Below, one piece after another: positions 1-64,000 of a stretch of DNA of 64,000 nucleotides. The position numbers were made by a program, and so were the translations under genes. The DNA lies in assembly GCA_963755915.1 (NCBI GenBank), contig CAVWLP010000002.1:4608001-4672000 (forward strand), given 5' to 3'. The stretch's first letter is position 1; the number at the start of each line of letters is the position of its first letter. The notes beneath the pieces are model-generated. The model made no database searches, was not told the DNA's origin, and saw only the letters and a program-made list of their open reading frames with translations. Source of the stretch: an uncultured Phycisphaerales bacterium (GTDB lineage Bacteria > Planctomycetota > Phycisphaerae > Tepidisphaerales > Tepidisphaeraceae).

Positions 1-4
1 CCCA

Positions 5-907
5 CTATCCCTCGCCGCCGCCCAGCTCGCGGCGCTGGAAGCTCCACATCCCCGCGCACAGCACAAACGTGCAGTACGAGACCGCATACATCGCCGCCAG
101 TCCCACGTATCCCCACAACGGTCCCAGCGGAGTTGCATCGGTGTTATTCGAAAAATCGCCCACTTTGATTGTCGAAAGCACCGTCAGGTCCTTCATATCA
201 AACGTCCCCAGGTACGGCAGCAGCAGCGCCACCACCCGTCCGATCCCCTGCACCAGTTCGGGCTTATCCGCCAGCGGCCCGCCGGCGATGGGAAACATGA
301 ACCGCGTCATGTTTCCCGCCAGGTACAGAATAATCACCATCGGAAGATTCACCACCAACGAGAACCGCGTCGAAAGCGCCACCCCCACCGCCGCCAGCAC
401 GCAGATCTGAAGCCAGGTCAGCACCAATTGCGGCACCAGGCCCGAGATATGCATCAAGCGGTAATTCCAGATTTGCCCGCGCACCAAATCGTTCAGCGAA
501 TTCGAATTCAGCAGGTAATCGGTGGGAATGCGGATCCAGGTAGCGAGAATCGTCACAAACCCGAGCAGCGCCACCCCAAGCCCTGCCGCGGCGGCGATGC
601 CAAAATATTTCCCCAGCATCACCTGCCATCTTCGCACCGGCTTGCTCATCAGCGTGAGCATGGTCCGGTCTTCAATTTCTTCGTAGATCGACTTGCTCGT
701 GGCAAACAGCGTGGCCAGCAGCACCAGCAGCAGGATCACGTCCAGTGCCACCGACTTGAACATCTTGGTGTCTTCGCCCAGCGTAAAGAACGGCAACAGC
801 CCAAAGATAAACAGCACCGCCGCCCCGAACGTCAGCAGCAGCGAGTAGATCGGCTGCAAAACCGCTTCGAGAAACGTATATCGTGCAATAACCAGAGTTC
901 GGTACAT
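5..907 (-). CDS. ABC transporter permease (ABC-2 type)
   Basis: Multi-TM 300 aa ORF with the 'SIYEEIEDRTMLTLMSKPVRRWQVMLGKYFG' signature of ABC-2 permeases. Confidence 0.8.
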   Translation of the reverse strand: MYRTLVIARYTFLEAVLQPIYSLLLTFGAAVLFIFGLLPFFTLGEDTKMFKSVALDVILLLVLLATLFATSKSIYEEIEDRTMLTLMSKPVRRWQVMLGKYFGIAAAAGLGVALLGFVTILATWIRIPTDYLLNSNSLNDLVRGQIWNYRLMHISGLVPQLVLTWLQICVLAAVGVALSTRFSLVVNLPMVIILYLAGNMTRFMFPIAGGPLADKPELVQGIGRVVALLLPYLGTFDMKDLTVLSTIKVGDFSNNTDATPLGPLWGYVGLAAMYAVSYCTFVLCAGMWSFQRRELGGGEG

Positions 908-1197
908 CAGTGCCTGATCGCGAAGTAATCGAATTCCCCAGTCGGCGCGGCGACGATTTGATCGAGCCCTTTGATATAACAGTTCATCTTCCGACTCACG
1001 TCTTCGAGCAGCCCATTGATCTCATCGTCCGGCCCCTCCATCACCAGCTCCACGCGCCCATCCGGAAGGTTGCGAACGTAACCCGCGACATTGTACTGCA
1101 TCGCCAAGTTCTTCACAGTATATCGAAACCCCACCCCCTGCACACGTCCACTAAATCGGCATTCCCTCCGGTGATAAAGGTGGACTACCGAACCCAT
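907..1197 (-). CDS. acyP: Acylphosphatase
   Basis: 'SGRVQGVGFR...GYVRNLPDGRVE' signature; start taken at ATG 1197. Confidence 0.9.
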   Translation of the reverse strand: MGSVVHLYHRRECRFSGRVQGVGFRYTVKNLAMQYNVAGYVRNLPDGRVELVMEGPDDEINGLLEDVSRKMNCYIKGLDQIVAAPTGEFDYFAIRH

Positions 1198-1269
1198 AGC
1201 GCAAATATAACGCAATGGGAACCCAGCCTACCAAGATTTTTTTTTCTCCTCGCAACTCGCAACTACCCC

Positions 1270-2277
1270 TCAATGCATATCAAACTGCTGCATCATCTCA
1301 TCGTATGCGACTTTCTGCATGAATTGACGGTAACCGTCCTCGAGCGTCGCCAAGTCCTCCCCAAGATAGTGCTCCAAAAGCGGCCGAACGCCCGCGGGAT
1401 TCCAGCCCAAATAGGCCAATCTCAGCGACCCTGTCGGGTCATAAACCGTTCCCGCGGCCGTATCCGCCAGCAGGCTCTGAAGTGCGGGCCGAAACCTTCC
1501 GTTTTCCCCCTCCCAGAGATACCGCGCAAAGGCCCAATCCTGGGCATAAAACGCCTCGATCCGAATCCCCGCCTTCCCCACCACCTGCCCGGCATGAAGG
1601 GTGATCAGCTCGCTGAGCGGAAAAAGCTCGTTCGCGTCCATCGCCCGGCGCAGCGAAAGCTCCCGCTCCGGGTTCAGCGAAAGATTAAACCTTGGCAGAT
1701 CGTTGTCCCACTGCACGTCTTCATACATGCACGCCAGACCCTCCTCAAGGAACGGAGGCAGCCTGCCGCGAAAATGCCGGGCGACAAACTGGTGCCAACC
1801 CTCATGGGCCGCCACCGAATACGTCGCGATGTCCCCAATGTAATAGGCCACATACCAGTCGTGAATCGTGTATCCGCCCCGGCTGATCTGCAGATAAATA
1901 TTCGCGTCCAGCCCCGTGTGCATTCGCGTGAACGCCATCCACTGCGGACGATCGGCGAACATATAGCAGCGCATCGGATGATTCGTCGGCGTCACCGACG
2001 GCGCCACCTTCAAATACATCTGAAACGCCCCCTCCATGAGCTGCGCCAAACGGTTCAGCATGTCCGGCCGATCCGGGATCGTCGAGTAAATCTCGTAATG
2101 CTGGCTGCGGACCACCTTCACCGCGTCGTTGTCGGGCGAAACGTCCTGCATCGTCACCGACGCCAGCACCGTCGGCCCGTTCCACGTGTCCACTGTGGCC
2201 GAATGCTGCCCCGAGCACGCCGCCAGCCCGACGATCCCGGCGACTCCCGCGGCGATCCATCTATTAAATTTCAACAT
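1270..2277 (-). CDS. DUF1570-like zincin metallopeptidase lipoprotein
   Basis: Lipobox-like LAAC; 'AHEGWHQF...LPPFLEEGLA' HExxH+E motif; 'FYAQDWAF'. Confidence 0.7.
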   Translation of the reverse strand: MLKFNRWIAAGVAGIVGLAACSGQHSATVDTWNGPTVLASVTMQDVSPDNDAVKVVRSQHYEIYSTIPDRPDMLNRLAQLMEGAFQMYLKVAPSVTPTNHPMRCYMFADRPQWMAFTRMHTGLDANIYLQISRGGYTIHDWYVAYYIGDIATYSVAAHEGWHQFVARHFRGRLPPFLEEGLACMYEDVQWDNDLPRFNLSLNPERELSLRRAMDANELFPLSELITLHAGQVVGKAGIRIEAFYAQDWAFARYLWEGENGRFRPALQSLLADTAAGTVYDPTGSLRLAYLGWNPAGVRPLLEHYLGEDLATLEDGYRQFMQKVAYDEMMQQFDMH

Positions 2278-2337
2278 CGCTCGCCATTGTAGGTAAAATC
2301 GCAAAGCACGCACCCCCGAAATCTAGTCCCCCACCTT

Positions 2338-3504
2338 TCACACGATCCGTTCTATCAACGCACCCAGCACCCTTTTTGATTCAAAATATTGTTCCGCGAT
2401 TCCCCGCGCCGCGGCACCGTGCCCGGAAGGGTCTTTCGCGATCGCATTCAGCGCCGCGGCCGCCTCATCCATCGTCTGGTAAGAAAAAAGCCCCTGGCCC
2501 GTCGGCAGCCAGCGGTCAAATCCGCTCCCCTGCGTCACCACCGGCCGACCGCTTGCCAGATAGGCCGCGCTGCGGTCGCTGAACCACCCGCTGGGCAATC
2601 CCGCGTAAATCTCCTTGGCCACTGTAAATTCCCCGGCGCTGCCCCGGATGAAATCCGCATACGCCTCGCAGCTCAGCGTCGCCTTCTCCGGATCGACCAG
2701 TTTCCACCCATGCCGCGAAAATTCCTCCGAGGTCTCCTTCGGCATCGCCAGCATTCCCAGCGTCATGGTCCACGAAACCCGGGGCGGAAGATCGATCATC
2801 TTCATCCACTCCACCCCCTTGCTGCTGCGGTAGCTCTTGCCGTTGAATTCCAGGTTCCGGTCGGATGTGTGCTCCCATTTGCCGATCGTTGTCATTTCAG
2901 AACTCTGCGATTGCCTGACGGGCCAGTGCCGCAGCGCGATCGGCTGGTTGGTCGGAATCCACTTGAATCCGTGCGTCGGCAGCGAACAGGCCTCGGTTCC
3001 TATGAGCCGCCCAAACGTCGCCACCGAATCGAACTTTCGATAATAGTCCAGAAATTCCCCGTCCCAGTTCATGCGAAGCTGCGTAAAGACCGGATCGGTA
3101 TCGATCACCGCCGTCTTTCGCGGCCTCGGCCGCTGCTCGCGCAACGGCGTCACCCCGCTGACGCACAGCAGAAGATCGGCCCGGCGCAAAAGATCGTTCA
3201 ACTCTCCCCCACTGAGTCCATAATGCTTGTCCTCAAACTGCGAGTAGTAGCAATACCGTTTCGGCAGCCCATATTGCGCAAACGTCCGTTCCAGGTATTC
3301 GCGCCCATAGGTGGAATCCGCCGAGGTCTGCCAGGTCACCGGGTTATACGGATACGAATACGACCCGCTGTCCTCCAGGAACCAGACTTCGTGCCCCAGC
3401 TCGTGGAGCCCCAGCAGATAATTGAGATGATGCCACGTCATCCCCCCCAATGGATAGGCGACGATATACCCGCCGACGACGATGGTCAGGCCCTTGCCCA
3501 TCAC
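2338..3504 (-). CDS. Putative GT-B glycosyltransferase (CgeB/YkvP-like C-terminus), paralog 1
   Basis: 'GGMTWHHLNYLLGL..GHEV', 'DTDP', 'GWFSDRSAAYLASGRPVV'; clear paralog of 3501-4730. Confidence 0.7.
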   Translation of the reverse strand: MMGKGLTIVVGGYIVAYPLGGMTWHHLNYLLGLHELGHEVWFLEDSGSYSYPYNPVTWQTSADSTYGREYLERTFAQYGLPKRYCYYSQFEDKHYGLSGGELNDLLRRADLLLCVSGVTPLREQRPRPRKTAVIDTDPVFTQLRMNWDGEFLDYYRKFDSVATFGRLIGTEACSLPTHGFKWIPTNQPIALRHWPVRQSQSSEMTTIGKWEHTSDRNLEFNGKSYRSSKGVEWMKMIDLPPRVSWTMTLGMLAMPKETSEEFSRHGWKLVDPEKATLSCEAYADFIRGSAGEFTVAKEIYAGLPSGWFSDRSAAYLASGRPVVTQGSGFDRWLPTGQGLFSYQTMDEAAAALNAIAKDPSGHGAAARGIAEQYFESKRVLGALIERIV

Positions 3505-4730
3505 CCGATTTTCGATCCCAGCGCCCGCGGCTTCGCCGCGTAGATCGATTCGATCATCCGCGGCAACACCCGATCCGGCGCCAGATATTCCCGCGCAATC
3601 TCATACGCCGCCGCGCGATGCCCCGCTGGATCCGCCGCCACGGCCTCGATCCCCGCGATCGCCTCTTCCATCGTATTAAACGCCACAATTCCCCTCCCCG
3701 CCGGGATGAACTTCGTCCACCCCGTATCTTCCACCACCGCTGGCCGCCCCCCGGCCAGGTAGCACGCCGTCCGGCAACTGAACCATCCCGTCCTCATCGC
3801 CACATAAACATTCTTGGCCACCGACCACTCCGCCGCGCTCTCGGCAATAAACCGCTGATAATCCCCCGGCGTCAGCGTAACGGCATGCGCATCCATCACC
3901 TTCCACCCAAACCCCTCCACTTTCTTCAACGGCGCTTTCAATCCATTCAGCGCCACCACCATCGGCGAATGAGTTCGGCCAGGAAGGTCCATGAATTTTT
4001 CAAACTCCGTCGACTTCGCGAAATATTCCATCCCGTTATAGGTCAGCGGCCCGCGGAACCAGTCCCAGGTCATGATCGTCGTCATTTCCGCCCCCGCCGG
4101 CACCGGCGCTTCGCGCACCGCCCGCCACTGCGGCAGCGTCACCACGCACCGCGTCGTCTGCCAATCGAAGTTCAGCCGCGGAACCAGGCAGTCGTCGCCG
4201 TAAAGATTCTCCGCGTAGGTCAGATGCCGATCGTGATCCGCCACCGACTGGCACCACCGCTCCACGTTCTGCGACCAGGCAAACCGCTCGCTGAGCATGA
4301 TCTGGTTGTAGCCCGGATCGGTGTCGAGAAATACCTTGACGCATCCGCTTCCCAGCTCCTCCGGGATGAAGCAAGCCCCGCTGACGTTCAGAAAAATATC
4401 CGCCGTTCGCGCTACCTCTGCGAAAGCCTCGCGTGTCATGCCGAAATGTTTCTCGTGAAACAGCACGTAATGCCACTTGCTTTTGAGCTGCGGCGCATGC
4501 GTGGAAAAAAATTCATCCAGAAACTTCACGGTGTACGAAGGGTCATCGGTCGGATACTTCAGCTGGGGATCGAACGGCCAGACCCACGTATCCTCGTGGT
4601 AATAAACATCATGCCCCAGCTCCGCGAGCCCCAGCACATAATGGAAATAATCCCACGCCACGCCCCCGAGCGGGAACTGCCCCACAAGCCCACCCACAAT
4701 GATCCGAAGTTTCTGTTTTTGCCCGGTCAT
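3501..4730 (-). CDS. Putative GT-B glycosyltransferase, paralog 2
   Basis: 'GGVAWDYFHYVLGL..GHDV', 'DTDP', 'GWFSCRTACYLAGGRPAV'; stop overlaps the start of the next gene. Confidence 0.7.
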   Translation of the reverse strand: MTGQKQKLRIIVGGLVGQFPLGGVAWDYFHYVLGLAELGHDVYYHEDTWVWPFDPQLKYPTDDPSYTVKFLDEFFSTHAPQLKSKWHYVLFHEKHFGMTREAFAEVARTADIFLNVSGACFIPEELGSGCVKVFLDTDPGYNQIMLSERFAWSQNVERWCQSVADHDRHLTYAENLYGDDCLVPRLNFDWQTTRCVVTLPQWRAVREAPVPAGAEMTTIMTWDWFRGPLTYNGMEYFAKSTEFEKFMDLPGRTHSPMVVALNGLKAPLKKVEGFGWKVMDAHAVTLTPGDYQRFIAESAAEWSVAKNVYVAMRTGWFSCRTACYLAGGRPAVVEDTGWTKFIPAGRGIVAFNTMEEAIAGIEAVAADPAGHRAAAYEIAREYLAPDRVLPRMIESIYAAKPRALGSKIG

Positions 4731-4765
4731 TAGACTCTTTATCCCCTCCCCTGGTACTCACTCTT

Positions 4766-4808
4766 TTCCCCGCCCCCGGTACTCCGGGGGAGGGTAAGGG
4801 AGGGGGGC
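4766..4808. repeat. REP-like palindrome family A (CCCTC..CCCGGTACTCCGGG..GAGGG); other copies ~11430-11471, 25382-25425, 42385-42426, 48680-48738
   Basis: Near-identical GC hairpins seen at five sites, in both orientations. Confidence 0.75.
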
Positions 4809-4840
4809 TTTTATCGCGAAGCTAGCCGATCATACCCATC

Positions 4841-6643
4841 CTACGCCGGCGAAGCTTCCTCGATCTTCAATTGCTGCCGCCCCATTTCCGCGTACAACCC
4901 ATGTGCGGCCACCAGTTCGGCATGTGTCCCCCGCTCCACGATCCGCCCCTCATCCATGACAAAAATCTGGTCGCAATCCATCACGGTGCTGAGACGATGA
5001 CTGACGAGGATAATCGTCCGCTGGCGTTTGAGACCGCGCAGGGTTTGGGTAACCAATGCCTCGTTCTGCGGATCGAGCGCGCTGGTTGGCTCGTCGAAAA
5101 CCATGATGGGGGCTTCGGTAAGGATGGCCCGGGCGATGCCGATGCGCTGCCGCTGGCCGCCGGAGATGTTGCCGCCGCTTTCGTTGATGACGGTATCGTA
5201 TTTCTCCGGCAGTTTTTCGATGAATCCCGCGGCGCCAGCCATTTCCGCGGCCTTGCGAATCTGCGCCGCCGTTGCCTCGGGCCGGCCGTAGGAAATGTTC
5301 TCGGCGACCGATGTGGGAAGGATCAGATTATCCTGTAGAACGAGAGCGACATGGGCCCGCACGTCCTTGATCTTCGCCTTGCGGATATCGATGTCATCCA
5401 TCAAGAGCGCCCCGCCGCTCGGATCGTAAAAACGCGGCAGCAGATTCAGCAGAGTCGTTTTTCCAACACCGCTGGACCCGACAAACGCCACCATCTGCCC
5501 CGGCCGGATGGTCACATCAATATCCCGCAGTACCGGCTCGCCGGCGCGATATTCAAAGCTCAGGTCCTTCAGCGAAAGAGTTCGCGACTGACGCGGCAAA
5601 TGAATCGCGTCCGGGGCATCCTTGATGATCGCATCGCGATCGAGAACGTCGAAGACGCGCTGCACGCTTGCCACGCCGCCTTGAATGCTTGCCCCACTGC
5701 CGCTCATCGACTGAAGCGGGCCATACACCTGATTCACATAGCCGAGAAACGCAAGCAGGTCGTAGGGCGCGATCTTACCGACATGGGCAAGCCATCCGCC
5801 ATAGCCGAAAATAGTCGCATATCCGAGCCCGAAAATTGTCCCCACTAGCAGCCAGTAGTACGAATCCTGCCACGCCTGCCGGACGTTGGCGCGGATACTG
5901 TCCTGCGCCGTGTTGGTGAAATGGTTGAACTCATCCGCCTCTCGCCCAAACGCCTGCACCAAACCGATCGACGCGATGGATCGCTGGATGACGGTGGTGA
6001 GCCGCGTGTCGACTTCCTTGGCTTCAAGCCACCGCCGCTTCAAAGGCCCGGCAAAGAGCTTCGTCGTCCAAAGCAGCAGCGGCGCTACCGACAACGTGAC
6101 AAGCGTCAGTCCCACGTTGAGGCTCAGCATGATACACATCATGAAAATCAGCGTCGCGCCGCTCACGACAATATTGTTCACGAGCACGGTCAGGATGGTC
6201 TGAAACCCAGACGTGTCGTAACTCAGGCGATAGATGGCATCCCCTTGTGGCTGGGATTTGTGATACCCGATGCTGAGCTGCTGCAGCTTGCGAAACAGAT
6301 CGCAGCGTACTCGCAGCAAACCGTGATACCCGATGTAAGTGCTGATCAGCCGCTGGGCCATCGCCAGCAGTTCCTGAACTATTCGCAGCACGATTGCCAA
6401 CACTGCCAGAAGGACGATCAGTTTAAACCTGTCGTTCCGCGCAATCCCGAGCAGGTGGCCAAGCCCATAGAAACACCGGTATATCCATTTGCCGCTGGGA
6501 AGCATAAACAGCGAAAGCAAAATGGGCGGCAAGAGAGGCTGAACCACCGCCGCCAGCGTTGACAGCGCAACCAATCCCAGCGACGCCAAGATCAGCGGCA
6601 AATCCTCGCGAAAATAAGCAATCGCCCGAAGATAAAATCGCAT
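4841..6643 (-). CDS. ABC exporter, fused permease/ATPase (MsbA-like)
   Basis: N-terminal TM domain, Walker A GSSGVGKT, signature ISGGQRQR, Walker B VFDEPTS. Confidence 0.92.
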   Translation of the reverse strand: MRFYLRAIAYFREDLPLILASLGLVALSTLAAVVQPLLPPILLSLFMLPSGKWIYRCFYGLGHLLGIARNDRFKLIVLLAVLAIVLRIVQELLAMAQRLISTYIGYHGLLRVRCDLFRKLQQLSIGYHKSQPQGDAIYRLSYDTSGFQTILTVLVNNIVVSGATLIFMMCIMLSLNVGLTLVTLSVAPLLLWTTKLFAGPLKRRWLEAKEVDTRLTTVIQRSIASIGLVQAFGREADEFNHFTNTAQDSIRANVRQAWQDSYYWLLVGTIFGLGYATIFGYGGWLAHVGKIAPYDLLAFLGYVNQVYGPLQSMSGSGASIQGGVASVQRVFDVLDRDAIIKDAPDAIHLPRQSRTLSLKDLSFEYRAGEPVLRDIDVTIRPGQMVAFVGSSGVGKTTLLNLLPRFYDPSGGALLMDDIDIRKAKIKDVRAHVALVLQDNLILPTSVAENISYGRPEATAAQIRKAAEMAGAAGFIEKLPEKYDTVINESGGNISGGQRQRIGIARAILTEAPIMVFDEPTSALDPQNEALVTQTLRGLKRQRTIILVSHRLSTVMDCDQIFVMDEGRIVERGTHAELVAAHGLYAEMGRQQLKIEEASPA

Positions 6644-6678
6644 ATTCGTTTAGCCGCGACCCGAAGGGGAGCGCTTCC

Positions 6679-9299
6679 CTAAACCACCGACAACTCCCCA
6701 TCCCCTTCGTCCAACACCGGGTCCAGAATATCGCCGGCTTTCGCCTCCGGCTTCGGGGCCTTCGCCGCCTTCCCACCCGGTTTCGCCGGCACCGGATAAT
6801 ACCCCGCCTTCTCCGCCGCCGCGTCGATCAACCCCAGCACCGGCGCAGAAACCTTCCGCCGATTCACCAGATACATCGACCACCATCGCCACCGGAATCA
6901 GCACCGCCGGCCGACTGAACGGCCACAGGTGCACCAGCAGCAAACACGCCAGCAGCATCGTCCCCACCATCAGCACCTGCCCAAACCGGCTCTGCCGCAG
7001 ATCCACCCGCACCCGCGTGAGCATTCCCTTTCCATCGTGATATTCCGTCGCCGTCGTCAGCCGAACCTTCGCATACCGGCTCCCGTAAATTTCCATGTCC
7101 CAATCATGCCATCCGCTGTCCATCCGGGCCCGCCATCCCGCCGCGTGAACCTCTTCGTTGATCTGGTGCAGCAGCCGCAGCCGGTCGTGCTCGCGACTCC
7201 AATACCGCAGCGTCCCCGGCTCGATCGGATCGAACGGGAACTTCTCGCTCCGCTGATATCCGCTCGCCTCCCCCTTCAGCACTTTCTCGCGAAGCCGCAC
7301 GCTATACCGTGCCCATCCCCGCGCGATCGGCTGGCGGAAATGCAGATACGCGATCAGCGGCCGCGTCAGCCAGTGCCGATGCCGCGGCATCGGCGCCTGA
7401 AACGCCGCCACCAGCGACAGCACCACCGGCGTCAGAAACATCGCCACCGCCACAAAAAACAGCGGCGCAAACGCCAGCGAAAGCAGCAGCGTAAACCCCG
7501 CCAGCAGATGCCACTCGATGCTCATCAGCATCATCGCCAGAACGGACGCCGGCCGCCGGTAAATCGTCTGAAACAATCCCGTCCCAAACACCCCGTGATA
7601 GACCACGTCTCCGCCCAGCCTCACCCCGATCCGATCTCCCCCATAAATCTTCCCGCGCCAGTGGCTCGCCCCCAGCGTGTTGAAATGATCCGGATGCTTA
7701 TATTTCAGCAGCGCTTCCGCTTCCCCATATCCCCGCTGCTGCTTCAGATACGCCTTCACGGTATTGCGCCGATAGTGCCACACCTGCGCCGCTGGCGCAA
7801 ACCCGATCGCCTGCCCCAGGTTCTGAATTCGCCAGATCACGTCCACGTCATCCCCCGCCTTGCGGAACTGCGTGTCAAACCCGTTGATCTGCTTCAGCAC
7901 CGGCGTATAAAACGCCATGTTGCAGCCCGGCACGTGTTCCGCCTGCCGGTCGTCGATCATCACATGCGTCGGCCCGCCCGGCGAAAGCCCCACGCAATCC
8001 GCCACCCACGAATCCTCATCCGGAATCAGGTTCGGGCCGCCCATTCCCGCATATCCCCCGCGCACCAGCGAAAGCGCCAGGTAATACAGCCAGTCTTCGT
8101 CCACTTCGCAATCGCTGTCAGTGTAAACCACCACTTCCCCGCGCGCCGCGTTCATCCCCACGTTCCGCGCGTGGCTCAGCCCCATGTTTTCCTGCCTGAT
8201 GTTCCGCACCCACGGAAACTTCCGCAGAATCTCCTGCGTGTTGTCCTTCGACCCATCGTCAACGAAGATCACCTCAAAATTCGGATACCGCAGCCGCGCC
8301 ATCGAAGAAAGGCACGCCTCCACCGTGCTCCCGCCGTTGTAGGAGCAGATCACCACGCTGCACATCGGCAGCTTCACGTCCGCCGTCTGCGGCACCCTTG
8401 CGAAAACCTCCCGAACCGCCGCAAACGCCGGCTTGGGCTGCCGATCCCGCGTCGTCAATCCAAACGCCCAATCCTCGATCTGATACCCATGCCGAAACCA
8501 GTCGTCCGTAAAGCTGAAGATAAACGTCCCGACAAGCCCCTCTTCAAACACCGCCCGCACGTGCTCGCTGAGGATCTTCGCCTGGCTCTCCGGCGTATGT
8601 TCCCGGAACGTGTCGATCCCATATTCCCCCAGCATCAGCGGCTTATCCCCCGCAATGTTCTGCAGCCGCGCCAGGTAATTCCGAAACACCTGCCCATCGT
8701 GCAGATAAACATTAAAGCAGACGAAATCCACCCCCTGCGGATTGATGTATTCAGTCGTCGGAAAATTCGCGAACGTCACCAAACATCCCGGCGCTTCCCG
8801 CTTGGCGATTTCCACCAGCTCATCGACGAAGTCCTCGATCTTCTCGCGCCGCCACGTAGCGCACGATGTCCGGCGGAATTTCGTTCACCACGCTGATCGC
8901 AAAAATCGCCGGGTGATTCCCGCACTCCCTGGCCGCGCGCCCAACCGCCTCCCGCGCCTGCTCCATCAGCGCCTCGTCAACCGTGAACGTCAGGTTCTTC
9001 GCCCACGCGACGTCCAGAAAAATCTTGATCCCCATCTCCTGCGCCAAATCGAGAAACCACGTCGGCGGGTTCTCGTATATCCGAACGCAGTTCGCCCCCA
9101 GCTCCAGCATCTGCCCAAAATCGCGCCGCGTCTGCTCAACGCCCGGCAGCGAGCACCCATCCGCCCCGGGCTTAAACGGCCCGTACGTCACCCCCTTCAC
9201 ATAAAACTTCTCGCTCCCCAGCCGGAAAAATTTCCCGTCCCGCCTCACCCGGTTGGAAATCGGCTCGCTGCGGCGATGACGCCCCGATCCCTCCAGCAT
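6679..9299 (-). CDS. Glycoside-hydrolase-like TIM barrel + GT2 glycosyltransferase + TM fusion (frameshifts ~8850 and ~6880)
   Basis: N-part 'KFYVKGVTYGPF...GANCVRIY...VVNEIP', 'LGEYGID'; GT2 'SVVICSYNG', 'DDGSKD', 'TDSDC', 'GCNMAF', 'AGDDVD'; three ORF pieces join colinearly. Confidence 0.8.
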
Positions 9300-9843
9300 C
9301 GCGATGCCGGACGGCCTTACGGCGCAGATTCTCTCTCAGTCAGCAACGACATAAGGATAGTCCCTTATCCCACCCACTCACGTTTTTTCATTTCGCCCTC
9401 GCGCCGCCAGCCGCGAAAAACTTTAAAAATTTCAACGTGGTATTTTAGACATCCTTCCCTTCCCTGGCCATTTCAATTCTTACGGCATTTAAATCATTAT
9501 TCGTCAGACAATAACGGCCAATTGAGGTTAGCCAAAGCCATACGACCGATATTCCACAGAACTGTCCGATAATGCAGGCATAACGTCCCATAGCTTAGGC
9601 AAAAGCGGGATTTCGATCACAAATGCCTTCGCCCCCCGTTTCCTTCCCTCCGACTTCGCCAAAGCCAGCCGGGCATAGTCCACCCCGGGGCCGAAAAATC
9701 CTCACCTCCGATTTTCGATTCTTCCTCCGCGATCCGCGCTCTCCAGCCAAGCGGGCGGTAGTACGTATTTACCGGCTATAGCCCGACTCCCCAACCCCCC
9801 TTGCAGATTCTTTCGAACTTCAACAATTTCACCCCAAAAATCT

Positions 9844-9900
9844 CCAGATTTCCCAAAATAGGTCCAAAACGTACACCCTTTGGACCTGTATATAGACGCG
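9844..9900 (+). repeat. Conserved ~57-bp non-coding motif, second copy at 48541-48598 (minus)
   Basis: Identical blocks CCAGATTTCCCAAAA, GTCCAAAACGT and CCTGTATATAGA in the same order and nearly the same spacing. Confidence 0.75.
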
Positions 9901-9975
9901 TACTATTTTTCCTGCGCCCTCTAAAACACCAACCCGCGCTCACAATGCGCTTGTCCCCGTGTAGCCGGCGAGCTT

Positions 9976-10028
9976 GCTCGCCGTGAGCCCGTCGAACGGC
10001 TCGCCGTGAGCCCCTCGAACGGCTCGCC
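9976..10028 (+). repeat. 23-bp tandem duplication GCTCGCCGTGAGCCC(G/C)TCGAACG
   Basis: Two full units plus a partial third read directly. Confidence 0.8.
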
Positions 10029-10043
10029 GATCCCGGAGTTCCC

Positions 10044-10196
10044 ATGCCCACCCATCCCAAATCTGAAATCTCAAATTTCAAATCTGAAATAGATCCCTCC
10101 CCAAAAAGTGAGATATTTTGGGATAACGTGAGACCTACCCGCTCCAGCCGTGTAACTCCCCAATCGCGAGAAAGACCAGATACTCTCAAAAAGTGA
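10044..10196 (+). CDS. Possible 50-aa small protein with three KSEI repeats
   Basis: GGAG upstream of ATG; MPTHPKSEISNFKSEIDPSPKSEIFWDNVR...; may be a by-product of DNA repeats. Confidence 0.3.
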   Translation: MPTHPKSEISNFKSEIDPSPKSEIFWDNVRPTRSSRVTPQSRERPDTLKK

Positions 10197-10252
10197 GTAA
10201 TTTTGGGAAAATGTGGGAACTACCCGCTTTCCAACTTTCGAATTTCCGCACT

Positions 10253-11344
10253 TCACCTGCGGGCACTGTGCTTCGACACCAGCGCACTCAACCTCTCATC
10301 CATCGCCTTGCACGCCGTGATCGCATCGAACGGCTTGATCGCCTCGATGAACGCCATTTCCGATTTCGACTCCTCTTCAATCCCCAGATGCCACACGTCC
10401 TGGATTCGGCTCGAGAGCATGTCCGGACTTCCGTCATACAGGCACCGGCCGCGCAGGCCCTTGGGAATCATCTCCGGATAAACCCCATCGTCCGGCAATA
10501 CCGGCCAGCAGCCGGCCGTCAGGGCGCGGATCGCAAACAAGTCGATCGGCGACCAGCGCTGCGCGCTGAGGAAGATATCCGCCTTCAGCAGTGCCGCTGT
10601 CTGCCCATATTCATCGTTCTCGTCGATCGCGGTCCGCGGGAAGGCATTCGAGAGCTTCTCCAGCGGACCCACCGTGATCAGGTCGAATCGCTCCCCTCGC
10701 ATGGCCAGCGTCTGAAGGCCAAGGTTCAGCAGATCCATATCCGCATCCCGCGTGCTCACGAACACCGTCCGCTCCTGCCGCTTCACGGGATTCGACAACT
10801 GGATGTTGCTCGCCAGGTGCAGATCAAACGGCGGCGGCATCACCCGCGACTTGGCCAGCATCTCCGGAACCGGATTCCGGCTCGACAGTTCCGAATGCCG
10901 CTCCACCATTGCCGCGGCACGGTACGCGAAGAGGTTCACGTGAAATTCACTGTTGAACCACAACTCGCTCGCCGACTGCGCGGTATTGAGATTCACCAAG
11001 TCAAACGCCGATTTGCTCTCCGGCCCATCAGGATCGGGAAGCTGGTTGTTGTGGAAATAGACGACCGACGGCTTGTCGACCAGTTCCGGCACGAGCCGAA
11101 GCAAATCCGCGAGGTTGAGCGCTTCGCTGGTGAAGAGCAGATCCAGCTTTCCCGCCCAGTGGCGCGATAGCTGCTCGGCAAACCAGTGCGCCGCCGCCGA
11201 TAGCCGCCTCTCGATCCGCCGCGGCGGAAGCTTCAGAAGCGTCCACCGATGCCGGCTGCAGCGCATGACCGTTTCCAGCATCGCCTTGCGGACGCCGCCG
11301 TAAAAAGGCTCCAGGGCCAGAATGTCCAACTGCGAGGACATCAA
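10253..11344 (-). CDS. DUF3524 / GTDC1(QTMAN)-like GT-B protein with degenerate catalytic motifs
   Basis: 'ILALEPFYGG', 'VVYFHNNQL', 'WFNSEFH', 'AGCWPVLP...YPEMIP' resemble DUF3524 proteins. Confidence 0.75.
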   Translation of the reverse strand: MMSSQLDILALEPFYGGVRKAMLETVMRCSRHRWTLLKLPPRRIERRLSAAAHWFAEQLSRHWAGKLDLLFTSEALNLADLLRLVPELVDKPSVVYFHNNQLPDPDGPESKSAFDLVNLNTAQSASELWFNSEFHVNLFAYRAAAMVERHSELSSRNPVPEMLAKSRVMPPPFDLHLASNIQLSNPVKRQERTVFVSTRDADMDLLNLGLQTLAMRGERFDLITVGPLEKLSNAFPRTAIDENDEYGQTAALLKADIFLSAQRWSPIDLFAIRALTAGCWPVLPDDGVYPEMIPKGLRGRCLYDGSPDMLSSRIQDVWHLGIEEESKSEMAFIEAIKPFDAITACKAMDERLSALVSKHSARR

Positions 11345-11523
11345 AACAGAATAGGATGCCGATTGCCGATTGCCAAATGCCGTACCGATGGATATCCAAC
11401 CTTTTCGCGATGACGCGGCGCGAAGTCTTACCCCCTCGCCCTGTACTCAGGGAGAGGGTTGGGGTGAGGGCCTAAAAAAACTGGAGCCTAATCCAGTGGC
11501 CGGAGGGACTTTTGGAAAAAACG

Positions 11524-13218
11524 CTACAGCCGTTCTCTCAGGTAAGCCTTAACATTATCCAGCCCCACACGAACTTGCGACATCGCATCACGATCGCGAA
11601 CGGTAACCGTGCGGTCCTGGATCGTCTGCCCGTCGATGGTCACGCAAAAGGGCGTCCCGATTTCGTCCATGCGGGCGTAGCGCTTGCCGATCGACTGCTT
11701 GGCGTCATATTCCGACGTGAAATCGCCGCGCACATCCAGATAAAGTTTCTCGGCAACCTCCGGCATCCCGTCTTTATTCACCAGCGGGAAAATCCCCACC
11801 TTGACCGGCGCAAACTGCGGCTTGAACTTCAAAAACATCTTGCTCGGCCGCGATTCATCCGGCGTAAACGCCTCGCAAAGCAGCACGAGCACCGCCCGCG
11901 TAAGCCCCGACGCCGGCTCGATCACGTTGGGAATATACCTGCTCTTGGCCTTGATCTCTTCGGGACTCTTCCCCTCTTCCTTGAGTCTGAGCTGCAATTC
12001 CTGGTCGAAGTAATCCAGCTTCTGCCCCGAATGCTGCGAATGCTGCGTGAGATCGAATTCCCCACGATGGGCGATCCCTTCGAGCTCGCCGAAATCCGGC
12101 GCGGTGAAGGGATATTTGTATTCGATATCGACGGTCATCTTCGAATAATGGCTCAACTCATCCTTCTCATGATCCCGGAAGTGCAGATTCGACTCGGCTA
12201 CGCCGAGCGATCGCCACCATTCCATTCGCTTCGTCTTCCAGAATTCATACCACTTCGCGGCCTCATCCGGATGGCAGAACCATTCCATTTCCATCTGCTC
12301 AAATTCGCGAGAGCGGTAGATGAAATTCCTGGGCGTCACTTCGTTCCTAAAGCTTTTTCCGACTTGCGCGACGCCGAAGGGAACTCGAACGCGAGAAGTA
12401 TCCAGAATACTCTTGAAATCCAGAAAAATGCCCTGCGCTGTTTCAGGACGCAAATACACCTTAACAGGATCGACAGCCCCGACCTCACTGCCGAGCATCA
12501 AATTGAACTGGCGGGGTTGAGTAAGCGAACCTCTCTTCTGGGTAAACGGACTGGGAATTCTTTCGGGACCGCTATTTAGGGCATCGAAAAGTATCTTCTT
12601 AATCGCCCAAACCTCTTTGCGCAGCTTCTCCTTTTTGTTTCGTACTATGCAAGCCGCGGTTCCGCTTCCGGTGTCAAAAAGGTCCTCTACGACACCTCCG
12701 ATCGGCTCAAGCCGCTGAGCCTTGCATAGATCGTTGATGAAGATTTCGGCTGCTTCGCCAATCGACGAAGCAACCATCGTCAATTGGGGGGAATGGATCT
12801 CTAGATTGAGAATCGTTGCGACGTCGACTTCCTGCCAGGCGCCATCGCCCTTTGCGTTAGTGCTCACGCACCAAGCACCCCAAAAGTGATCAGCCCGAAA
12901 GCGCTGCTTGGTCTCCTTGTCATCCACCATCGGATCGGAAAACCCACCGGCATGTCCCGAGGCGACCCAGGTCTTGGGGTTTTGAATGATCGATGAATCG
13001 AGGCCAACCATTTCGATGGGATGCCCATCGGGGCCGAGGGGCGGGCAGAGGACCATCTCGTGCCACCACCAGTCGCGGATGTTGTTCTTCAGCAGGCACC
13101 CCAGCGGGCCGTAATCCCAGAACCCATTGAGGCCCCCATAGATTTCGCTGGCCGGATAGATGAAGCCGCGGCGCTTGCAGAGGGAAACGATTTGTTCCAT
13201 CACCGATGCGTCGGGCAT
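11524..13218 (-). CDS. glyQS: Glycine--tRNA ligase (alpha2 type) with long insertion
   Basis: 'SLCKRRGF', 'YLRPETAQG', 'GKSFRNE', 'REFEQME', 'VIEPASG', 'SIGKRYARMDEIGTPFCVT'. Confidence 0.97.
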   Translation of the reverse strand: MPDASVMEQIVSLCKRRGFIYPASEIYGGLNGFWDYGPLGCLLKNNIRDWWWHEMVLCPPLGPDGHPIEMVGLDSSIIQNPKTWVASGHAGGFSDPMVDDKETKQRFRADHFWGAWCVSTNAKGDGAWQEVDVATILNLEIHSPQLTMVASSIGEAAEIFINDLCKAQRLEPIGGVVEDLFDTGSGTAACIVRNKKEKLRKEVWAIKKILFDALNSGPERIPSPFTQKRGSLTQPRQFNLMLGSEVGAVDPVKVYLRPETAQGIFLDFKSILDTSRVRVPFGVAQVGKSFRNEVTPRNFIYRSREFEQMEMEWFCHPDEAAKWYEFWKTKRMEWWRSLGVAESNLHFRDHEKDELSHYSKMTVDIEYKYPFTAPDFGELEGIAHRGEFDLTQHSQHSGQKLDYFDQELQLRLKEEGKSPEEIKAKSRYIPNVIEPASGLTRAVLVLLCEAFTPDESRPSKMFLKFKPQFAPVKVGIFPLVNKDGMPEVAEKLYLDVRGDFTSEYDAKQSIGKRYARMDEIGTPFCVTIDGQTIQDRTVTVRDRDAMSQVRVGLDNVKAYLRERL

Positions 13219-13265
13219 ATGGGTCTGCTCATCTGAAAAGCTTGTCCTTAGTTGCTCGGCAAACT

Positions 13266-13378
13266 CGAAACTCGAAATTCGAATGACGAATCAAATTCGA
13301 AATTCGAATGTTCGAAACAAAAGCTGCTTCGAATTTCGATCATTCGAGTTTGATTCGTCATTCGAATTTCGAGTTTCG
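13266..13378. repeat. Long inverted repeat (30-bp perfect arms) built of TCGAAA-type short units
   Basis: CGAAACTCGAAATTCGAATGACGAATCAAA at 13266-13295 and its reverse complement at 13349-13378. Confidence 0.85.
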
Positions 13379-13391
13379 GATTTCCGCCGCC

Positions 13392-13685
13392 TTACTTTGC
13401 GGCAGCAGCCGGCTTGCCACCCGCCTTCAGGGCGTTCAATCTGCGGGTCAACCGGCTCCGGCGGCGGCTCGCCGTATTTTTGTGGATCGTGTGCTTGGCC
13501 GCGACCTTGTCGAGCCTGATGACAGTTTTGCGCAGCTCCGCCGTCGCCTTGGCGATGTCGTTGCTCGCCAGGGCGGTGAGGTAGGCCTTGGTCTGGTCCT
13601 TCAGCACTTCCTTGCGGGCGCGGTTGCGCGCCCGGCGCTTGATGTTCTGACGAATTCGCTTCTTAGCCGACAGTGAGTGAGCCAC
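13392..13685 (-). CDS. rpsT: 30S ribosomal protein S20
   Basis: 'SAKKRIRQN..RR.RN', 'LDKVAAK..IHKNTASRRRSRL'. Confidence 0.97.
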   Translation of the reverse strand: MAHSLSAKKRIRQNIKRRARNRARKEVLKDQTKAYLTALASNDIAKATAELRKTVIRLDKVAAKHTIHKNTASRRRSRLTRRLNALKAGGKPAAAAK

Positions 13686-13819
13686 TTAGTAATCTCCAAA
13701 AACCGGTCGAAATTTCCTCCGACCCAATGGACGGCAGGGTAGGGAAGTTTATTGATTGGAGGCCAATTGTAAAGCCACGACAATTCCGACCCCTTTCATA
13801 CTTTCTCACCTTCATACCT

Positions 13820-14821
13820 TCACACCCTCGACCTTGTCCGCAGCAGGAGCCATAGAAAAACAGGCCCGCCCATCAGGCCTGTCAGGACTCCCACCGGCAA
13901 AAGACTCGCCAGGAGTCCCTCGGCGCTTAGATACCGCGAAAGCGCATCAGCCCCCATCAGCAGAATCGCACCGATGGCGGTCGAAATCGGCAGAAGCCGC
14001 CGCTGGTCGGTGCCGACGATCAGCCGCGCCACATGCGGGCACACCAGGCCCACGAACCCGATCGGCCCGCTGATCGCCACGGCCGCCGCGGTGACCAGCG
14101 ATGCCGCGACCAGCGCGATCCACCGCAGGCGATGAATGCGCACCCCCATCGACTCCGCCTCGCCGTCATCCAGCACGGCCACGTTAAGCTGCCCCGCAAA
14201 ATAGAGCAGGACTGCCCACCCCACGGCAATCAGCACCGTCGCCACAACCCGCTGCTCGCGGGTAATCGCCTGAATCCCCCCCACCAGAAACCCCATCGGC
14301 CCCCCATTTCCCGGCAGTTGCTCAACCAGCGCATTGACCAGCAGAAACAGCGAGCCATTCACCGCATTCACAATCACCCCCACCAGCAGCAACGTCACGG
14401 GCTCCAGCCGCCCGCGCCGCCCGGCAATCCCCAGGACAATCGCCACCGCCCCCAACGCCCCCACAAACGCCGCCGACTCCTGGCTCAGCGGCGCGAGCAT
14501 TCCCAGCCCCTTGGCCACCGCCGCGAAGACGGGAAGCTGCCAGAGATACGCCACCAGCGACGCGCCACTGCTGACGCCAAGCAAATAGGGATCCGCCAGG
14601 GGATTTCGCAGAATCGCCTGATAAGCCACCCCAGCCGCCGCCAGGGCCGCGCCGATCAGAGCCGCGTCGATGACGGATTCCGCCCGAAATTGCCAGATTT
14701 CCCCGGACGGCCAACCGAATCCATTGGACCCCACACAAATCGCCACCGCCATTCCCGCAGCCACGCAAGCCGCGCACGCGATCAGGGTCACAGCCAATCT
14801 TTGCGCGCTCCAGCGGTTCAT
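13820..14821 (-). CDS. FecCD/BtuC-family iron/cobalamin ABC permease
   Basis: 'YQAILRNPLADPYLLGVSSGA', 'SGPIGFVGLVCPH', 'LPVGVLTGLMGGP'; true start taken at ATG 14821, outside the intron. Confidence 0.9.
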   Translation of the reverse strand: MNRWSAQRLAVTLIACAACVAAGMAVAICVGSNGFGWPSGEIWQFRAESVIDAALIGAALAAAGVAYQAILRNPLADPYLLGVSSGASLVAYLWQLPVFAAVAKGLGMLAPLSQESAAFVGALGAVAIVLGIAGRRGRLEPVTLLLVGVIVNAVNGSLFLLVNALVEQLPGNGGPMGFLVGGIQAITREQRVVATVLIAVGWAVLLYFAGQLNVAVLDDGEAESMGVRIHRLRWIALVAASLVTAAAVAISGPIGFVGLVCPHVARLIVGTDQRRLLPISTAIGAILLMGADALSRYLSAEGLLASLLPVGVLTGLMGGPVFLWLLLRTRSRV

Positions 14822-14879
14822 CCGGTCCCAGCTTTTTACCCCCAACGATGCCGCGATGCGAATGAATGCAGGCCTCACG

Positions 14880-16852
14880 GTAGAGTAGAGAACTGAACGA
14901 CCCGATTGCCGCTCAGCTCTCCCTCTTCGAACCGGACGAGCGGGTTTCCCGCATCCGGCTCTCACGGTATTGTTCTTCTCAAGCATTCACGGTCGGAACA
15001 GGTCGCAGGCTGATGAGGCCCAGACGCTGCAACTGTTCGTACCAGCTCCTCGCTCCGCGCACACGGAACGGACGCTGGCTGCGACGTTTAAGGTGTCGTT
15101 CCAGTCGCTCCTGCACAAATCGGTTGATCTGACGGAACGCCTTGCGCGGATAGCCTTTGCCGAAGTAGTTGGCCCATCCTCTCAGGTGCTCGTTGATCTG
15201 TACGATCAACGCCGGGATGGGCACAAAGCCTGCTTCGGGTCCGGTCATCTCCCGCAATTTGTCCCGCTCACGCTGCATCGACTTGCTCGAAGGACAGAGG
15301 TTCAGATAACGCCCCGGCCCGCCTTGCAGGCTCCGGTCGTACCGGAACCTGTACCCGAGAAAGTTCAGACTTTCGCCCGGCTCTTTCAACTTCACCGTGC
15401 GGGTCTTGTCGGTGTTGATCGTCAGATCAAACCGGCCTTGCAGCGTGCGTTCCACGAACTGCTTGATCTGAGGGCCTATATACCTTGCCATGATGACAAA
15501 GTCGTCGGCGTACCGGATCAGCCGGGCGTTCGCCCAGCGATGCGGGCCATCGGATCGGTGGAACAATTTATCAAACCAGTGCAGATATAGGTTGGCCAGC
15601 AGCGGCGAGATCACTCCGCCCTGCGGCGTTCCCTGTTTGCTCCGGGTGACTTTCGGTGGATCGCCGGGCTTCTCGCCTTCTTCGACGATCACCGCCTTCA
15701 GCCACATCCGGATCAGCTTCAGCACGCTTCCGTCCGTGATCCGCTTCTGGACACACGCCATCAGTTTCTCATGGGGAATCGTGTCGAAGTACGACTGCAA
15801 ATCCGCGTCATACACTTCCCTTCGGCCCTGCTGGAGGTTTTGCTTGATCGCCTCCAGCGCATCGTGAGCCGAGCGACCGGGACGGAATCCATACGAACAG
15901 TCCAGGAAATCCGCCTCGAAGATCGGCTCGATGAGCAGCAGCACCGCCATCTGCACCACGCGATCTCGGATCGTGGGGATGCCCAATGGACGCCGCTTGC
16001 CGTTGGCTTTGGGAATGTACACGCGCTTCACCGGCTGCGGGCGGTAGGTGCGGGTCTTGAGCGATTCTTCGATCTCGCTCAGGAATCCACTGACGCCGTG
16101 CTCGGAGTTTTGCACCTTCTCGATGCTCACCCCGTCCAAGCCGGGCGCCCCGCCGTTGGCGGACACCCGGTCCCACGCCGCTTCCAGAACATCGCGCCGG
16201 CAGATCCGGTCGTACAAGGTGTAAAACCGAAACCCCGGTTCCCGCTTGGCTTTGAGGTATAGCTTCTGTCTCAGAAGAAAGACTTTCCCCGGCAGACCCC
16301 TGGAGTTCACCCTCAGGTGCTCCGGCAAGTCTGTCGGATCATCCGTACTGTCAGGTTGTCCCTGCAAGCGGGCCTCTCTTCTTCTTACTTCCGCTCGATA
16401 CCGTCAGGGCTCCTTGGCTCGCGGCAGGCTTCGCCTCCGCTCACGGGCATTACCCCGCTTCTCAGCTACTATGAGCCCATCCGACTCCCCACGCTTCCCG
16501 TCCCTTGGTTATGTCTTTCCAACGAGCCGCACAACGATGCGTGGGGTCTCTCAGTTCCCGATCTTGTCTGTCGGCACGCGCCGTCCCCATCGACCCCGAG
16601 GAGCCGGACGATTGCTCGCACCCGCTGCTTCATCGTCCGCGCCGGCTTGGCCCTCTCTGACGGGTTGGCCACTCCCATTGGCGTAACGAGGCTGGTTTGG
16701 GTTCGCTTAACGCTACGGCTCGCGCCTTCGCCTTCCGGGGCTTCGCGCGACCGATTGCTCCGTCGTCACGCCCGGGCGGCTACACGGCTAACGGGTCATT
16801 CCATGGTGAACTCCTTTCAGTTCACAAGACAAAACCGGTTTCACTGACGCAC
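14880..16852 (-). mobile_element. Group II intron (full length, 1973 nt)
   Basis: 5' GTGCG at 16852; domain V GAGCCGGATGCGGGAAACCCGCTCGTCCGGTTC with AGC triad; domain VI ending CTCTACTCTAC at 14880; internal RT ORF. Confidence 0.92.
14979..16367 (-). CDS. ltrA: Group II intron reverse transcriptase/maturase, no HNH domain
   Basis: '[17 protein letters not shown]', 'SYGFRPGRS', '[14 protein letters not shown]', 'RYADDF', X domain 'LRGWANYF'; ends without an endonuclease domain. Confidence 0.96.
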
Positions 16853-16982
16853 CAGAGGCGCTGAGGCGCGGAGAATCAGAGGAGAATTGACATTGAAATA
16901 TTTTGCCTCGAACACCATCGACGCGGGAAATCCCCACTCGCCATTGCTATCTCCCTCCCCACCTCCGCGCCTCTGCGTGAGA
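16853..16982. repeat. REP-like palindrome family B (CGCAGAGGCGC...GCGCCTCTGCG), one arm split by the intron; related copies 23453-23519, 25441-25472
   Basis: Rejoined exons give GCGCCTCTG|CGTGAG, the inverted copy of the arm at 16963-16982. Confidence 0.8.
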
Positions 16983-17879
16983 TCATCCCCCCGGATGCAA
17001 AAGTGCGGCCATCTTCCCCGCCAACTCGCCCACTCCAAATCCCGGCATCTCCCCGTCCCAATCGGTAATCACGTAAACCCGATGATTTTTCACTGCCGGC
17101 AAATCTCCCATCGTTTGCCAAGCCTGGTCCCCCGATTCGACCACCTGCGGCTTGCGATCCCCATCGGGCACGAGCCGGATCACGACCTCGGGCTTCAGTG
17201 TCATGATCATCTCCCGATCCACCTCCGCATAGGGCTCTCCCAGCCCCGCGGCGGCATTCTCGCCACCGGCGATGCGCAGAATCTCATCCAAGAATTCCCC
17301 CGGCCCCGCGACGCCGAAGCCTGATGAATCGCTCGTCACCACGAGCGTCTTCACCGGCGGCAACCCCTTCACGCGCTCCTTCACCTCTTGCAATTTTTCG
17401 CGCAGCTTGGTCGCCGCCAACTCTCCTGCCGCCGGATCCCCGATCGAGCGGCCCAATTCGGTCATGGCCGCACAAATCTCATCAATCGTATCCAGCTTCA
17501 AATTCACGATCCGAATCCCCATCTGGGCACACCGCTGGGGAATAAACCCCGGCAACCGATCCGGCGCGTATTGCAGCACCAGAAGATTCGCCCCGCATTC
17601 GGAGAGTTTTTCCCAATCGATATTCTGGTAATCCCCAACCCGCAGGCGTCCCGAAACCCCCTCCCGATCATCATCATAATTGCTCACCCCCACAATTCGA
17701 TCGCCCTCCCCCATCGCCACCAGCAGACTCGTCCCAGCCGGCGTAATCGAGGCGATCCTGACCCCGGGCAAGCTCCGCGGCGGCTGAACCCCAGTTCCGT
17801 GGAAGGTCATCAGCGCCGCCGCCCCTGCCACCAGGGCCAGCGCGAACGCGAATATCCCCGCGACTCGAGGTTGACCCAT
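16983..17879 (-). CDS. BtuF-like periplasmic metal/cobalamin-binding protein
   Basis: Signal anchor; 'RIASITPA', 'IVGVSNYD', 'LPAVKNHRVY' typical of helical-backbone receptors; co-oriented with the permease. Confidence 0.85.
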   Translation of the reverse strand: MGQPRVAGIFAFALALVAGAAALMTFHGTGVQPPRSLPGVRIASITPAGTSLLVAMGEGDRIVGVSNYDDDREGVSGRLRVGDYQNIDWEKLSECGANLLVLQYAPDRLPGFIPQRCAQMGIRIVNLKLDTIDEICAAMTELGRSIGDPAAGELAATKLREKLQEVKERVKGLPPVKTLVVTSDSSGFGVAGPGEFLDEILRIAGGENAAAGLGEPYAEVDREMIMTLKPEVVIRLVPDGDRKPQVVESGDQAWQTMGDLPAVKNHRVYVITDWDGEMPGFGVGELAGKMAALLHPGG

Positions 17880-17969
17880 GCCGCGCGCATGGTAGATTTA
17901 GCAAAAATACCTGTCAAACCGCGCCCGTTGGGAACCGGGCCGCGGAAATCGAATGGGTGACTGACGCGC

Positions 17970-18705
17970 ATGGAGGCCTTGATGCCCGAAACTGAAACAT
18001 TTCTCAATCGCATTACGCGAATCTTCAAACGCCCGCAGAGCCCCACCGGCAACGGCGACCACGATGCGCCGTCCGAATCCGTCTCCGTCGAAACAAATCC
18101 ACTGACTCTGCGCCCCTGGCGAAAAAATAGCGCTGCCATCGCCCAGCTCCAGGACGGCTTTCGTTCGCTGGCGGACCTCATGGACGAAATCCGCCAGAAC
18201 ATGGTCGCCCAGGGCCGCCGGCAGGACGAACTCATCGGCTACCTTGCCGCTCTTCCCAAGCTCATGGAATCGATCCCCGAAACCGGCCGGCTGCAGGGCG
18301 AAACCCTCAAAGCCATCCAAACCCAGCTCCAGCGGCAAACCGATCAGCAGGAAACCCTGGGCGAAATCCTGGAAAAAATGTCCGAATCCGGCGCCGACCA
18401 GAAGGAGCTGCTCGACGGCCTGCGCGAACGCGTCGAAACCCTCAACGAGCAGGACAAGTCGATGGCCGACAGTCTGGGCTCGGTAAGTGCCGCCCTGGAG
18501 CAGGCCAGCCGCCACTCCGCGGCCGGCACCCAGGTTCTGCAAAATCTGCACGAGGGGTTCAAATCCAGGGACACCGATCTGCAGGACATCCTGCAGCGCC
18601 AGAACTCGCGCTTCACGATTCTGCTTGTCACTGCGATCTGCATCTCGGTCGCCGCCCTCGGCGCTGTAGGCGCCCTGGCCTACATGCTCCTGCGCCAAGA
18701 GCTGA
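17970..18705 (+). CDS. Coiled-coil protein with C-terminal membrane anchor (end uncertain)
   Basis: Q/E/L-rich heptads then one TM helix; reads in frame into the next gene, with an out-of-frame TGA at 18703-18705. Confidence 0.55.
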
Positions 18706-18710
18706 AGAAG

Positions 18711-19571
18711 ATGCTCTTCAACCTCGTCCACGTCGTTCCCGATTACCGCTATCACGGGATGTTCGGCTATCGCGAGGTCATCGAAACCGTGGCCTGGGGT
18801 CTGACCGAGCTAGGCCACCCCGCCAACTTCACGCTCAATTCTTTTTCCAATCAGGACCGCCGAAACATCATTGTCGGCGGTCACGTCATGGCTCCGCAAC
18901 AACTCCAGCAGCTTCCCCCCGAAACCATCTTCTACAATCTTGAACAGATCCGCGGCCTTGAGTCCAGGCAACTCAAACCCACAGTCCGCCTGATCGCAGA
19001 GCGCTTCAACGTCTGGGACTACAACGAGGGAAACGTCCAGACCTGGCGGCAGATCAATTCAAATCTCACGCCTGCCCTCGTCCCCATCGGCTGGTACCCG
19101 GGCCTGAATCGCATCCCAAAACGACCGGATGAAGACATCGACATCCTCTTCTATGGCCGCGCCAGCAGCGGACGTTTCGAAATCCTCGAACATCTCTGCC
19201 ACGCCGGCCTTAGAGTCATGTACGTCAGCGGCTTCTACGGCCCCAAGCGTGACGAGCTGATTTCCCGCGCCAAAATCGTCCTCAATCTCAACCTTTACCA
19301 GCCGACGCGCGTCTTCGAAGTCGTCCGCGTCTCCTACCTCCTGGCGAACGAAAAGGCGATTGTCTCCGACATCTATCCGGAGACCGACATCGAGCCCGAC
19401 CTGAAGGAGGCCTGCGCGTTCGTCCCCCGCGAAAAAATCCTCGAGGAATGCACCCGCCTCCTCCACGACAACAGCGCCCGCGCCGACCTCGCCCGTCGAG
19501 GCCGGCAGATCATCGAAAAACGCGACATCCGCGAAATTCTGCGCCCGATTCTTGGCTCGTTGAAGGCTTAA
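18711..19571 (+). CDS. GT-B glycosyltransferase-like protein
   Basis: 'IFYNLEQ', 'DIDILFYG', 'RDELISRAKIVLNL', 'FEVVRVSYLLAN'. Confidence 0.7.
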   Translation: MLFNLVHVVPDYRYHGMFGYREVIETVAWGLTELGHPANFTLNSFSNQDRRNIIVGGHVMAPQQLQQLPPETIFYNLEQIRGLESRQLKPTVRLIAERFNVWDYNEGNVQTWRQINSNLTPALVPIGWYPGLNRIPKRPDEDIDILFYGRASSGRFEILEHLCHAGLRVMYVSGFYGPKRDELISRAKIVLNLNLYQPTRVFEVVRVSYLLANEKAIVSDIYPETDIEPDLKEACAFVPREKILEECTRLLHDNSARADLARRGRQIIEKRDIREILRPILGSLKA

Positions 19572-19579
19572 TTCGGTTT

Positions 19580-20696
19580 TCAATAGGGAAAAAACCGCTT
19601 CAGCGAATTGATCGGACGCTCGACCAAAAACCACGACACCGACGCCAGCCCCACCGACACCGCGAACATCACCACCGGCCGATACGGCATCGGCATCTCA
19701 TGCTGCGGGCTCAGCCCCAGCGCATGATTCACCATCCACGGCACAAAATTGTGAATCAAGTAAATGCCATAACTGATCACCCCCAGATAGACCAGCGGCC
19801 CAAACCGCAGTATCCTCCCCGCCACTCCTCCAAACCCCTCATACGCCCTGACTACCACCCACGCTCCCCACAGCGCAACCGAAAACCCGAACGGCACCGC
19901 CCACAGCGCCGAATGACTGAAATGCCCGCCCACGGCGTCAGCCAGAAAAATCACCAACCCCGCCACTCCAAGAATCCCCGGCAGCCGGCGCCTGAGCTGC
20001 TGCCCACCCCCCATCCCCACTGTCGCCATCAGCGCCCCGATCCCCAGCGTATCGAGACATGCCGGCGTCAACACCGACGCCTGCCAGCCGTTCCCTCCTC
20101 CAAGAATAATCATCAGTCGGAACAACGGCCCAACCACAATCGCCGCGACAATCGTCGGGACAAGAAATCTTCGCGGCAAAAATAGCATGAGCAGCGGCCA
20201 AACCAGGTAAAACTGCTCCTCGACCGCCAGCGACCAGAGATGCGTCACGTAATAATTCCCCGTCCCCAAGCGGAAAAAATAGACGTTCGAGAGGTAGCTC
20301 AGATGCCACTCCACGCTTTGCCGCATCTGTTTAACCCCGAGCAGCCAGGTCGCGAGGATCACCAGGTAATAGGCCGGAAAAATCCGCAGAAACCGCCGCG
20401 CATAAAAGTTCAGCAGAACGTGTCCCCGCGATTCTCCATTCCGTTGCGCTTCCTCGCGCCCGCAGCAAAATCCCGGTGATCAGAAACCCGCTGATGACAA
20501 AAAACACCCGCACCCCGACCGACCCCAGCTCCAGCCACTCCGTAGAACCCGGATCGAAATGCTGGATCATCACCAGGATCACGGCGATCGCCCTGATCGC
20601 ATCGAGTTGAACCCGATGGCCGCCGCGAGGTGCGCCGTCTAGCGAAATCGCCGGCTGCGTCCCTTCAGCTCCAGACACAGGGCTAACCGTAGACAT
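19580..20696 (-). CDS. Acyltransferase-3 (OafA-like), frameshift ~20430
   Basis: 'LDAIRAIAV', 'GVRVFFVISGFLIT', 'HLWSLAVEEQFY', 'ISYGIYLIH', 'SWFLVERP'. Confidence 0.88.
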
Positions 20697-20856
20697 CGTT
20701 AATCTGGTTGAACTAATCTGGGCGAACTTTATTGATCGCACCGGCGTCAAACGCCGCGGGCCCATACCCTACTCGCAGGGCCGAAACCGTACCATCAATT
20801 TCGGTCTTTTCCAGAAAAATGTCCCCGCTGCCGCGTCCGATATCCCCATCCCCTTT

Positions 20857-21771
20857 TCAAACCCCCGCACACTTCAGCCAATTTTCTATCCGCCTACCCA
20901 GCGTGTCCCTGCTCTGCCAGTCCATCGCTTGCAGCGTCCCCATCGCCATTACCGCCGCGTAAAACCAAACCGCCGTGCGCTGTGCCTCATCGGGATTCCA
21001 CATTTCCAAGAGCTGCTGTCCATAATCAGTCTCCGCCCCCTGCTCGGCGATCATCGCCACGGTCGCGCCGACCGACAAAAGCGGATCACCATAGCAGATG
21101 TAATCTACATCGATGACGCCGCGCAGCTCGCCATGCTCCACGATCACATTTTTTGCGGTCAAATCATCCAGAAACGCGACGGGTTTCACTTGCGCGAGAT
21201 ATTTCTGCATTCTGGCCCGCAGCCGATGAATCCGCGTCTGCAAATTCCCCAAGCCTGATCCGTCTTCGACGGTTATATTTTCATCAACAGTCCCAAACAT
21301 CTCGTTCCAGTTCCGAAGCGGCGCTTTCGCGCCCACCTGCGCCCAGCCAAATCCACCCCCGAGGGGCAGCCGCGCCATGCGCTGCTGATAGTCTACGACC
21401 TTCCTCGCGACAGAATCCGTCTGCAAATGACTCAATGCACTGAGCTCATAAATCAGGTCCCGCCCGGGAACCCAATCCAGAACAATATACGATCCACCGT
21501 CCCGGGTACGGCCGGATGCGAGCACCGACTGCACGGGCAGGCCGAGCGACCTCAGCACGTTCAGGTTGTACTTTGTATATGCGAAAGTCGCCGCGCTGGT
21601 CCCGATGCGGAGGACGATGGATTCTCCACCGGGCAGATAAATCCGGTAAATCTGCTTGCCGCTATTGCTGAGTAATTGACGAACGACGCGATCGGGCCGA
21701 ATCCCCAGCGCCTGGCGAGCCAACTCCGTGGCGGGATCCTCCCGCGCCACATCTTCCATGACAGTGGCCAT
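20857..21771 (-). CDS. Aminoglycoside phosphotransferase-like kinase
   Basis: 'LDDLTAKNVIV...GVIDVD...GDP' Brenner-type motif. Confidence 0.72.
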   Translation of the reverse strand: MATVMEDVAREDPATELARQALGIRPDRVVRQLLSNSGKQIYRIYLPGGESIVLRIGTSAATFAYTKYNLNVLRSLGLPVQSVLASGRTRDGGSYIVLDWVPGRDLIYELSALSHLQTDSVARKVVDYQQRMARLPLGGGFGWAQVGAKAPLRNWNEMFGTVDENITVEDGSGLGNLQTRIHRLRARMQKYLAQVKPVAFLDDLTAKNVIVEHGELRGVIDVDYICYGDPLLSVGATVAMIAEQGAETDYGQQLLEMWNPDEAQRTAVWFYAAVMAMGTLQAMDWQSRDTLGRRIENWLKCAGV

Positions 21772-21953
21772 TTGTGCGATATCGACAATAACCCACAAAA
21801 AACCTTAACGACCCGCCAAATTTTCAGCGCCCTCATTGGCCCCATCCGATATACCGAGCGCCGCCTAACCCGCGGCGTCATCCTGAAAACGCCGATTTCG
21901 GGGGAACCATCATTCAGCACGCATCGAATTCGCCCACGCCCATCGCCGAACCA

Positions 21954-22589
21954 TTGCGCGATTTTTTCGCCCGCGTTGTCGTCGTCAACCTCGCCCGGCG
22001 TCCCCAGCGGCTTTTGCGCTTCAACCAGAACCTTCAAAACTGGCCCTTCAAAACCCCGCAGCGTTTCGAAGCAATCGACGGCCTCTCGGTCCCCATCCCC
22101 GCCAACTGGAAGCACGGCCCCGGCGCCTGGGGCTGCATGCTGTCGCACCGCGCGGTCCTCTCCGCCGCGATTCAGGACCATGTCTCATCCCTCTTCGTCC
22201 TCGAAGACGACGCTTTGACCGCCCCCGATTTTTCAGCGCGAGCGGCCGATTTTTTAAATCGTGTGCCTCAGGACTGGGACTGCCTCATGTTCGGCGCGGA
22301 GCACATGCGTCCGCCCACCCCGGTTTCTGCGGGAATCGTCCGCTGCGTCGCCTCCAATCGCACGCACGCCTTCGCGCTGCGCGGCAATATGATGCCAATC
22401 CTTCTTGGCTTCTGGAACCATTTTGCCACCGATCATTGCGACATCGTTCTCTCGTCTCTCATGCGCCACTTCAAGGCCTACGCACCCGACCCCTTTCTGA
22501 TCGGCCAGGACGCCGGCATCAGCGACATCACCGGGCAGCGCGAAAATGCCCGGTTCCTCCCTGATGAAATTCTCGCCGCCACCGCATGA
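21954..22589 (+). CDS. Glycosyltransferase family 25
   Basis: 'VVNLARRPQR', 'RFEAIDG', 'GCMLSH', 'VLEDD'. Confidence 0.85.
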   Translation: MRDFFARVVVVNLARRPQRLLRFNQNLQNWPFKTPQRFEAIDGLSVPIPANWKHGPGAWGCMLSHRAVLSAAIQDHVSSLFVLEDDALTAPDFSARAADFLNRVPQDWDCLMFGAEHMRPPTPVSAGIVRCVASNRTHAFALRGNMMPILLGFWNHFATDHCDIVLSSLMRHFKAYAPDPFLIGQDAGISDITGQRENARFLPDEILAATA

Positions 22590-23434
22590 CAAACACCCCC
22601 TTCTTCATCGTCGGGTACGAGCGCTGCGGCACGACACTTCTCGCCGCGGCGCTGGATCGTCATAGCCGGCTGGCGGTGCCTCCGGAAACGCATTTTTTCA
22701 CGGACGTCTCTCCCCCGCATCAAGCCGGGCAGACGGCCGAGCGGCAGTTCATGATCGCCCACTTTTTCCGCGGCTTCCGGACGCGCGACATGGGGCTCGA
22801 TCAGGATGCCCTCCTCGCGCGACTGAAAGAAGTCGAGCCGAGCTGGTCGAACCTCTTTGTCGAATCGCTTGGCCTTTATGCAAAATCGAAAGGCAAACTT
22901 CGCTGTGGCGAGAAGACTCCGAAACACTGGCGGTATCTGCCGGAAATCCTGCAACTCTTTCCTGAGTCCAAAGCCATCTGGGTTGTTAGGGACGGGCGGG
23001 ATGCGGTGGCGTCGATGATGAACATGCCGTGGAAGCGGCATAACAATTTGGCCCTCCACGCGATGCAATGGCGATTTGCGATGGAGAAAATGCTGGCGGC
23101 CGAGCCCAGGTTTCCCGGTCGCATCCTTCGCGTCAAGTTCGAAGACCTCGTTGCTTCACCGGAAGATGAGGTGAAACGCGCCACCGAATTCATCGACGAA
23201 TCATTCGAAGCCCGGCAACTGGACTTCACGATTCAAACCGGCGTTGTTCCCGGCTGGGAAATGGAATGGAAGAAGGGCGTATTCAGTGCCCCCGATCTCA
23301 CCCGCATCGGCGCTGCCTCCCGCGCCCTTTCCCCCACCGCACTCAACCTGCTGAATGTTCTGACGGAGGCGACGCTTCTGCGGCTCGGCTACGCTCCAGC
23401 GGCGGAGATTTCTGCATCGAGCGCTGCGGGGTGA
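22586..23434 (+). CDS. Sulfotransferase
   Basis: PAPS-binding 'FIVGYERCGTT', 'GEKTP', 'RDGRDAVAS', 'KFEDLV'. Confidence 0.88.
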   Translation: MTNTPFFIVGYERCGTTLLAAALDRHSRLAVPPETHFFTDVSPPHQAGQTAERQFMIAHFFRGFRTRDMGLDQDALLARLKEVEPSWSNLFVESLGLYAKSKGKLRCGEKTPKHWRYLPEILQLFPESKAIWVVRDGRDAVASMMNMPWKRHNNLALHAMQWRFAMEKMLAAEPRFPGRILRVKFEDLVASPEDEVKRATEFIDESFEARQLDFTIQTGVVPGWEMEWKKGVFSAPDLTRIGAASRALSPTALNLLNVLTEATLLRLGYAPAAEISASSAAG

Positions 23435-23598
23435 GTTGCTGTTGAAGAGGTTTCGCGCAGAGGCGCCGAGCGCTGAGCTTAAAATCCAATTTCTCTGCGA
23501 GCACTGCGCCTCCGCGCGATCTACCTTTTCTTAGCTGTAAAGAGAGGAATCGTTATCCGCGAAAGCCGTGGTCCATGAATTTGCGATGTTGTTATCTA

Positions 23599-25283
23599 TT
23601 ATTTTGAAATCCAACCGCGTGGCTGCGGGGCAACTGCGCAATACAAATACACGCCCGAAGCCACCAGCAGCACCCAACCCAATCCCGGATCAACCTGCTG
23701 GGTGAAGTTCAGCAACCCCGGCCACCAGTCACGCGAAAAAAGAAGCTGGTTTTCGATCATCCCCAGCATCCCGATGATGCTCACGACGACGCCGAGCATG
23801 GCCATGCCCAGATCGATCCCCGCCAACAGCGCGGATAAACCGGCGCCCCAGATGGAGTAGCGGCCGTGCATCTGGGTGAGGACCATGAAAAAGAGAAGCC
23901 ACGGCGCGGTCATCGAGGCCAGGAAGCGGCGATTGCGCTGGCGGTCGTGGATCGCGGCGCCGATGCCGCAAAGGACGACCAGGATCGTTGAGAGCATTCG
24001 CGAGAACTGCGTGTAGCCCACGGGGATGCCAATCCAGGGTATCGTCACGGGATCGGTCGGGTGCATCGGCCAGTGATAGTAGACGCGCAGGAGGCGGGTG
24101 ATGTTGTAAGCACCGTTGCCCGTGAGCATGAAATCAAACTTTTCCGTCCCGTACTGGAAGCCGAGCCAATACCACTGCGAGCTGGCATCGAAGATGGGCA
24201 TGAGCAGATAAATGAGCAGGGCAAGAGTCATTGCGACCGTCGCCAGTTTCAACCGCGCCGGCAGCCAGCGCGCCGCGGCGAAAATTCCAATCACCGCCAT
24301 CGGTGCGGCGCGAACCAATAAGCCCGGCCCAGCAGTCCGCCAGGGCCACGCGAGAATGACGCCGGCGAGGCTCAGCCCCAGAACCCACCCCTCGCTCAGC
24401 CTGATTCGCCAGACAAACGGGACCATACATCCGATACCGATGCAGGCTGAGATCAACCACACCCACCCGGCCACTCCTACTTCCATCCACGGAAGTGCAA
24501 TGAGCATCGTTGCAGCCGCAAATCCCGCCAGAAGCTTAAATGCGTTGCCGAATCTGCCGCGCAGATCGGCCAGACTATCAACACCGGCGCAGCGAGAAGA
24601 AGCTGCCCCTTCAGCGAAGCCCCAATCGCCAGACAAACGCCGGCCCATGCCCACCAGTCGAGTGACGCGAGCAGCACCGCCTTCAGGAAAAGCGGAATTG
24701 GCCAGACATCCCACTGCGGCCAGCAGTGCCCGTCCCAGATAATCGCCGGGCTGAACCAGAAAATCACCGCCCCCAGCACCGCCGGCCAAAGTCCAGTGAG
24801 AATGTTTTTCTGTATGCCTGCCTCGCGCATGCGCCACAGGCGGATGAGCAGAAAGATCAGCACGCAGGAGGCCAGCTCGGCGCCCGTGTTGCCACCGATC
24901 ATCGGGGCGGTGAAGTCGTAGTCGTCCTGCCAGGTCGTTGCATCCGGGTAATGCACGTGCACCCAATGCCACCAGGCGCTGGCCATCACCAGCCGCAGCG
25001 GCGGGTAGTCGATCTTGCGGTTGGGATCCTCAAGTGTGCCCTGGGCATCGGCATCGTAAACATTGAACAGCCCAACGGCAGCGGATTGCCGCCCCCAATA
25101 AATGGCGTTCCCGACATCCCCCTTGAAATGAGCGCCGCTGGTGAAATCCCAGGCAGCGCGGCGCAGTTCAAGCCCGAAGTGCAGGGCGATCGCGGCAATT
25201 GCGACAGCCGCAGCGATCTGCACAAGGACGCGCCAATGCGCAAGCGATCGCAAAGCCCCGGTGTCCTTCGCGCTGGAATCCAC
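23599..25283 (-). CDS. Polytopic membrane protein, GT-C (mannosyltransferase-like), frameshift ~24540
   Basis: 'DYPPL', 'WPQWD', 'LKGQ', 'TQMHGRY' resemble the DYPP/WGQxD/K.Q/MHERY motifs of GT-C enzymes. Confidence 0.6.
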
Positions 25284-25352
25284 TAAACAATTATGATCTC
25301 AGTCAGCAGAAATGTTTTCAATTGAAACGCGAGCGGATAGTATTTTTAGACA

Positions 25353-25970
25353 GTGGCCGCAGATTTTTGCATCGCGCGAGAAACCCCCTCCCCAACCCTC
25401 CCCCGGAATACCGGGGGCGGGGGAAGAAAGGCTCTGAGTTTTCTCTGCGCTCTCTGCGTGCTCTGCGGTGAGATAGCTTTTTCGGCGCGCGCCCTGGCCG
25501 ATGGGGATTCAAACGTCACGCTGCAAAGTTCCGATGGGCAGTACCAGCTCGTTCTCGGCAAGGGATGGACGGCCAATGACTTTCATCTCGACGCCGTCCA
25601 GATCGGAGCGATTCAGAAACATCGTGGCGAATACGCGGAAGTGATCGTCGAGAATCAGTCCGACTACACCAATTCGCTGGCGGCCTACGCGCGGGCCAAG
25701 CGAGATACCATGGCCATCAGCCTCGACAATCCCAAGCTGACGGCCGGGCAGTACTCGCAGATCAATGGGCACGATGCCATCTCGTTTGAGATTCACGGGC
25801 AGCTTCCTGGAACGAATACTTCGGTGGGTTATTGCCTGACCGTGATGAAGACCAAAACGCATTACGTGCAGGTGATCGGGTGGACGGTGGAGTCGCATTT
25901 TCCCGACAATGTAAACGAACTTCAGGCGCTGGCCTCAGGGTTTTCGGAAAGCGCAAATTCGGGGAATTGA
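25353..25970 (+). CDS. Secreted hypothetical protein (PsbP/DcrB-like); start uncertain
   Basis: Good codon usage after ~25500; ALA-D cleavage site; 5' part overlaps REP repeats. Confidence 0.55.
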   Translation: MAADFCIARETPSPTLPRNTGGGGRKALSFLCALCVLCGEIAFSARALADGDSNVTLQSSDGQYQLVLGKGWTANDFHLDAVQIGAIQKHRGEYAEVIVENQSDYTNSLAAYARAKRDTMAISLDNPKLTAGQYSQINGHDAISFEIHGQLPGTNTSVGYCLTVMKTKTHYVQVIGWTVESHFPDNVNELQALASGFSESANSGN

Positions 25971-26224
25971 ACATCGCTGTTTTGGTTGCCTATCAACTGC
26001 GCGCTGGATGGGGCATTGGAACGAATTTGATGCACGAATCGGGGGCGGGGATTGGCGGGGAACCCTCGATAAAGCGCAAATATCGCCGATCTTCGACATT
26101 TTTTGCGTGAAAATCGGTTTGGCATCGTGTTTGTTCTAAAGCAAATCGTAACCATCGTGGTGATGGTTGCGGGTGACTGAGCGAGTCACTCGAATTCATG
26201 GAGCGCGGTTGGTTCCCACGGGCA

Positions 26225-26275
26225 GTGTCGTCCGACCGGCGGTCGGTCGGACGACACGCTGGCCCGGGGTTTTTT
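26225..26275. terminator. Strong hairpin followed by a T-tract between convergent genes
   Basis: GTGTCGTCCGACCG-GCGGT-CGGTCGGACGACAC, 14-bp perfect stem. Confidence 0.5.
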
Positions 26276-26341
26276 AGTTTGTAGACCCGTAGCGTTCAAA
26301 GCATCCCTTACCCCCCCAAAATAAAATTCGAATGAATCGCG

Positions 26342-27679
26342 TTAGGCGACTGCCGTGATCGGCACGGACGTCTTGCTTTCCTTGACCCGTTCGATCTCCG
26401 CGCCAACCGCAATCAGCTTCTGCTCGATCTTTTCGTAACCGCGGTCAATGTGATAGACCCGATCAATGCGCGTCGCGCCTTTGGCGACCAAAGCCGCCAG
26501 GACCAAGGCCGCGCTGGCGCGCAGGTCGCTTGCCATAACCGTAGCCCCCTGAAGATCGCGCACGCCCTGGATGATGGCGGTGGGCCCTTCCTTGCGGATG
26601 CGTGCGCCCATGCGATTCAGCTCGCCCACGTGCAGGAAACGGTCGGGGAAGATGCGCTCGGTGATGACGCTGATCCCATCCGAAAGGCACAGCAGCGCCA
26701 TAAGCTGGGCCTGAAGATCGGTGGGGAAACCCGGGTAGGGTTGGGTGGTCATCTCGACGGGATTGATTCGCCGCGCCGCGGTGACATGGGCCGATTCTCC
26801 CTGGTCTTCCACGCGAACGCCGACTTCCTCCAGGCGGTCGATTACCGCGATCAGGTGGTTTAGATTGCAATGCTTCAGCGAGAGCTCGCCGTTGGAGATG
26901 GCCGCGGCGATCATGAACGTCCCGCATTCGATGCGGTCGGGGATGACGCGATGCTCCACGCCGACGAGTTTTTCCACTCCTTCGATCTGGATTTCCGACG
27001 TCCCATGCCCGCGAATGCGAGCCCCCATCTTGATAAGCATATCGGCGCAATCCGAAACCTCCGGCTCGCGAGCCGCATCGACAAGCGTCGTCTTCCCATC
27101 GGCAAGGGTGGCCGCGCACATCACATTGATGGTCCCCAGCACAGTCGGCCCCATCGGCCCGCCGAGGTACATCGTGCACCCCTTCAGCCGGCCGCGCACT
27201 TCGCCCACGATGTTGCCGTTTTCAATGTGGAAGTCCGCCCCAAGCTTCTGAAGCCCGCGGACGTGCAGATCGACAGGCCGGTCGCCGATGGCGCACCCGC
27301 CCGGCATGCTGACCACGGCCTTTCCGCGCTTCCCCAACAGCGGCCCAAGGACGCAGATGCTCGCCCGCATCGTCTTGACGATGTCGTAATGGGCCTCACA
27401 CTGCGATTCGTCGACGACTTCGATATCCAGCGGCCCGTTCAACTCCGGCCCCATCGTATTTCCAGAGTTGGAAGGCTTATGCCGGTAAACCCGGCAGCCC
27501 AGCTCGCCGAGCAGCTTGGTCATCGAATCGATGTCGAGAAGCCGGGGAACGCCCTTGATAGTGGTCTTTCCCTCGGCCATGAGTGAGGCCGCGAGGATCG
27601 GCAGCGCGGAATTCTTGCTACCGCTGATTTCGATATTGCCTTTGAGTCTGCGCCCGCCGTGAATGATGAAGGAATCCAT
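26342..27679 (-). CDS. murA: UDP-N-acetylglucosamine 1-carboxyvinyltransferase
   Basis: 'SGSKNSALPI', 'MRAS', 'PGGCAIGDRPVDLH', 'YPGFPTDLQAQ', 'HIDRGYE'. Confidence 0.97.
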   Translation of the reverse strand: MDSFIIHGGRRLKGNIEISGSKNSALPILAASLMAEGKTTIKGVPRLLDIDSMTKLLGELGCRVYRHKPSNSGNTMGPELNGPLDIEVVDESQCEAHYDIVKTMRASICVLGPLLGKRGKAVVSMPGGCAIGDRPVDLHVRGLQKLGADFHIENGNIVGEVRGRLKGCTMYLGGPMGPTVLGTINVMCAATLADGKTTLVDAAREPEVSDCADMLIKMGARIRGHGTSEIQIEGVEKLVGVEHRVIPDRIECGTFMIAAAISNGELSLKHCNLNHLIAVIDRLEEVGVRVEDQGESAHVTAARRINPVEMTTQPYPGFPTDLQAQLMALLCLSDGISVITERIFPDRFLHVGELNRMGARIRKEGPTAIIQGVRDLQGATVMASDLRASAALVLAALVAKGATRIDRVYHIDRGYEKIEQKLIAVGAEIERVKESKTSVPITAVA

Positions 27680-27967
27680 CTCTGCCCGTCCTTGGGCCGG
27701 AAAAGGGTTGTGCACCACGATTCCGTAAGCCCGAAACGTCCCGGAACTTTTGTCCGGAAAAACCGTTGGGACTATCGGCCAGTCCATTGACCGACGATCA
27801 ATATCAATACTGAGCGCCTCATCGCGCGCGTTTATCGGTCGCGACCAGGGCAATCAGCATGGACGAAGGCATTTTGCGGGTGAAAATTGGAAATATCAAG
27901 GGCTGGGGAGGTGTGAAAGTAAGAAAGTGTGAAGGTAAGAAGGTTACGAGCAAAAGCTGCGCGTCGC

Positions 27968-28327
27968 TTAAGTCCAAACCGGGGGCGGGGTGATTTCATC
28001 AGAGGGGCGCGGGCCACAATCTTTCTTCCCGCTGCCCGCAAAGCGGCTTACCGCGACGATGTGCATGTCTTTGTCGCAAGTCATCTGGCAACTAAGCCTG
28101 AGGCCAAGCTCGCCGCCTAAACCGCGCACCTCGAGAATCGATCGCTCCGCCTGCGTCACCCGCGAGGGTTCTCCTTCGATGAATCTGACCCGGCAGGTCG
28201 TGCATTTGGCGTTTCCACCGCAGGAGTGGAGCTGGTCGATGTGGGCTTCGTCCGTCAGGGCAAGGACGAGACGCTTGCCCTGCGGGACTTCAAAAGTTCC
28301 AACTTCTTCGACGGTGAGTTTTGGCAT
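27968..28327 (-). CDS. 2Fe-2S ferredoxin
   Basis: 'CGGNAKCTTC...RLSCQ'. Confidence 0.88.
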   Translation of the reverse strand: MPKLTVEEVGTFEVPQGKRLVLALTDEAHIDQLHSCGGNAKCTTCRVRFIEGEPSRVTQAERSILEVRGLGGELGLRLSCQMTCDKDMHIVAVSRFAGSGKKDCGPRPSDEITPPPVWT

Positions 28328-28379
28328 TTGATGGGTCTCCAACAAAATCGTTCCTGCGATAATAGTATTGGGAAAGAGT

Positions 28380-28404
28380 CGCCGCGTAAACGCGGCCGCT
28401 AAAC
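28380..28404. repeat. REP-like family C CGCCGCGTAAACGCGGCCGCTAAAC; identical copy at 60651-60675, related at ~6648-6683
   Basis: 25/25 identity between two intergenic copies; internal CCGCG-TAAA-CGCGG hairpin. Confidence 0.85.
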
Positions 28405-28965
28405 TGTTGCGCGAAAGCACGTCGTCAGATGATCGTTCGCTATCCCTGTCGCCTGCATAAACGCGTAGCAGATCGTTGAACCTACGAAGTTAAAGCCTCG
28501 GCGCTTCAGGTCTTTGCTCATTGCATCTGATTGTTCGGTCCGAGCCGGCACATCGCCAAAATTCTTCCGCCGAGCCTTATCCGGCTCCCGATCCGCGAAT
28601 TGCCAGACATATGCGTCGAACGATCCAAATTCCTTCTGGACCGCCAGGAAGGCCTTTGCGTTTCGGATGGCCGATTCGATTTTCAACCGGTTGCGGATGA
28701 TCCCCGCATCTTTCAGAAGTCGCGCCACATCGCGGGCGGTAAATTTCGCAACGCGCTTCGGATCAAACCTTGCGAACGCTTTGCGGTAATTCTCCCGCCG
28801 ATTCAGAATCGTGCTCCAACTGAGCCCCGCCTGTGCGCCCTCGAGGATCAGGAATTCGAACAGCTTTTGATCGTCATGAACCGGAACCCCCCACTCCTTA
28901 TCGTGATAGGCGATCATCGCTTCGGTCGTCGCCCAGGGGCAGCGGGTAATTTGCGTTTTCGACAT
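28399..28965 (-). CDS. tag: DNA-3-methyladenine glycosylase I
   Basis: 'RCPW', 'YHDKEWG', 'LEGAQAGLSW', 'GIIRNRLKI', 'NDHLTTCF'. Confidence 0.96.
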   Translation of the reverse strand: MSKTQITRCPWATTEAMIAYHDKEWGVPVHDDQKLFEFLILEGAQAGLSWSTILNRRENYRKAFARFDPKRVAKFTARDVARLLKDAGIIRNRLKIESAIRNAKAFLAVQKEFGSFDAYVWQFADREPDKARRKNFGDVPARTEQSDAMSKDLKRRGFNFVGSTICYAFMQATGIANDHLTTCFRATV

Positions 28966-28971
28966 GGGGAT

Positions 28972-29916
28972 TTAAACCGAGAGCGAGAGCAGAAATCGTT
29001 CGATATTTTCCGCGGCGTCGCCGACGCCCGTTTTGGTCTGGTAATCGATCTGTGCCAGAAGATCGAGCGCGCGCTTGCGCCCATTTTCCCCCAGCTCTTT
29101 CACCGCGTTGACAAACTTCGGCTGCGCCTGGCGCGGCCAGATGCGCAGCGCCTGCCCGATGGCAAACGTGCTTTCCCCGCGCTTGAGCATCGCCAGGGCC
29201 TTGCCCACGTTTTCCAGCCAGATCCCCAGCCAGGTGACGGCGCGAAATTCCGCCGACGAATCCGACTGAATAAGCTGGCGCCACCGCGCCAGCGCCTGGG
29301 CGGCATCGCCGGCGGCCAGCGCGTTGGTCAGGTCCCACATTTCCCGCTGCCGCTGGAAGGCCACGCTCTGCCCGATTTCTTCCGCGGTGATTTTTCCCGA
29401 CGGCGCCGCCAGCGCCAGCTTGGCCAGCTCATTGTCGATGCGCCCCAGCACCGGCCCGATCAGGTCGGCCAGCAGCTCGGCCGCATCGGGCGTTATCGCC
29501 AGCTTGTGCGCGGAAGCAGCCCGCGAAACGATCCACCCTGCCAGATTCTTCGGCGGATTGCACGAAACAATCTCCCCCACCTTGTCAATAGCCTTGTAAA
29601 TCCGCTGATTTGACGGCAGCGAGCTGAATCGCATCACCAGCGTCGCGCTATCGCTCGGCTTGGCGACGTAATCTTCAAGCTGTTCCCGAAATCGCGTGAC
29701 TAGCTCATCGGCGTTTCGAACCGTCACCAGTTTGCCACCCCCAAACATCGCGAAGCTGCGCAGCTCGTCCAAAACATCGGCAAGCTGCGCAGTCTCCCCG
29801 TCAACGTCAGTCCGCTGCATGTCCCCAGGCAAACCGCGCAAGACCTCCTCCAGCGCCAATTGCTGCAGCAGCGAGTCCGTACCGACGAGCGCATAAACCG
29901 CCTTCGTCTTCGACAT
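28972..29916 (-). CDS. holA: DNA polymerase III delta subunit
   Basis: 'VYALVGTD', 'MFGGGKLV', 'NELAKLAL', 'DYQTKTG'. Confidence 0.85.
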   Translation of the reverse strand: MSKTKAVYALVGTDSLLQQLALEEVLRGLPGDMQRTDVDGETAQLADVLDELRSFAMFGGGKLVTVRNADELVTRFREQLEDYVAKPSDSATLVMRFSSLPSNQRIYKAIDKVGEIVSCNPPKNLAGWIVSRAASAHKLAITPDAAELLADLIGPVLGRIDNELAKLALAAPSGKITAEEIGQSVAFQRQREMWDLTNALAAGDAAQALARWRQLIQSDSSAEFRAVTWLGIWLENVGKALAMLKRGESTFAIGQALRIWPRQAQPKFVNAVKELGENGRKRALDLLAQIDYQTKTGVGDAAENIERFLLSLSV

Positions 29917-30112
29917 GATTGAATTTTTTATGATGCCTGCCCCAACAAGTCAAAGGCGCGCGTCTCCTGTTCCTTCATTCGGCATTTGGCAATCGGCATT
30001 CGGCATTGCTCCTCCCTCTTCCACTGGCAACGATTTCCGTTACACTTTCCTCGTAAGAACCAGTCGGGTGGCGCCCACAGGCGCTCCAGGGCAAATCGGC
30101 CGGGAGAAAGAA

Positions 30113-30862
30113 ATGTCACATCCATACTCCTCGTTCTGCGACGATTTCTACACCAACGTACGCCTCGGCTCTCAACTCAATTTGCCGCATCAACGCGAAA
30201 CCGTTTTGCATTTCTTCGAACGCATCCAGAAAGAATTTCCCGGCATGACCCGCTTCCGCAAAACCGACAGCGGCGATTTCAATCTTGAGGAAGACCGCTC
30301 CGGCCAGAAATATCGCTGGGTCAGCCTCGAATCGCGCCGGCTCAGCGCCGGTCAGGTCAACCCCGCCACCGTCGAAGAAGCGCTTCAACTCCACTCCCTT
30401 CTGCTCCAGCTCGCCCCCTACCACCTCGGGGTCAGCCCCGTCGAAGTCGATTACCTCGACGTCCTCTTCGGCTTCGATCTTTCCTTCAGCGGCAACCATG
30501 ACGAAGTCGTCGCCGAGGGGCTGCTGGCCGATTCGCCGCTCAATTGCCTCGCCGAGGAATCCGGCGCCAAGCACGTCGATTTTCAGCCCACGGTCACGGT
30601 CGCCCTCAGCGACGATTGCCGCCTCCAGGCACGCATTGATGTCATCACCCGAACCAACAGCTACCAGGTTCGCACCGGCGATTATTCCGATGATGTCATC
30701 AGCGTCTGCCTGATCCTCCGGCGATACTGGGGCGACCGTCCCCGCGTTGCGATGGACAAGCTTTTGCTCGAAATGGCCGAGCGTGCCGAGCAACTTTGCG
30801 ACCGGCATCTGCTTCCCAAGGTTTTGCGGCCGATTTCATCAGCCATCGCCTCCCGGTCGTGA
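30113..30862 (+). CDS. Conserved hypothetical protein
   Basis: Strong GC3 bias from ATG 30113; no motif recognised. Confidence 0.7.
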   Translation: MSHPYSSFCDDFYTNVRLGSQLNLPHQRETVLHFFERIQKEFPGMTRFRKTDSGDFNLEEDRSGQKYRWVSLESRRLSAGQVNPATVEEALQLHSLLLQLAPYHLGVSPVEVDYLDVLFGFDLSFSGNHDEVVAEGLLADSPLNCLAEESGAKHVDFQPTVTVALSDDCRLQARIDVITRTNSYQVRTGDYSDDVISVCLILRRYWGDRPRVAMDKLLLEMAERAEQLCDRHLLPKVLRPISSAIASRS

Positions 30863-30871
30863 CGCCAGTTG

Positions 30872-30924
30872 AAGCGGCGTCCCGCCGCTTGAGGATGGAA
30901 AAGCGGCGGGGATGCCGCTTCTAC
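30872..30924. repeat. Nested GC palindrome AAGCGGCGTCCCGCCGCTT...AAGCGGCGGGGATGCCGCTT
   Basis: Two inverted self-complementary units directly after a stop codon. Confidence 0.65.
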
Positions 30925-31239
30925 AGGGTGGAAACCGCTGTCAGAATAGGTAATATCAAATCTTATGGCGGTTTCGCCGATGGAAGAGATGGAAAAACAG
31001 GCGGCAACCCGGATCAACGCCGTTTTGTCGCATGTCCAAAAGGACCATGAGGATCTGAACGGAAACTTGCGCAACACCCAGCCACCGGGGTCGAGGGCCT
31101 TTCAGCCGTGCGGGAAGTTTTAGAAGCCTTGCGGCGTCTGGATAGTCGGTTGAGCAGCAGGTAGGCGCGGCGTCAGGCTGCGTAAAACTTGGTAGAACCC
31201 GGTCTCTCACCGGGATTGGGACTGTCGAGGTTTTTGAAG

Positions 31240-31898
31240 ATGTCCAATGAAACCCAAAGCGCCGCCGCAGGGGAAATCGCCACCACCGGACCAATCGTTG
31301 CCAAAGCAGGGCGCTACTACCGCGTCGCCCGCTACCTCATGACCCTCCTGCTCATCGCTTACGGCGCCTGGTCCATCTACGACGGATTCTACAGTTGGCC
31401 CAACTGGCCGATCACCCACCCGCGCAAAGACCCAAGACCGACACCGACATCGCACTCAACAAAATTCTCGGCGTCGTTCTCCCCCCTGTGGGCATTGGCG
31501 TCCTCGTCTGGGCACTCTATAACTCCCGGGGCCAGTACCGCCTCGAAAACGGCCTCGTCACCGTGCCCGGACATCCACCCGTTCCTCTTGACAAAATCCA
31601 GTCGGTCGACCGCGAGCTCTGGGACCGCAAGGGAATTGCCTACATCGAATACGACCTCAGCGAATCCCCCCAGCAACGCACCAGGGGGAACACCGGCGCT
31701 CCGGTAGCCTACGAAGGCGTAAAAAAAGGCGCCACCGGCACCTTCAAGCTGGACGATTTCGTTTACGAGCGCGATCCCACCGATCAGATTTTCAAAATCA
31801 TCGAGGCCTCCCTCCTCAAAGCCGCCAGCGCCGCCCCCCCCATCCAACCCCCCGCCGCCAAGCTTCCGCCCCGGCCGACGCTGGGGACGAAGAGATAA
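31240..31898 (+). CDS. Membrane protein (frameshift ~31425)
   Basis: Two TM segments split over two overlapping ORFs; Pro-rich tail. Confidence 0.65.
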
Positions 31899-31919
31899 GC
31901 CACAGACCACCCCGCGGCA

Positions 31920-32348
31920 TCACCCCGCAATCCGCCGCGCATTCGGAAACGTCATCGATTGCATGCTAACCCCGATGGCCACGAAGATAATGGAGGGATA
32001 AATCGACCCGTTGACGACCGCCGTGACCATGCCGAAAGTGGAGACCATATCGCACGCGGCCCAGAAGAGAATTGTGGTCGTGAAGTAGACCTTCGCGGGC
32101 ACCCGCCCATTGATCTCCGTCCGGCGGAATAGCTTGGCACGCATCCCGAACGTCATCGGCACCGTCAGCGCCAGAATAGCGATGTTCATCCAGATGAGTT
32201 GGGGGTTAGGGGTTACGCCGCGGCGATGCGGTATGGCAACCGAGTCGATGACGGCGATGCCCACGATCTGACTCATGATCAGGGCCAGCCAGATGAAGCG
32301 TAGGGTCCAGATTTGTCGCATTGAGGCACTATTCTCGGTGGGGATCAC
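31920..32348 (-). CDS. Small 4-TM hypothetical protein
   Basis: Hydrophobic segments; start overlaps the upstream stop. Confidence 0.6.
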   Translation of the reverse strand: MIPTENSASMRQIWTLRFIWLALIMSQIVGIAVIDSVAIPHRRGVTPNPQLIWMNIAILALTVPMTFGMRAKLFRRTEINGRVPAKVYFTTTILFWAACDMVSTFGMVTAVVNGSIYPSIIFVAIGVSMQSMTFPNARRIAG

Positions 32349-32897
32349 CCGTTGTCCATCTTGATCACGCCCCGCTGCCGCTTTACGGCAATCACACGCT
32401 GCTTCAGCATCTCAAAAAGGGGACGCGGTTTGGGAATGCCCAGCAACTGGAGCTGCGGCATGGTTTCATCGTGGGCGACGATGGTGATCGTCCCGACGTC
32501 CATAATGCGGGCGAGCAACGACTGGTGGAAACGGAGATCTTCAACGTGCCAAAGCTCCATGGTATCGATGTTTTTAGCCAGCAGGCCGCGCTCGAAGTCG
32601 ATGCGATAGTTGGTGATGCGGTACCGGACCCGCTTGGTCATGATCCAGGGGATCAGCGGCATGCCCAGGCCGGTGAGGATCACGATGGCACCGATCCACC
32701 AGGGCTGGAACTTGATAAAAAAAATAAGCCATCCCCCCAGGGCAAGCAGCGCGGCCGCGATGAGCAGAAAAAGCGTCAGTTTCGCCGCATAAGCGCAAAG
32801 GCGGCGAGCCTTCAAAATAGATTTCCTCCTTGTCATCGGGGATGGCGTGGGGTTCGCCGGGCGCGGCTGGAAGTGGATCGGGAGTGGGATGACTCAT
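32345..32897 (-). CDS. Bacterial PH-domain (bPH_2) membrane protein (frameshift ~32800)
   Basis: 'EEIYFEGSP' in one frame, then TMs and 'YRITNYRI..ERGLL...DVGTITI'. Confidence 0.8.
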
Positions 32898-33307
32898 GAC
32901 TCTTCCTCAGAGAGGGTTTCGATTCGCTTCCACATTTTTTCAGGCACGGGAACGACGCTGAGCCGCCCGATGCGCAGGAAAACCCAGTCGGTGAAAGTAG
33001 GATCAGCCTTGATGGCCGAGAGGGTGACCTCGTGGGCCAGTCGGCGCTTGGGACGCAGGTCGACGACCACGCGGCGCTCGTCTTCCAGCTTGGGGTCTTG
33101 ATACGGGTCGGAGGTGATTTCCGCGACGCCGACGGCGGCGCGCTGGTCGCCCGTGTGATAGATAAACGCCAGATCCCCCTTTTTCATCGCACGGAGGTGT
33201 TTGAGGGCCAGCGCGTTGGAGATCCCGTCCCAGACGGTTTTCTTGTCCCGGATGAGATTATCACAGGAGTAGCTGTCGGGTTCGGTTTTGAGCAGCCAAA
33301 AAGCCAT
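32894..33307 (-). CDS. EVE domain protein
   Basis: 'WLLKTEP', 'WDGI.N', 'MKKGDLAFIYHTG', 'RLSVVPV'. Confidence 0.92.
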   Translation of the reverse strand: MAFWLLKTEPDSYSCDNLIRDKKTVWDGISNALALKHLRAMKKGDLAFIYHTGDQRAAVGVAEITSDPYQDPKLEDERRVVVDLRPKRRLAHEVTLSAIKADPTFTDWVFLRIGRLSVVPVPEKMWKRIETLSEEES

Positions 33308-33318
33308 GCTTTTCCGTA

Positions 33319-33753
33319 TCAGGTGAGGTTTGACGGCGGCCTGGTGACGGAAGGGATGGAAGCGGTGCCGTCGATGACCTGGCGCTGATACGCCTGGCGG
33401 ATTTTTTGCAGGAGGTCGATGAACTCCACCTGTGCCAGGTTGAAGTTTTTGATCTTGATGTGCGAGACGATCTTTGCCTGCAGGTTTTCGAGCTGGAGGC
33501 GCTGGGCATCGGTGACCGGCCTCCCCTGCTGCTCCTGCCGGCCGAGGTTTTCGAGCTGGCGCTCGAATTCCGCCAAGAGGCGGCCTGCTTCGGCATCCTC
33601 GCTGATGGCTTTCTGGGCGGATTTGTAGCGCTCCACCGTGGGGTGCTGCTTGAGGAGTTCGCCGAGCTTTTCGGCGGCATCCATAATTTGCTTGGTATCG
33701 ACGGGCAATGGTGCTCCTGTTGAACCACCCACTATAATCGACGGAACCGCCAT
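33319..33753 (-). CDS. YlbF/YmcA-like regulator
   Basis: Helical 'IMDAAEKLGELLKQHP.VERYK.AQ' pattern. Confidence 0.7.
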   Translation of the reverse strand: MAVPSIIVGGSTGAPLPVDTKQIMDAAEKLGELLKQHPTVERYKSAQKAISEDAEAGRLLAEFERQLENLGRQEQQGRPVTDAQRLQLENLQAKIVSHIKIKNFNLAQVEFIDLLQKIRQAYQRQVIDGTASIPSVTRPPSNLT

Positions 33754-33774
33754 TTGTCATGGGCGAGAATTGCC

Positions 33775-34808
33775 ATGGGCAGATATGACCGCCAGGAAGT
33801 TCTGGACCTGATCGGGGCTCGGGGGCAATTGCGCCTCAAGGAATCGCGCGTTCTGATCGTTGGCTGTGGAGCGCTCGGATCGGTCTCAGCGGAATATCTG
33901 TGCGGGCGGGGGTCGGTTTTCTGCGGATCGTGGACCGGGATCTGGTGGAGCTGACCAATCTTCAGAGACAGACCCTATTTGATGAGAAAGATGCGGTCGA
34001 GCAGATCCCAAAAGCGGCGGCCGCCGCGCGGCGACTGGGGCAAATCAATCGCGAGATCAAGATCGAGCCGATCGTGGCCGACGCGAATGCCGCAAATGTC
34101 GAGGGCTGGGCAGATGTCGATGTCATCGTCGATGGAACGGACAATGTGGCGACAAGATATTTGCTGAACGACGTCGCAGTGAAGCACAAGATTCCTTGGG
34201 TTTATGGCGGATGCGTGGGGGTGGAGGGCAGGGTATGGGGAATTTGGCCAGGAAAGACGGCTTGTTTGCAGTGTCTGTTTCCACAGCCACCGAGCTCGGC
34301 GGAGATGGCAACGTGCGACACGGCCGGAGTGCTCGGTCCCGCGGCGGGGATTGTCGGGGCGATGCAGGCGGCGATTGCCATTCGGTTCCTGGTGGAAGGT
34401 TCCCCCGGCGAAGGCAATGAAAGTGGGATGATTTGTCTCGACGCATGGACGGCCAGTTTTCGGCGGATGGAGTCGGCGGCGAAGCCGAGAGAGGATTGTT
34501 TGTGCTGTGGAGCTGGAAATTTTCGATTCCTCTCGACGAAAGCCGAGGATTTCACTACAAACCTGTGCGGAAGGTGCGCCGTGCAGGTGGTTCGGTATGA
34601 GCCGGGACAAGCGATCGATCTTCCGGCGACGGCGCGGCGATGGGAGAAGATTGGAACGGTGGGAGAGTCAGCGTGGTTTGTGAAATGCCGGTTGCATGAG
34701 CCGGCTGGAATTGATCTGACGCTATTTGCCGATGGGCGGCTGATCGTCCATGGGACAAACGAGCCGATGCGAGCGAAGTCGCTTTATGCAAGATTTGTTG
34801 GAAGCTAG
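33775..34808 (+). CDS. moeB: ThiF/MoeB family adenylyltransferase (E1-like), frameshift ~33900
   Basis: 'RYDRQ', 'VGCGALG', 'DRDLVELTNLQRQ', 'DGTDN', CxxC pairs, 'TCDTAGVLG'. Confidence 0.88.
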
Positions 34809-34863
34809 AGTTACGATCGACGTTTGATATTTTCCTACTTTCCCCTAGTATTTGTAGGAGTTT

Positions 34864-35826
34864 ATGCCTTTGGCGTCGGTTCAATCCGGAAAGCAGGGTC
34901 GATCGATTCTGGAATTGATCGGTAACACGCCTATGGTTCGCTTCCAGCGGATTGGCAAGGAGTTCCCCGAGGTCGAGCTGCTGGCGAAGGCGGAGTGGTT
35001 TAACCCCGGGGGATCGGTGAAGGATCGGGCGGCGCTGGGGATGGTCCTGGACGGAGAACGGCGCGGACTGATGACGAAAGAAAAGATTCTGATCGACGCG
35101 ACCAGCGGGAACACGGGGATCGCCTATGCAATGATCGCCGCCGAGCGCGGTTATCGGGTAACGCTGGCGATGCCGAAGAACGCCAGCGAGGAGCGCAAAC
35201 AGACCCTCCTGGCGTATGGCGCGGAGCTGATTCTGACCGACCCCACGGAGAGCACCGATGGGGCCCAGCGCTATGTGCGAAAGTTAGTGGCGGCCGAGCC
35301 GGGAAAATATTTCTATCCGGACCAGTACAACAACGACGCCAACTGGCGGGCGCATTACGACACAACCGCGATGGAAATCTGGCGGCAGACCGATGGGCGC
35401 ATCACGCATTTTGTGACCGGACTCGGAACCAGCGGAACATTTGTCGGAGTGACCCGGCGGCTCAAGGAATTGAACCCGGCGATCCAGTGCATCAGCATGC
35501 AGCCGGACGCGCCGCTGCACGGACTAGAGGGTTTGAAGCACATGCCGACCGCGCTGGTCCCTGGGATTTACGATGAATCGCTGGCGGACCAGCAAATCGA
35601 GGTGGATACCGAACGGGCGCACGAAATGGTCCTTCGATTGGCGCGGGAGGAGGGTTTTCTTGTCGGCGTATCATCCGGGGCAAATCTTTGCGCGGCGATG
35701 CAGGTCGCGAGCCAGATCGCGACGCAGGAAAAACCGGGCGTGGTCGTGACTGTTTTCTGCGACTCGGCGGCAAAGTATCTTTCGGAGAGTTTCTGGAAAG
35801 ATGTCAAGACCGAAGCGGAGAACTGA
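34864..35826 (+). CDS. cysM: PLP-dependent cysteine synthase (CysM-like)
   Basis: 'IGNTP', 'NPGGSVKDR', 'ATSGNTG', 'GLGTSGT'. Confidence 0.88.
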   Translation: MPLASVQSGKQGRSILELIGNTPMVRFQRIGKEFPEVELLAKAEWFNPGGSVKDRAALGMVLDGERRGLMTKEKILIDATSGNTGIAYAMIAAERGYRVTLAMPKNASEERKQTLLAYGAELILTDPTESTDGAQRYVRKLVAAEPGKYFYPDQYNNDANWRAHYDTTAMEIWRQTDGRITHFVTGLGTSGTFVGVTRRLKELNPAIQCISMQPDAPLHGLEGLKHMPTALVPGIYDESLADQQIEVDTERAHEMVLRLAREEGFLVGVSSGANLCAAMQVASQIATQEKPGVVVTVFCDSAAKYLSESFWKDVKTEAEN

Positions 35827-35828
35827 CC

Positions 35829-36267
35829 ATGACCCTGATCCTGAGCAAAGCACAGATCGCGCTGATCGAGCGGGAGGGCGTGGAGGCATATCCGAACGAA
35901 TGCTGCGGCGCGCTCCTGGGGAAGGACATATCCGGATCGAGCGCACGGCGAGTGGTTTCGGAAGTCAGGCCGCTCAGGAATTCCTTTGAAAGCGGCGAGC
36001 AGTTTCACCGGTTTTCCCTGGATGCGCGACCTGATGGAGCTGGAAAAGACGGCGACGCTGGCGGGGCTGGTGGTGCTGGGATTTTATCATAGCCATCCGG
36101 ATCATCCGGCAAAGCCGAGCAAGACGGATTTGAAAAGCGCGTGGCCTTTTTACAGTTACGTAATCGTGTCGATCGCCAAAGGAAAGCCGGAGGAGCTGAC
36201 GAGCTGGCAACTGGACGAGGCCACCGAAGAATTCAAACCGGAAACGATCGAGAGGAGCGCGACATGA
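35829..36267 (+). CDS. M67/JAMM metallopeptidase (Mec-like), frameshift ~36020
   Basis: 'EAYPNECCG' then 'GFYHSHPDHPAKPSKTD'. Confidence 0.88.
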
Positions 36268-37145
36268 GCGATGATTATAAACATCCCGAAATGCTCGTGA
36301 GCACAGCGTGGGTGGCGGAACACGCGGGCGACGCGAACGTGAAAGTCGTGGAAGTGGACGTTGATACGGGCGCCTATGAGAAGGGGCACATCCGCAATGC
36401 CATCGGCTGGAACTGGCAAACGGATTTGAACGACCGCGTGCGGCGGGACGTGATCGACCCACGCAGTTTCGCCGAATTGAACCGCGCGGCGGGCGTGCGG
36501 CCCGAGGATACGCTGATTTTTTACGGCGATAACAACAACTGGTTCGCCGCGTGGGCGCTGTGGCAGTTTAAATATCACGGACACAAAGATGCGCGGCTGA
36601 TGAACGGCGGGAGAAAGAAGTGGGAACTGGAAAAGCGCGAGCTGGTGACCGATCGGACCTCATTCCCCCGCAGCAACTATCCCGTTCCCACAACCGATGA
36701 ATCCATCCGCGCGTATCGCGCAGAAGTTGATTCGACGCTGAACAAGAAGCAGGTAAACCTCGTGGACGTACGATCTCCCGATGAGTTTTCCGGAAAGATC
36801 ATCGCGCCGCCGGGGATGACAGAGACGGCGCAGCGCGGCGGACATATTCCCGGAGCCAAGAGCGTTCCCTGGGCAAAAGCCGTGAACGAGGACGGGAGCT
36901 TTAAGAACTCGGGAGATTTGAAAAAGCTTTATACCGATGCCGGGGTCAATTTTTCGAAGCCGACCATCACGTATTGCCGGATTGGAGAGCGGTCGAGCCA
37001 TACGTGGTTTGTGCTGAAGTACCTGCTTGGAGTTGATAACGTGAAGAACTACGATGGGAGCTGGACGGAATGGGGCAATTTGATTGGGGCTCCGATCGAA
37101 ACCGGTGAGGCGGCGACGGCGCTTCCCAATGTGAAGTGCGAATGA
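36264..37145 (+). CDS. sseA: Thiosulfate sulfurtransferase (double rhodanese)
   Basis: 'GHIRNA', 'DVRSPDEF', 'GHIPGA', 'YCRIGERSS', 'NYDGSWTEW'. Confidence 0.92.
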
Positions 37146-37155
37146 TGAGGAAATT

Positions 37156-38115
37156 ATGGCACTGAAACCACAAGGACGGATTTTCAACGATATCACCGAA
37201 ACCATAGGCGGAACGCCGCTCGTCCGCCTCAATCGGTTGATACCTAAGGATCAGGCGACCGTATTGGTCAAATGCGAGTTCTTCAATCCGCTGTCCAGCG
37301 TCAAAGACCGTATCGGCGTCGCGATGATCGACGCGGCGGAGAAGGCAGGGAAGGTTAACAAGGATACGGTGATTGTTGAGCCGACCAGCGGGAATACCGG
37401 GATTGCGCTGGCGTTTGTTTGTGCCGTGCGCGGGTACAAGTTGATTTTGACGATGCCGCAGAGCATGAGCATCGAACGGCGGCGGCTGCTGAAGGCGCTG
37501 GGGGCGCAGGTGGAGTTGACGCCGGCGGAAGACGGGATGCGCGGGGCGATTGACCGGGCGGAAACGATCTTGAAGGAGAACAAGAACAGCTTCATGCCGC
37601 AGCAGTTCAATAATGAGGCGAACCCGGAGATTCACCGCAAGACGACCGCGGAGGAGATCTGGCAGGACACCGAGGGGAAGGTGGATATTCTCGTTGCCGG
37701 CGTGGGGACGGGCGGGACGATTACCGGGGTTTCGGAAGTGATCAAGCCGCGCAAGCCCAGCTTCAAGGCGATCGCGGTGGAACCGGTTTCCAGCCCGGTG
37801 ATTACGCAGACTTTGAATCATCAGACGGTGAAGCCCGGCCGGCACAAGATCCAGGGGATCGGGGCGGGGTTTGTCCCGAATAATTTGCATACCAATATTG
37901 TGGATGAAGTGATTCAGATCACGGATGACGAGGCGTTCGCCTGGGCGCGAAGGCTCGCGAAAGAGGAAGGGATTTTCGGGGGGATCAGTTCGGGGGGAAA
38001 CGTAGCGGCGGCGGCAAAGGTGGCGGCGCGGCCTGAAAATAAGGGGAAATTGATCGTCACCATCATGTGCAGTTTCGGCGAGCGATACCTCAGCACGCCC
38101 CTATTTGAGGAATGA
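37156..38115 (+). CDS. cysK: Cysteine synthase A
   Basis: '[10 protein letters not shown]', 'EPTSGNTG', '[10 protein letters not shown]', 'SFGERYLST'. Confidence 0.95.
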
Positions 38116-38116
38116 A

Positions 38117-38728
38117 ATGGCTGAACAGAAAGCGACGAACGTAACGTGGCACGAAGGGTCCGTTAGCCGGGATGAGCGGCAGAAGCTCCTGAACCAGAAA
38201 GGCGTGACGATCTGGATGACCGGGCTCTCCGCCTCGGGCAAGAGCACAATCGCGTGCATCCTCGAGCAGATGCTGCTGCATAAAAAGAAGCACGCGTATC
38301 GGCTCGATGGCGACAACATCCGCATGGGATTGAACAAGAACCTCGGATTCTCGGCGGAGGACCGGGCGGAGAATATTCGTCGCATCGGCGAAGTGGCGAA
38401 GCTGTTTACGGATGCGGGGGCGATCGCGATCACCAGCTTCATTAGCCCGTACCGGAAGGATCGAGATGCGGTGCGCGCGAGCCTGAAGCCGGGGGAGTTT
38501 ATCGAGGTCTATGTGCATGTTTCGCTTGCGGAGGCGGAAAAGCGCGATCCAAAGGGATTGTATAAGAAGGCGCGGGCGGGGCAGATCAAGGGATTTACCG
38601 GGATTGATGATCCGTATGAGGCGCCGGAGAAGGCGGAGATCGTGATTGAGACCGAGAAGCATAAGCCCGGGGATGCCGCGAAACTGATCCTGGGATACCT
38701 GGAAGAGCGGGGGCATTTGAGCGCATGA
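38117..38728 (+). CDS. cysC: Adenylyl-sulfate kinase
   Basis: '[12 protein letters not shown]', 'LDGDNIR', '[10 protein letters not shown]', 'FTGIDDPYE'. Confidence 0.96.
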
Positions 38729-38822
38729 CTGAGCCGCGGAGATGGATTGATGAGTTGTCGTTATCGCATTTCGGTTCGTGCGCTGCTGTGAAGCAATTTC
38801 CCCGGAAACCGTTCGGAAAGAT

Positions 38823-39697
38823 ATGAGTAAGCAGTTCGTAGATCTTCACTGCCATTCAACGGCGTCGGACGGAACGCTGCCCCCTGCGCAGGTGATGCGC
38901 CTCGCGGTGGAGCGGGGCCTTTCGGCCCTGGCGCTGACCGACCACGACACCGTGGCGGGAATCGAAGAAGCCACAACGGAGGCCCGGAAGCTGGGGATCG
39001 ATTTTATTTCCGGGATCGAAATCAGCGCCGAGTATCCCCATCCGGGCACGATGCATCTGCTTGGCTATGGGGTCGATCCGGCCCGCCCGCGCTGCGCGAT
39101 CTCACCAAGACACTGCTCGAGGGGCGAGACAACCGCAATCCCAAGATCATCGCCAAGCTGCAGGAGCTGGGCGTAGATATTGCGATGGAGGAACTGACTG
39201 CCGAGGCGGGCGGGAAGGTGCTGGGCCGGCCCCATATCGCGGCGATTCTGCATCGGAAGGGATACGTCTCTTCGATCAAGCAGGCGTTCGATAAATATCT
39301 TGCCCCTGGCGGACTGGCATATTTCGATAAGGAGCGGCTGACCCCCAAGCAGGCGGTGGGCATGATTTTGGAATCCGGGGGAATTCCGGTTTTGGCGCAT
39401 CCCATTCAACTGCGCTATCAGAACGACGCCCAGCTTGAGCGGATCGTAAAAGACCTCATCGACCTGGGGCTGCGGGGAATCGAGGTTTTGCACAGCGATC
39501 ACGATGCGGCAATGGTGGAAAAATATTCGGCGCTGGCCCAGCGCTATGGCCTGCTCAAGACAGGCGGAAGCGATTTTCACGGCACGAACAAGGCGGCGAT
39601 TGATCTGGGAAATGCCAATGGACGCAAGATTCCGCGGGAATTTTTTGATGCGCTAGTCCAGGCGAAGCAGCCGCAGGCGGTGGCGAATGCAAAGTGA
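38823..39697 (+). CDS. PHP-domain phosphatase (TrpH/YciV-like), frameshift ~39085
   Basis: 'DLHCHSTASDG', 'TDHD', 'GRPH', 'LAHP', 'TGGSDFHG'. Confidence 0.9.
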
Positions 39698-40432
39698 GAC
39701 GATCGCCCAACTCGACCTGCCGGCCGTGAACCAGATGATGGCGGGGAGCAATGCCGCGCACATCATTGAATGGACGGCGGCGCAGTTTGGGGATGACGTG
39801 GTAATGTCGTCGTCCTTTGGGGCCGATTCGGTCGTGCTGCTGGACATGGTGCGGCGGGTGAAGCCGGGGATCAAAATTGTTTTCGTGAATACCGGATTTC
39901 TGTTTCCGGAAACACATGCCTATATGGAGCAGCTTCGGCATAAGCTGAATCTGAACGTCTGGATATATCGCACGCGGAACGATCCGCTGACCTACTTGCG
40001 GACGGCAGGCGAGGAGAATCCGAGCTGGCGGAAAGATATTGATGCCTGCTGCGCGGCCAACAAGAATGAGCCGTTTGAAAGAGCGATGAAGGAGCTCTCG
40101 CCAAAAGCGTGGCTGCGCGGAATTCGTCGGGACCAGGCGAAGACGCGCCGGGCACGCAGTATGTCGAGTGGTCGCAGCGGTATCAGTGCTACGCGGTTTC
40201 GCCGCTGCTGAACTGGACGTCGCGAGATTTCCATGAGTATGTGAAGAAGCACGATCTCCCGCGGCATCCGCTCTGGGAGAAGGGGTACGTGTCGATCGGC
40301 TGCAATCCGCTAAGCTGCACGCGTCCCGTCGGCGAGGGCGAGGACCCCCGCTCCGGGAGATGGGCCGGGCAGGATAAGATCGAGTGCGGGATCAATGTAG
40401 ACCGGAATTCGCTCGATTCGGCGAATCTTTGA
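39687..40432 (+). CDS. cysH: APS/PAPS reductase, frameshift ~40150
   Basis: 'SSSFG', 'TGFLFPET', 'CC...K.EP', 'GIRRDQ', 'GYVSIGC', 'RSGRW', 'ECG'. Confidence 0.92.
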
Positions 40433-40554
40433 AAATTTCTGGGTCGCATGATGTATTTCTTGGCGCGGTTCGACTGAGCTCACCGCGCCAAGGAAGAAAG
40501 AGGCAAGGTAAGCGATGGCCTTGTGGGTGTTGCGGTCAGGTCGGGGAGATAGTT

Positions 40555-41278
40555 ATGAAATCCAAAATGATGACATTGAATGCGCGGTGGTTGGTGCTGG
40601 CGCTTTTGCTGCCGATGGGGTGCAGCGCGACGATTGAGAAGCAAGGGACGGGCGATGTGGTGGGGTCTTCGGCAACGACGCAGCCGGAGGGTTTGGGGGT
40701 TCCTGGCGCCGAAGCCAAGCTTGGTGGGACCGAGACAATCGTGTTTTTGCGCCACGGGGAGAAGCCGCGTCATGGGCTGGGGCAAATCACGCCGCAAGGG
40801 CTTAACCGGGCGATTGCTTTGAGCACGGTGCTTCCGGAAAAGTTTGGCAAGCCGGATTTTATTTTCGCCGGACCCGTCGCAGAAAGTCGAGCATGAGGAT
40901 GGCTCACAGTTTTATGTCAGGCCATTGGCGACCATCGAGCCGACGGCGATAGCGCTGGGAATGCCGGTGCAAACGCCGTTTGGGTATCGCCAGATCGATC
41001 AGCTTGACGAGGAGCTGACGAAGCCGAAGTATGCGAATGCGATTATTTTCGTGGCCTGGGAACACGGGCGTGAGGCGGAAGCGGCGGCGAACCTCGTCGA
41101 GATGTTCGGCGGGAACAGGTCGGATGTGCCGCCCTGGGCTGGGGATGATTATGACAGCTTGTATGTGGTGAGGATCACGCGGCCGATCGATAAGCCCCCC
41201 ACCGTGACATTCACGCACGAGCATGAAGGGCTGGATGGCGAAAGCAAAGAGATGCCGGTCCCTGCCGGGCGAAACTGA
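40555..41278 (+). CDS. Histidine-phosphatase-like lipoprotein, frameshift ~40868
   Basis: Signal ending MGC; 'FLRHGEKP', 'RPLATIEP', 'VAWEH'. Confidence 0.75.
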
Positions 41279-41389
41279 GCCCGGGTTCTGCAATAGAATC
41301 CTGCCTGGTGATTGTTAGACGTTCGATCCTCCGCTTCCAGTCTGCGGCGCCTAATCCATGCGCGCCATTTGTAAGACGTTGTCAATGTT

Positions 41390-42277
41390 TCACTTCACCT
41401 TGATCAACCCGAAAATCGATTCCGCCTGTTTCGCGGCAAACGCCGCAAATTCCAGGGGCGAGGCCAGCGCGATTTGCAGATTGCCGGAATTGGGATCGCT
41501 CGGCAACCCGCATTGCGCCAGCACGCGGTTCGCCGCCTGAACCTGGTGAAACTGGGCTTTGACCATTTCCCTGCCGATCATCGCCGCCTGGAGAAATTCT
41601 CCGAGCCGGGCAAACAGGGCGCGGTATGACTCGGGTTTTTCCTGGGCCGCCTTCAGAAAGGCGGCAAACTCTGATCCCGCGGCCGGCCCCACCTGGATCA
41701 CGGCAAGGCCGGATGCGTGCGAAAACTCGAAGCATCGATATTGGCCGCCGAGCTTTTCCACCAGCCGGTAGACCCCAAAGCCTTCCGAGCGATCCGCCGA
41801 ATCGTGCAGCAGCACGACGCCGCGCTGCGACATCTTCGGCAAATAGGATTCGAAATCATGCCGCACGGCTTCGTAGTCGTGCGCTCCGTCGATATGAAGC
41901 AAATCGATGGATTGATCCTCGAAACTCCGGCGTGCCGAGTCGAAATCCGCCTGCATCAGCTCCGAAAAGCTCGAAAACCGCGCATCATGAAACGCCCGAA
42001 ACTCCGTCAAAACCTGCGGCCCCAGCCTGCCGACATGCGCATCCCCGGCCCACGTATCCACCGCGGTGCAGCGCGTCTGAAGCCCCAGGATCTGAACGGC
42101 GTGGCAAAACGCGGAATATGAAACCCCCGAATGCGTCCCCAGTTCCACGAACCTGGGCGGCCTAAGCAGTTCCATCGCCAGGTAGGCAAACGGAACATGC
42201 CGAATCCAGGCCGAATCCGCGGTCAGCCGCTCCGGCAGCGTGTAAATGATCGAATAATCGAGCGGATCGAATGCCAT
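41390..42277 (-). CDS. Class I SAM methyltransferase (Methyltransf_24-like)
   Basis: 'VELGTHSGVS', 'VDTWAGD', 'IDLLHIDGAHDY', 'LLHD'. Confidence 0.85.
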   Translation of the reverse strand: MAFDPLDYSIIYTLPERLTADSAWIRHVPFAYLAMELLRPPRFVELGTHSGVSYSAFCHAVQILGLQTRCTAVDTWAGDAHVGRLGPQVLTEFRAFHDARFSSFSELMQADFDSARRSFEDQSIDLLHIDGAHDYEAVRHDFESYLPKMSQRGVVLLHDSADRSEGFGVYRLVEKLGGQYRCFEFSHASGLAVIQVGPAAGSEFAAFLKAAQEKPESYRALFARLGEFLQAAMIGREMVKAQFHQVQAANRVLAQCGLPSDPNSGNLQIALASPLEFAAFAAKQAESIFGLIKVK

Positions 42278-42549
42278 TGTGGCCGCCGCAGTTCGGCCAG
42301 CCAGTATATGCGCCCCCGTTTGTTAACGCGAAAGCGCAAGACTCCGCCCTGGAACAAAAGCAGGGCGATCGCATGCTCTCTCTTACCCCCTCGCCCGGTA
42401 CTCCGGGAGAGGGTTGGGGTGAGGGCAGTGAAAGAATTTCGGGCCATATGCGATCGCCCGGGAACAAAAGCAAGACATCACTGATCGCCGATCAGTGATG
42501 TCCCATATGCCTTTCAATTTTCGCCGCAACCCGCCAGGGGTCTGGCGGC

Positions 42550-43266
42550 TCAAACAGTGCGGAGACGTTTCCGGGCAATCCCGATAAAACCCAGCCCCGA
42601 CAAAACCATAAAGCTCTGCCAGGCAGCGCTGGGAAGCGGAACAGCATTGGGAGGACCGCTTGCGGGATCCGGGATTTCCTTCAGATCGAAGCCTGTCCCG
42701 GCCGCATCGATGATCAGGTTATCGGGGTTGGTCGCGGTCGGGTTTCCGTTGTTGTCGTAATCAATCGTGCCGCTGCCCCACGATGAAGTGGTTCCGGAAG
42801 CTTGCGAGCCTCCGCCGTAGGTCAGGTTGTTTCCCCCGGCGTTCAGTGACACAGTCGTAAAAAAGCCGGCCGGCGGGGCAAACGTGCTGCTTACCGAGGG
42901 AAACGTCGCCGAGCTGCTAAGCAGGAACTGGAAGCCATCCCATGATGTGCCGGAATCGTTCGTGATCGATTCCGAATTGAAATCGATGACATCCGTCGTC
43001 GTCGAGACCGGCTGGAACGAAACCAGAAATCCCTGGTTCGGGGCGGTGAAGTCAGCGGTCTTGTCGATGACCAGGGGAGTGCTCGCGGTAGCGGGAGTAA
43101 CCGTCAGCGTCACTCCCGACTGGGCCGTGATGTTCCATCCGTCTACCACCTGAGATGTCCCGCCATCAATTGTGATTGTCGCGGCAGAAGCTGTCTGCCA
43201 GGCGCCCAAGCCCGCAAGCGCCGTGCACGCGGCGACCAGGGCGATCTTTTTGCTTCCATTGCACAT
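42550..43266 (-). CDS. Secreted protein with VPLPxA-type PEP-CTERM sorting tail
   Basis: Signal peptide; S/T/G-rich body; 'AVPLPSAAW'+TM+'RKRLR'. Confidence 0.85.
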   Translation of the reverse strand: MCNGSKKIALVAACTALAGLGAWQTASAATITIDGGTSQVVDGWNITAQSGVTLTVTPATASTPLVIDKTADFTAPNQGFLVSFQPVSTTTDVIDFNSESITNDSGTSWDGFQFLLSSSATFPSVSSTFAPPAGFFTTVSLNAGGNNLTYGGGSQASGTTSSWGSGTIDYDNNGNPTATNPDNLIIDAAGTGFDLKEIPDPASGPPNAVPLPSAAWQSFMVLSGLGFIGIARKRLRTV

Positions 43267-43514
43267 GAGAACCTCCCAAACAAATAAAACAACTCAAAAC
43301 GTCAACGCGCGATGCCTTGCATCGGACAGGCAATCTATAGATCGCCCTTTCAAGCCCGCGACGGATAATTTTTCGCGGCCGGTAATTCTTTGCCCTATGC
43401 GATGAAACTGTGCGATGAATTCGCATCGAACCGATCTCATCGCCGGGTCCGATAAGTTCGTCGAATCAGCGCCAAGTAGCGGCACGCTGCCGCCTCGGAT
43501 ATAACCACGACCCT

Positions 43515-43984
43515 ATGGAGCGAACGCTAATTATCCTGAAACCCGACGCCGTTCAGCGCGGGCTGTGTGGCCAAATCATCGACCGCTTCGAAAAAAAAGG
43601 CCTGCAAATTGTCGGCCTCAAGTTCATGAAGATTCCCCAGACCTTGGCGGAGACCCATTACGGCCCCCACAAAGGCAAGCCGTTCTATGATGGACTCGTA
43701 AAGTTCATGACATCCTCGCCAGTGATTGTGCTGGCGCTTTACGGCAAGGATGCGATCGGCGTCGCCCGCAAGATGATGGGCGCCACCTTCGGTTCAAAAG
43801 CAGAGCCCGGCACGATCCGCGGCGATTTTGGGGTGAGCAACTCCTTCAACCTGATTCACGGCTCCGATTCGCCGGAGAGCGCCAGCGCGAGCTCGATCTA
43901 TTCTTCAAGCGCGAGGAACTGCTTGAATGGAAGCCGGCGCTGGAAATGTGGGTCTACGATTACGGCAAGGGGAAGCCGGAGTAA
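43515..43984 (+). CDS. ndk: Nucleoside diphosphate kinase, frameshift ~43885
   Basis: 'ERTLIILKPDAV', 'PGTIRGDF', 'NLIHGSDS'; alternate frame gives ELDLFF...GKPE*. Confidence 0.95.
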
Positions 43985-43995
43985 GAGACGAGAGC

Positions 43996-45366
43996 TCACC
44001 ACGGAGAACTCTTCCGCCGGCGTTTGAGCAGACCCACGCTTCCAAATGAGAGCAGCGAGAGCGTTCCTGGTTCCGGCACGGCCGGCGCGAAGGCGACGCC
44101 TTTGAACAGTTCGCCCCCCTTGCCGCCGGTGTTTCCCGCGGCGGATTCGATTTCCGTGAAGCTTTCCCCTGCTCCAGTGGTCGCATCCAGAGAATCGCTG
44201 ATGGAGAACAGGCCATCCGGGTCTCCATTTCCGCTCGTGTAAGAGACCGCGAAAAGATCGACCTGGGCGCTGGCCCCGGACCCGACCACTTCGCCCGCGA
44301 GCGCTTCAAATCCCGTCTGGTCGCTCGAAGTCCAGGCCGAGCTGGTTGGCGTGAGCGTATACTGAAGACTCCAGGTATTGCCGTTGAACGTCCATTTCTG
44401 GATACCCCCGTCGCCAACGTCGCCTCCCTTGGGATCGCCCGTATCGGCGACGTAGAGCGTGTTGGCATTTGCAAAGTAGAAGCCTTCCGGGCTGTAAAAG
44501 ACTTCACTGCCTCCCGATTTGCCATTGTTCGCGGGGATGATTCGGGTTGGGGTTGAAGAGGTGGTGGGTAGCCCGTTGTATTTCCAGATGCCGGTATCGG
44601 TGCCGGAGCCTGTGTCTATGGAGAAATAGAGATTTCCGTTGTAGGCCGTCACGGTCCGCGTGTCCTGGAGGTTGTAGATTCCGGTTGGGGAGCCGCTCAC
44701 GGTCGTGTTCAGGCCGACGTTCCCGTAGAAGACTCCCTGGTCGGAATCGTTTCCGTCCCCCTGGCCGGAGATATAAAAGGTCGAGCCAGTGGAGGAATAA
44801 ACTGAACGGGGATTGTTGGTGTTGTAAACATCATTCAGCTCGGTGGAGGAGTTCACGTTCCCATTGGCGTCAATGAGTGCAGCCACGCGCGGGACGTTGG
44901 TGTCGGTGGACTGGGCGAGGGAGACGGTGTTGTGGCTGAAGGGGGTCCCGGTCGTGAAAGTGGTGCCGTTTTCGGAGTTGGTGGAAGCATCGATTCCTGC
45001 CGCCGCTGCCGAGGCGCTATAGCCTGCGATGGTGAGATATTGGCCGTTGCCGGAGAGCTGAAGGGTTCCTTCGGAGGAGGAGCCGTACTGGCCCACGATG
45101 CCGAAGTTATTGCCAGAGTTTGATGTCGGGAGCGTGTCGGTGAATACCGGCGATTCGTTGAGGGTGACAGAGTTATTGGTGACGGCGAATTCGAGAAGGC
45201 TGATGGGGGTTGAAGCGCCCTGGGTGAGATTGCTGCCCACGCTGCCGTAGGTGCTGACGACGAGATCGCCGGGGGTAAAGGTAACAGCGCGCACGCGACC
45301 CGCCGAGGCGGCAAAAAGAACCATTGCCAGTATGGCCCGGCAAGCCGGCTTCCAGGATTGAGGCAT
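43996..45366 (-). CDS. PEP-CTERM surface protein
   Basis: Signal peptide, beta-rich S/T/N/G body, 'VPEPGTLSLL...KRRRK'. Confidence 0.9.
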   Translation of the reverse strand: MPQSWKPACRAILAMVLFAASAGRVRAVTFTPGDLVVSTYGSVGSNLTQGASTPISLLEFAVTNNSVTLNESPVFTDTLPTSNSGNNFGIVGQYGSSSEGTLQLSGNGQYLTIAGYSASAAAAGIDASTNSENGTTFTTGTPFSHNTVSLAQSTDTNVPRVAALIDANGNVNSSTELNDVYNTNNPRSVYSSTGSTFYISGQGDGNDSDQGVFYGNVGLNTTVSGSPTGIYNLQDTRTVTAYNGNLYFSIDTGSGTDTGIWKYNGLPTTSSTPTRIIPANNGKSGGSEVFYSPEGFYFANANTLYVADTGDPKGGDVGDGGIQKWTFNGNTWSLQYTLTPTSSAWTSSDQTGFEALAGEVVGSGASAQVDLFAVSYTSGNGDPDGLFSISDSLDATTGAGESFTEIESAAGNTGGKGGELFKGVAFAPAVPEPGTLSLLSFGSVGLLKRRRKSSPW

Positions 45367-45598
45367 ATTCTCCCTTTACAACGTCAAAGCCCCCAAGTCC
45401 GCTCCTTCACGCAAGCTTCATGAGGTTAGATTGATACTGGCTTATGTTCTAAATTTCGTTAGCGAGTGGTTAAGGTTTGGTTATGGCGGCAGGGAATTTC
45501 CCGCGCAATAGGTCGGTCCCCCGCCGCGGGCACTCTCGATTCGATGTGCCGCGAAGCACGAAACGGGACTGGGATTTCGGTTTCTACTTTTGCCAACC

Positions 45599-46378
45599 CT
45601 ACCGCGCCACGATCGGCCGTTTGCAAACGACTTCATGGCTTTCCGTGCTGTACGTCAACTCGCCGTCGCCTGCCCACACGCTCCAGATCGGCTTGTCATC
45701 GCTGGCGACAAAATCGTCCATTAACGTGTAAACCCCGTTGGTTTCGCGAAACACCAGATATCGGCTCTTTCCAACCTGCGGGATTTCAATGCCATACATT
45801 GATAGATCGCTCTGCCGTTGCGCCCCCAAGTCCGCCAAGCCATAGCCCGGGAACATGATTTCGAAAATTCGCTTAGTGAGCTCATCGCGACTTTGGTAAC
45901 GGATCTTCACCGGCGCCTGCGACACCAATTGCTCCACCAACTGCGACTGGCTTGGATCGATGTTGTTCGGGTCGTCCTTATACTCCTCGTAAGTCGAATA
46001 ATCGCGCGTCAGCTTGATCGAATGCCCCAGGTATTCAATCGATCCCGGAGCAAATTGCGAAACGCTCGGAGTTCGCGCGTTATAACGCTCGACCTCCCGA
46101 TACATCGGCCAACCCACGATCACAACGGTGATCAGAGTCGCCGCACCTCGCCACCATGTTGCCGAATATTGATTTGGCGTAAACGCCCTCCTCTCAGGCC
46201 CAAAGTCCCGGATAGTTCCCAATTGTAACTTCGACTGACGGAAGATGAGCGATAAATTTACCCTTGCCGTCCTGGCTTTCTCAACTCCCGTAGGCCATGC
46301 GAAAAATCGGCGACTTTTATAACCCCGTCCCGCCTCGCCAGAGCCCGCTCCCCCGGATATAAACCCAGCCGGAGGCAC
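45599..46378 (-). CDS. Hypothetical membrane-anchored protein (true start probably further downstream)
   Basis: TM helix followed by a globular-looking ~170 aa region. Confidence 0.5.
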   Translation of the reverse strand: MPPAGFISGGAGSGEAGRGYKSRRFFAWPTGVEKARTARVNLSLIFRQSKLQLGTIRDFGPERRAFTPNQYSATWWRGAATLITVVIVGWPMYREVERYNARTPSVSQFAPGSIEYLGHSIKLTRDYSTYEEYKDDPNNIDPSQSQLVEQLVSQAPVKIRYQSRDELTKRIFEIMFPGYGLADLGAQRQSDLSMYGIEIPQVGKSRYLVFRETNGVYTLMDDFVASDDKPIWSVWAGDGELTYSTESHEVVCKRPIVAR

Positions 46379-46383
46379 CTCGC

Positions 46384-47384
46384 ATGATCCTCGCCGGTTT
46401 CGTCGTCGGTCTTCTCGCCTGGTTCATCGTCCGCTGCATCGTCGGTGGCTTCTTCACCGTCGACCAGAACGAGCGGGCCGTCAAAACCAGCCTTGGACGT
46501 GCCGAACGCGTCGGAACCGCCACCACGCTCGAATCTCCCATCGCTCAAAATCTCCAGCCCGACGAACGGGAGCGATACAACTATCCCCAGGTCCGCGTCA
46601 TCCCGCCCGGCGGCCCCTATTTCAAATGGCCCTGGGAACGCGTCCACAAGGCCGACATCGCCACCCAGACCATCAACATGGCCTACGACCCCGAAACCCC
46701 CAAGGCCAACACCGGCGGCACAGTGCTCGAAGCCGTCACCAAGGACCAGCTCAACACCGGCCTCACGCGGCCAGATCCGCTACCGCGTCTCCGAGAACAA
46801 TCTCTACGCCTACCTCTTCGGCGTGAACCATCCCATCGTCCACGTCATGGGTTATTTCGTCTCCGTCCTGCGCGAACGCATCGCCAATTTCGAAGCCCCC
46901 GCACCCAAGACTCCTGCCGACGCCCCCACAAAACCCGAGCCCTCCACCGCCGCCATCGGCATCTCCATCAACGACCTCCGCAAAAATCTCCGCGATATCA
47001 ACGACCACATGGACCGCGAATGCGCTTCCTCCGATGCCCGCTACGGCATCGTGCTCGACGCCTCGCTCATCACCGGCATCGATCCGCCGCCGGAGGTCGA
47101 ATCCGCGCTGGCCGCGATCAACACCGCGTACAACCAGGTCTCTTCCGACATCAGCCTCGCCCAGGCCGGCGCCGATCAGAAAATCGTCCAGTCCAAACGC
47201 GCCGTGGAAATCGAAACCCTCAAGGCCCAGGCCGAGGTCGAACCGCTCATGGCCATGGCCGCACAACTTGCCGACCTTCAAGAAAAGCGGCCCGGAAGTG
47301 CTCCCCGCATATCTCCGCAACGTCCGGCTCGGCCTCTTCACCCAGGCCAAACGCATCATCCTGGAGGCCAACCACCATGAATGA
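46384..47384 (+). CDS. SPFH/band-7 protein 1 (frameshifts ~46768, ~47280)
   Basis: TM + 'GFFTVDQNERAV..SLG', 'GPYFKWPW', AEA-rich coiled coil; joined over three frames. Confidence 0.8.
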
Positions 47385-48296
47385 TTCCCCCCTGAACGAA
47401 TTTATCATCGCCTTCTTCTGCACGTTCATCGGCACGTTCATTGCCGTGCCGATTTTCTTCATGTTTCTGCGCCTCTTCGGCTTCTACACCATCGTCAACG
47501 AGCGCCAGTGCAAGGTCTATGTCCTCTTCGGAAAAGTCCTCGGTGAATTGGACGAACCCGGGCTGCATTTGCTTTTTCCAAAACTGGGATTGAAGGCGCT
47601 CGATCGTGAATTTGCTCGGCCGCTGTTATTCGCTCGACCTGCGGCTGGATCAGGAATACCTCCGCAGCACGCCCGTCAATTCCGAGGAAGGCGCGCCAAT
47701 GGGCATCGGCATCTGGTACGAGATGTTCATCAGCAATCCCGTTTCCTACCTTTTCAAGAACGCCGACCCGCGCGGCTCGCTGGCCGCCAACGTCGGCAAC
47801 TCCACCGTTCGCTGCCTGAGCAACATGAAGCTGGCCGACATGCTGGAAAACCGGCACTCGATGAGCCAGACCGTCCGCGATCGAGGTCTGCCCGCAGTCC
47901 GAAGAATGGGGCTACAAGCTCGGCTCCGTCTACATCCGCAAAGTCCATTTCCGCGACGCCGGCATGATCAAGCAGATCGAGGAAAAGGTCGTCAACCGAC
48001 TTCGGCAGGTCACCAGCGCCATCAAGCAGGACGGGGCCAACCAGGTGAGCATCATCACCAGCACCGCCGAGCGCCAGGCCGCCATCGAATTCGCCAAGGC
48101 CGCCGCCATGCGTCCCGAAATCGTCGGCGCCGCCCTCGAAAAAATCTCCCGCGACCCCGACATTGCCAAAACGATGTTCGAAATCCTCGAAACCCAGAAC
48201 ATCCTCGCCGGCAAGGGGGATGTCACGCTGGTTCCCCCGCACCAAAGGCTGCTGGGGGAAATTATGGCTGCTCAGGAATCTTCGCCCGTTCATTGA
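47377..48296 (+). CDS. SPFH/band-7 protein 2 (frameshifts ~47600, ~47880)
   Basis: TM + 'FYTIVNER..VYVLFGK..EPGLH'; joined over three frames. Confidence 0.8.
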
Positions 48297-48750
48297 GTGG
48301 GGATTGACTCCCAGTAAAAGGGGGGAGGATTTCGTGGATTGCGACTTCATATGCAGCGGGGTGAAATTCAAGATAAGTTAGTGATTGCAAGTCGTTGATG
48401 CGGTGCTGTGGCAAGGGGTTTCGTTACCGTTGACAGAATGGAAGTTTTTAAAAGAGGTGGCGAGCGGGGTGGGGGGTTTTTCCTGGATTGCGACGGGGGG
48501 CGAAAATGGGTGGTTTTGAGCATCATCATAGGAAAGTGCGCGCCTCTATATACAGGGCCAAAGGTGCACGTTTTGGACGTGTTTTTTGGGAAATCTGGGG
48601 GGATTTATTTTGGGGGCGTGAGATTGGAAAGAATTTGATATGGGGAGGGGTTTCTTTGGGGAATCGGACGGTGCTGGGGGCCCTCACCCGCGCGGGCTTA
48701 CGCCCGCTTGCCCTCTCCCTGATTACAGGGAGAGGGGAAAGAGGCACGGA

Positions 48751-49962
48751 TCAGGTCGACAAGCGAATAAGTCCATTGATTGCGAGGATGGCTGGAGAAT
48801 CAGTTGGGCCAGGATTGCGCGGAAGCGGGAAAAGCGCGGCGCTCTGTTTGGGCGCGGATTCCTTCGCGGTTAGATAATTGCCCCAGCCGATGATCACCGT
48901 CGAGGCGATGAGGGTCGCCAGTCCGGCGGCGATTAGTTTGTGTGTTCGGGCAGAGGAGCCTTTCCACTCCTTGAGGGCGACGCCCCAAAGGGTGGAAAAG
49001 ATGATGATGCTCGCCATGTGCAACGTCCAGGAAGAGAAACCGAATTGGCCCATCTTGGTTTCGCCCATTGAATAGAAGAAAAATTGGAAATACCAGATGA
49101 GCCCAGCGGCCGCGGACAACAGGTAATTCGGGGCGAGTGCGATGCGCCGGGTTTTCGATTCGGCGGTGGGCGCGGCGGCATTTTCCATGTATTCCCCTAT
49201 GTATTCCCCTGCCGATTTATTTTTCAGATGGAGAATGACGCACCATACAAAGTTGGTTAGAAAACCGCCCCAGAGGACCACGACGAGGATTGGGAGGTTC
49301 TGCCAGACGTCGGCGCGGCCTGCGTGGGCAAGACCGCGTGCCGCGGCGTCGGCGATCGGTTGGCCGGCCGCGAACGCAAACGCCATGCACGCCGACATGA
49401 TGCCGCATACGATCGCGATGATGAGTCCCCGGGGAAAATTGAATTCAGCGACCGCCGCCTTCTTTTGTGTCTCCGACATTTCCGCTTCCTTCGACCGGCC
49501 CGCCAAGCCCGAGATGGCAATGCCCACCAGGCAAACCAGGACGCCCAGCAGAACCACACGGCCCCCATTTGTCGCCGCAATCGCCCCCAACTGGTGATTG
49601 AACAATGGCGGGATGAGAGTGCCAAAGGCGGCGCAGCACCCGAGCGCGATCGCGTAGCCGAGGGCGAGACCGAGGTAGCGCACGGTCAGGCCGAAGGTTA
49701 ACCCGCCGACACCCCAGAGGAGTCCAAAGCAAATGGTCCAGATCAACGTGCTGGAAGGAGTGTCGCTGATGATCCGCCAGACGTTGGGAACAAATAACGA
49801 TGCGAAAATCGGCGGCGCGATGATCCAACTGAAGACGCCGCCGACCAACCAATAGGTTTCCCAGGACCATCGCCTGACGCGTTTGAATGGAAGGTAAAAG
49901 CTTGCCGCGGCAAGACCGCCGATCCAGTGGAACAGGACGCCGAGCGGCGGATTAGGATTCAT
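48751..49962 (-). CDS. rhaT: L-rhamnose/H+ symporter family
   Basis: 'SFYLPFKRVRRWSWETYW', 'WYFQFFFY', 'SWTLHM', 'LKEWKG'. Confidence 0.9.
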   Translation of the reverse strand: MNPNPPLGVLFHWIGGLAAASFYLPFKRVRRWSWETYWLVGGVFSWIIAPPIFASLFVPNVWRIISDTPSSTLIWTICFGLLWGVGGLTFGLTVRYLGLALGYAIALGCCAAFGTLIPPLFNHQLGAIAATNGGRVVLLGVLVCLVGIAISGLAGRSKEAEMSETQKKAAVAEFNFPRGLIIAIVCGIMSACMAFAFAAGQPIADAAARGLAHAGRADVWQNLPILVVVLWGGFLTNFVWCVILHLKNKSAGEYIGEYMENAAAPTAESKTRRIALAPNYLLSAAAGLIWYFQFFFYSMGETKMGQFGFSSWTLHMASIIIFSTLWGVALKEWKGSSARTHKLIAAGLATLIASTVIIGWGNYLTAKESAPKQSAALFPLPRNPGPTDSPAILAINGLIRLST

Positions 49963-49984
49963 GGGGTGCTCCCAACTTTGAAGT

Positions 49985-51418
49985 TCAGCAAACCTGAACC
50001 ACTTCCATCTTGAGAAGCTGGCCGAGCTTTTGGATTTTTCCGGCGATGTGGCCGATGCCGACGGCACAATGATGTGCCGGTCCCTGGGCGTTCCACGACG
50101 TGACAAAGTTGCGCGCTCCGGTCGGAAATCGGTAGCGGGAGTTGGTGTTTCCGATTTCCAAAATGGGGCCCGGGACCGACTCTGCCTGGGCAACGAGAAG
50201 CTTTATTCGCCCATCTTTGGTCTGGACGACGGAAAGCAGCGTGACCGGACCATGCTTGACGGACATCTCAACTGAAAGGCCGCGGCCCACCTTTCCATGA
50301 TAGACCTTCAGCGGGCGCACCTTGATCTTGCCCTGGGCGATCGCGATGTGGCCCGGGCCGTCGTGTCCCATGAGGACAATGTCGTCTGAATAATCCATCG
50401 CGTAATACTCGGTGAACGATCCGCCGGCGCCGAAGCTGTCCATGATCTTCATCGCCTGGGCGTTTTTGATTTCCAACTCGCCGGCGACGGGAATTCCCCG
50501 GGCAGTCAGAAGGGAGTTGCCGAGAATGATGGAGGAAATCACCTCTTCATTGGCCGGGTTGCCAACCCCCATATAGTAATACGCCATTGAACCCAACTGA
50601 TGGGTCGCCACGAACTGGTCGAGAGCTGCCGAGGTTTTGGCGGCTCGTTTTAGCTCTGCTTCGGGACAGTCCGGCTGGACATCAAAGAGCTGGTGGAACA
50701 TCGTTACCCGATCGGCAACCTGGGCTTCCGTGACGGAGGCGCAGATCGCCGCGAGTTCGTCGACTTCGACGATTTCGATGTGGCCTCCGAAGCAGGCGCA
50801 CTGCTGGGTGAGATCGGAGTAGATATCCAACATGCCGTTGTAATAGTGGCCCATTACGCCGAGGCGATTGTGCTCCATGAGGTGGGCGACCTTCGCGGCA
50901 TGAACCCAGTCGGCGATTTCGCTCCAGGCAGCGTCGTCGTCCTCCAACATCCCCGTCACCTGGTAGAACGGAATGCCGCAGCGGCAAAAGACGTTGGCAA
51001 TTTCCGGCACCGGGCAGGCGTTGCAATAGGCGAGCCATTCGCCGGTCATCTTGGTTCGGTCGCCCAGCGCGTTGAACGTCGCGTAATCAATTGCCGGGCC
51101 AGGCTGCAGGTTTAGGATAATCACCGGGACTTTGGCGCGACGAACGACCGGAAGAACGGTGCTGGACAAGGCGTAGGTGGTGACATGGAGAAACAGAAGG
51201 TCGACGTCTTTTTCGCGAAAGGCATGACCGGCGTGGACGGCTTTTTCGGGGCTGTCAATCAGGCCCAGATCGACGATCTCTACGCCGTTGGTTATTCCGG
51301 CTAGCTTCTCCGCAACCCGCGCGACATAACCTTTCAGGCGGATTTCCAGGCCGGGAAACTGCGGCCAGTACGTGTCGAGGCCGATGCCGAAAAGGCCGAG
51401 TTTCAGGGATCGCGTCAT
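49985..51418 (-). CDS. L-fucose/L-arabinose isomerase family protein
   Basis: 'GIPVAGE', 'GGSFTE', 'MGHDGPGH', 'GPAHHCA'. Confidence 0.85.
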   Translation of the reverse strand: MTRSLKLGLFGIGLDTYWPQFPGLEIRLKGYVARVAEKLAGITNGVEIVDLGLIDSPEKAVHAGHAFREKDVDLLFLHVTTYALSSTVLPVVRRAKVPVIILNLQPGPAIDYATFNALGDRTKMTGEWLAYCNACPVPEIANVFCRCGIPFYQVTGMLEDDDAAWSEIADWVHAAKVAHLMEHNRLGVMGHYYNGMLDIYSDLTQQCACFGGHIEIVEVDELAAICASVTEAQVADRVTMFHQLFDVQPDCPEAELKRAAKTSAALDQFVATHQLGSMAYYYMGVGNPANEEVISSIILGNSLLTARGIPVAGELEIKNAQAMKIMDSFGAGGSFTEYYAMDYSDDIVLMGHDGPGHIAIAQGKIKVRPLKVYHGKVGRGLSVEMSVKHGPVTLLSVVQTKDGRIKLLVAQAESVPGPILEIGNTNSRYRFPTGARNFVTSWNAQGPAHHCAVGIGHIAGKIQKLGQLLKMEVVQVC

Positions 51419-51520
51419 GGTTTTCCGCCCGTCGGCTGTTGCCAGTAAAACAAACGCTACTCCCAACCGGCCGGCAGCAAAATACGCAAAATGGCCGGCA
51501 TGCATATAGAATCTGGCAAC

Positions 51521-52417
51521 ATGAAAAACTATGCGAGCTATCTGTCTGCCGGCTCCGATCTGCACGTCTGGCGGGCCGCGGTGACCGCCGCAGGCTATAC
51601 CCGCATCCCCCCCGGATCGGTTTATCCGCCCGGTCGTCATCCGCTCGATCATTTGTTCACCTGGCAACGGGGGCGTGCTTCAGGCGTATCAAGTAGTTTA
51701 CGTATTGAGTGGCCGGGGAACTTTTGAATCCGATGCCCGCGGGCTTCAGGAAGTTACAGCGGGCACGGTCTTTTTGCTCTTTCCAGGAGTGTGGCATCGA
51801 TACAAACCAGACAGAAAAACCGGGTGGGTCGAAAGCTGGATTGAACTCCAGGGACCGGCCATCCGCCTGCTCGAAAAAAGCGCAGTCATATCCCGCGAAC
51901 GCCCGCTCCTGCCCATGGGCAGGCATCCCGCTCTGGAGAAATCCCTTGAAGATTGCCATCGTCTGGCAATTGAACGACCGGCTGGCTATCAAGCGATGCT
52001 CGGAACCCTGGGCCTGCATATTCTGGCATTACTCCAAGGAGCACCATTGATGCCCGGCAGCCGATCAAGCATCAATGAAGCCGTGCGAAAAACCCAGCAG
52101 GCCTTGGAGACTCAGCTCGACCGCTTGATCAATATCGAAGCCATCGCCGAGCAACTCAATGTGAGCTATTCCACGCTCCGTCACGCGTTCAGGGACCTCG
52201 TCGGATCGTCCCCCAAGCAATATCATTTGCAATTGCGCTGCGCAAGGCCAAAGAATTGCTTCAAAACACGCCCCTGACAATCGAAGGCATCGCCGATGAA
52301 CTTGGATTTGGCTCCGCGTTTCATTTCTCTAATGTCTTTAAGCAATCAGTCGGCGAATCGCCTTCGGCCTGGAGACGAAGCAATGAGCGGGGACATAAAG
52401 GGGACTTCCTGATTTGA
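51521..52417 (+). CDS. AraC family regulator (frameshifts ~51675, ~52240)
   Basis: Cupin 'LFPGVWHRY'; HTH 'IAEQLNVSYSTLR', 'IADELGF.SAFHFS.VFK'. Confidence 0.88.
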
Positions 52418-52486
52418 CCGCAAGGGTCAGAATGAGAAGCGACCCCCCTTATGATGGTCTATGTGTCCATCAGCCGGGTACGTTTT

Positions 52487-53308
52487 TCACACCATCACGT
52501 TAACGCGCAAAAAAGTAGCGGTAATAATAGTGGCGTTCTTATCGGGACTCTTGTTGTGCTGCAAGAAAAGAGTCTCCAGTTCCTTTTGGAGCTCACCCGC
52601 CCGCCCGTTCTTTTCGGCGGCGTCGAAGGCGTTCATGGTTGGTCCGTAGTATTTTCGGAAGTCATCAACATACGCGACCGGATTGCTGGGAGAATTGAAC
52701 GTAAAGGTGTCACGGGCACACGAAACCCTTTCCCCGGACACTCGCGCGGCCGCGAAACGCTCCAGGACGTGGCTCTCGACGCCCCAGGTCATCGGGCTGA
52801 TGAACCCCTCAGGCGGCGGCGGAGTAAACGCGGAACTGATTTTCAAAAGTTGCGCCACCAGCGTTGGATCGTTCGGAATCCAGTTTCCCATGATGATCCG
52901 GCCTCCGGGACGGGTCACGCGCACCATTTCCCTGGCCACGTCAAACGGCTTTGGCGCAAACATCGCCCCAAAAATGCTGACGACGAGGTCAAAGGAATGA
53001 TCCTTCAGCTCGTGCAGACCGGTCGCGTCTCCCTCTTGAAACCGGCAGTTGGCCAGACCGTGCTCTTTGGCACGTTTGTTCCCAGCCGCGACGAGATTGC
53101 CGGCGATATCGACGCCCAGCACGTCGGCGCCGAGCATTGCCGCCGGCAATGCGGTCGTGCCGTCGCCGCATCCGAGATCCAGGACCTTGAGTCCTTTTGC
53201 AATGCCGATTTTTTTGACCAGCGCTTCTCCGCTGCCTCTCATGCTCTGTGCAATTCGCGTGAAGTCGCCCTTTTCCCAAAGTGCTTTGTTTGGATTCATA
53301 GTGGCCAT
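52487..53308 (-). CDS. Class I SAM methyltransferase
   Basis: 'VLDLGCGDG', 'FDLVVSIFGAMFAP', 'RVTRPGG'. Confidence 0.9.
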   Translation of the reverse strand: MATMNPNKALWEKGDFTRIAQSMRGSGEALVKKIGIAKGLKVLDLGCGDGTTALPAAMLGADVLGVDIAGNLVAAGNKRAKEHGLANCRFQEGDATGLHELKDHSFDLVVSIFGAMFAPKPFDVAREMVRVTRPGGRIIMGNWIPNDPTLVAQLLKISSAFTPPPPEGFISPMTWGVESHVLERFAAARVSGERVSCARDTFTFNSPSNPVAYVDDFRKYYGPTMNAFDAAEKNGRAGELQKELETLFLQHNKSPDKNATIITATFLRVNVMV

Positions 53309-53499
53309 ACCCTTTTAGTCGATGGATGCGCGGGGGTTGCGAAGATTGCTTCCTCGCCGTGCATATGAACCAAGCTGACCAATTCCGCTGCCGATTTTAT
53401 ATTTGGACAGGCTGGTTTGGCAACGATAATCAGGGCGGCGAGACACGAGTTGAACTCTTTTCGCCATTTTGCACCGGGATTGCGATTTCGGTCCGGCGA

Positions 53500-53910
53500 T
53501 CAAATGCCCAGAAGCTCCACGAAATGTGAAAAGGTTCCGGACACTTCTCTCCAAACGCACCCTTTAGGGCCTTCGTACCATTCGCTGGCAACGACTCGCG
53601 GATCAATTGCCTGCGTTCGGAAATCCAGCGCAATGCCAATGTCGTCGCCCGGGACGCGATTAACTGCGACCAGAATGGCCAAGTCGGCGTCTAACCAAGG
53701 CAACTCAATTGCCTCGGAACACTTGGATGATCGCTTTGCGTAAAAAAATTGCGCCCATCGGGGGTCATCGGCAAGCTTAACCAATCCGTTGGTTTCTCGG
53801 GTGATTGAGTCGACCCGACTTAGAAAGTCGACCGGTTCGCGCAAAAAAGGAATCAACTGAGCGAGAACACTGTCTCCAGGGTGCCGCCATCGGTGGTTTT
53901 GGATAATCTG
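53500..53910 (-). pseudogene. SMI1/KNR4-like immunity-type protein, probably 5'-truncated
   Basis: 'IALDFR...PRVV..EW...WREVSGTFSHFVELL' resembles the SUKH C-terminus; no clean start. Confidence 0.45.
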
Positions 53911-54256
53911 AGATCGTCTCCTCAATCAGCTTGTCCACGGTTAACTCCTTACGCTGTGAAAGCTCCCAGAGGGTGAATTTGTGTTGCTTTCCCTTCGTCG
54001 CCATTGATTCGCCGATAGCGTTCAATGTCTTTTCGTCCGAAGCTCTAAGGCCAATCCTTCCAACCGTTCTCAGAAAATCTTCGAGCATGGCATGAAGAAA
54101 GACCACTGCCGACCTGAGTATGTCGGAAGTTGCGTGTGGCGACGCGTCGGGTGGAAGGCTTTCTTTCTTCATTGACGCCGCAAGCTGGATCAATGAGATT
54201 GCTCGATCCCAATTCGCAAGAAATCTCATCGCCATGTTGTCAGTTCCATCAGGCAT
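53900..54256 (-). pseudogene. HEPN-like protein N-terminal fragment
   Basis: 'DILRSAVVFLHAMLEDFLR' HEPN-type helix; runs into the next fragment with no RxxxxH motif. Confidence 0.5.
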
Positions 54257-54320
54257 TGGTCCCTCAGAATTAAATGCGTGGATGACTTCGAATTCTCAGC
54301 CTTAAAGCCGATTTAGACTT

Positions 54321-54464
54321 ATGAAGATCATTCAAGTCCAAAACAAAGATATCTTACTCGACGAAAGCGATCACCATTACATTTCTCAGCTTCCATGGTG
54401 GTTCACCGCCGCTTCTACCAGTAGCTGTAGGCGCGTGGTCATTTCGTATTCAAATGAAGTCTAA
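54321..54464 (+). pseudogene. 47-aa fragment resembling the N-terminus of phage HNH/AP2 endonucleases
   Basis: MKIIQVQNKDILLDESDHHYISQLPW is similar to the 'ALVDDEDY..LS...W' pattern; AT-rich. Confidence 0.3.
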
Positions 54465-54566
54465 TAATGCCATAGTCTTTTAAAAAAATTTGCCCAGCTT
54501 ACCTATCCATCCCAGCTTGTTGCGGACTGTTACCTTTTGTACCGCACGCCCCAAAACCAAAAAACG

Positions 54567-55967
54567 CTATCCCCCCGCCTTCTCGAAATATCGGCTGGCG
54601 AAAGTAATGAAAGTCGGCCAGCTATACATATCCGAATGCCCCCCATCGTGTTGCTGAAACGCCAGATCCCCATCGATAAGCGGCGTGCCGAGCTTCGGCA
54701 ACTCGCTGACGCCGACGTCCTTCTTGCCCAGCAATTCATAAACCGGCCCCGCCGCCGCGGCCGCCATGAACATCCCCTTCGCATCGACCCACCCGTCCCC
54801 TTTCGGCGCCGTTCCCCCCGTGATCAGCACCGGCCGCGGGGCGCACAGGGCAATCAGTTCATGCGAGTCGACCGGCAGGTCGTTCCAGTGGCCGGCGTAT
54901 TTGATGAAGTTGCCGGCCATCCAGTGATATTCACCCGACCCAGTCAGATTTTCGACGAGTTCACCCCAGTACCGCCGATTGAGCTTTGCCCCCCCTTCCC
55001 CGGATGAACTGACGTAAGCGATGGCGAACCGCTGGTCATATGCCATCGTGACGAGCGCCGCCTTTCCCCATCGCGAATGCCCTTCGACACCAACGCGGGT
55101 CGCGTCAACTGCCGGATCCGTCTGGAAATAATCCAGCGCCCGGCTCGCCCCCCACGCCCAGGCTTTAAGCACGCCCCAATCATCGACGGCGCGGGGCTGC
55201 CCCTTGTTGCACAGGCCAATGATTCCCTGCGTAAGTCCCGCCCCATTATCAGCCTGAACGCTGGTGGTGTTGAGCACGGCATATCCCCATCCCTTGGCGA
55301 GCACCTGCTGCTGCCAGGTCGGACCGGGAAAGAAAAAGGGATTGGGACGAGTCGATGCAGCCAGGCCACCCGGGCGAGTCGATGGCCGTGCGCCGAAGCG
55401 CCCGAATCTTCCGCCGATGAAGGGGTAGCCGAGGAGTTGGAGCATCACCGGCACCGGGGCTTTCGCATTCGCGGGAGTTGAGAGCGTCAATCCGATGGTG
55501 ACGGTAATGTCGGGGTAGAAGGAATTATCGACATGACCCGCGAGGCGCTTGGTGATGACCTTGCCGTCGTTGGTCTGGCTGATAATTTCCCATCTGACAG
55601 ACGGCGTAATCTTTGGATCGCAGCCGTAGACCTCGCGATCGAAAAGCTCAACGATTTCCGGCCGGCGGAGGGACCACCACATTTCCGGCGTGCTGACCTT
55701 TTCGCCATTGTTCAGGATGAGCGGGTCCGGGAGCGTCGGATAGGGGTTGGCCTTGGATTCATCGTAGTTCGGGTGATTGCCATCCGCGCCGGGCGGGATG
55801 GAGGTGATGTGAAGAAGGTCCATGAGGTGCTTGTGGTCCTGCTCGGTGCTAAGATGAACGGGGGGTGGATCGGAGGACTGCGTAGCAGGCCCGTCGGCAA
55901 GGGCGAGGGATTTCAAAGAAAGAATTAAGATTCCCACCAGGATGCTGGCCAAGTGGTCGAAGTGCAT
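54567..55967 (-). CDS. CE15 glucuronoyl-esterase-like protein
   Basis: Signal peptide; 'NYDESKA', 'LPDPL', 'AWAWGASRALDY', 'GHSRWGK', 'SSGEGG', 'HELIALCAPRP'. Confidence 0.9.
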   Translation of the reverse strand: MHFDHLASILVGILILSLKSLALADGPATQSSDPPPVHLSTEQDHKHLMDLLHITSIPPGADGNHPNYDESKANPYPTLPDPLILNNGEKVSTPEMWWSLRRPEIVELFDREVYGCDPKITPSVRWEIISQTNDGKVITKRLAGHVDNSFYPDITVTIGLTLSTPANAKAPVPVMLQLLGYPFIGGRFGRFGARPSTRPGGLAASTRPNPFFFPGPTWQQQVLAKGWGYAVLNTTSVQADNGAGLTQGIIGLCNKGQPRAVDDWGVLKAWAWGASRALDYFQTDPAVDATRVGVEGHSRWGKAALVTMAYDQRFAIAYVSSSGEGGAKLNRRYWGELVENLTGSGEYHWMAGNFIKYAGHWNDLPVDSHELIALCAPRPVLITGGTAPKGDGWVDAKGMFMAAAAAGPVYELLGKKDVGVSELPKLGTPLIDGDLAFQQHDGGHSDMYSWPTFITFASRYFEKAGG

Positions 55968-56129
55968 CAGACTCCTCCGCAGGGGTGGCAGATAAAATAG
56001 CCGATTTGTGGTTTTAAGCAACCGTTTACCTAACGTCAAAATCGCGGTGGCTCTAGATATTCGGGCCCAATGTCCGATAATGAGGGCGGAAATGCGCGGC
56101 AGGGAGGCCGCTGATTTTCGAGTGACGTA

Positions 56130-57255
56130 TTGGATCAATCTGAGGTGGATGCGCTCCTGGCTGCCGTGGATACGGGAGCCGTGGCCACGAAAGAAGCGCT
56201 CCCAACCGTCTTCGGTGCCAAGGGGAAAACCCAACTGGAAGTGCAGGTCTATGACTTCAAGCGCCCCGAGCGCGTCAGCAAAGATCAGATGCGCGCCCTT
56301 GAGGCTCTGCACGAAGGGTTCGGGCGAAACTTTGGGGCGGCCATTTCCGGGTATCTGCGGACGATTATCGAAGTCAACGTCGCGAATATCGAGCAGCTCA
56401 CTTACAGCGAGTTTATCCATACGCTGCCCAATCCGACCTGTTTTAATCTGCTCAAGGCGGAGCAGCTCGATGGGCAGCTTTGCCTGGAGATCAGCCCGCT
56501 GATTATTTATCCGATTATCGATCGGCTCCTGGGCGGGAGCAACGCCGAGCTTTTCATTCCGCAGCGGCCGCTGACGCAGATCGAGCAGCGGCTGGTGCAG
56601 AGGATAACGGATCGGGCGACGCATCATTTGTCGGAGGCCTGGACCAATCTCACGCCGGTAACTTTTCGCGTGGAGGATTTTGAGAGCAATCCGCAGTTGG
56701 TGCAGATCGTTCCGCCGAACGAGACGGTGGTGGTGGTGGGATTTGAGCTGAAGATGGGCAGCCGGGCAGGGACAATGGCGCTGTGCATTCCGTACAACGT
56801 GATTGAGCCGATCATGTCGATGCTGGCGACGCAGAACTGGTTCAGCTACCAGCGGAAGGGATCGCAGGATGATCATCTTCGCCGGCTGACGCGGAACGTG
56901 AGCACGGCGCCAGTGGAAATGCGGGTTTTCCTGGCACAAACGTCGATTCGGCTGAATGATCTGATGAACCTCCAAGTGGGGGATTTGATCACGACGGATA
57001 AAAAATCGCACGAGGATGCGGCGATCCAGGTTGAGGGGAAAATGAAATTTGCGGCGCAGGCCGGGCAATATCGAGGCAAGCGGGCGATTCGGCTGACGCG
57101 AATAATCCGGGAGGCGGAGGATTCATCCGCGACAGATAAAACGGAAGGCGCTCGACTTAGCGCCGCTGGTGCCGCCAGCGCAAGCGGCGGCGGCGCAAGC
57201 CCCAACACCTCCTGCTGCGCCTGCGGCTGGGACGCCGAAGGGCGGGGCGAAGTGA
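56130..57255 (+). CDS. fliM: Flagellar motor switch protein FliM (frameshift ~57150)
   Basis: 'DQSEVDALL', 'YDFKRPERVSKDQMR', 'LTQIE', 'ESNPQLVQIV'; Pro/Ala tail in the alternate frame ends at TGA 57253-57255. Confidence 0.93.
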
Positions 57256-58001
57256 GCCAGGCGGCGCCAGCATCAAACCCGACCCTGGATTCGGCGGGGA
57301 AATGGCTTTCGAATTATCTGAAGCAGTCGGAGTTGCCGCTGCACAGCCTGGCGTTTCTTCTGCCGGCGATGGTGCTGTTTGAAGTGGGGATCAGTTTCAA
57401 TGGGACTGATCCAATTGCATTTCGGATGATGCAGATTTTTTTCCAGCAACTGGGCGCCACCGGGCGGTTCGTGCCGGTACTCTCGGTGGTGGGGATTCTG
57501 CTCACCTGGCATATCAGTCGCAAGGATCCGTGGGTCATCAAAATGGAAACGCTGTGGGGGATGCTGCTGGAGAGCATGATGCTGGCAGTGCCGCTGCTGG
57601 CGCTGGGGATTGCGGTAGCGCGCTGGCACGTTCACACGCCATTGTCAGCGCGGTCGATGCAGTGGAGCGACAACGCGGTGCTGGCGCTGGGGGCAGGCGT
57701 GTATGAGGAATTCGTTTTTCGCCTGGGGCTGATGACCTTGATTTCGATACTGGCGGCGGATGTGTTAAAGATGCGTAAACCTGCTGCGAACCTACTAATG
57801 GTGTTAATCTCGGCAATCTTGTTCTCTCTCTACCATTACTTGGGAACGGAGAGCTTTCAGATGCAAAGCTTTGTGTTTCGAACAGGGGCTGGTCTGTATT
57901 TTGCGATATTGTTTCTGACCCGCGGATTTGGTGTAACAGCAGGCTGTCACATAGCTTATGATATAACCATCATCACGCTACAGGCATTTGCCCCACATTA
58001 A
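57252..58001 (+). CDS. CPBP/Abi family intramembrane glutamic protease
   Basis: GTG start overlapping the fliM stop (GTGA); 'GVYEEFVFR', 'FSLYH', 'H..YD'. Confidence 0.85.
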   Translation: MSQAAPASNPTLDSAGKWLSNYLKQSELPLHSLAFLLPAMVLFEVGISFNGTDPIAFRMMQIFFQQLGATGRFVPVLSVVGILLTWHISRKDPWVIKMETLWGMLLESMMLAVPLLALGIAVARWHVHTPLSARSMQWSDNAVLALGAGVYEEFVFRLGLMTLISILAADVLKMRKPAANLLMVLISAILFSLYHYLGTESFQMQSFVFRTGAGLYFAILFLTRGFGVTAGCHIAYDITIITLQAFAPH

Positions 58002-58285
58002 CATCTAAATATTCTCTTACGTTGGGGCCAAAACTGTCTATAATGATCGGCGATTTAGAGGCTGGCATCCGTTTGTGACTGGTTGCCGGCGCCTAAATCG
58101 ATCCGCCCGATGTGGGCGGATCATGCCACGTATGGCGGATCAGAAAGGCTGGCAGGACGCCAAAGGCTTTTCGTGAAACTCTCGCCTATGGCGAGCATGT
58201 CTATCCGCACAGGTGTAAGGCCCAGACAGTTTGGACTTCGTTCCTTCTGTCACAATGTGAAGGGGTTTCCCTTCTAGAAAGAAGC

Positions 58286-58846
58286 ATGGACGCTATGAGC
58301 AACCGAACCAAGCAACGTCGAATGGGTGGACTCACCCTACTTCTTTACCAGCGCACCCTGCATCCGGAACTGTTCAAGATTCTGGCTTCGGAAAAGGTCA
58401 ACCGCCGCGCCTATGAAGCGGATATCTGGTTGGTTGAAGGGGGTCATGTCATTAGCCTGACGGCTGACAAGAACACACTCACCGAAGTCATTGTCAACAA
58501 GAGCGAGCCGATGACCGACCGGAGTCTTCTTCTTTCCACCCCCTGCCGGGGCGAGAAATATCACGAAGACACCTACGGCAACATCCGCTACATGATCAGC
58601 ACCCAGGAAGAGCAACTGACGCAGACCCTGTACGATGCGACGAAGCACGAGATTTCCAGCTACGCCGCGAAGCGCGAGCTGATGACGGCCGATGTGCCGC
58701 CCCGCCAGGAGACTGGTGGCTCGCTCAGCGTGCTCGACATTGAGCGCCGCAGCCACGAGCTGCTGGTCCAGAGCTTCCACCTCTTCGATGAGAACCAGAT
58801 GGTCATCAAGACCCAGGCGATCATCGAAGTGGTAAAGTCGGCATAG
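58286..58846 (+). CDS. DUF2617-like conserved protein
   Basis: 'LYQRTLHPELF', 'GHVI', 'QSFHLF...IKTQ'. Confidence 0.6.
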   Translation: MDAMSNRTKQRRMGGLTLLLYQRTLHPELFKILASEKVNRRAYEADIWLVEGGHVISLTADKNTLTEVIVNKSEPMTDRSLLLSTPCRGEKYHEDTYGNIRYMISTQEEQLTQTLYDATKHEISSYAAKRELMTADVPPRQETGGSLSVLDIERRSHELLVQSFHLFDENQMVIKTQAIIEVVKSA

Positions 58847-58872
58847 ACTGCGCAGAACCAAACAGAACGCCC

Positions 58873-58901
58873 AAGCCCAGGCCCTAAAGCCTGGGTTTTT
58901 T
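58873..58901 (+). terminator. Rho-independent terminator
   Basis: AAGCCCAGG-CCCTAAAG-CCTGGGTTTTTT. Confidence 0.75.
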
Positions 58902-58994
58902 CATCTAATTGCTGGGACAAATTCTTGTAGCATTCTAAGATTTACAGGTTATAGAGTTTAGCAGCGCGTAGGGTTCAATTCGGGAGACACGTTC

Positions 58995-59264
58995 ATGGGG
59001 ATGGTTACGGTTGAAGTCTGGGACGCCACTGGCAACAAACGGCAGAAGGTTGAGATGCCGGATGATGTGCCGGTGAACCGTTTATTGGCGGTGCTGCTGG
59101 AGAAGATGAAATTTCCACAGTTCGCGCCGGACGGGCAGCCGTTGAGTTACAAATTCCATCACCGCGCTTCCGGGAAGCAATTGCTCGACGAGCAAACGCT
59201 GGCGCAGGTGGGCGTGAAGGAGGGGGATGTTTTGCGGCTTCAGCCGGAGATCACCGCGGGATGA
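58995..59264 (+). CDS. EsaB/YukD-type ubiquitin-like protein
   Basis: 89 aa beta-grasp pattern 'L.DEQTLAQVGVKEGDVLRL', C-terminus ITAG; GGAG RBS. Confidence 0.85.
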   Translation: MGMVTVEVWDATGNKRQKVEMPDDVPVNRLLAVLLEKMKFPQFAPDGQPLSYKFHHRASGKQLLDEQTLAQVGVKEGDVLRLQPEITAG

Positions 59265-59309
59265 GAAGTTTCGGGGAGAAGCTGGCGAAGCAGTTCGGGC
59301 GATAGATCA

Positions 59310-60639
59310 ATGGAAGATGAGAAAATTCAGATTTCGTGGAACGACCTGAAGACGGCCAAGGTCGAGAAGCACGTCCGGCAGCAGCAGGCGCTGGGCCGGA
59401 ACCGCAAATATGCGCAGATGACGGCGGAGGATCTGCCCGATGCGCAGAAGTCATCCGGTTCGCTTTGGTACAACCCGATTTTTTTGCTGGCGGTATTTGG
59501 GTTCGTGGGTGGGATGCTGGCCTGGGGCGGCAGTGCGCTGCTGCACCTGTGCCGGATCGGCAGCGCGACGCCGACGAGGCAATGGCTTCGATTCAGGATA
59601 TCCGGCAACTGGTGCGGACAACGCCCAATGGGCAGGGCATCACCCAGGCCCAGGCGGATGCCGCGATCGGGATGATCGTCGCCAACGCGGGCGACAATAC
59701 CTATTTGAAGATTGAGCTTCAGCCGGAGTTTACTCCGCAGGAGAAGCAGGAGCGAATCGCCGCGCTTCAGCATGATGATTACTGGAAGAACCTGATCACC
59801 CACATCATCAGCTTTGGCCTGTGCGGGATTTTCATTTCGATCAGTTTGAGCGCGGCTGAGCCCATCATCGACCGTAACCAGCATGCGGCGGTGATTAACG
59901 GATCGGTTGGGGCGGCGCTGGGGCTTGCGGGAGGCCTGGCGGCGTCGCTGCTGGTGGACCGGATTTACAGCCTGATCGGCGGGGCAGATCATGGTTTGCT
60001 GCGGGAATATCTGGGACAAACGCTGAGCTGGTGCGTGCTGGGGTGTTTTCTTTCGCTCGCCCCAGGCGTGATAGCGATGAATCGGAAACGCCTGGTGATC
60101 GGTTTGGCCGGAGGTGCGTTGGGCGGTGCGCTGGGAGGAATGCTGATGGTTCCGCTGACCCAGATTTCGCAGAGCCCGGAATTCGCACGGCTGGCTGCTC
60201 TGTGCTGCATCGGCGCTGTGAGCGGGGCTGCGACCGGACTTCTCGAGCAGGCGGCGCGGACCGGGTGGCTGAAAGTAGTGGCGGGTGTGATCGCAGGCAA
60301 ACAGTTTATCCTTTATCGAAATCCCACGTTTATCGGCTCGCGCCCGACTGTCAGATTTATCTCTTCCGCGATCCCGCGGTGGGACGACGCCATGCGACGA
60401 TTCATCTGCTGAAAGGGAGAATTGAGATCGAGGACCTTCCGCTGGGGGGGCAGACGACGATCAATGGGAAGCCGATCACGAGAAGCCGGCTTCAGCATGG
60501 CGATCAGATCGGCATCGGTGGGACGACTTTTCTGTATCAGGAGAAATCGCGGCAGACGAGCAACGGCGCGAAACCACGGCCGCCGTCGAAGGCCGGCCAA
60601 CTGCTTGAAAAGGTTCGGGCGAGCCTAGGGGGGGAATGA
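59310..60639 (+). CDS. Gly-rich multi-TM protein with C-terminal FHA domain (frameshifts ~59545, ~60340)
   Basis: Glycine-zipper TMs; FHA 'TFIGS..C.I...D..V.RRHA.I...IEDL....TTING...L..GDQI.IG.T.F.Y'. Confidence 0.8.
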
Positions 60640-60725
60640 GAAAGGGGTGACGCCGCGTAAACGCGGCCGCTAAACAACGCGGGGGTTCACGCGGCGTCCG
60701 GAGAGTGCTGGATTACGGGTTCCGG

Positions 60726-60944
60726 CTATTGTCCATTGGCGCCGGGCTTGTCCGTAGTCGTCGTCTTGTCGGTAATCGTGTTACCGTTGGAGTCCTGCTT
60801 TACCGTGGTATCCGTGGATTTCACGGTTCCATTCGGCTCGGTTTGCTGGGAATCCTCGTGTGACACGGTGCGGTCGCAACCGAACATCACCGGCATCGCA
60901 GTCAGGGAAAAAAGCACTGCGGCAGTACTCAGATAGCGCATCAT
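60726..60944 (-). CDS. Small Thr-rich lipoprotein
   Basis: AAGGAG RBS; signal peptide ending FGC. Confidence 0.7.
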   Translation of the reverse strand: MMRYLSTAAVLFSLTAMPVMFGCDRTVSHEDSQQTEPNGTVKSTDTTVKQDSNGNTITDKTTTTDKPGANGQ

Positions 60945-61091
60945 AGTTGGCTCCTTTGAAAGAGTATTCAAACATCAGGGCAGGGAGCAAAGGGCAGGCC
61001 GATGAAAGAAAATGCGGGGGATGTTATGCTGGGAAACTGAGATTTCTGCGGTAATGGCAAGCAGGGTCAATAATGAGGTGGAAAAACAAAT

Positions 61092-61448
61092 ATGGACGCG
61101 ACACAAATTCCGGGCACGACAATCAGCTACGACGATTTTGCCAAGCTCGACCTTCGGGTGGCCACGATCTTGGAATGCAAGGCCCATCCTAATGCGGATA
61201 AGCTGCTTGTATTGCAAATTGATATCGGCAGCGAAAAGCGGCAGATTTGCGCCGGCCTGAAGCAGCAGGTGGCCGATCCGCAGTCGCTGGTCGGCAAGCA
61301 GATCGTGGTGGTGGCGAACCTGGGGCCGCGCCAGATGCGCGGCGAGATCAGCCAGGGAATGCTGCTGGCGGCTACGGATAGCGCGGCGAACCGGGTAATC
61401 GTGGTTGTGCCGTCTGAAAATGTTCCGGCGGGGTCTAAGGTGAGTTAG
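61092..61448 (+). CDS. Stand-alone tRNA-binding OB-fold protein (MetG C-terminal/Trbp111-like)
   Basis: 'ISYDDFAKLDLRV', 'HPNADKLL', 'NL.PR.MRG..SQGMLLAA'. Confidence 0.92.
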   Translation: MDATQIPGTTISYDDFAKLDLRVATILECKAHPNADKLLVLQIDIGSEKRQICAGLKQQVADPQSLVGKQIVVVANLGPRQMRGEISQGMLLAATDSAANRVIVVVPSENVPAGSKVS

Positions 61449-61461
61449 GACGGGCTAGCCT

Positions 61462-62217
61462 TCAAGATGGCGTTAGCGCCCGCATTTTTTTAACGCATTT
61501 GGTCAGGGCGGGAACGGGATTCTCGGGGTCGGCTTCGTATTCGATGACCGCCATTCCGTCGAATTTGGTTTCTTCGAGTGCCGCGACGAAAGCGGGGAGG
61601 TCGAGGTTGCCGGTGCCGACGACGACGTCTTTCCACTGCGCCCGGCGGTCGAAGACAAAATCCTTGTAATGCACGCCGAAGATTTTGCCTTTGAATTTTT
61701 CGCGAACCCATTTGATTGGATCGCCATTAGGTCCGATCTGCATGCACCAGGCAGTGTCGAGGTTGATGCCAATGTGGCGGCCGCCGAGTTTGGTGAGGAC
61801 TTCGAGCACATCCGGCGAGCCGCCGAACATGTACCCGCCGTGGCAGTGGATGCCGATGCGAATGCCAAATTCTTCGCACAGCCGCGCGGCTTTAGGGACC
61901 GCGTCCTGAAACGTGCCGACAGTGAAGTGTGCGGAGATGTGTTTTGCCCCGGCCGCTTTCGCGCACTGGAACCATTTCTTCTCCCGGCTCGCGTCGCCGA
62001 CGAACGCCTGCACGCCGATGGACACCACTTCGACCCCGGCCTTCTGGTATATCTCCAGCTCGCGTTTGAAGCTGTCGACGTTGTCGAAATCGACATGCAC
62101 GGCGCAGAGCTCGATCTTGGACAGGCCGATTTTCCTGGTTAGCGCGGCAACCTTCGCGTTGTCCTTGAAGTTGCGAAAACAGTAGCTTTGCACCCCGAAA
62201 TCACGTGCCGCGGACAT
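61462..62217 (-). CDS. Sugar phosphate isomerase/epimerase (TIM barrel)
   Basis: 'GVQSYCFR', 'NLDTAW', 'VHYKD', 'GTGNLD', 'IEYE'. Confidence 0.85.
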   Translation of the reverse strand: MSAARDFGVQSYCFRNFKDNAKVAALTRKIGLSKIELCAVHVDFDNVDSFKRELEIYQKAGVEVVSIGVQAFVGDASREKKWFQCAKAAGAKHISAHFTVGTFQDAVPKAARLCEEFGIRIGIHCHGGYMFGGSPDVLEVLTKLGGRHIGINLDTAWCMQIGPNGDPIKWVREKFKGKIFGVHYKDFVFDRRAQWKDVVVGTGNLDLPAFVAALEETKFDGMAVIEYEADPENPVPALTKCVKKMRALTPS

Positions 62218-63140
62218 GGATTCATTCCCTTTCGATGGTGGTCACTTTGAATTTGCGCCGGGGGCATTCGGGACTTGATTCCCTTCATGCCCACGTCCTG
62301 TCCCACGAAAATCAGGACTTCCTCAAAACGCTGGTTGGGTCCGTCGCGGGTGAGAAACCGGCTGCCGAAACGATTCGGGTCTTCGGTCGCGGTGGAAGTT
62401 CCCACGACCAGAAATTCACCGGGGTGGATATCCACCGACCAGTGCAAATTGTAGTAGTTCTCGCGCTCGAGATATTTCACCGAGGGTGGATCGTCGGCAA
62501 GCGAATAATCGCGCCGCGTGCGCCACGCCTTGACGACGGGGCAAATGGTAAGACGCACCGTTTGCGGCTGCCGGGGGGCCCACTGAAAGGCCGTGGAGAG
62601 GAAATTCTGGCAATTGCTGTACGAGCGCATCGTCAGGCCGTGATCGTCGTAGATGAACAGAAGCTCCTCGGGAAGGATGTCCGACATATCGATCAGCGCG
62701 TCCTCAAAGTTAGGCTCGGCCGTGTACTCGGTTTTGCGCAGCTTGATGGCGGATTCATGGATGAGAATAGAAAGGAAATCCGGCCAGTCCGCCATTCGCG
62801 CCCGCCCGACGTGCAGGCCATTGTTGTGCATGTTGATATTTGTGCCCACATCGACGACGTCTTCGTCGACGAGCTTCCAGAAAGAATCGTCGCGGCTGTT
62901 CGCCCCATAGGGCATCTGAAGCTGATACATGGTCACATGGATGACGCCCGCGCTGGTAAGCATCGGATTGGCCTGCGTGACGGCTGGTGGCGCAGCGTCG
63001 CCTTTAATCACATTCTGGCTCTGCGCCGGAACCGGCGGTTGTGGCGGGGGCGCCTGCGGCGCGGTCGGCGGCGGTGTAGGCGTGCAGGCGGCCAGAGCCA
63101 GGAGCAGAACAGAACCGTAAATGGCCGATCGAAACTGCAT
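62139..63140 (-). CDS. Hypothetical lipoprotein (true stop probably ~62245)
   Basis: LAAC lipobox, Pro-rich linker; 3' overlap with the next gene suggests an indel. Confidence 0.65.
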   Translation of the reverse strand: MQFRSAIYGSVLLLALAACTPTPPPTAPQAPPPQPPVPAQSQNVIKGDAAPPAVTQANPMLTSAGVIHVTMYQLQMPYGANSRDDSFWKLVDEDVVDVGTNINMHNNGLHVGRARMADWPDFLSILIHESAIKLRKTEYTAEPNFEDALIDMSDILPEELLFIYDDHGLTMRSYSNCQNFLSTAFQWAPRQPQTVRLTICPVVKAWRTRRDYSLADDPPSVKYLERENYYNLHWSVDIHPGEFLVVGTSTATEDPNRFGSRFLTRDGPNQRFEEVLIFVGQDVGMKGIKSRMPPAQIQSDHHRKGMNPCPRHVISGCKATVFATSRTTRRLPR

Positions 63141-63142
63141 GG

Positions 63143-64000
63143 TTAGAGACCTTCGATGGTTTTCACGAGCGCGTCCAGGCCGCGGTCCCACTGCTGGGAA
63201 GTAATCGTCAGCGCGGGGGCGAGACGGATTACCTTCTGCGCGGTCAGGTTGATTATGATGCCATTCGCAAGGCCGCGTTCAACTAATTTCTGCGGCGGAT
63301 TTTCAGCTCCACGCCCAGCATGAGCCCGCGGCCGCGCACCTCATGAATCTTGTCCTTGAGCGTTTTTTCGCCGCGAAGTTGCGCGATCGCGTGCTCGCCG
63401 AGAGCGGCAGCGTGGGCCAGAAGGTTTTCCCGCTCGATGACGTCGAAGATTGTCCGGGCGACGGACATGCAGACCGGGTTCCCCCCGAGGGTGCACCCAT
63501 GACGGCCGGGGACGAGAAATTTCGCCGTTTCAGGCTTGGCAAACATCGCCCCGACGGGCAAACCGCCCCCGACGGCTTTGCCGAGCGTGAGGATATCAGG
63601 CTCGATGGTTTTTCCCGCCGAGAGAAAATGCTGATAGCCGAACCAGCGTCCGGTTCGTCCGCAGCCGGTCCAGACCTCGTCGAAGATAAGCGTCAGCGAT
63701 TTCTCGTCGCAAACCTTTCGCACGGCCGCGGGAAAATCCGGCGGATAAAGATTGACGCCCCCCTCCCCCTGGATCGGCTCCATGATGATACCGGCCGTCT
63801 CGGCGTCGATGGCTGTTTCCAGGGCGGAAATATCACCGGCATTAACGTGTACAAATCCGGGGACTTCCGGGCCGAAACCCTGCGAGACAGCGGGATTCGC
63901 CGTGGCCGCGATCATCGCCAGCGAGCGGCCGTGAAAGCTCTTGTTCAGGGAGATAATTTTCCAGCGCTTGGGAGAAGATTCCTGTCCGCGCAGTCGTGCC
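63143..64000 (-). CDS. argD: Acetylornithine aminotransferase (5'-truncated by window; frameshift ~63295)
   Basis: 'SFHGR', 'EPIQGEGG', 'DEVWTGCGRTG', 'LGKAVGGG', 'VRGRGLM'; alternate frame 'VIRLAPAL'. Confidence 0.9.

Follow-up and report, generated by a model that had tools for sequence, protein, structure and literature searches.

Within the window (the whole 64,000-nt stretch of DNA that was analysed), a group II intron lies between the binding-protein gene and the permease gene of an ABC importer, inside one arm of a palindrome, and this locus raises the question of what directs the intron to such a place. An earlier note on this DNA had proposed that the intron, of a non-IIC lineage, uses a high-copy REP-like palindrome as its target. 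Excision of the intron in silico, with the junction letters at 16852 and 14880 just as that note had them, restores CTCCGCGCCTCAGCGCCTCTG|CGTGAG as the 3′ arm of the palindrome, whose other arm is read from 16982 to 16963. On the minus strand, the 5′ boundary at 16852 reads GCGCCTCTG|GTGCGTCAG and the 3′ boundary at 14880 reads CTCTACTCTAC|CGTGAGG. Also as had been claimed, the insertion between the btuF-like and btuC-like genes breaks no gene. The features of the locus are as follows.

13820..14821, minus strand: downstream gene, FecCD-family ABC permease, BtuC-like
14874..14879, minus strand: terminal portion of the palindrome's 3′ arm, lying in the 3′ exon, CGTGAG, in which IBS3 is the C at 14879
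14880..16852, minus strand: complete group II intron of 1973 nt, 5′ GUGCG ... CUCUAC 3′, matched by Rfam RF00029 and RF02005, with the same exact ends in 12 full-length genomic copies
16853..16873, minus strand: portion of the palindrome's 3′ arm that belongs to the 5′ exon, CTCCGCGCCTCAGCGCCTCTG, carrying IBS2 and IBS1
16963..16982, minus strand: 5′ arm of the palindrome, TCACGCAGAGGCGCGGAGG (read 16982-16963), TCACGCAGAGGCGCGGAGGT, directly after the stop of the Peripla_BP_2 gene
16983..17879, minus strand: upstream gene, periplasmic binding protein (Peripla_BP_2), BtuF/FhuD-like
23456..23466, minus strand: second intron-free target core, in another palindrome of the family

The 5′ arm at this locus itself holds an empty target core on the plus strand (16967-16977), and both this core and the one at 23456-23466, listed as unoccupied in the earlier note, were found (as C2:4624967+ and C2:4631456- respectively). 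Among the DNA contigs we saw none spanning across the intron and no empty allele of the window locus, which is uninformative either way.

Ribozyme class and encoded protein

The ends (GUGCG...AC), the catalytic triad of domain V and the bulged A of domain VI are those of a group II intron, and the Rfam matches are to RF00029 (DV/DVI; 14880-14963, 53.6 bits with a gathering score of 40) and RF02005 (D1-D4-6; 16584-16814, 51.2 bits). Outside the ORF the ribozyme comprises approx. 584 nt, 485 nt before and 99 nt after it, and the following elements were located.

14882..14926, minus strand: domain VI, with the predicted bulged branch A at 14886
14929..14961, minus strand: domain V, 33 nt, AGC triad, loop GAAAC (or AAA)
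14979..16367, minus strand: IEP (intron-encoded protein), RT and maturase, 462 aa from TTG (443-aa form on record), Pfam RVT_1 (1.4e-33) and GIIM (8.6e-14)
16620..16626, minus strand: α′ (AGCGGGU), intron nt 227-233; the terminal loop that holds it belongs to the DId3 hairpin of nt 214-248, a placement characteristic of E/F-type introns
16790..16796, minus strand: α (ACCCGUU), intron nt 57-63

Six nucleotides separate the bulged A from the 3′ splice site (the A being 7 nt from the 3′ end). The loop of domain V may be drawn as GCGG-GAAAC-CCGC and the minimum-energy fold gives GCGGG-AAA-CCCGC, neither of which has a 4-nt loop as in a GNRA tetraloop. Scored in three 5-nt windows that overlap, α paired with α′ in 25/29, 20/29 and 19/29 sequences, and the paired segments comprised 8-13 different sequence types (covariation).

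Judged by these sequence features, we would class the ribozyme as IIB-like, of the E/F type and not IIC, and the non-IIC lineage of the earlier note is in this respect upheld. The α′ element sits in the DId3 terminal loop, as in E/F-type introns, and EBS3 lies in DI (G262) and covaries with position +1, as in IIB-type recognition of the 3′ exon, which does not use a δ next to EBS1. In contrast with IIC introns, EBS2 is present and covaries with the exon, EBS1 is 5 bp and not 3-4 bp, the intron enters the 3′ arm at a fixed 11-mer and not, with little sequence specificity, a few nt downstream of a terminator or attC stem-loop, and the ribozyme is large, with a 33-nt domain V carrying the AGC triad, where IIC introns have a shortened domain V with a CGC triad. 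The IIC ribozyme is small (about 400 nt), with 412 nt given for O.i. (PMC3753933), and EBS2 is described as missing from IIC introns (PMC3753933, PMC7923331). Nagy 2013 (PMC3753933) gives an α′ in the DId3 terminal loop and a 5-nt domain V loop as IIE/IIF traits, and a 6-nt spacing between the branch A and the 3′ splice site for Pe.th.I2 and Ge.ur.I1-1.

Among published introns, those of class F around Ge.ur.I1 are probably the nearest relatives of the window intron; the class label rests on one named reference, Ni.ha.I1 (class F/g3), whose protein is 44% identical to the IEP (317 bits) and which belongs to a different Rfam D1-D4 family (D1D4-4 vs D1D4-6 for the window intron). The likeness to Ge.ur.I1 itself is by published description, sequence having been compared only for Ni.ha.I1. 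By the published accounts (PMC3753933, PMC3552965), Ge.ur.I1-1 of Geotalea uraniireducens shares with our intron an RT/maturase free of an endonuclease domain, a IIB-like ribozyme, α′ in the DId3 terminal loop, a possible 5-nt domain V loop, the 6-nt branch A spacing and the presence of EBS1, EBS2 and EBS3.

The IEP reading frame is intact and placed between DIII and DV (domain IV). Pfam finds only RVT_1 and GIIM in it, with no D/En (endonuclease) domain, and domain V begins with GAGCC, both of which agree with the AGC-triad domain V and endonuclease-free protein that had been read from the sequence. The IEP matched the GsI-IIC RT at 223 bits, fewer than the 317 bits for Ni.ha.I1, and the nearest solved RT structures are IIC enzymes (6ar1 at 6.7e-65 and 7uim at 8.3e-54). 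In the IEP tree, which was built without class C, D, E or Ge.ur.I1 sequences, Ni.ha.I1 served as the outgroup, and rows L034, L048, L064 and L076 were disregarded as mis-extracted ORFs on very long branches.

Recognition of the exons

Three elements that pair with the exons were assigned on the intron.

16591, minus strand: EBS3, G262, pairs with the first 3′ exon base, C
16654..16659, minus strand: EBS1, CAGAG(A), intron nt 194-199, in the loop of the hairpin CCC-GUCAGAGA-GGG, pairs with the CUCUG that ends the 5′ exon; covariation in 31 introns
16681..16684, minus strand: EBS2, ACGC, at intron nt 169-172; the internal loop containing it, UUACGCCAAU, precedes the EBS1 hairpin on the 5′ side, and the CGC of EBS2 pairs with exon GCG at -9..-7

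The CAGAG loop, which had been proposed as complementary to the end of the exon, does lie at the EBS1 position (intron nt 194-198, window 16655-16659). Across 31 related introns and six columns, 87.6% of the EBS1-IBS1 cells were paired, with changes on both sides in 6/6 pairs and none of 500 shuffles as good; the pairing is 5 bp long in the window intron and reaches 6-7 bp in relatives. EBS2-IBS2 pairing was scored with flexible IBS2 offsets and a cross-intron control, and at least three of four Watson-Crick pairs were found in 28/31 introns vs 43% in the mismatched controls. The type of EBS2 tracks the exon, with ACGC accompanied by exon GCG in 12/16 cases and ACAC by GTG in 10/11. Scoring of EBS2 at fixed alignment columns was dropped, its value being low (41.9% of cells paired) because the IBS2 offset varies. 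EBS3 and IBS3 formed a Watson-Crick pair in 32/33 introns (mutual information 1.11 bits), and two copies that are 98.6% identical (L067 and L069) differ at the EBS3 base (G/A) and at +1 (C/T).

The pairings of the window intron itself are short for IIB (3 bp for EBS2 and 5 bp for EBS1), and positions -6 and +2 are invariant across all occupied sites without an identified RNA partner. Together these observations suggest that a further determinant beyond EBS pairing (IEP contacts, structure or selection) may contribute to the choice of site.

Intron copies and the palindromic repeat family

The genome contains 12 full-length copies of the intron, nine at 100% identity and three with one ribozyme substitution, in addition to fragments, and the IEP ORF is identical in 12/12 full-length copies. 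The 5′ junction GCGCCTCTG| is common to all 14 (12 full copies and both 5′ fragments), the other copies lie in the same palindrome family, and in 13/13 known cases the 3′ exon starts with CG inside the 3′ arm; the insertion site is an invariant 11-mer in all 13 junctions with a known 3′ exon. The insertion point is within the stem, 6 nt before its base, and the junction falls in the paired 3′ arm at 12/12 occupied and 44/51 empty exact sites. Mean folding energies were -45.5 kcal/mol for occupied sites, -41 kcal/mol for empty sites and -25.9 kcal/mol for random 87-mers. By an ORF heuristic only, at least 8 of the 12 copies have as their nearest long upstream ORF one of the same orientation, whose end is 75-330 nt away from the site. 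A 5′-truncated copy, which retains intron nt 1701-1973, was found at a CGCGAT 3′ half-site, the product expected of reverse transcription that stopped early.

In soil-metagenome contigs from one study, the intron was approx. 10 times as deep as its flanks in run X1 and 8-12 times in run X2, indicating that the copy number is no assembly artefact, and contigs extend from the intron ends into different flanks. Runs X5 and X6 of a second study contain intron contigs with the flanks barely covered. The cumulative GC skew of this 3-contig, 81%-complete assembly was too noisy for a strand-bias test.

Exact copies of the 11-mer core number 65 in the genome (51 empty and 14 occupied), compared with a mean of 14 and a maximum of 49 for shuffled words. 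The repeat census, made by mismatch-tolerant word counts, gave under relaxed matching 87 near-cognate arms with a partner in approx. 53 bins, i.e. roughly 50 elements; an nhmmer census with a 36-nt arm profile returned 35 matches vs 51 seeds and was rejected as insensitive. The three points on which the earlier note could have failed, namely the context of the other copies, the position of EBS1 and the multiplicity of the repeat, were thus all checked, and it failed on none, although 'high-copy' overstated a repeat present in dozens of copies. The repeat is a dispersed short extragenic palindrome, with 44 of the 51 empty cores in strong hairpins whose stems are conserved and whose loops vary, but true REP status does not follow, since the copy number is below the more than 100 per genome expected of REP/REPIN elements and no RAYT is linked to it: two Y1_Tnp matches were found on C3, neither with the repeat motif within 1.5 kb. 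As a rule the repeat also has no GTAG head. The palindromes are approx. 70 nt long and non-coding, and their arms are built from 8-nt units. T content at +7..+20 is 44% vs 20% genome-wide, the loops are long, and a terminator consensus scan flagged nothing at the 23.4-kb copy.

The repeat family is independent of the intron, since congeners that yielded no full-length copy have it too: core enrichment is seen in G010 (91 sites vs 7 for a control word), G001 (86 vs 12) and G011 (58 vs 9), and among the congeners only G002 has a full-length relative, 81% identical. The intron therefore looks like a recent invader that exploits a pre-existing multicopy safe harbour.

Probable retrohoming into repeats, and comparison with known systems

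The reading that we favour, and hold to be quite likely as a whole, is that an endonuclease-less IIB-like intron of the E/F type, recently active, would multiply by retrohoming through RNA-DNA pairing into the arm of a dispersed REP-like palindrome. The target would be GCG-CC-CUCUG|C within the 3′ arm, where EBS2 (CGC of ACGC) would pair with GCG at -9..-7, EBS1 (CAGAG) with CUCUG at -5..-1 and EBS3 (G262) with C at +1. As the IEP lacks an endonuclease, strands at the replication fork presumably serve to prime cDNA synthesis, as suggested by other endonuclease-less introns. The palindromes appear to be intergenic and usually follow closely after a gene with the same orientation; an insertion there would break no coding sequence, and splicing could remove the intron from read-through transcripts. 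The earlier note brought up hairpin targeting as typical of class IIC introns, and the site does lie in a hairpin arm; recognition of the hairpin is however not needed, because EBS2, EBS1 and EBS3 pairing explains the site, and ordinary IIB-style pairing aimed at a repeated sequence suffices. In this way a non-IIC intron would have reached 12 copies by aiming EBS-IBS pairing at a multicopy non-coding palindrome, as many relatives similarly may, and such a natural 'safe-harbour' solution would explain how an endonuclease-less IIB-type intron proliferates without harm to its host.

We consider it possible, if rather unlikely, that the intron inserts wherever the approx. 10-nt motif occurs and that only insertions in intergenic palindromes survive purifying selection. 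The motif is most frequent inside the repeat, and 21 GCGCCTCTG|C sites with a base other than G at +2, 19 of them non-hairpin, are all unoccupied, which favours this reading. Since the abundance of the motif is itself due to the repeat, such survivorship modifies the main explanation more than it rivals it, and the EBS elements matched to short repeated motifs in approximately half of the related species, in other phyla, argue for adaptation to repeats.

It is improbable, in our judgement, that targeting is structural as in IIC introns, with the RNP recognizing the DNA or RNA hairpin of the palindrome and a short EBS1 merely fixing the exact phosphodiester. Among GCGCCTCTG|C sites with a known 3′ exon (n=85), 11/48 hairpin sites are occupied vs 2/37 non-hairpin sites (Fisher p = 0.034, odds ratio 5.2), and this excess, with 11 of the 13 occupied sites in strong hairpins, is not predicted by pairing alone. 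The shortness of the intron's own EBS1 and EBS2 (5 + 3 bp), the IIC affinity of the closest solved RTs and the predicted 3′ arm position of 20/30 related intron species vs 64/171 control positions point the same way. However, selection against coding insertions explains the hairpin excess equally well, two of the 13 occupied sites and many of the relatives' sites have no strong hairpin (several of the latter are no more stable when folded than the controls, whose mean is -25.6 kcal/mol), the intron interrupts the stem and does not follow it, and EBS2, which IIC introns lack, is present and covaries. Spread as palindrome-plus-intron segments by duplication or recombination, or an assembly artefact, is very improbable, for although two pairs of occupied palindromes have nearly the same loop (C2:346878/C2:4544104, and C2:3865238/a deleted copy at C2:2850190), the 3′ flanks of these pairs differ, most of the 12 copies have loops and outer flanks of their own, seven occupied palindromes retain an empty target on the opposite strand, a 5′-truncated copy exists, and the X1/X2 depth ratio fits approx. 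8-12 copies with contigs leading into different flanks.

Retrohoming by pairing into repeats may extend beyond this genome. In approximately half of the related intron species, which come from many phyla, the insertion site is a short motif that recurs every 8-10 nt, as measured by recurrence of the last six exon bases; this test replaced the mean autocorrelation over 49 relatives' sites, which was weak (0.305-0.316 at periods 8-9, 0.268-0.298 at other periods). We tentatively suggest that the whole E/F-type (class F-like) lineage, found in MAGs labelled as at least 10 phyla, may be specialized on repeats of short phased units, which are frequently arms of REP-like palindromes; the 8-10-nt unit matches the IBS2-IBS1 spacing, so that each unit boundary would be a potential homing site. 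If so, 'repeat homing' would join unique homing sites, terminators and attC sites as a fourth kind of targeting in nature, and intron and repeat families would track each other across horizontal transfers.

Several known systems resemble parts of this picture. RmInt1 (class D), an endonuclease-less IIB-type intron, reportedly homes into the multicopy ISRm2011-2 by EBS1/2/3 pairing and so reaches high copy number; compared by description only, it likewise colonizes a repeated genomic element, but its target is a transposase gene, whereas that of the window intron is a non-coding palindrome, and the IEP class differs. Class C introns (B.h.I1, GsI-IIC), as described in PMC4424553, also lack the endonuclease and occur as many near-identical copies at GC-rich hairpins downstream of genes, i.e. 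at harmless intergenic sites; they differ in inserting after intrinsic terminators or into attC stem-loops and not within a 3′ arm at a fixed sequence, and the window intron has EBS2, an EBS1 of at least 5 bp, a larger ribozyme and the 33-nt AGC domain V. Mobile elements that land on dispersed extragenic palindromes include IS1397 and ISPpu9/10, with REP/BIME targets, and a group II intron of P. putida KT2440, of which two of nine copies are in REPs (Tobes and Pareja 2006, PMC1525189), compared with 12/12 at one nucleotide position here; our repeat differs from REPs in its dozens of copies, its usual want of a GTAG head and the absence of a linked RAYT gene. A 2015 review recognizes three target specificities for bacterial group II introns, all classes but C homing to specific sites (PMC4424553). 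We found no publication describing group II introns that home into such palindromic repeats.

According to PMC3753933, Ge.ur.I1-1 also uses additional IBS1-like motifs, which lie 9 and 19 nt upstream, a phased exon like those seen here, and that paper never calls the target a genomic repeat, the word 'repeat' occurring 0 times in its text. One relative (L052) has CGAAU in its EBS1 loop and ACACG in its EBS2 loop, complementary to IBS1 (AUUCG) and IBS2 (CGUGU) of Ge.ur.I1-1. Exons of this phased kind may account for the reports of alternative 5′ splice sites in Ge.ur.I1-1, which have been puzzling. Targetron design could draw on the window intron, which is compact and apparently active, has a defined target of 10 nt and comes with a set of naturally retargeted variants. 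The octamer-phased palindromes themselves are a previously undescribed family across the genus, and repeats like them border related introns found in MAGs from other phyla.

Anatomy and class of the intron

The group II intron occupies 1973 nt on the minus strand of the window, from 16852 to 14880, beginning with GUGCGUCAG immediately 3' of ...GCGCCUCUG and ending with ...CUCUACUCUAC, after which CGUGAGG follows at once. It exceeded the Rfam gathering thresholds of RF00029 (DV/DVI, 53.6 bits) and RF02005 (D1-D4-6, 51.2 bits). DV comprises 33 nt with an AGC triad, and the bulged A of DVI, at 14886, is separated from the 3' splice site by six nt. The ORF and the flanking genes are as follows.

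14979-16367, minus strand: domain IV ORF encoding the intron-encoded protein (IEP), 462 amino acids from TTG, with RVT_1 and GIIM domains only
16983-17879, minus strand: Peripla_BP_2 binding protein gene, flanking the intron
13820-14821, minus strand: FecCD permease gene, flanking the intron

As both flanking genes lie on the minus strand, the intron occupies the spacer between two cistrons in sense orientation, where it disrupts no gene. The ends and the placement described in the earlier note are thus confirmed, as are its AGC-type DV and missing endonuclease, a domain search having found no DNA-binding or endonuclease region in the IEP.

A consensus fold of 29 relatives gave an IIB-like domain I, with an alpha-alpha' pairing between nt 57-63 and nt 227-233 of the intron, the latter in the terminal loop of the DId3 hairpin; in three overlapping 5-nt windows it was kept paired in 25, 20 and 19 of the 29 sequences, with 8-13 sequence types. 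According to Nagy et al. (2013), the IIE and IIF lineages are marked by a terminal-loop alpha' and a DV loop of 5 nt, and in Pe.th.I2 and Ge.ur.I1-1 six nt follow the branch point; our intron likewise has alpha' in the DId3 terminal loop and shares the six-nt spacing. The presence of EBS2, an EBS1 of at least 5 bp, a ribozyme of approx. 584 nt and insertion inside the stem rule out class IIC, which bears out the proposal of a non-IIC lineage. The IEP matched that of Ni.ha.I1 (Nitrobacter hamburgensis plasmid 1) with 317 bits and 44% identity, and the IIC enzyme GsI-IIC RT with 223 bits. Ni.ha.I1 belongs to class F subgroup g3 (Toro and Martinez-Abarca 2013), but membership of g3 was rejected for our intron because Rfam places the Ni.ha.I1 ribozyme in D1D4-4 (102 bits) and those of our intron and the related locus L023 in D1D4-6. 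In another relative, L052, the EBS1 loop holds CGAAU and the EBS2 loop ACACG, which exactly complement the IBS1 (AUUCG) and IBS2 (CGUGU) that Nagy et al. (2013) print for Ge.ur.I1-1, a match that may serve as a pointer to the Ge.ur.I1 group. We infer a class F-like label from comparison with one named class F sequence, Ni.ha.I1, and with Ge.ur.I1-1 by its printed motifs.

An Acidobacteriota-labelled clade of relatives (L011-L014, L056 and L080; e.g. L013:1005) appears to depart from the near-universal GUGYG, its introns starting with GAACA, GUACA or GAAUA; the sequence that follows is alignable (…CCAGGCUAAGCC), and these starts fit the EBS1/IBS1 register.

Intron copies and the target palindrome

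A blastn search of the source genome (6.63 Mb, three contigs) with the intron returned 12 full-length copies, nine of them 100% identical and three 99.95%, each of the latter with a single ribozyme substitution (nt 137 in two, nt 334 in one); the ORF was identical in all 12. Partial matches were also found.

G000:C2:2850190-2851629: internally deleted copy, nt 1-1402 fused to 1934-1973 (nt 1403-1933 absent), at a normal target
G000:C2:332521-332793: 5'-truncated copy, nt 1701-1973; its 5' flank is unrelated, and on the 3' side lies the half-site CGCGAT
Source genome (G000): 5' fragment, nt 1-118
G000:C3:86277-86316: isolated DV-region match, 41 nt, 95%, followed by …CTTCTCTAC

The truncated and deleted copies are typical decay products of retromobility, and the match on C3 is probably a remnant of a different group II intron. 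In soil-metagenome contigs from runs X1 and X2 (one study), depth was approx. 52 in the intron against 5 in the flanks, and 26-40 against 3.2; in X5 and X6 (a second study) intron contigs were present and their flanks scarcely covered. As contigs also extend from the intron ends into differing flanks, the multiplicity is not an assembly artefact. The intron is a new and apparently active representative of a known kind.

GCGCCTCTG precedes the intron start in each of the 12 full copies and in the two 5' fragments, so that the other copies do share the palindrome family and the 5' junction, and all 13 known 3' exons begin with CG (CGTGAG in seven, CGCGAA in four, CGCCTC in two). By an ORF heuristic only, the closest long ORF upstream runs in the direction of the intron in at least eight of the 12 copies, ending 75-330 nt before the site, and downstream ORFs are convergent at several.

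The exact 11-mer GCGCCTCTGCG has 51 intron-free occurrences in the source genome, both strands counted, against a mean of 14 and a maximum of 49 for shuffled words of equal composition. Judged by eye, nearly all belong to one element family, ATCTCACGCAGAGGCGCAGAGGCGCAGAGA - variable loop - TCTCTGCGCCTTTGCGCCTCTG|CGTGAGAT, whose arms consist of two or three 8-nt units. Folding of 75 nt upstream and 12 nt downstream of each junction placed it within the paired 3' arm at 44/51 empty and 12/12 occupied sites, with mean energies of -41 and -45.5 kcal/mol respectively, compared with -25.9 kcal/mol for 200 random 87-mers; T content in the 14 nt 3' of the stem was 44%, against 20% genome-wide. Being palindromic, the element presents its target on either strand: in seven occupied elements the exact core on the strand opposite the intron is still empty, and none is doubly occupied. 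A relaxed count, tolerating one mismatch and requiring a complementary partner within 150 nt, gave 87 arms in approx. 53 bins. The family therefore comprises dozens of elements, not hundreds: of the high-copy intergenic repeat claimed previously, the multicopy family stands, but not the high copy number. The source genome has two Y1 transposase genes of IS200/IS605 or RAYT type.

G000:C3:1125127-1125471: L084
G000:C3:576500-576694: L085

No palindrome motif was found within 1.5 kb of either, and a simple terminator scan flagged nothing at the second window copy of the core, and we therefore term the family only REP-like.

Among 20 relatives' genomes, a full-length intron match was present in G002 only, at 81% identity. 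Four congeneric genomes that yielded no full-length copy were enriched in the core 5-13 times over the reversed core word, with -/+ core pairs 40-70 nt apart that fit palindromes.

Occurrences of core GCGCCTCTGCG and of the reversed control word in congeneric genomes
G010 (93% complete): 91 and 7
G001: 86 and 12
G011: 58 and 9
G008: 26 and 4

Enrichment in congeners that yielded no full-length intron indicates that the repeat is genus-wide and the intron a sporadic, recent arrival; the octamer-unit palindromes form an apparently undescribed family.

Proposed site recognition by base pairing

We compared the intron with 80 loci encoding IEP homologues (43-82% identity; labelled Planctomycetota, Acidobacteriota, Gemmatimonadota, Thermodesulfobacteriota, Nitrospirota, Bacteroidota and other phyla), whose intron ends were assigned by profiles made from multicopy sets. 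In an alignment of 31 introns (A1) that included 15 nt of the 5' exon, 87.6% of cells were paired between the loop at nt 194-199 and exon positions -1 to -6, with double-sided changes at 6/6 pairs; none of 500 shuffles did as well, and an offset of 1-3 columns in the partner brought pairing down to 39-55%. This covariation identifies the CAGAG loop as EBS1, as had been proposed. EBS2 lies in the internal loop UUACGCCAAU (nt 167-176), 5' of the EBS1 hairpin: its tetramer forms at least three of four Watson-Crick pairs with exon positions of approx. -12 to -5 in 28/31 introns, compared with 43% when EBS2 was set against another intron's exon, and ACGC accompanies exon GCG in 12/16 cases and ACAC accompanies GTG in 10/11, the opposite combination never occurring. 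EBS3 is G262, the single column tracking the first 3' exon base in 32/33 introns (combinations G-C, A-T and T-A, with 1.11 bits of mutual information). From these assignments, the window intron pairs with GCG (-9 to -7), CUCUG (-5 to -1) and C (+1). Exon positions -6 and +2 are invariant at all occupied sites and have no RNA partner in the pairing found.

L067 and L069, copies from a single genome (OW818690) with 98.6% identity, differ co-ordinately in EBS1 (CAAAGG/CAGAGU), EBS2 (ACGCC/ACACG) and EBS3 (G/A), in agreement with their exons, …GGTGTCCTTTG|C and …GGTGACCTCTG|T respectively; the pair represents natural retargeting inside one genome.

Site recognition would thus rest on base pairing rather than on hairpin recognition. 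Among all 85 genomic GCGCCTCTG|C sites with a known 3' exon, 11/48 hairpin sites were occupied, against 2/37 non-hairpin sites (Fisher p = 0.034), an excess that either a mechanistic preference for hairpins or the selective loss of insertions lying elsewhere than in intergenic palindromes could explain. The observation in the earlier note, of a group II intron targeting a dispersed REP-like palindrome, is upheld as a whole, and its interpretation is supported once corrected to base pairing over hairpin recognition and to dozens of copies.

The target habit among related introns

A 2015 review (PMC4424553) lists three target specificities for bacterial group II introns (homing sites, terminators and attC), a 2021 paper (PMC7923331) says that upstream secondary structure has no reported role in IIB introns, and a table in a 2006 survey (PMC1525189) has 2/9 copies of a Pseudomonas putida KT2440 intron associated with REPs. 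A term search of a 2020 neighbourhood study (PMC7306698) found palindrome, repeat and intergenic absent, and our full-text literature search found no description of non-IIC introns homing into phased or palindromic repeats; the target habit has little or no description in the literature.

Exons resembling those of the window intron were found in many relatives.

Gemmatimonadales: ...ATCTGCGGAATCTGCGGAATCTG|CG...
Bryobacterales: ...CTCTGCGCGCTCTGCGTCTCTG|CG...
Desulfomonile MAG: ...GCGGCTCTG|CGTGAGAT...
A further relative: ...TTTGTGAAAATTTGTGAAATTTG|TG...

In 23/36 intron species, at least half of the sites show a recurrence of the last six exon bases (at most one mismatch) close to the junction, compared with 97/285 random junctions, the offsets concentrating at -8 to -10, -18/-19 and +8; autocorrelation at period 8, taken as the mean of all sites, gave a weak signal. 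The predicted 3' arm holds the junction in 20/30 species, against 64/171 control positions, although at many relatives' sites folding was no better than the control, so hairpin context is less general than motif recurrence. Non-palindromic motifs are used by some multicopy relatives, for example TTGGGTTCGNATTT in a Planctomycetota MAG, and at others, for example in a Thermodesulfobacteriota MAG, the sites lie 10 nt 3' of a hairpin. Repeat targeting may be a trait of the entire intron lineage. In the IEP tree, phyla are intermingled inside well-supported clades, which points to horizontal transfer, the reservation being that the loci come from MAG bins.

The related introns L009 (159-173 and 3' flank), L006 and L020, from MAGs labelled Desulfomonile, Tepidisphaerales and Thermoanaerobaculia, share a near-identical terminal motif, …CTC(T/C)G|CG…GCGTGAGAT. 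Mixed MAG bins are one explanation, a repeat family that itself spans phyla the other. In L028, a contig from a Bifidobacteriaceae-labelled MAG, 8 nt (TGTCGTTG) separate the 3' end of one intron from the 5' end of a new one (GTGCGCCAGG), an arrangement that reads as putative tandem insertions in successive repeat units.
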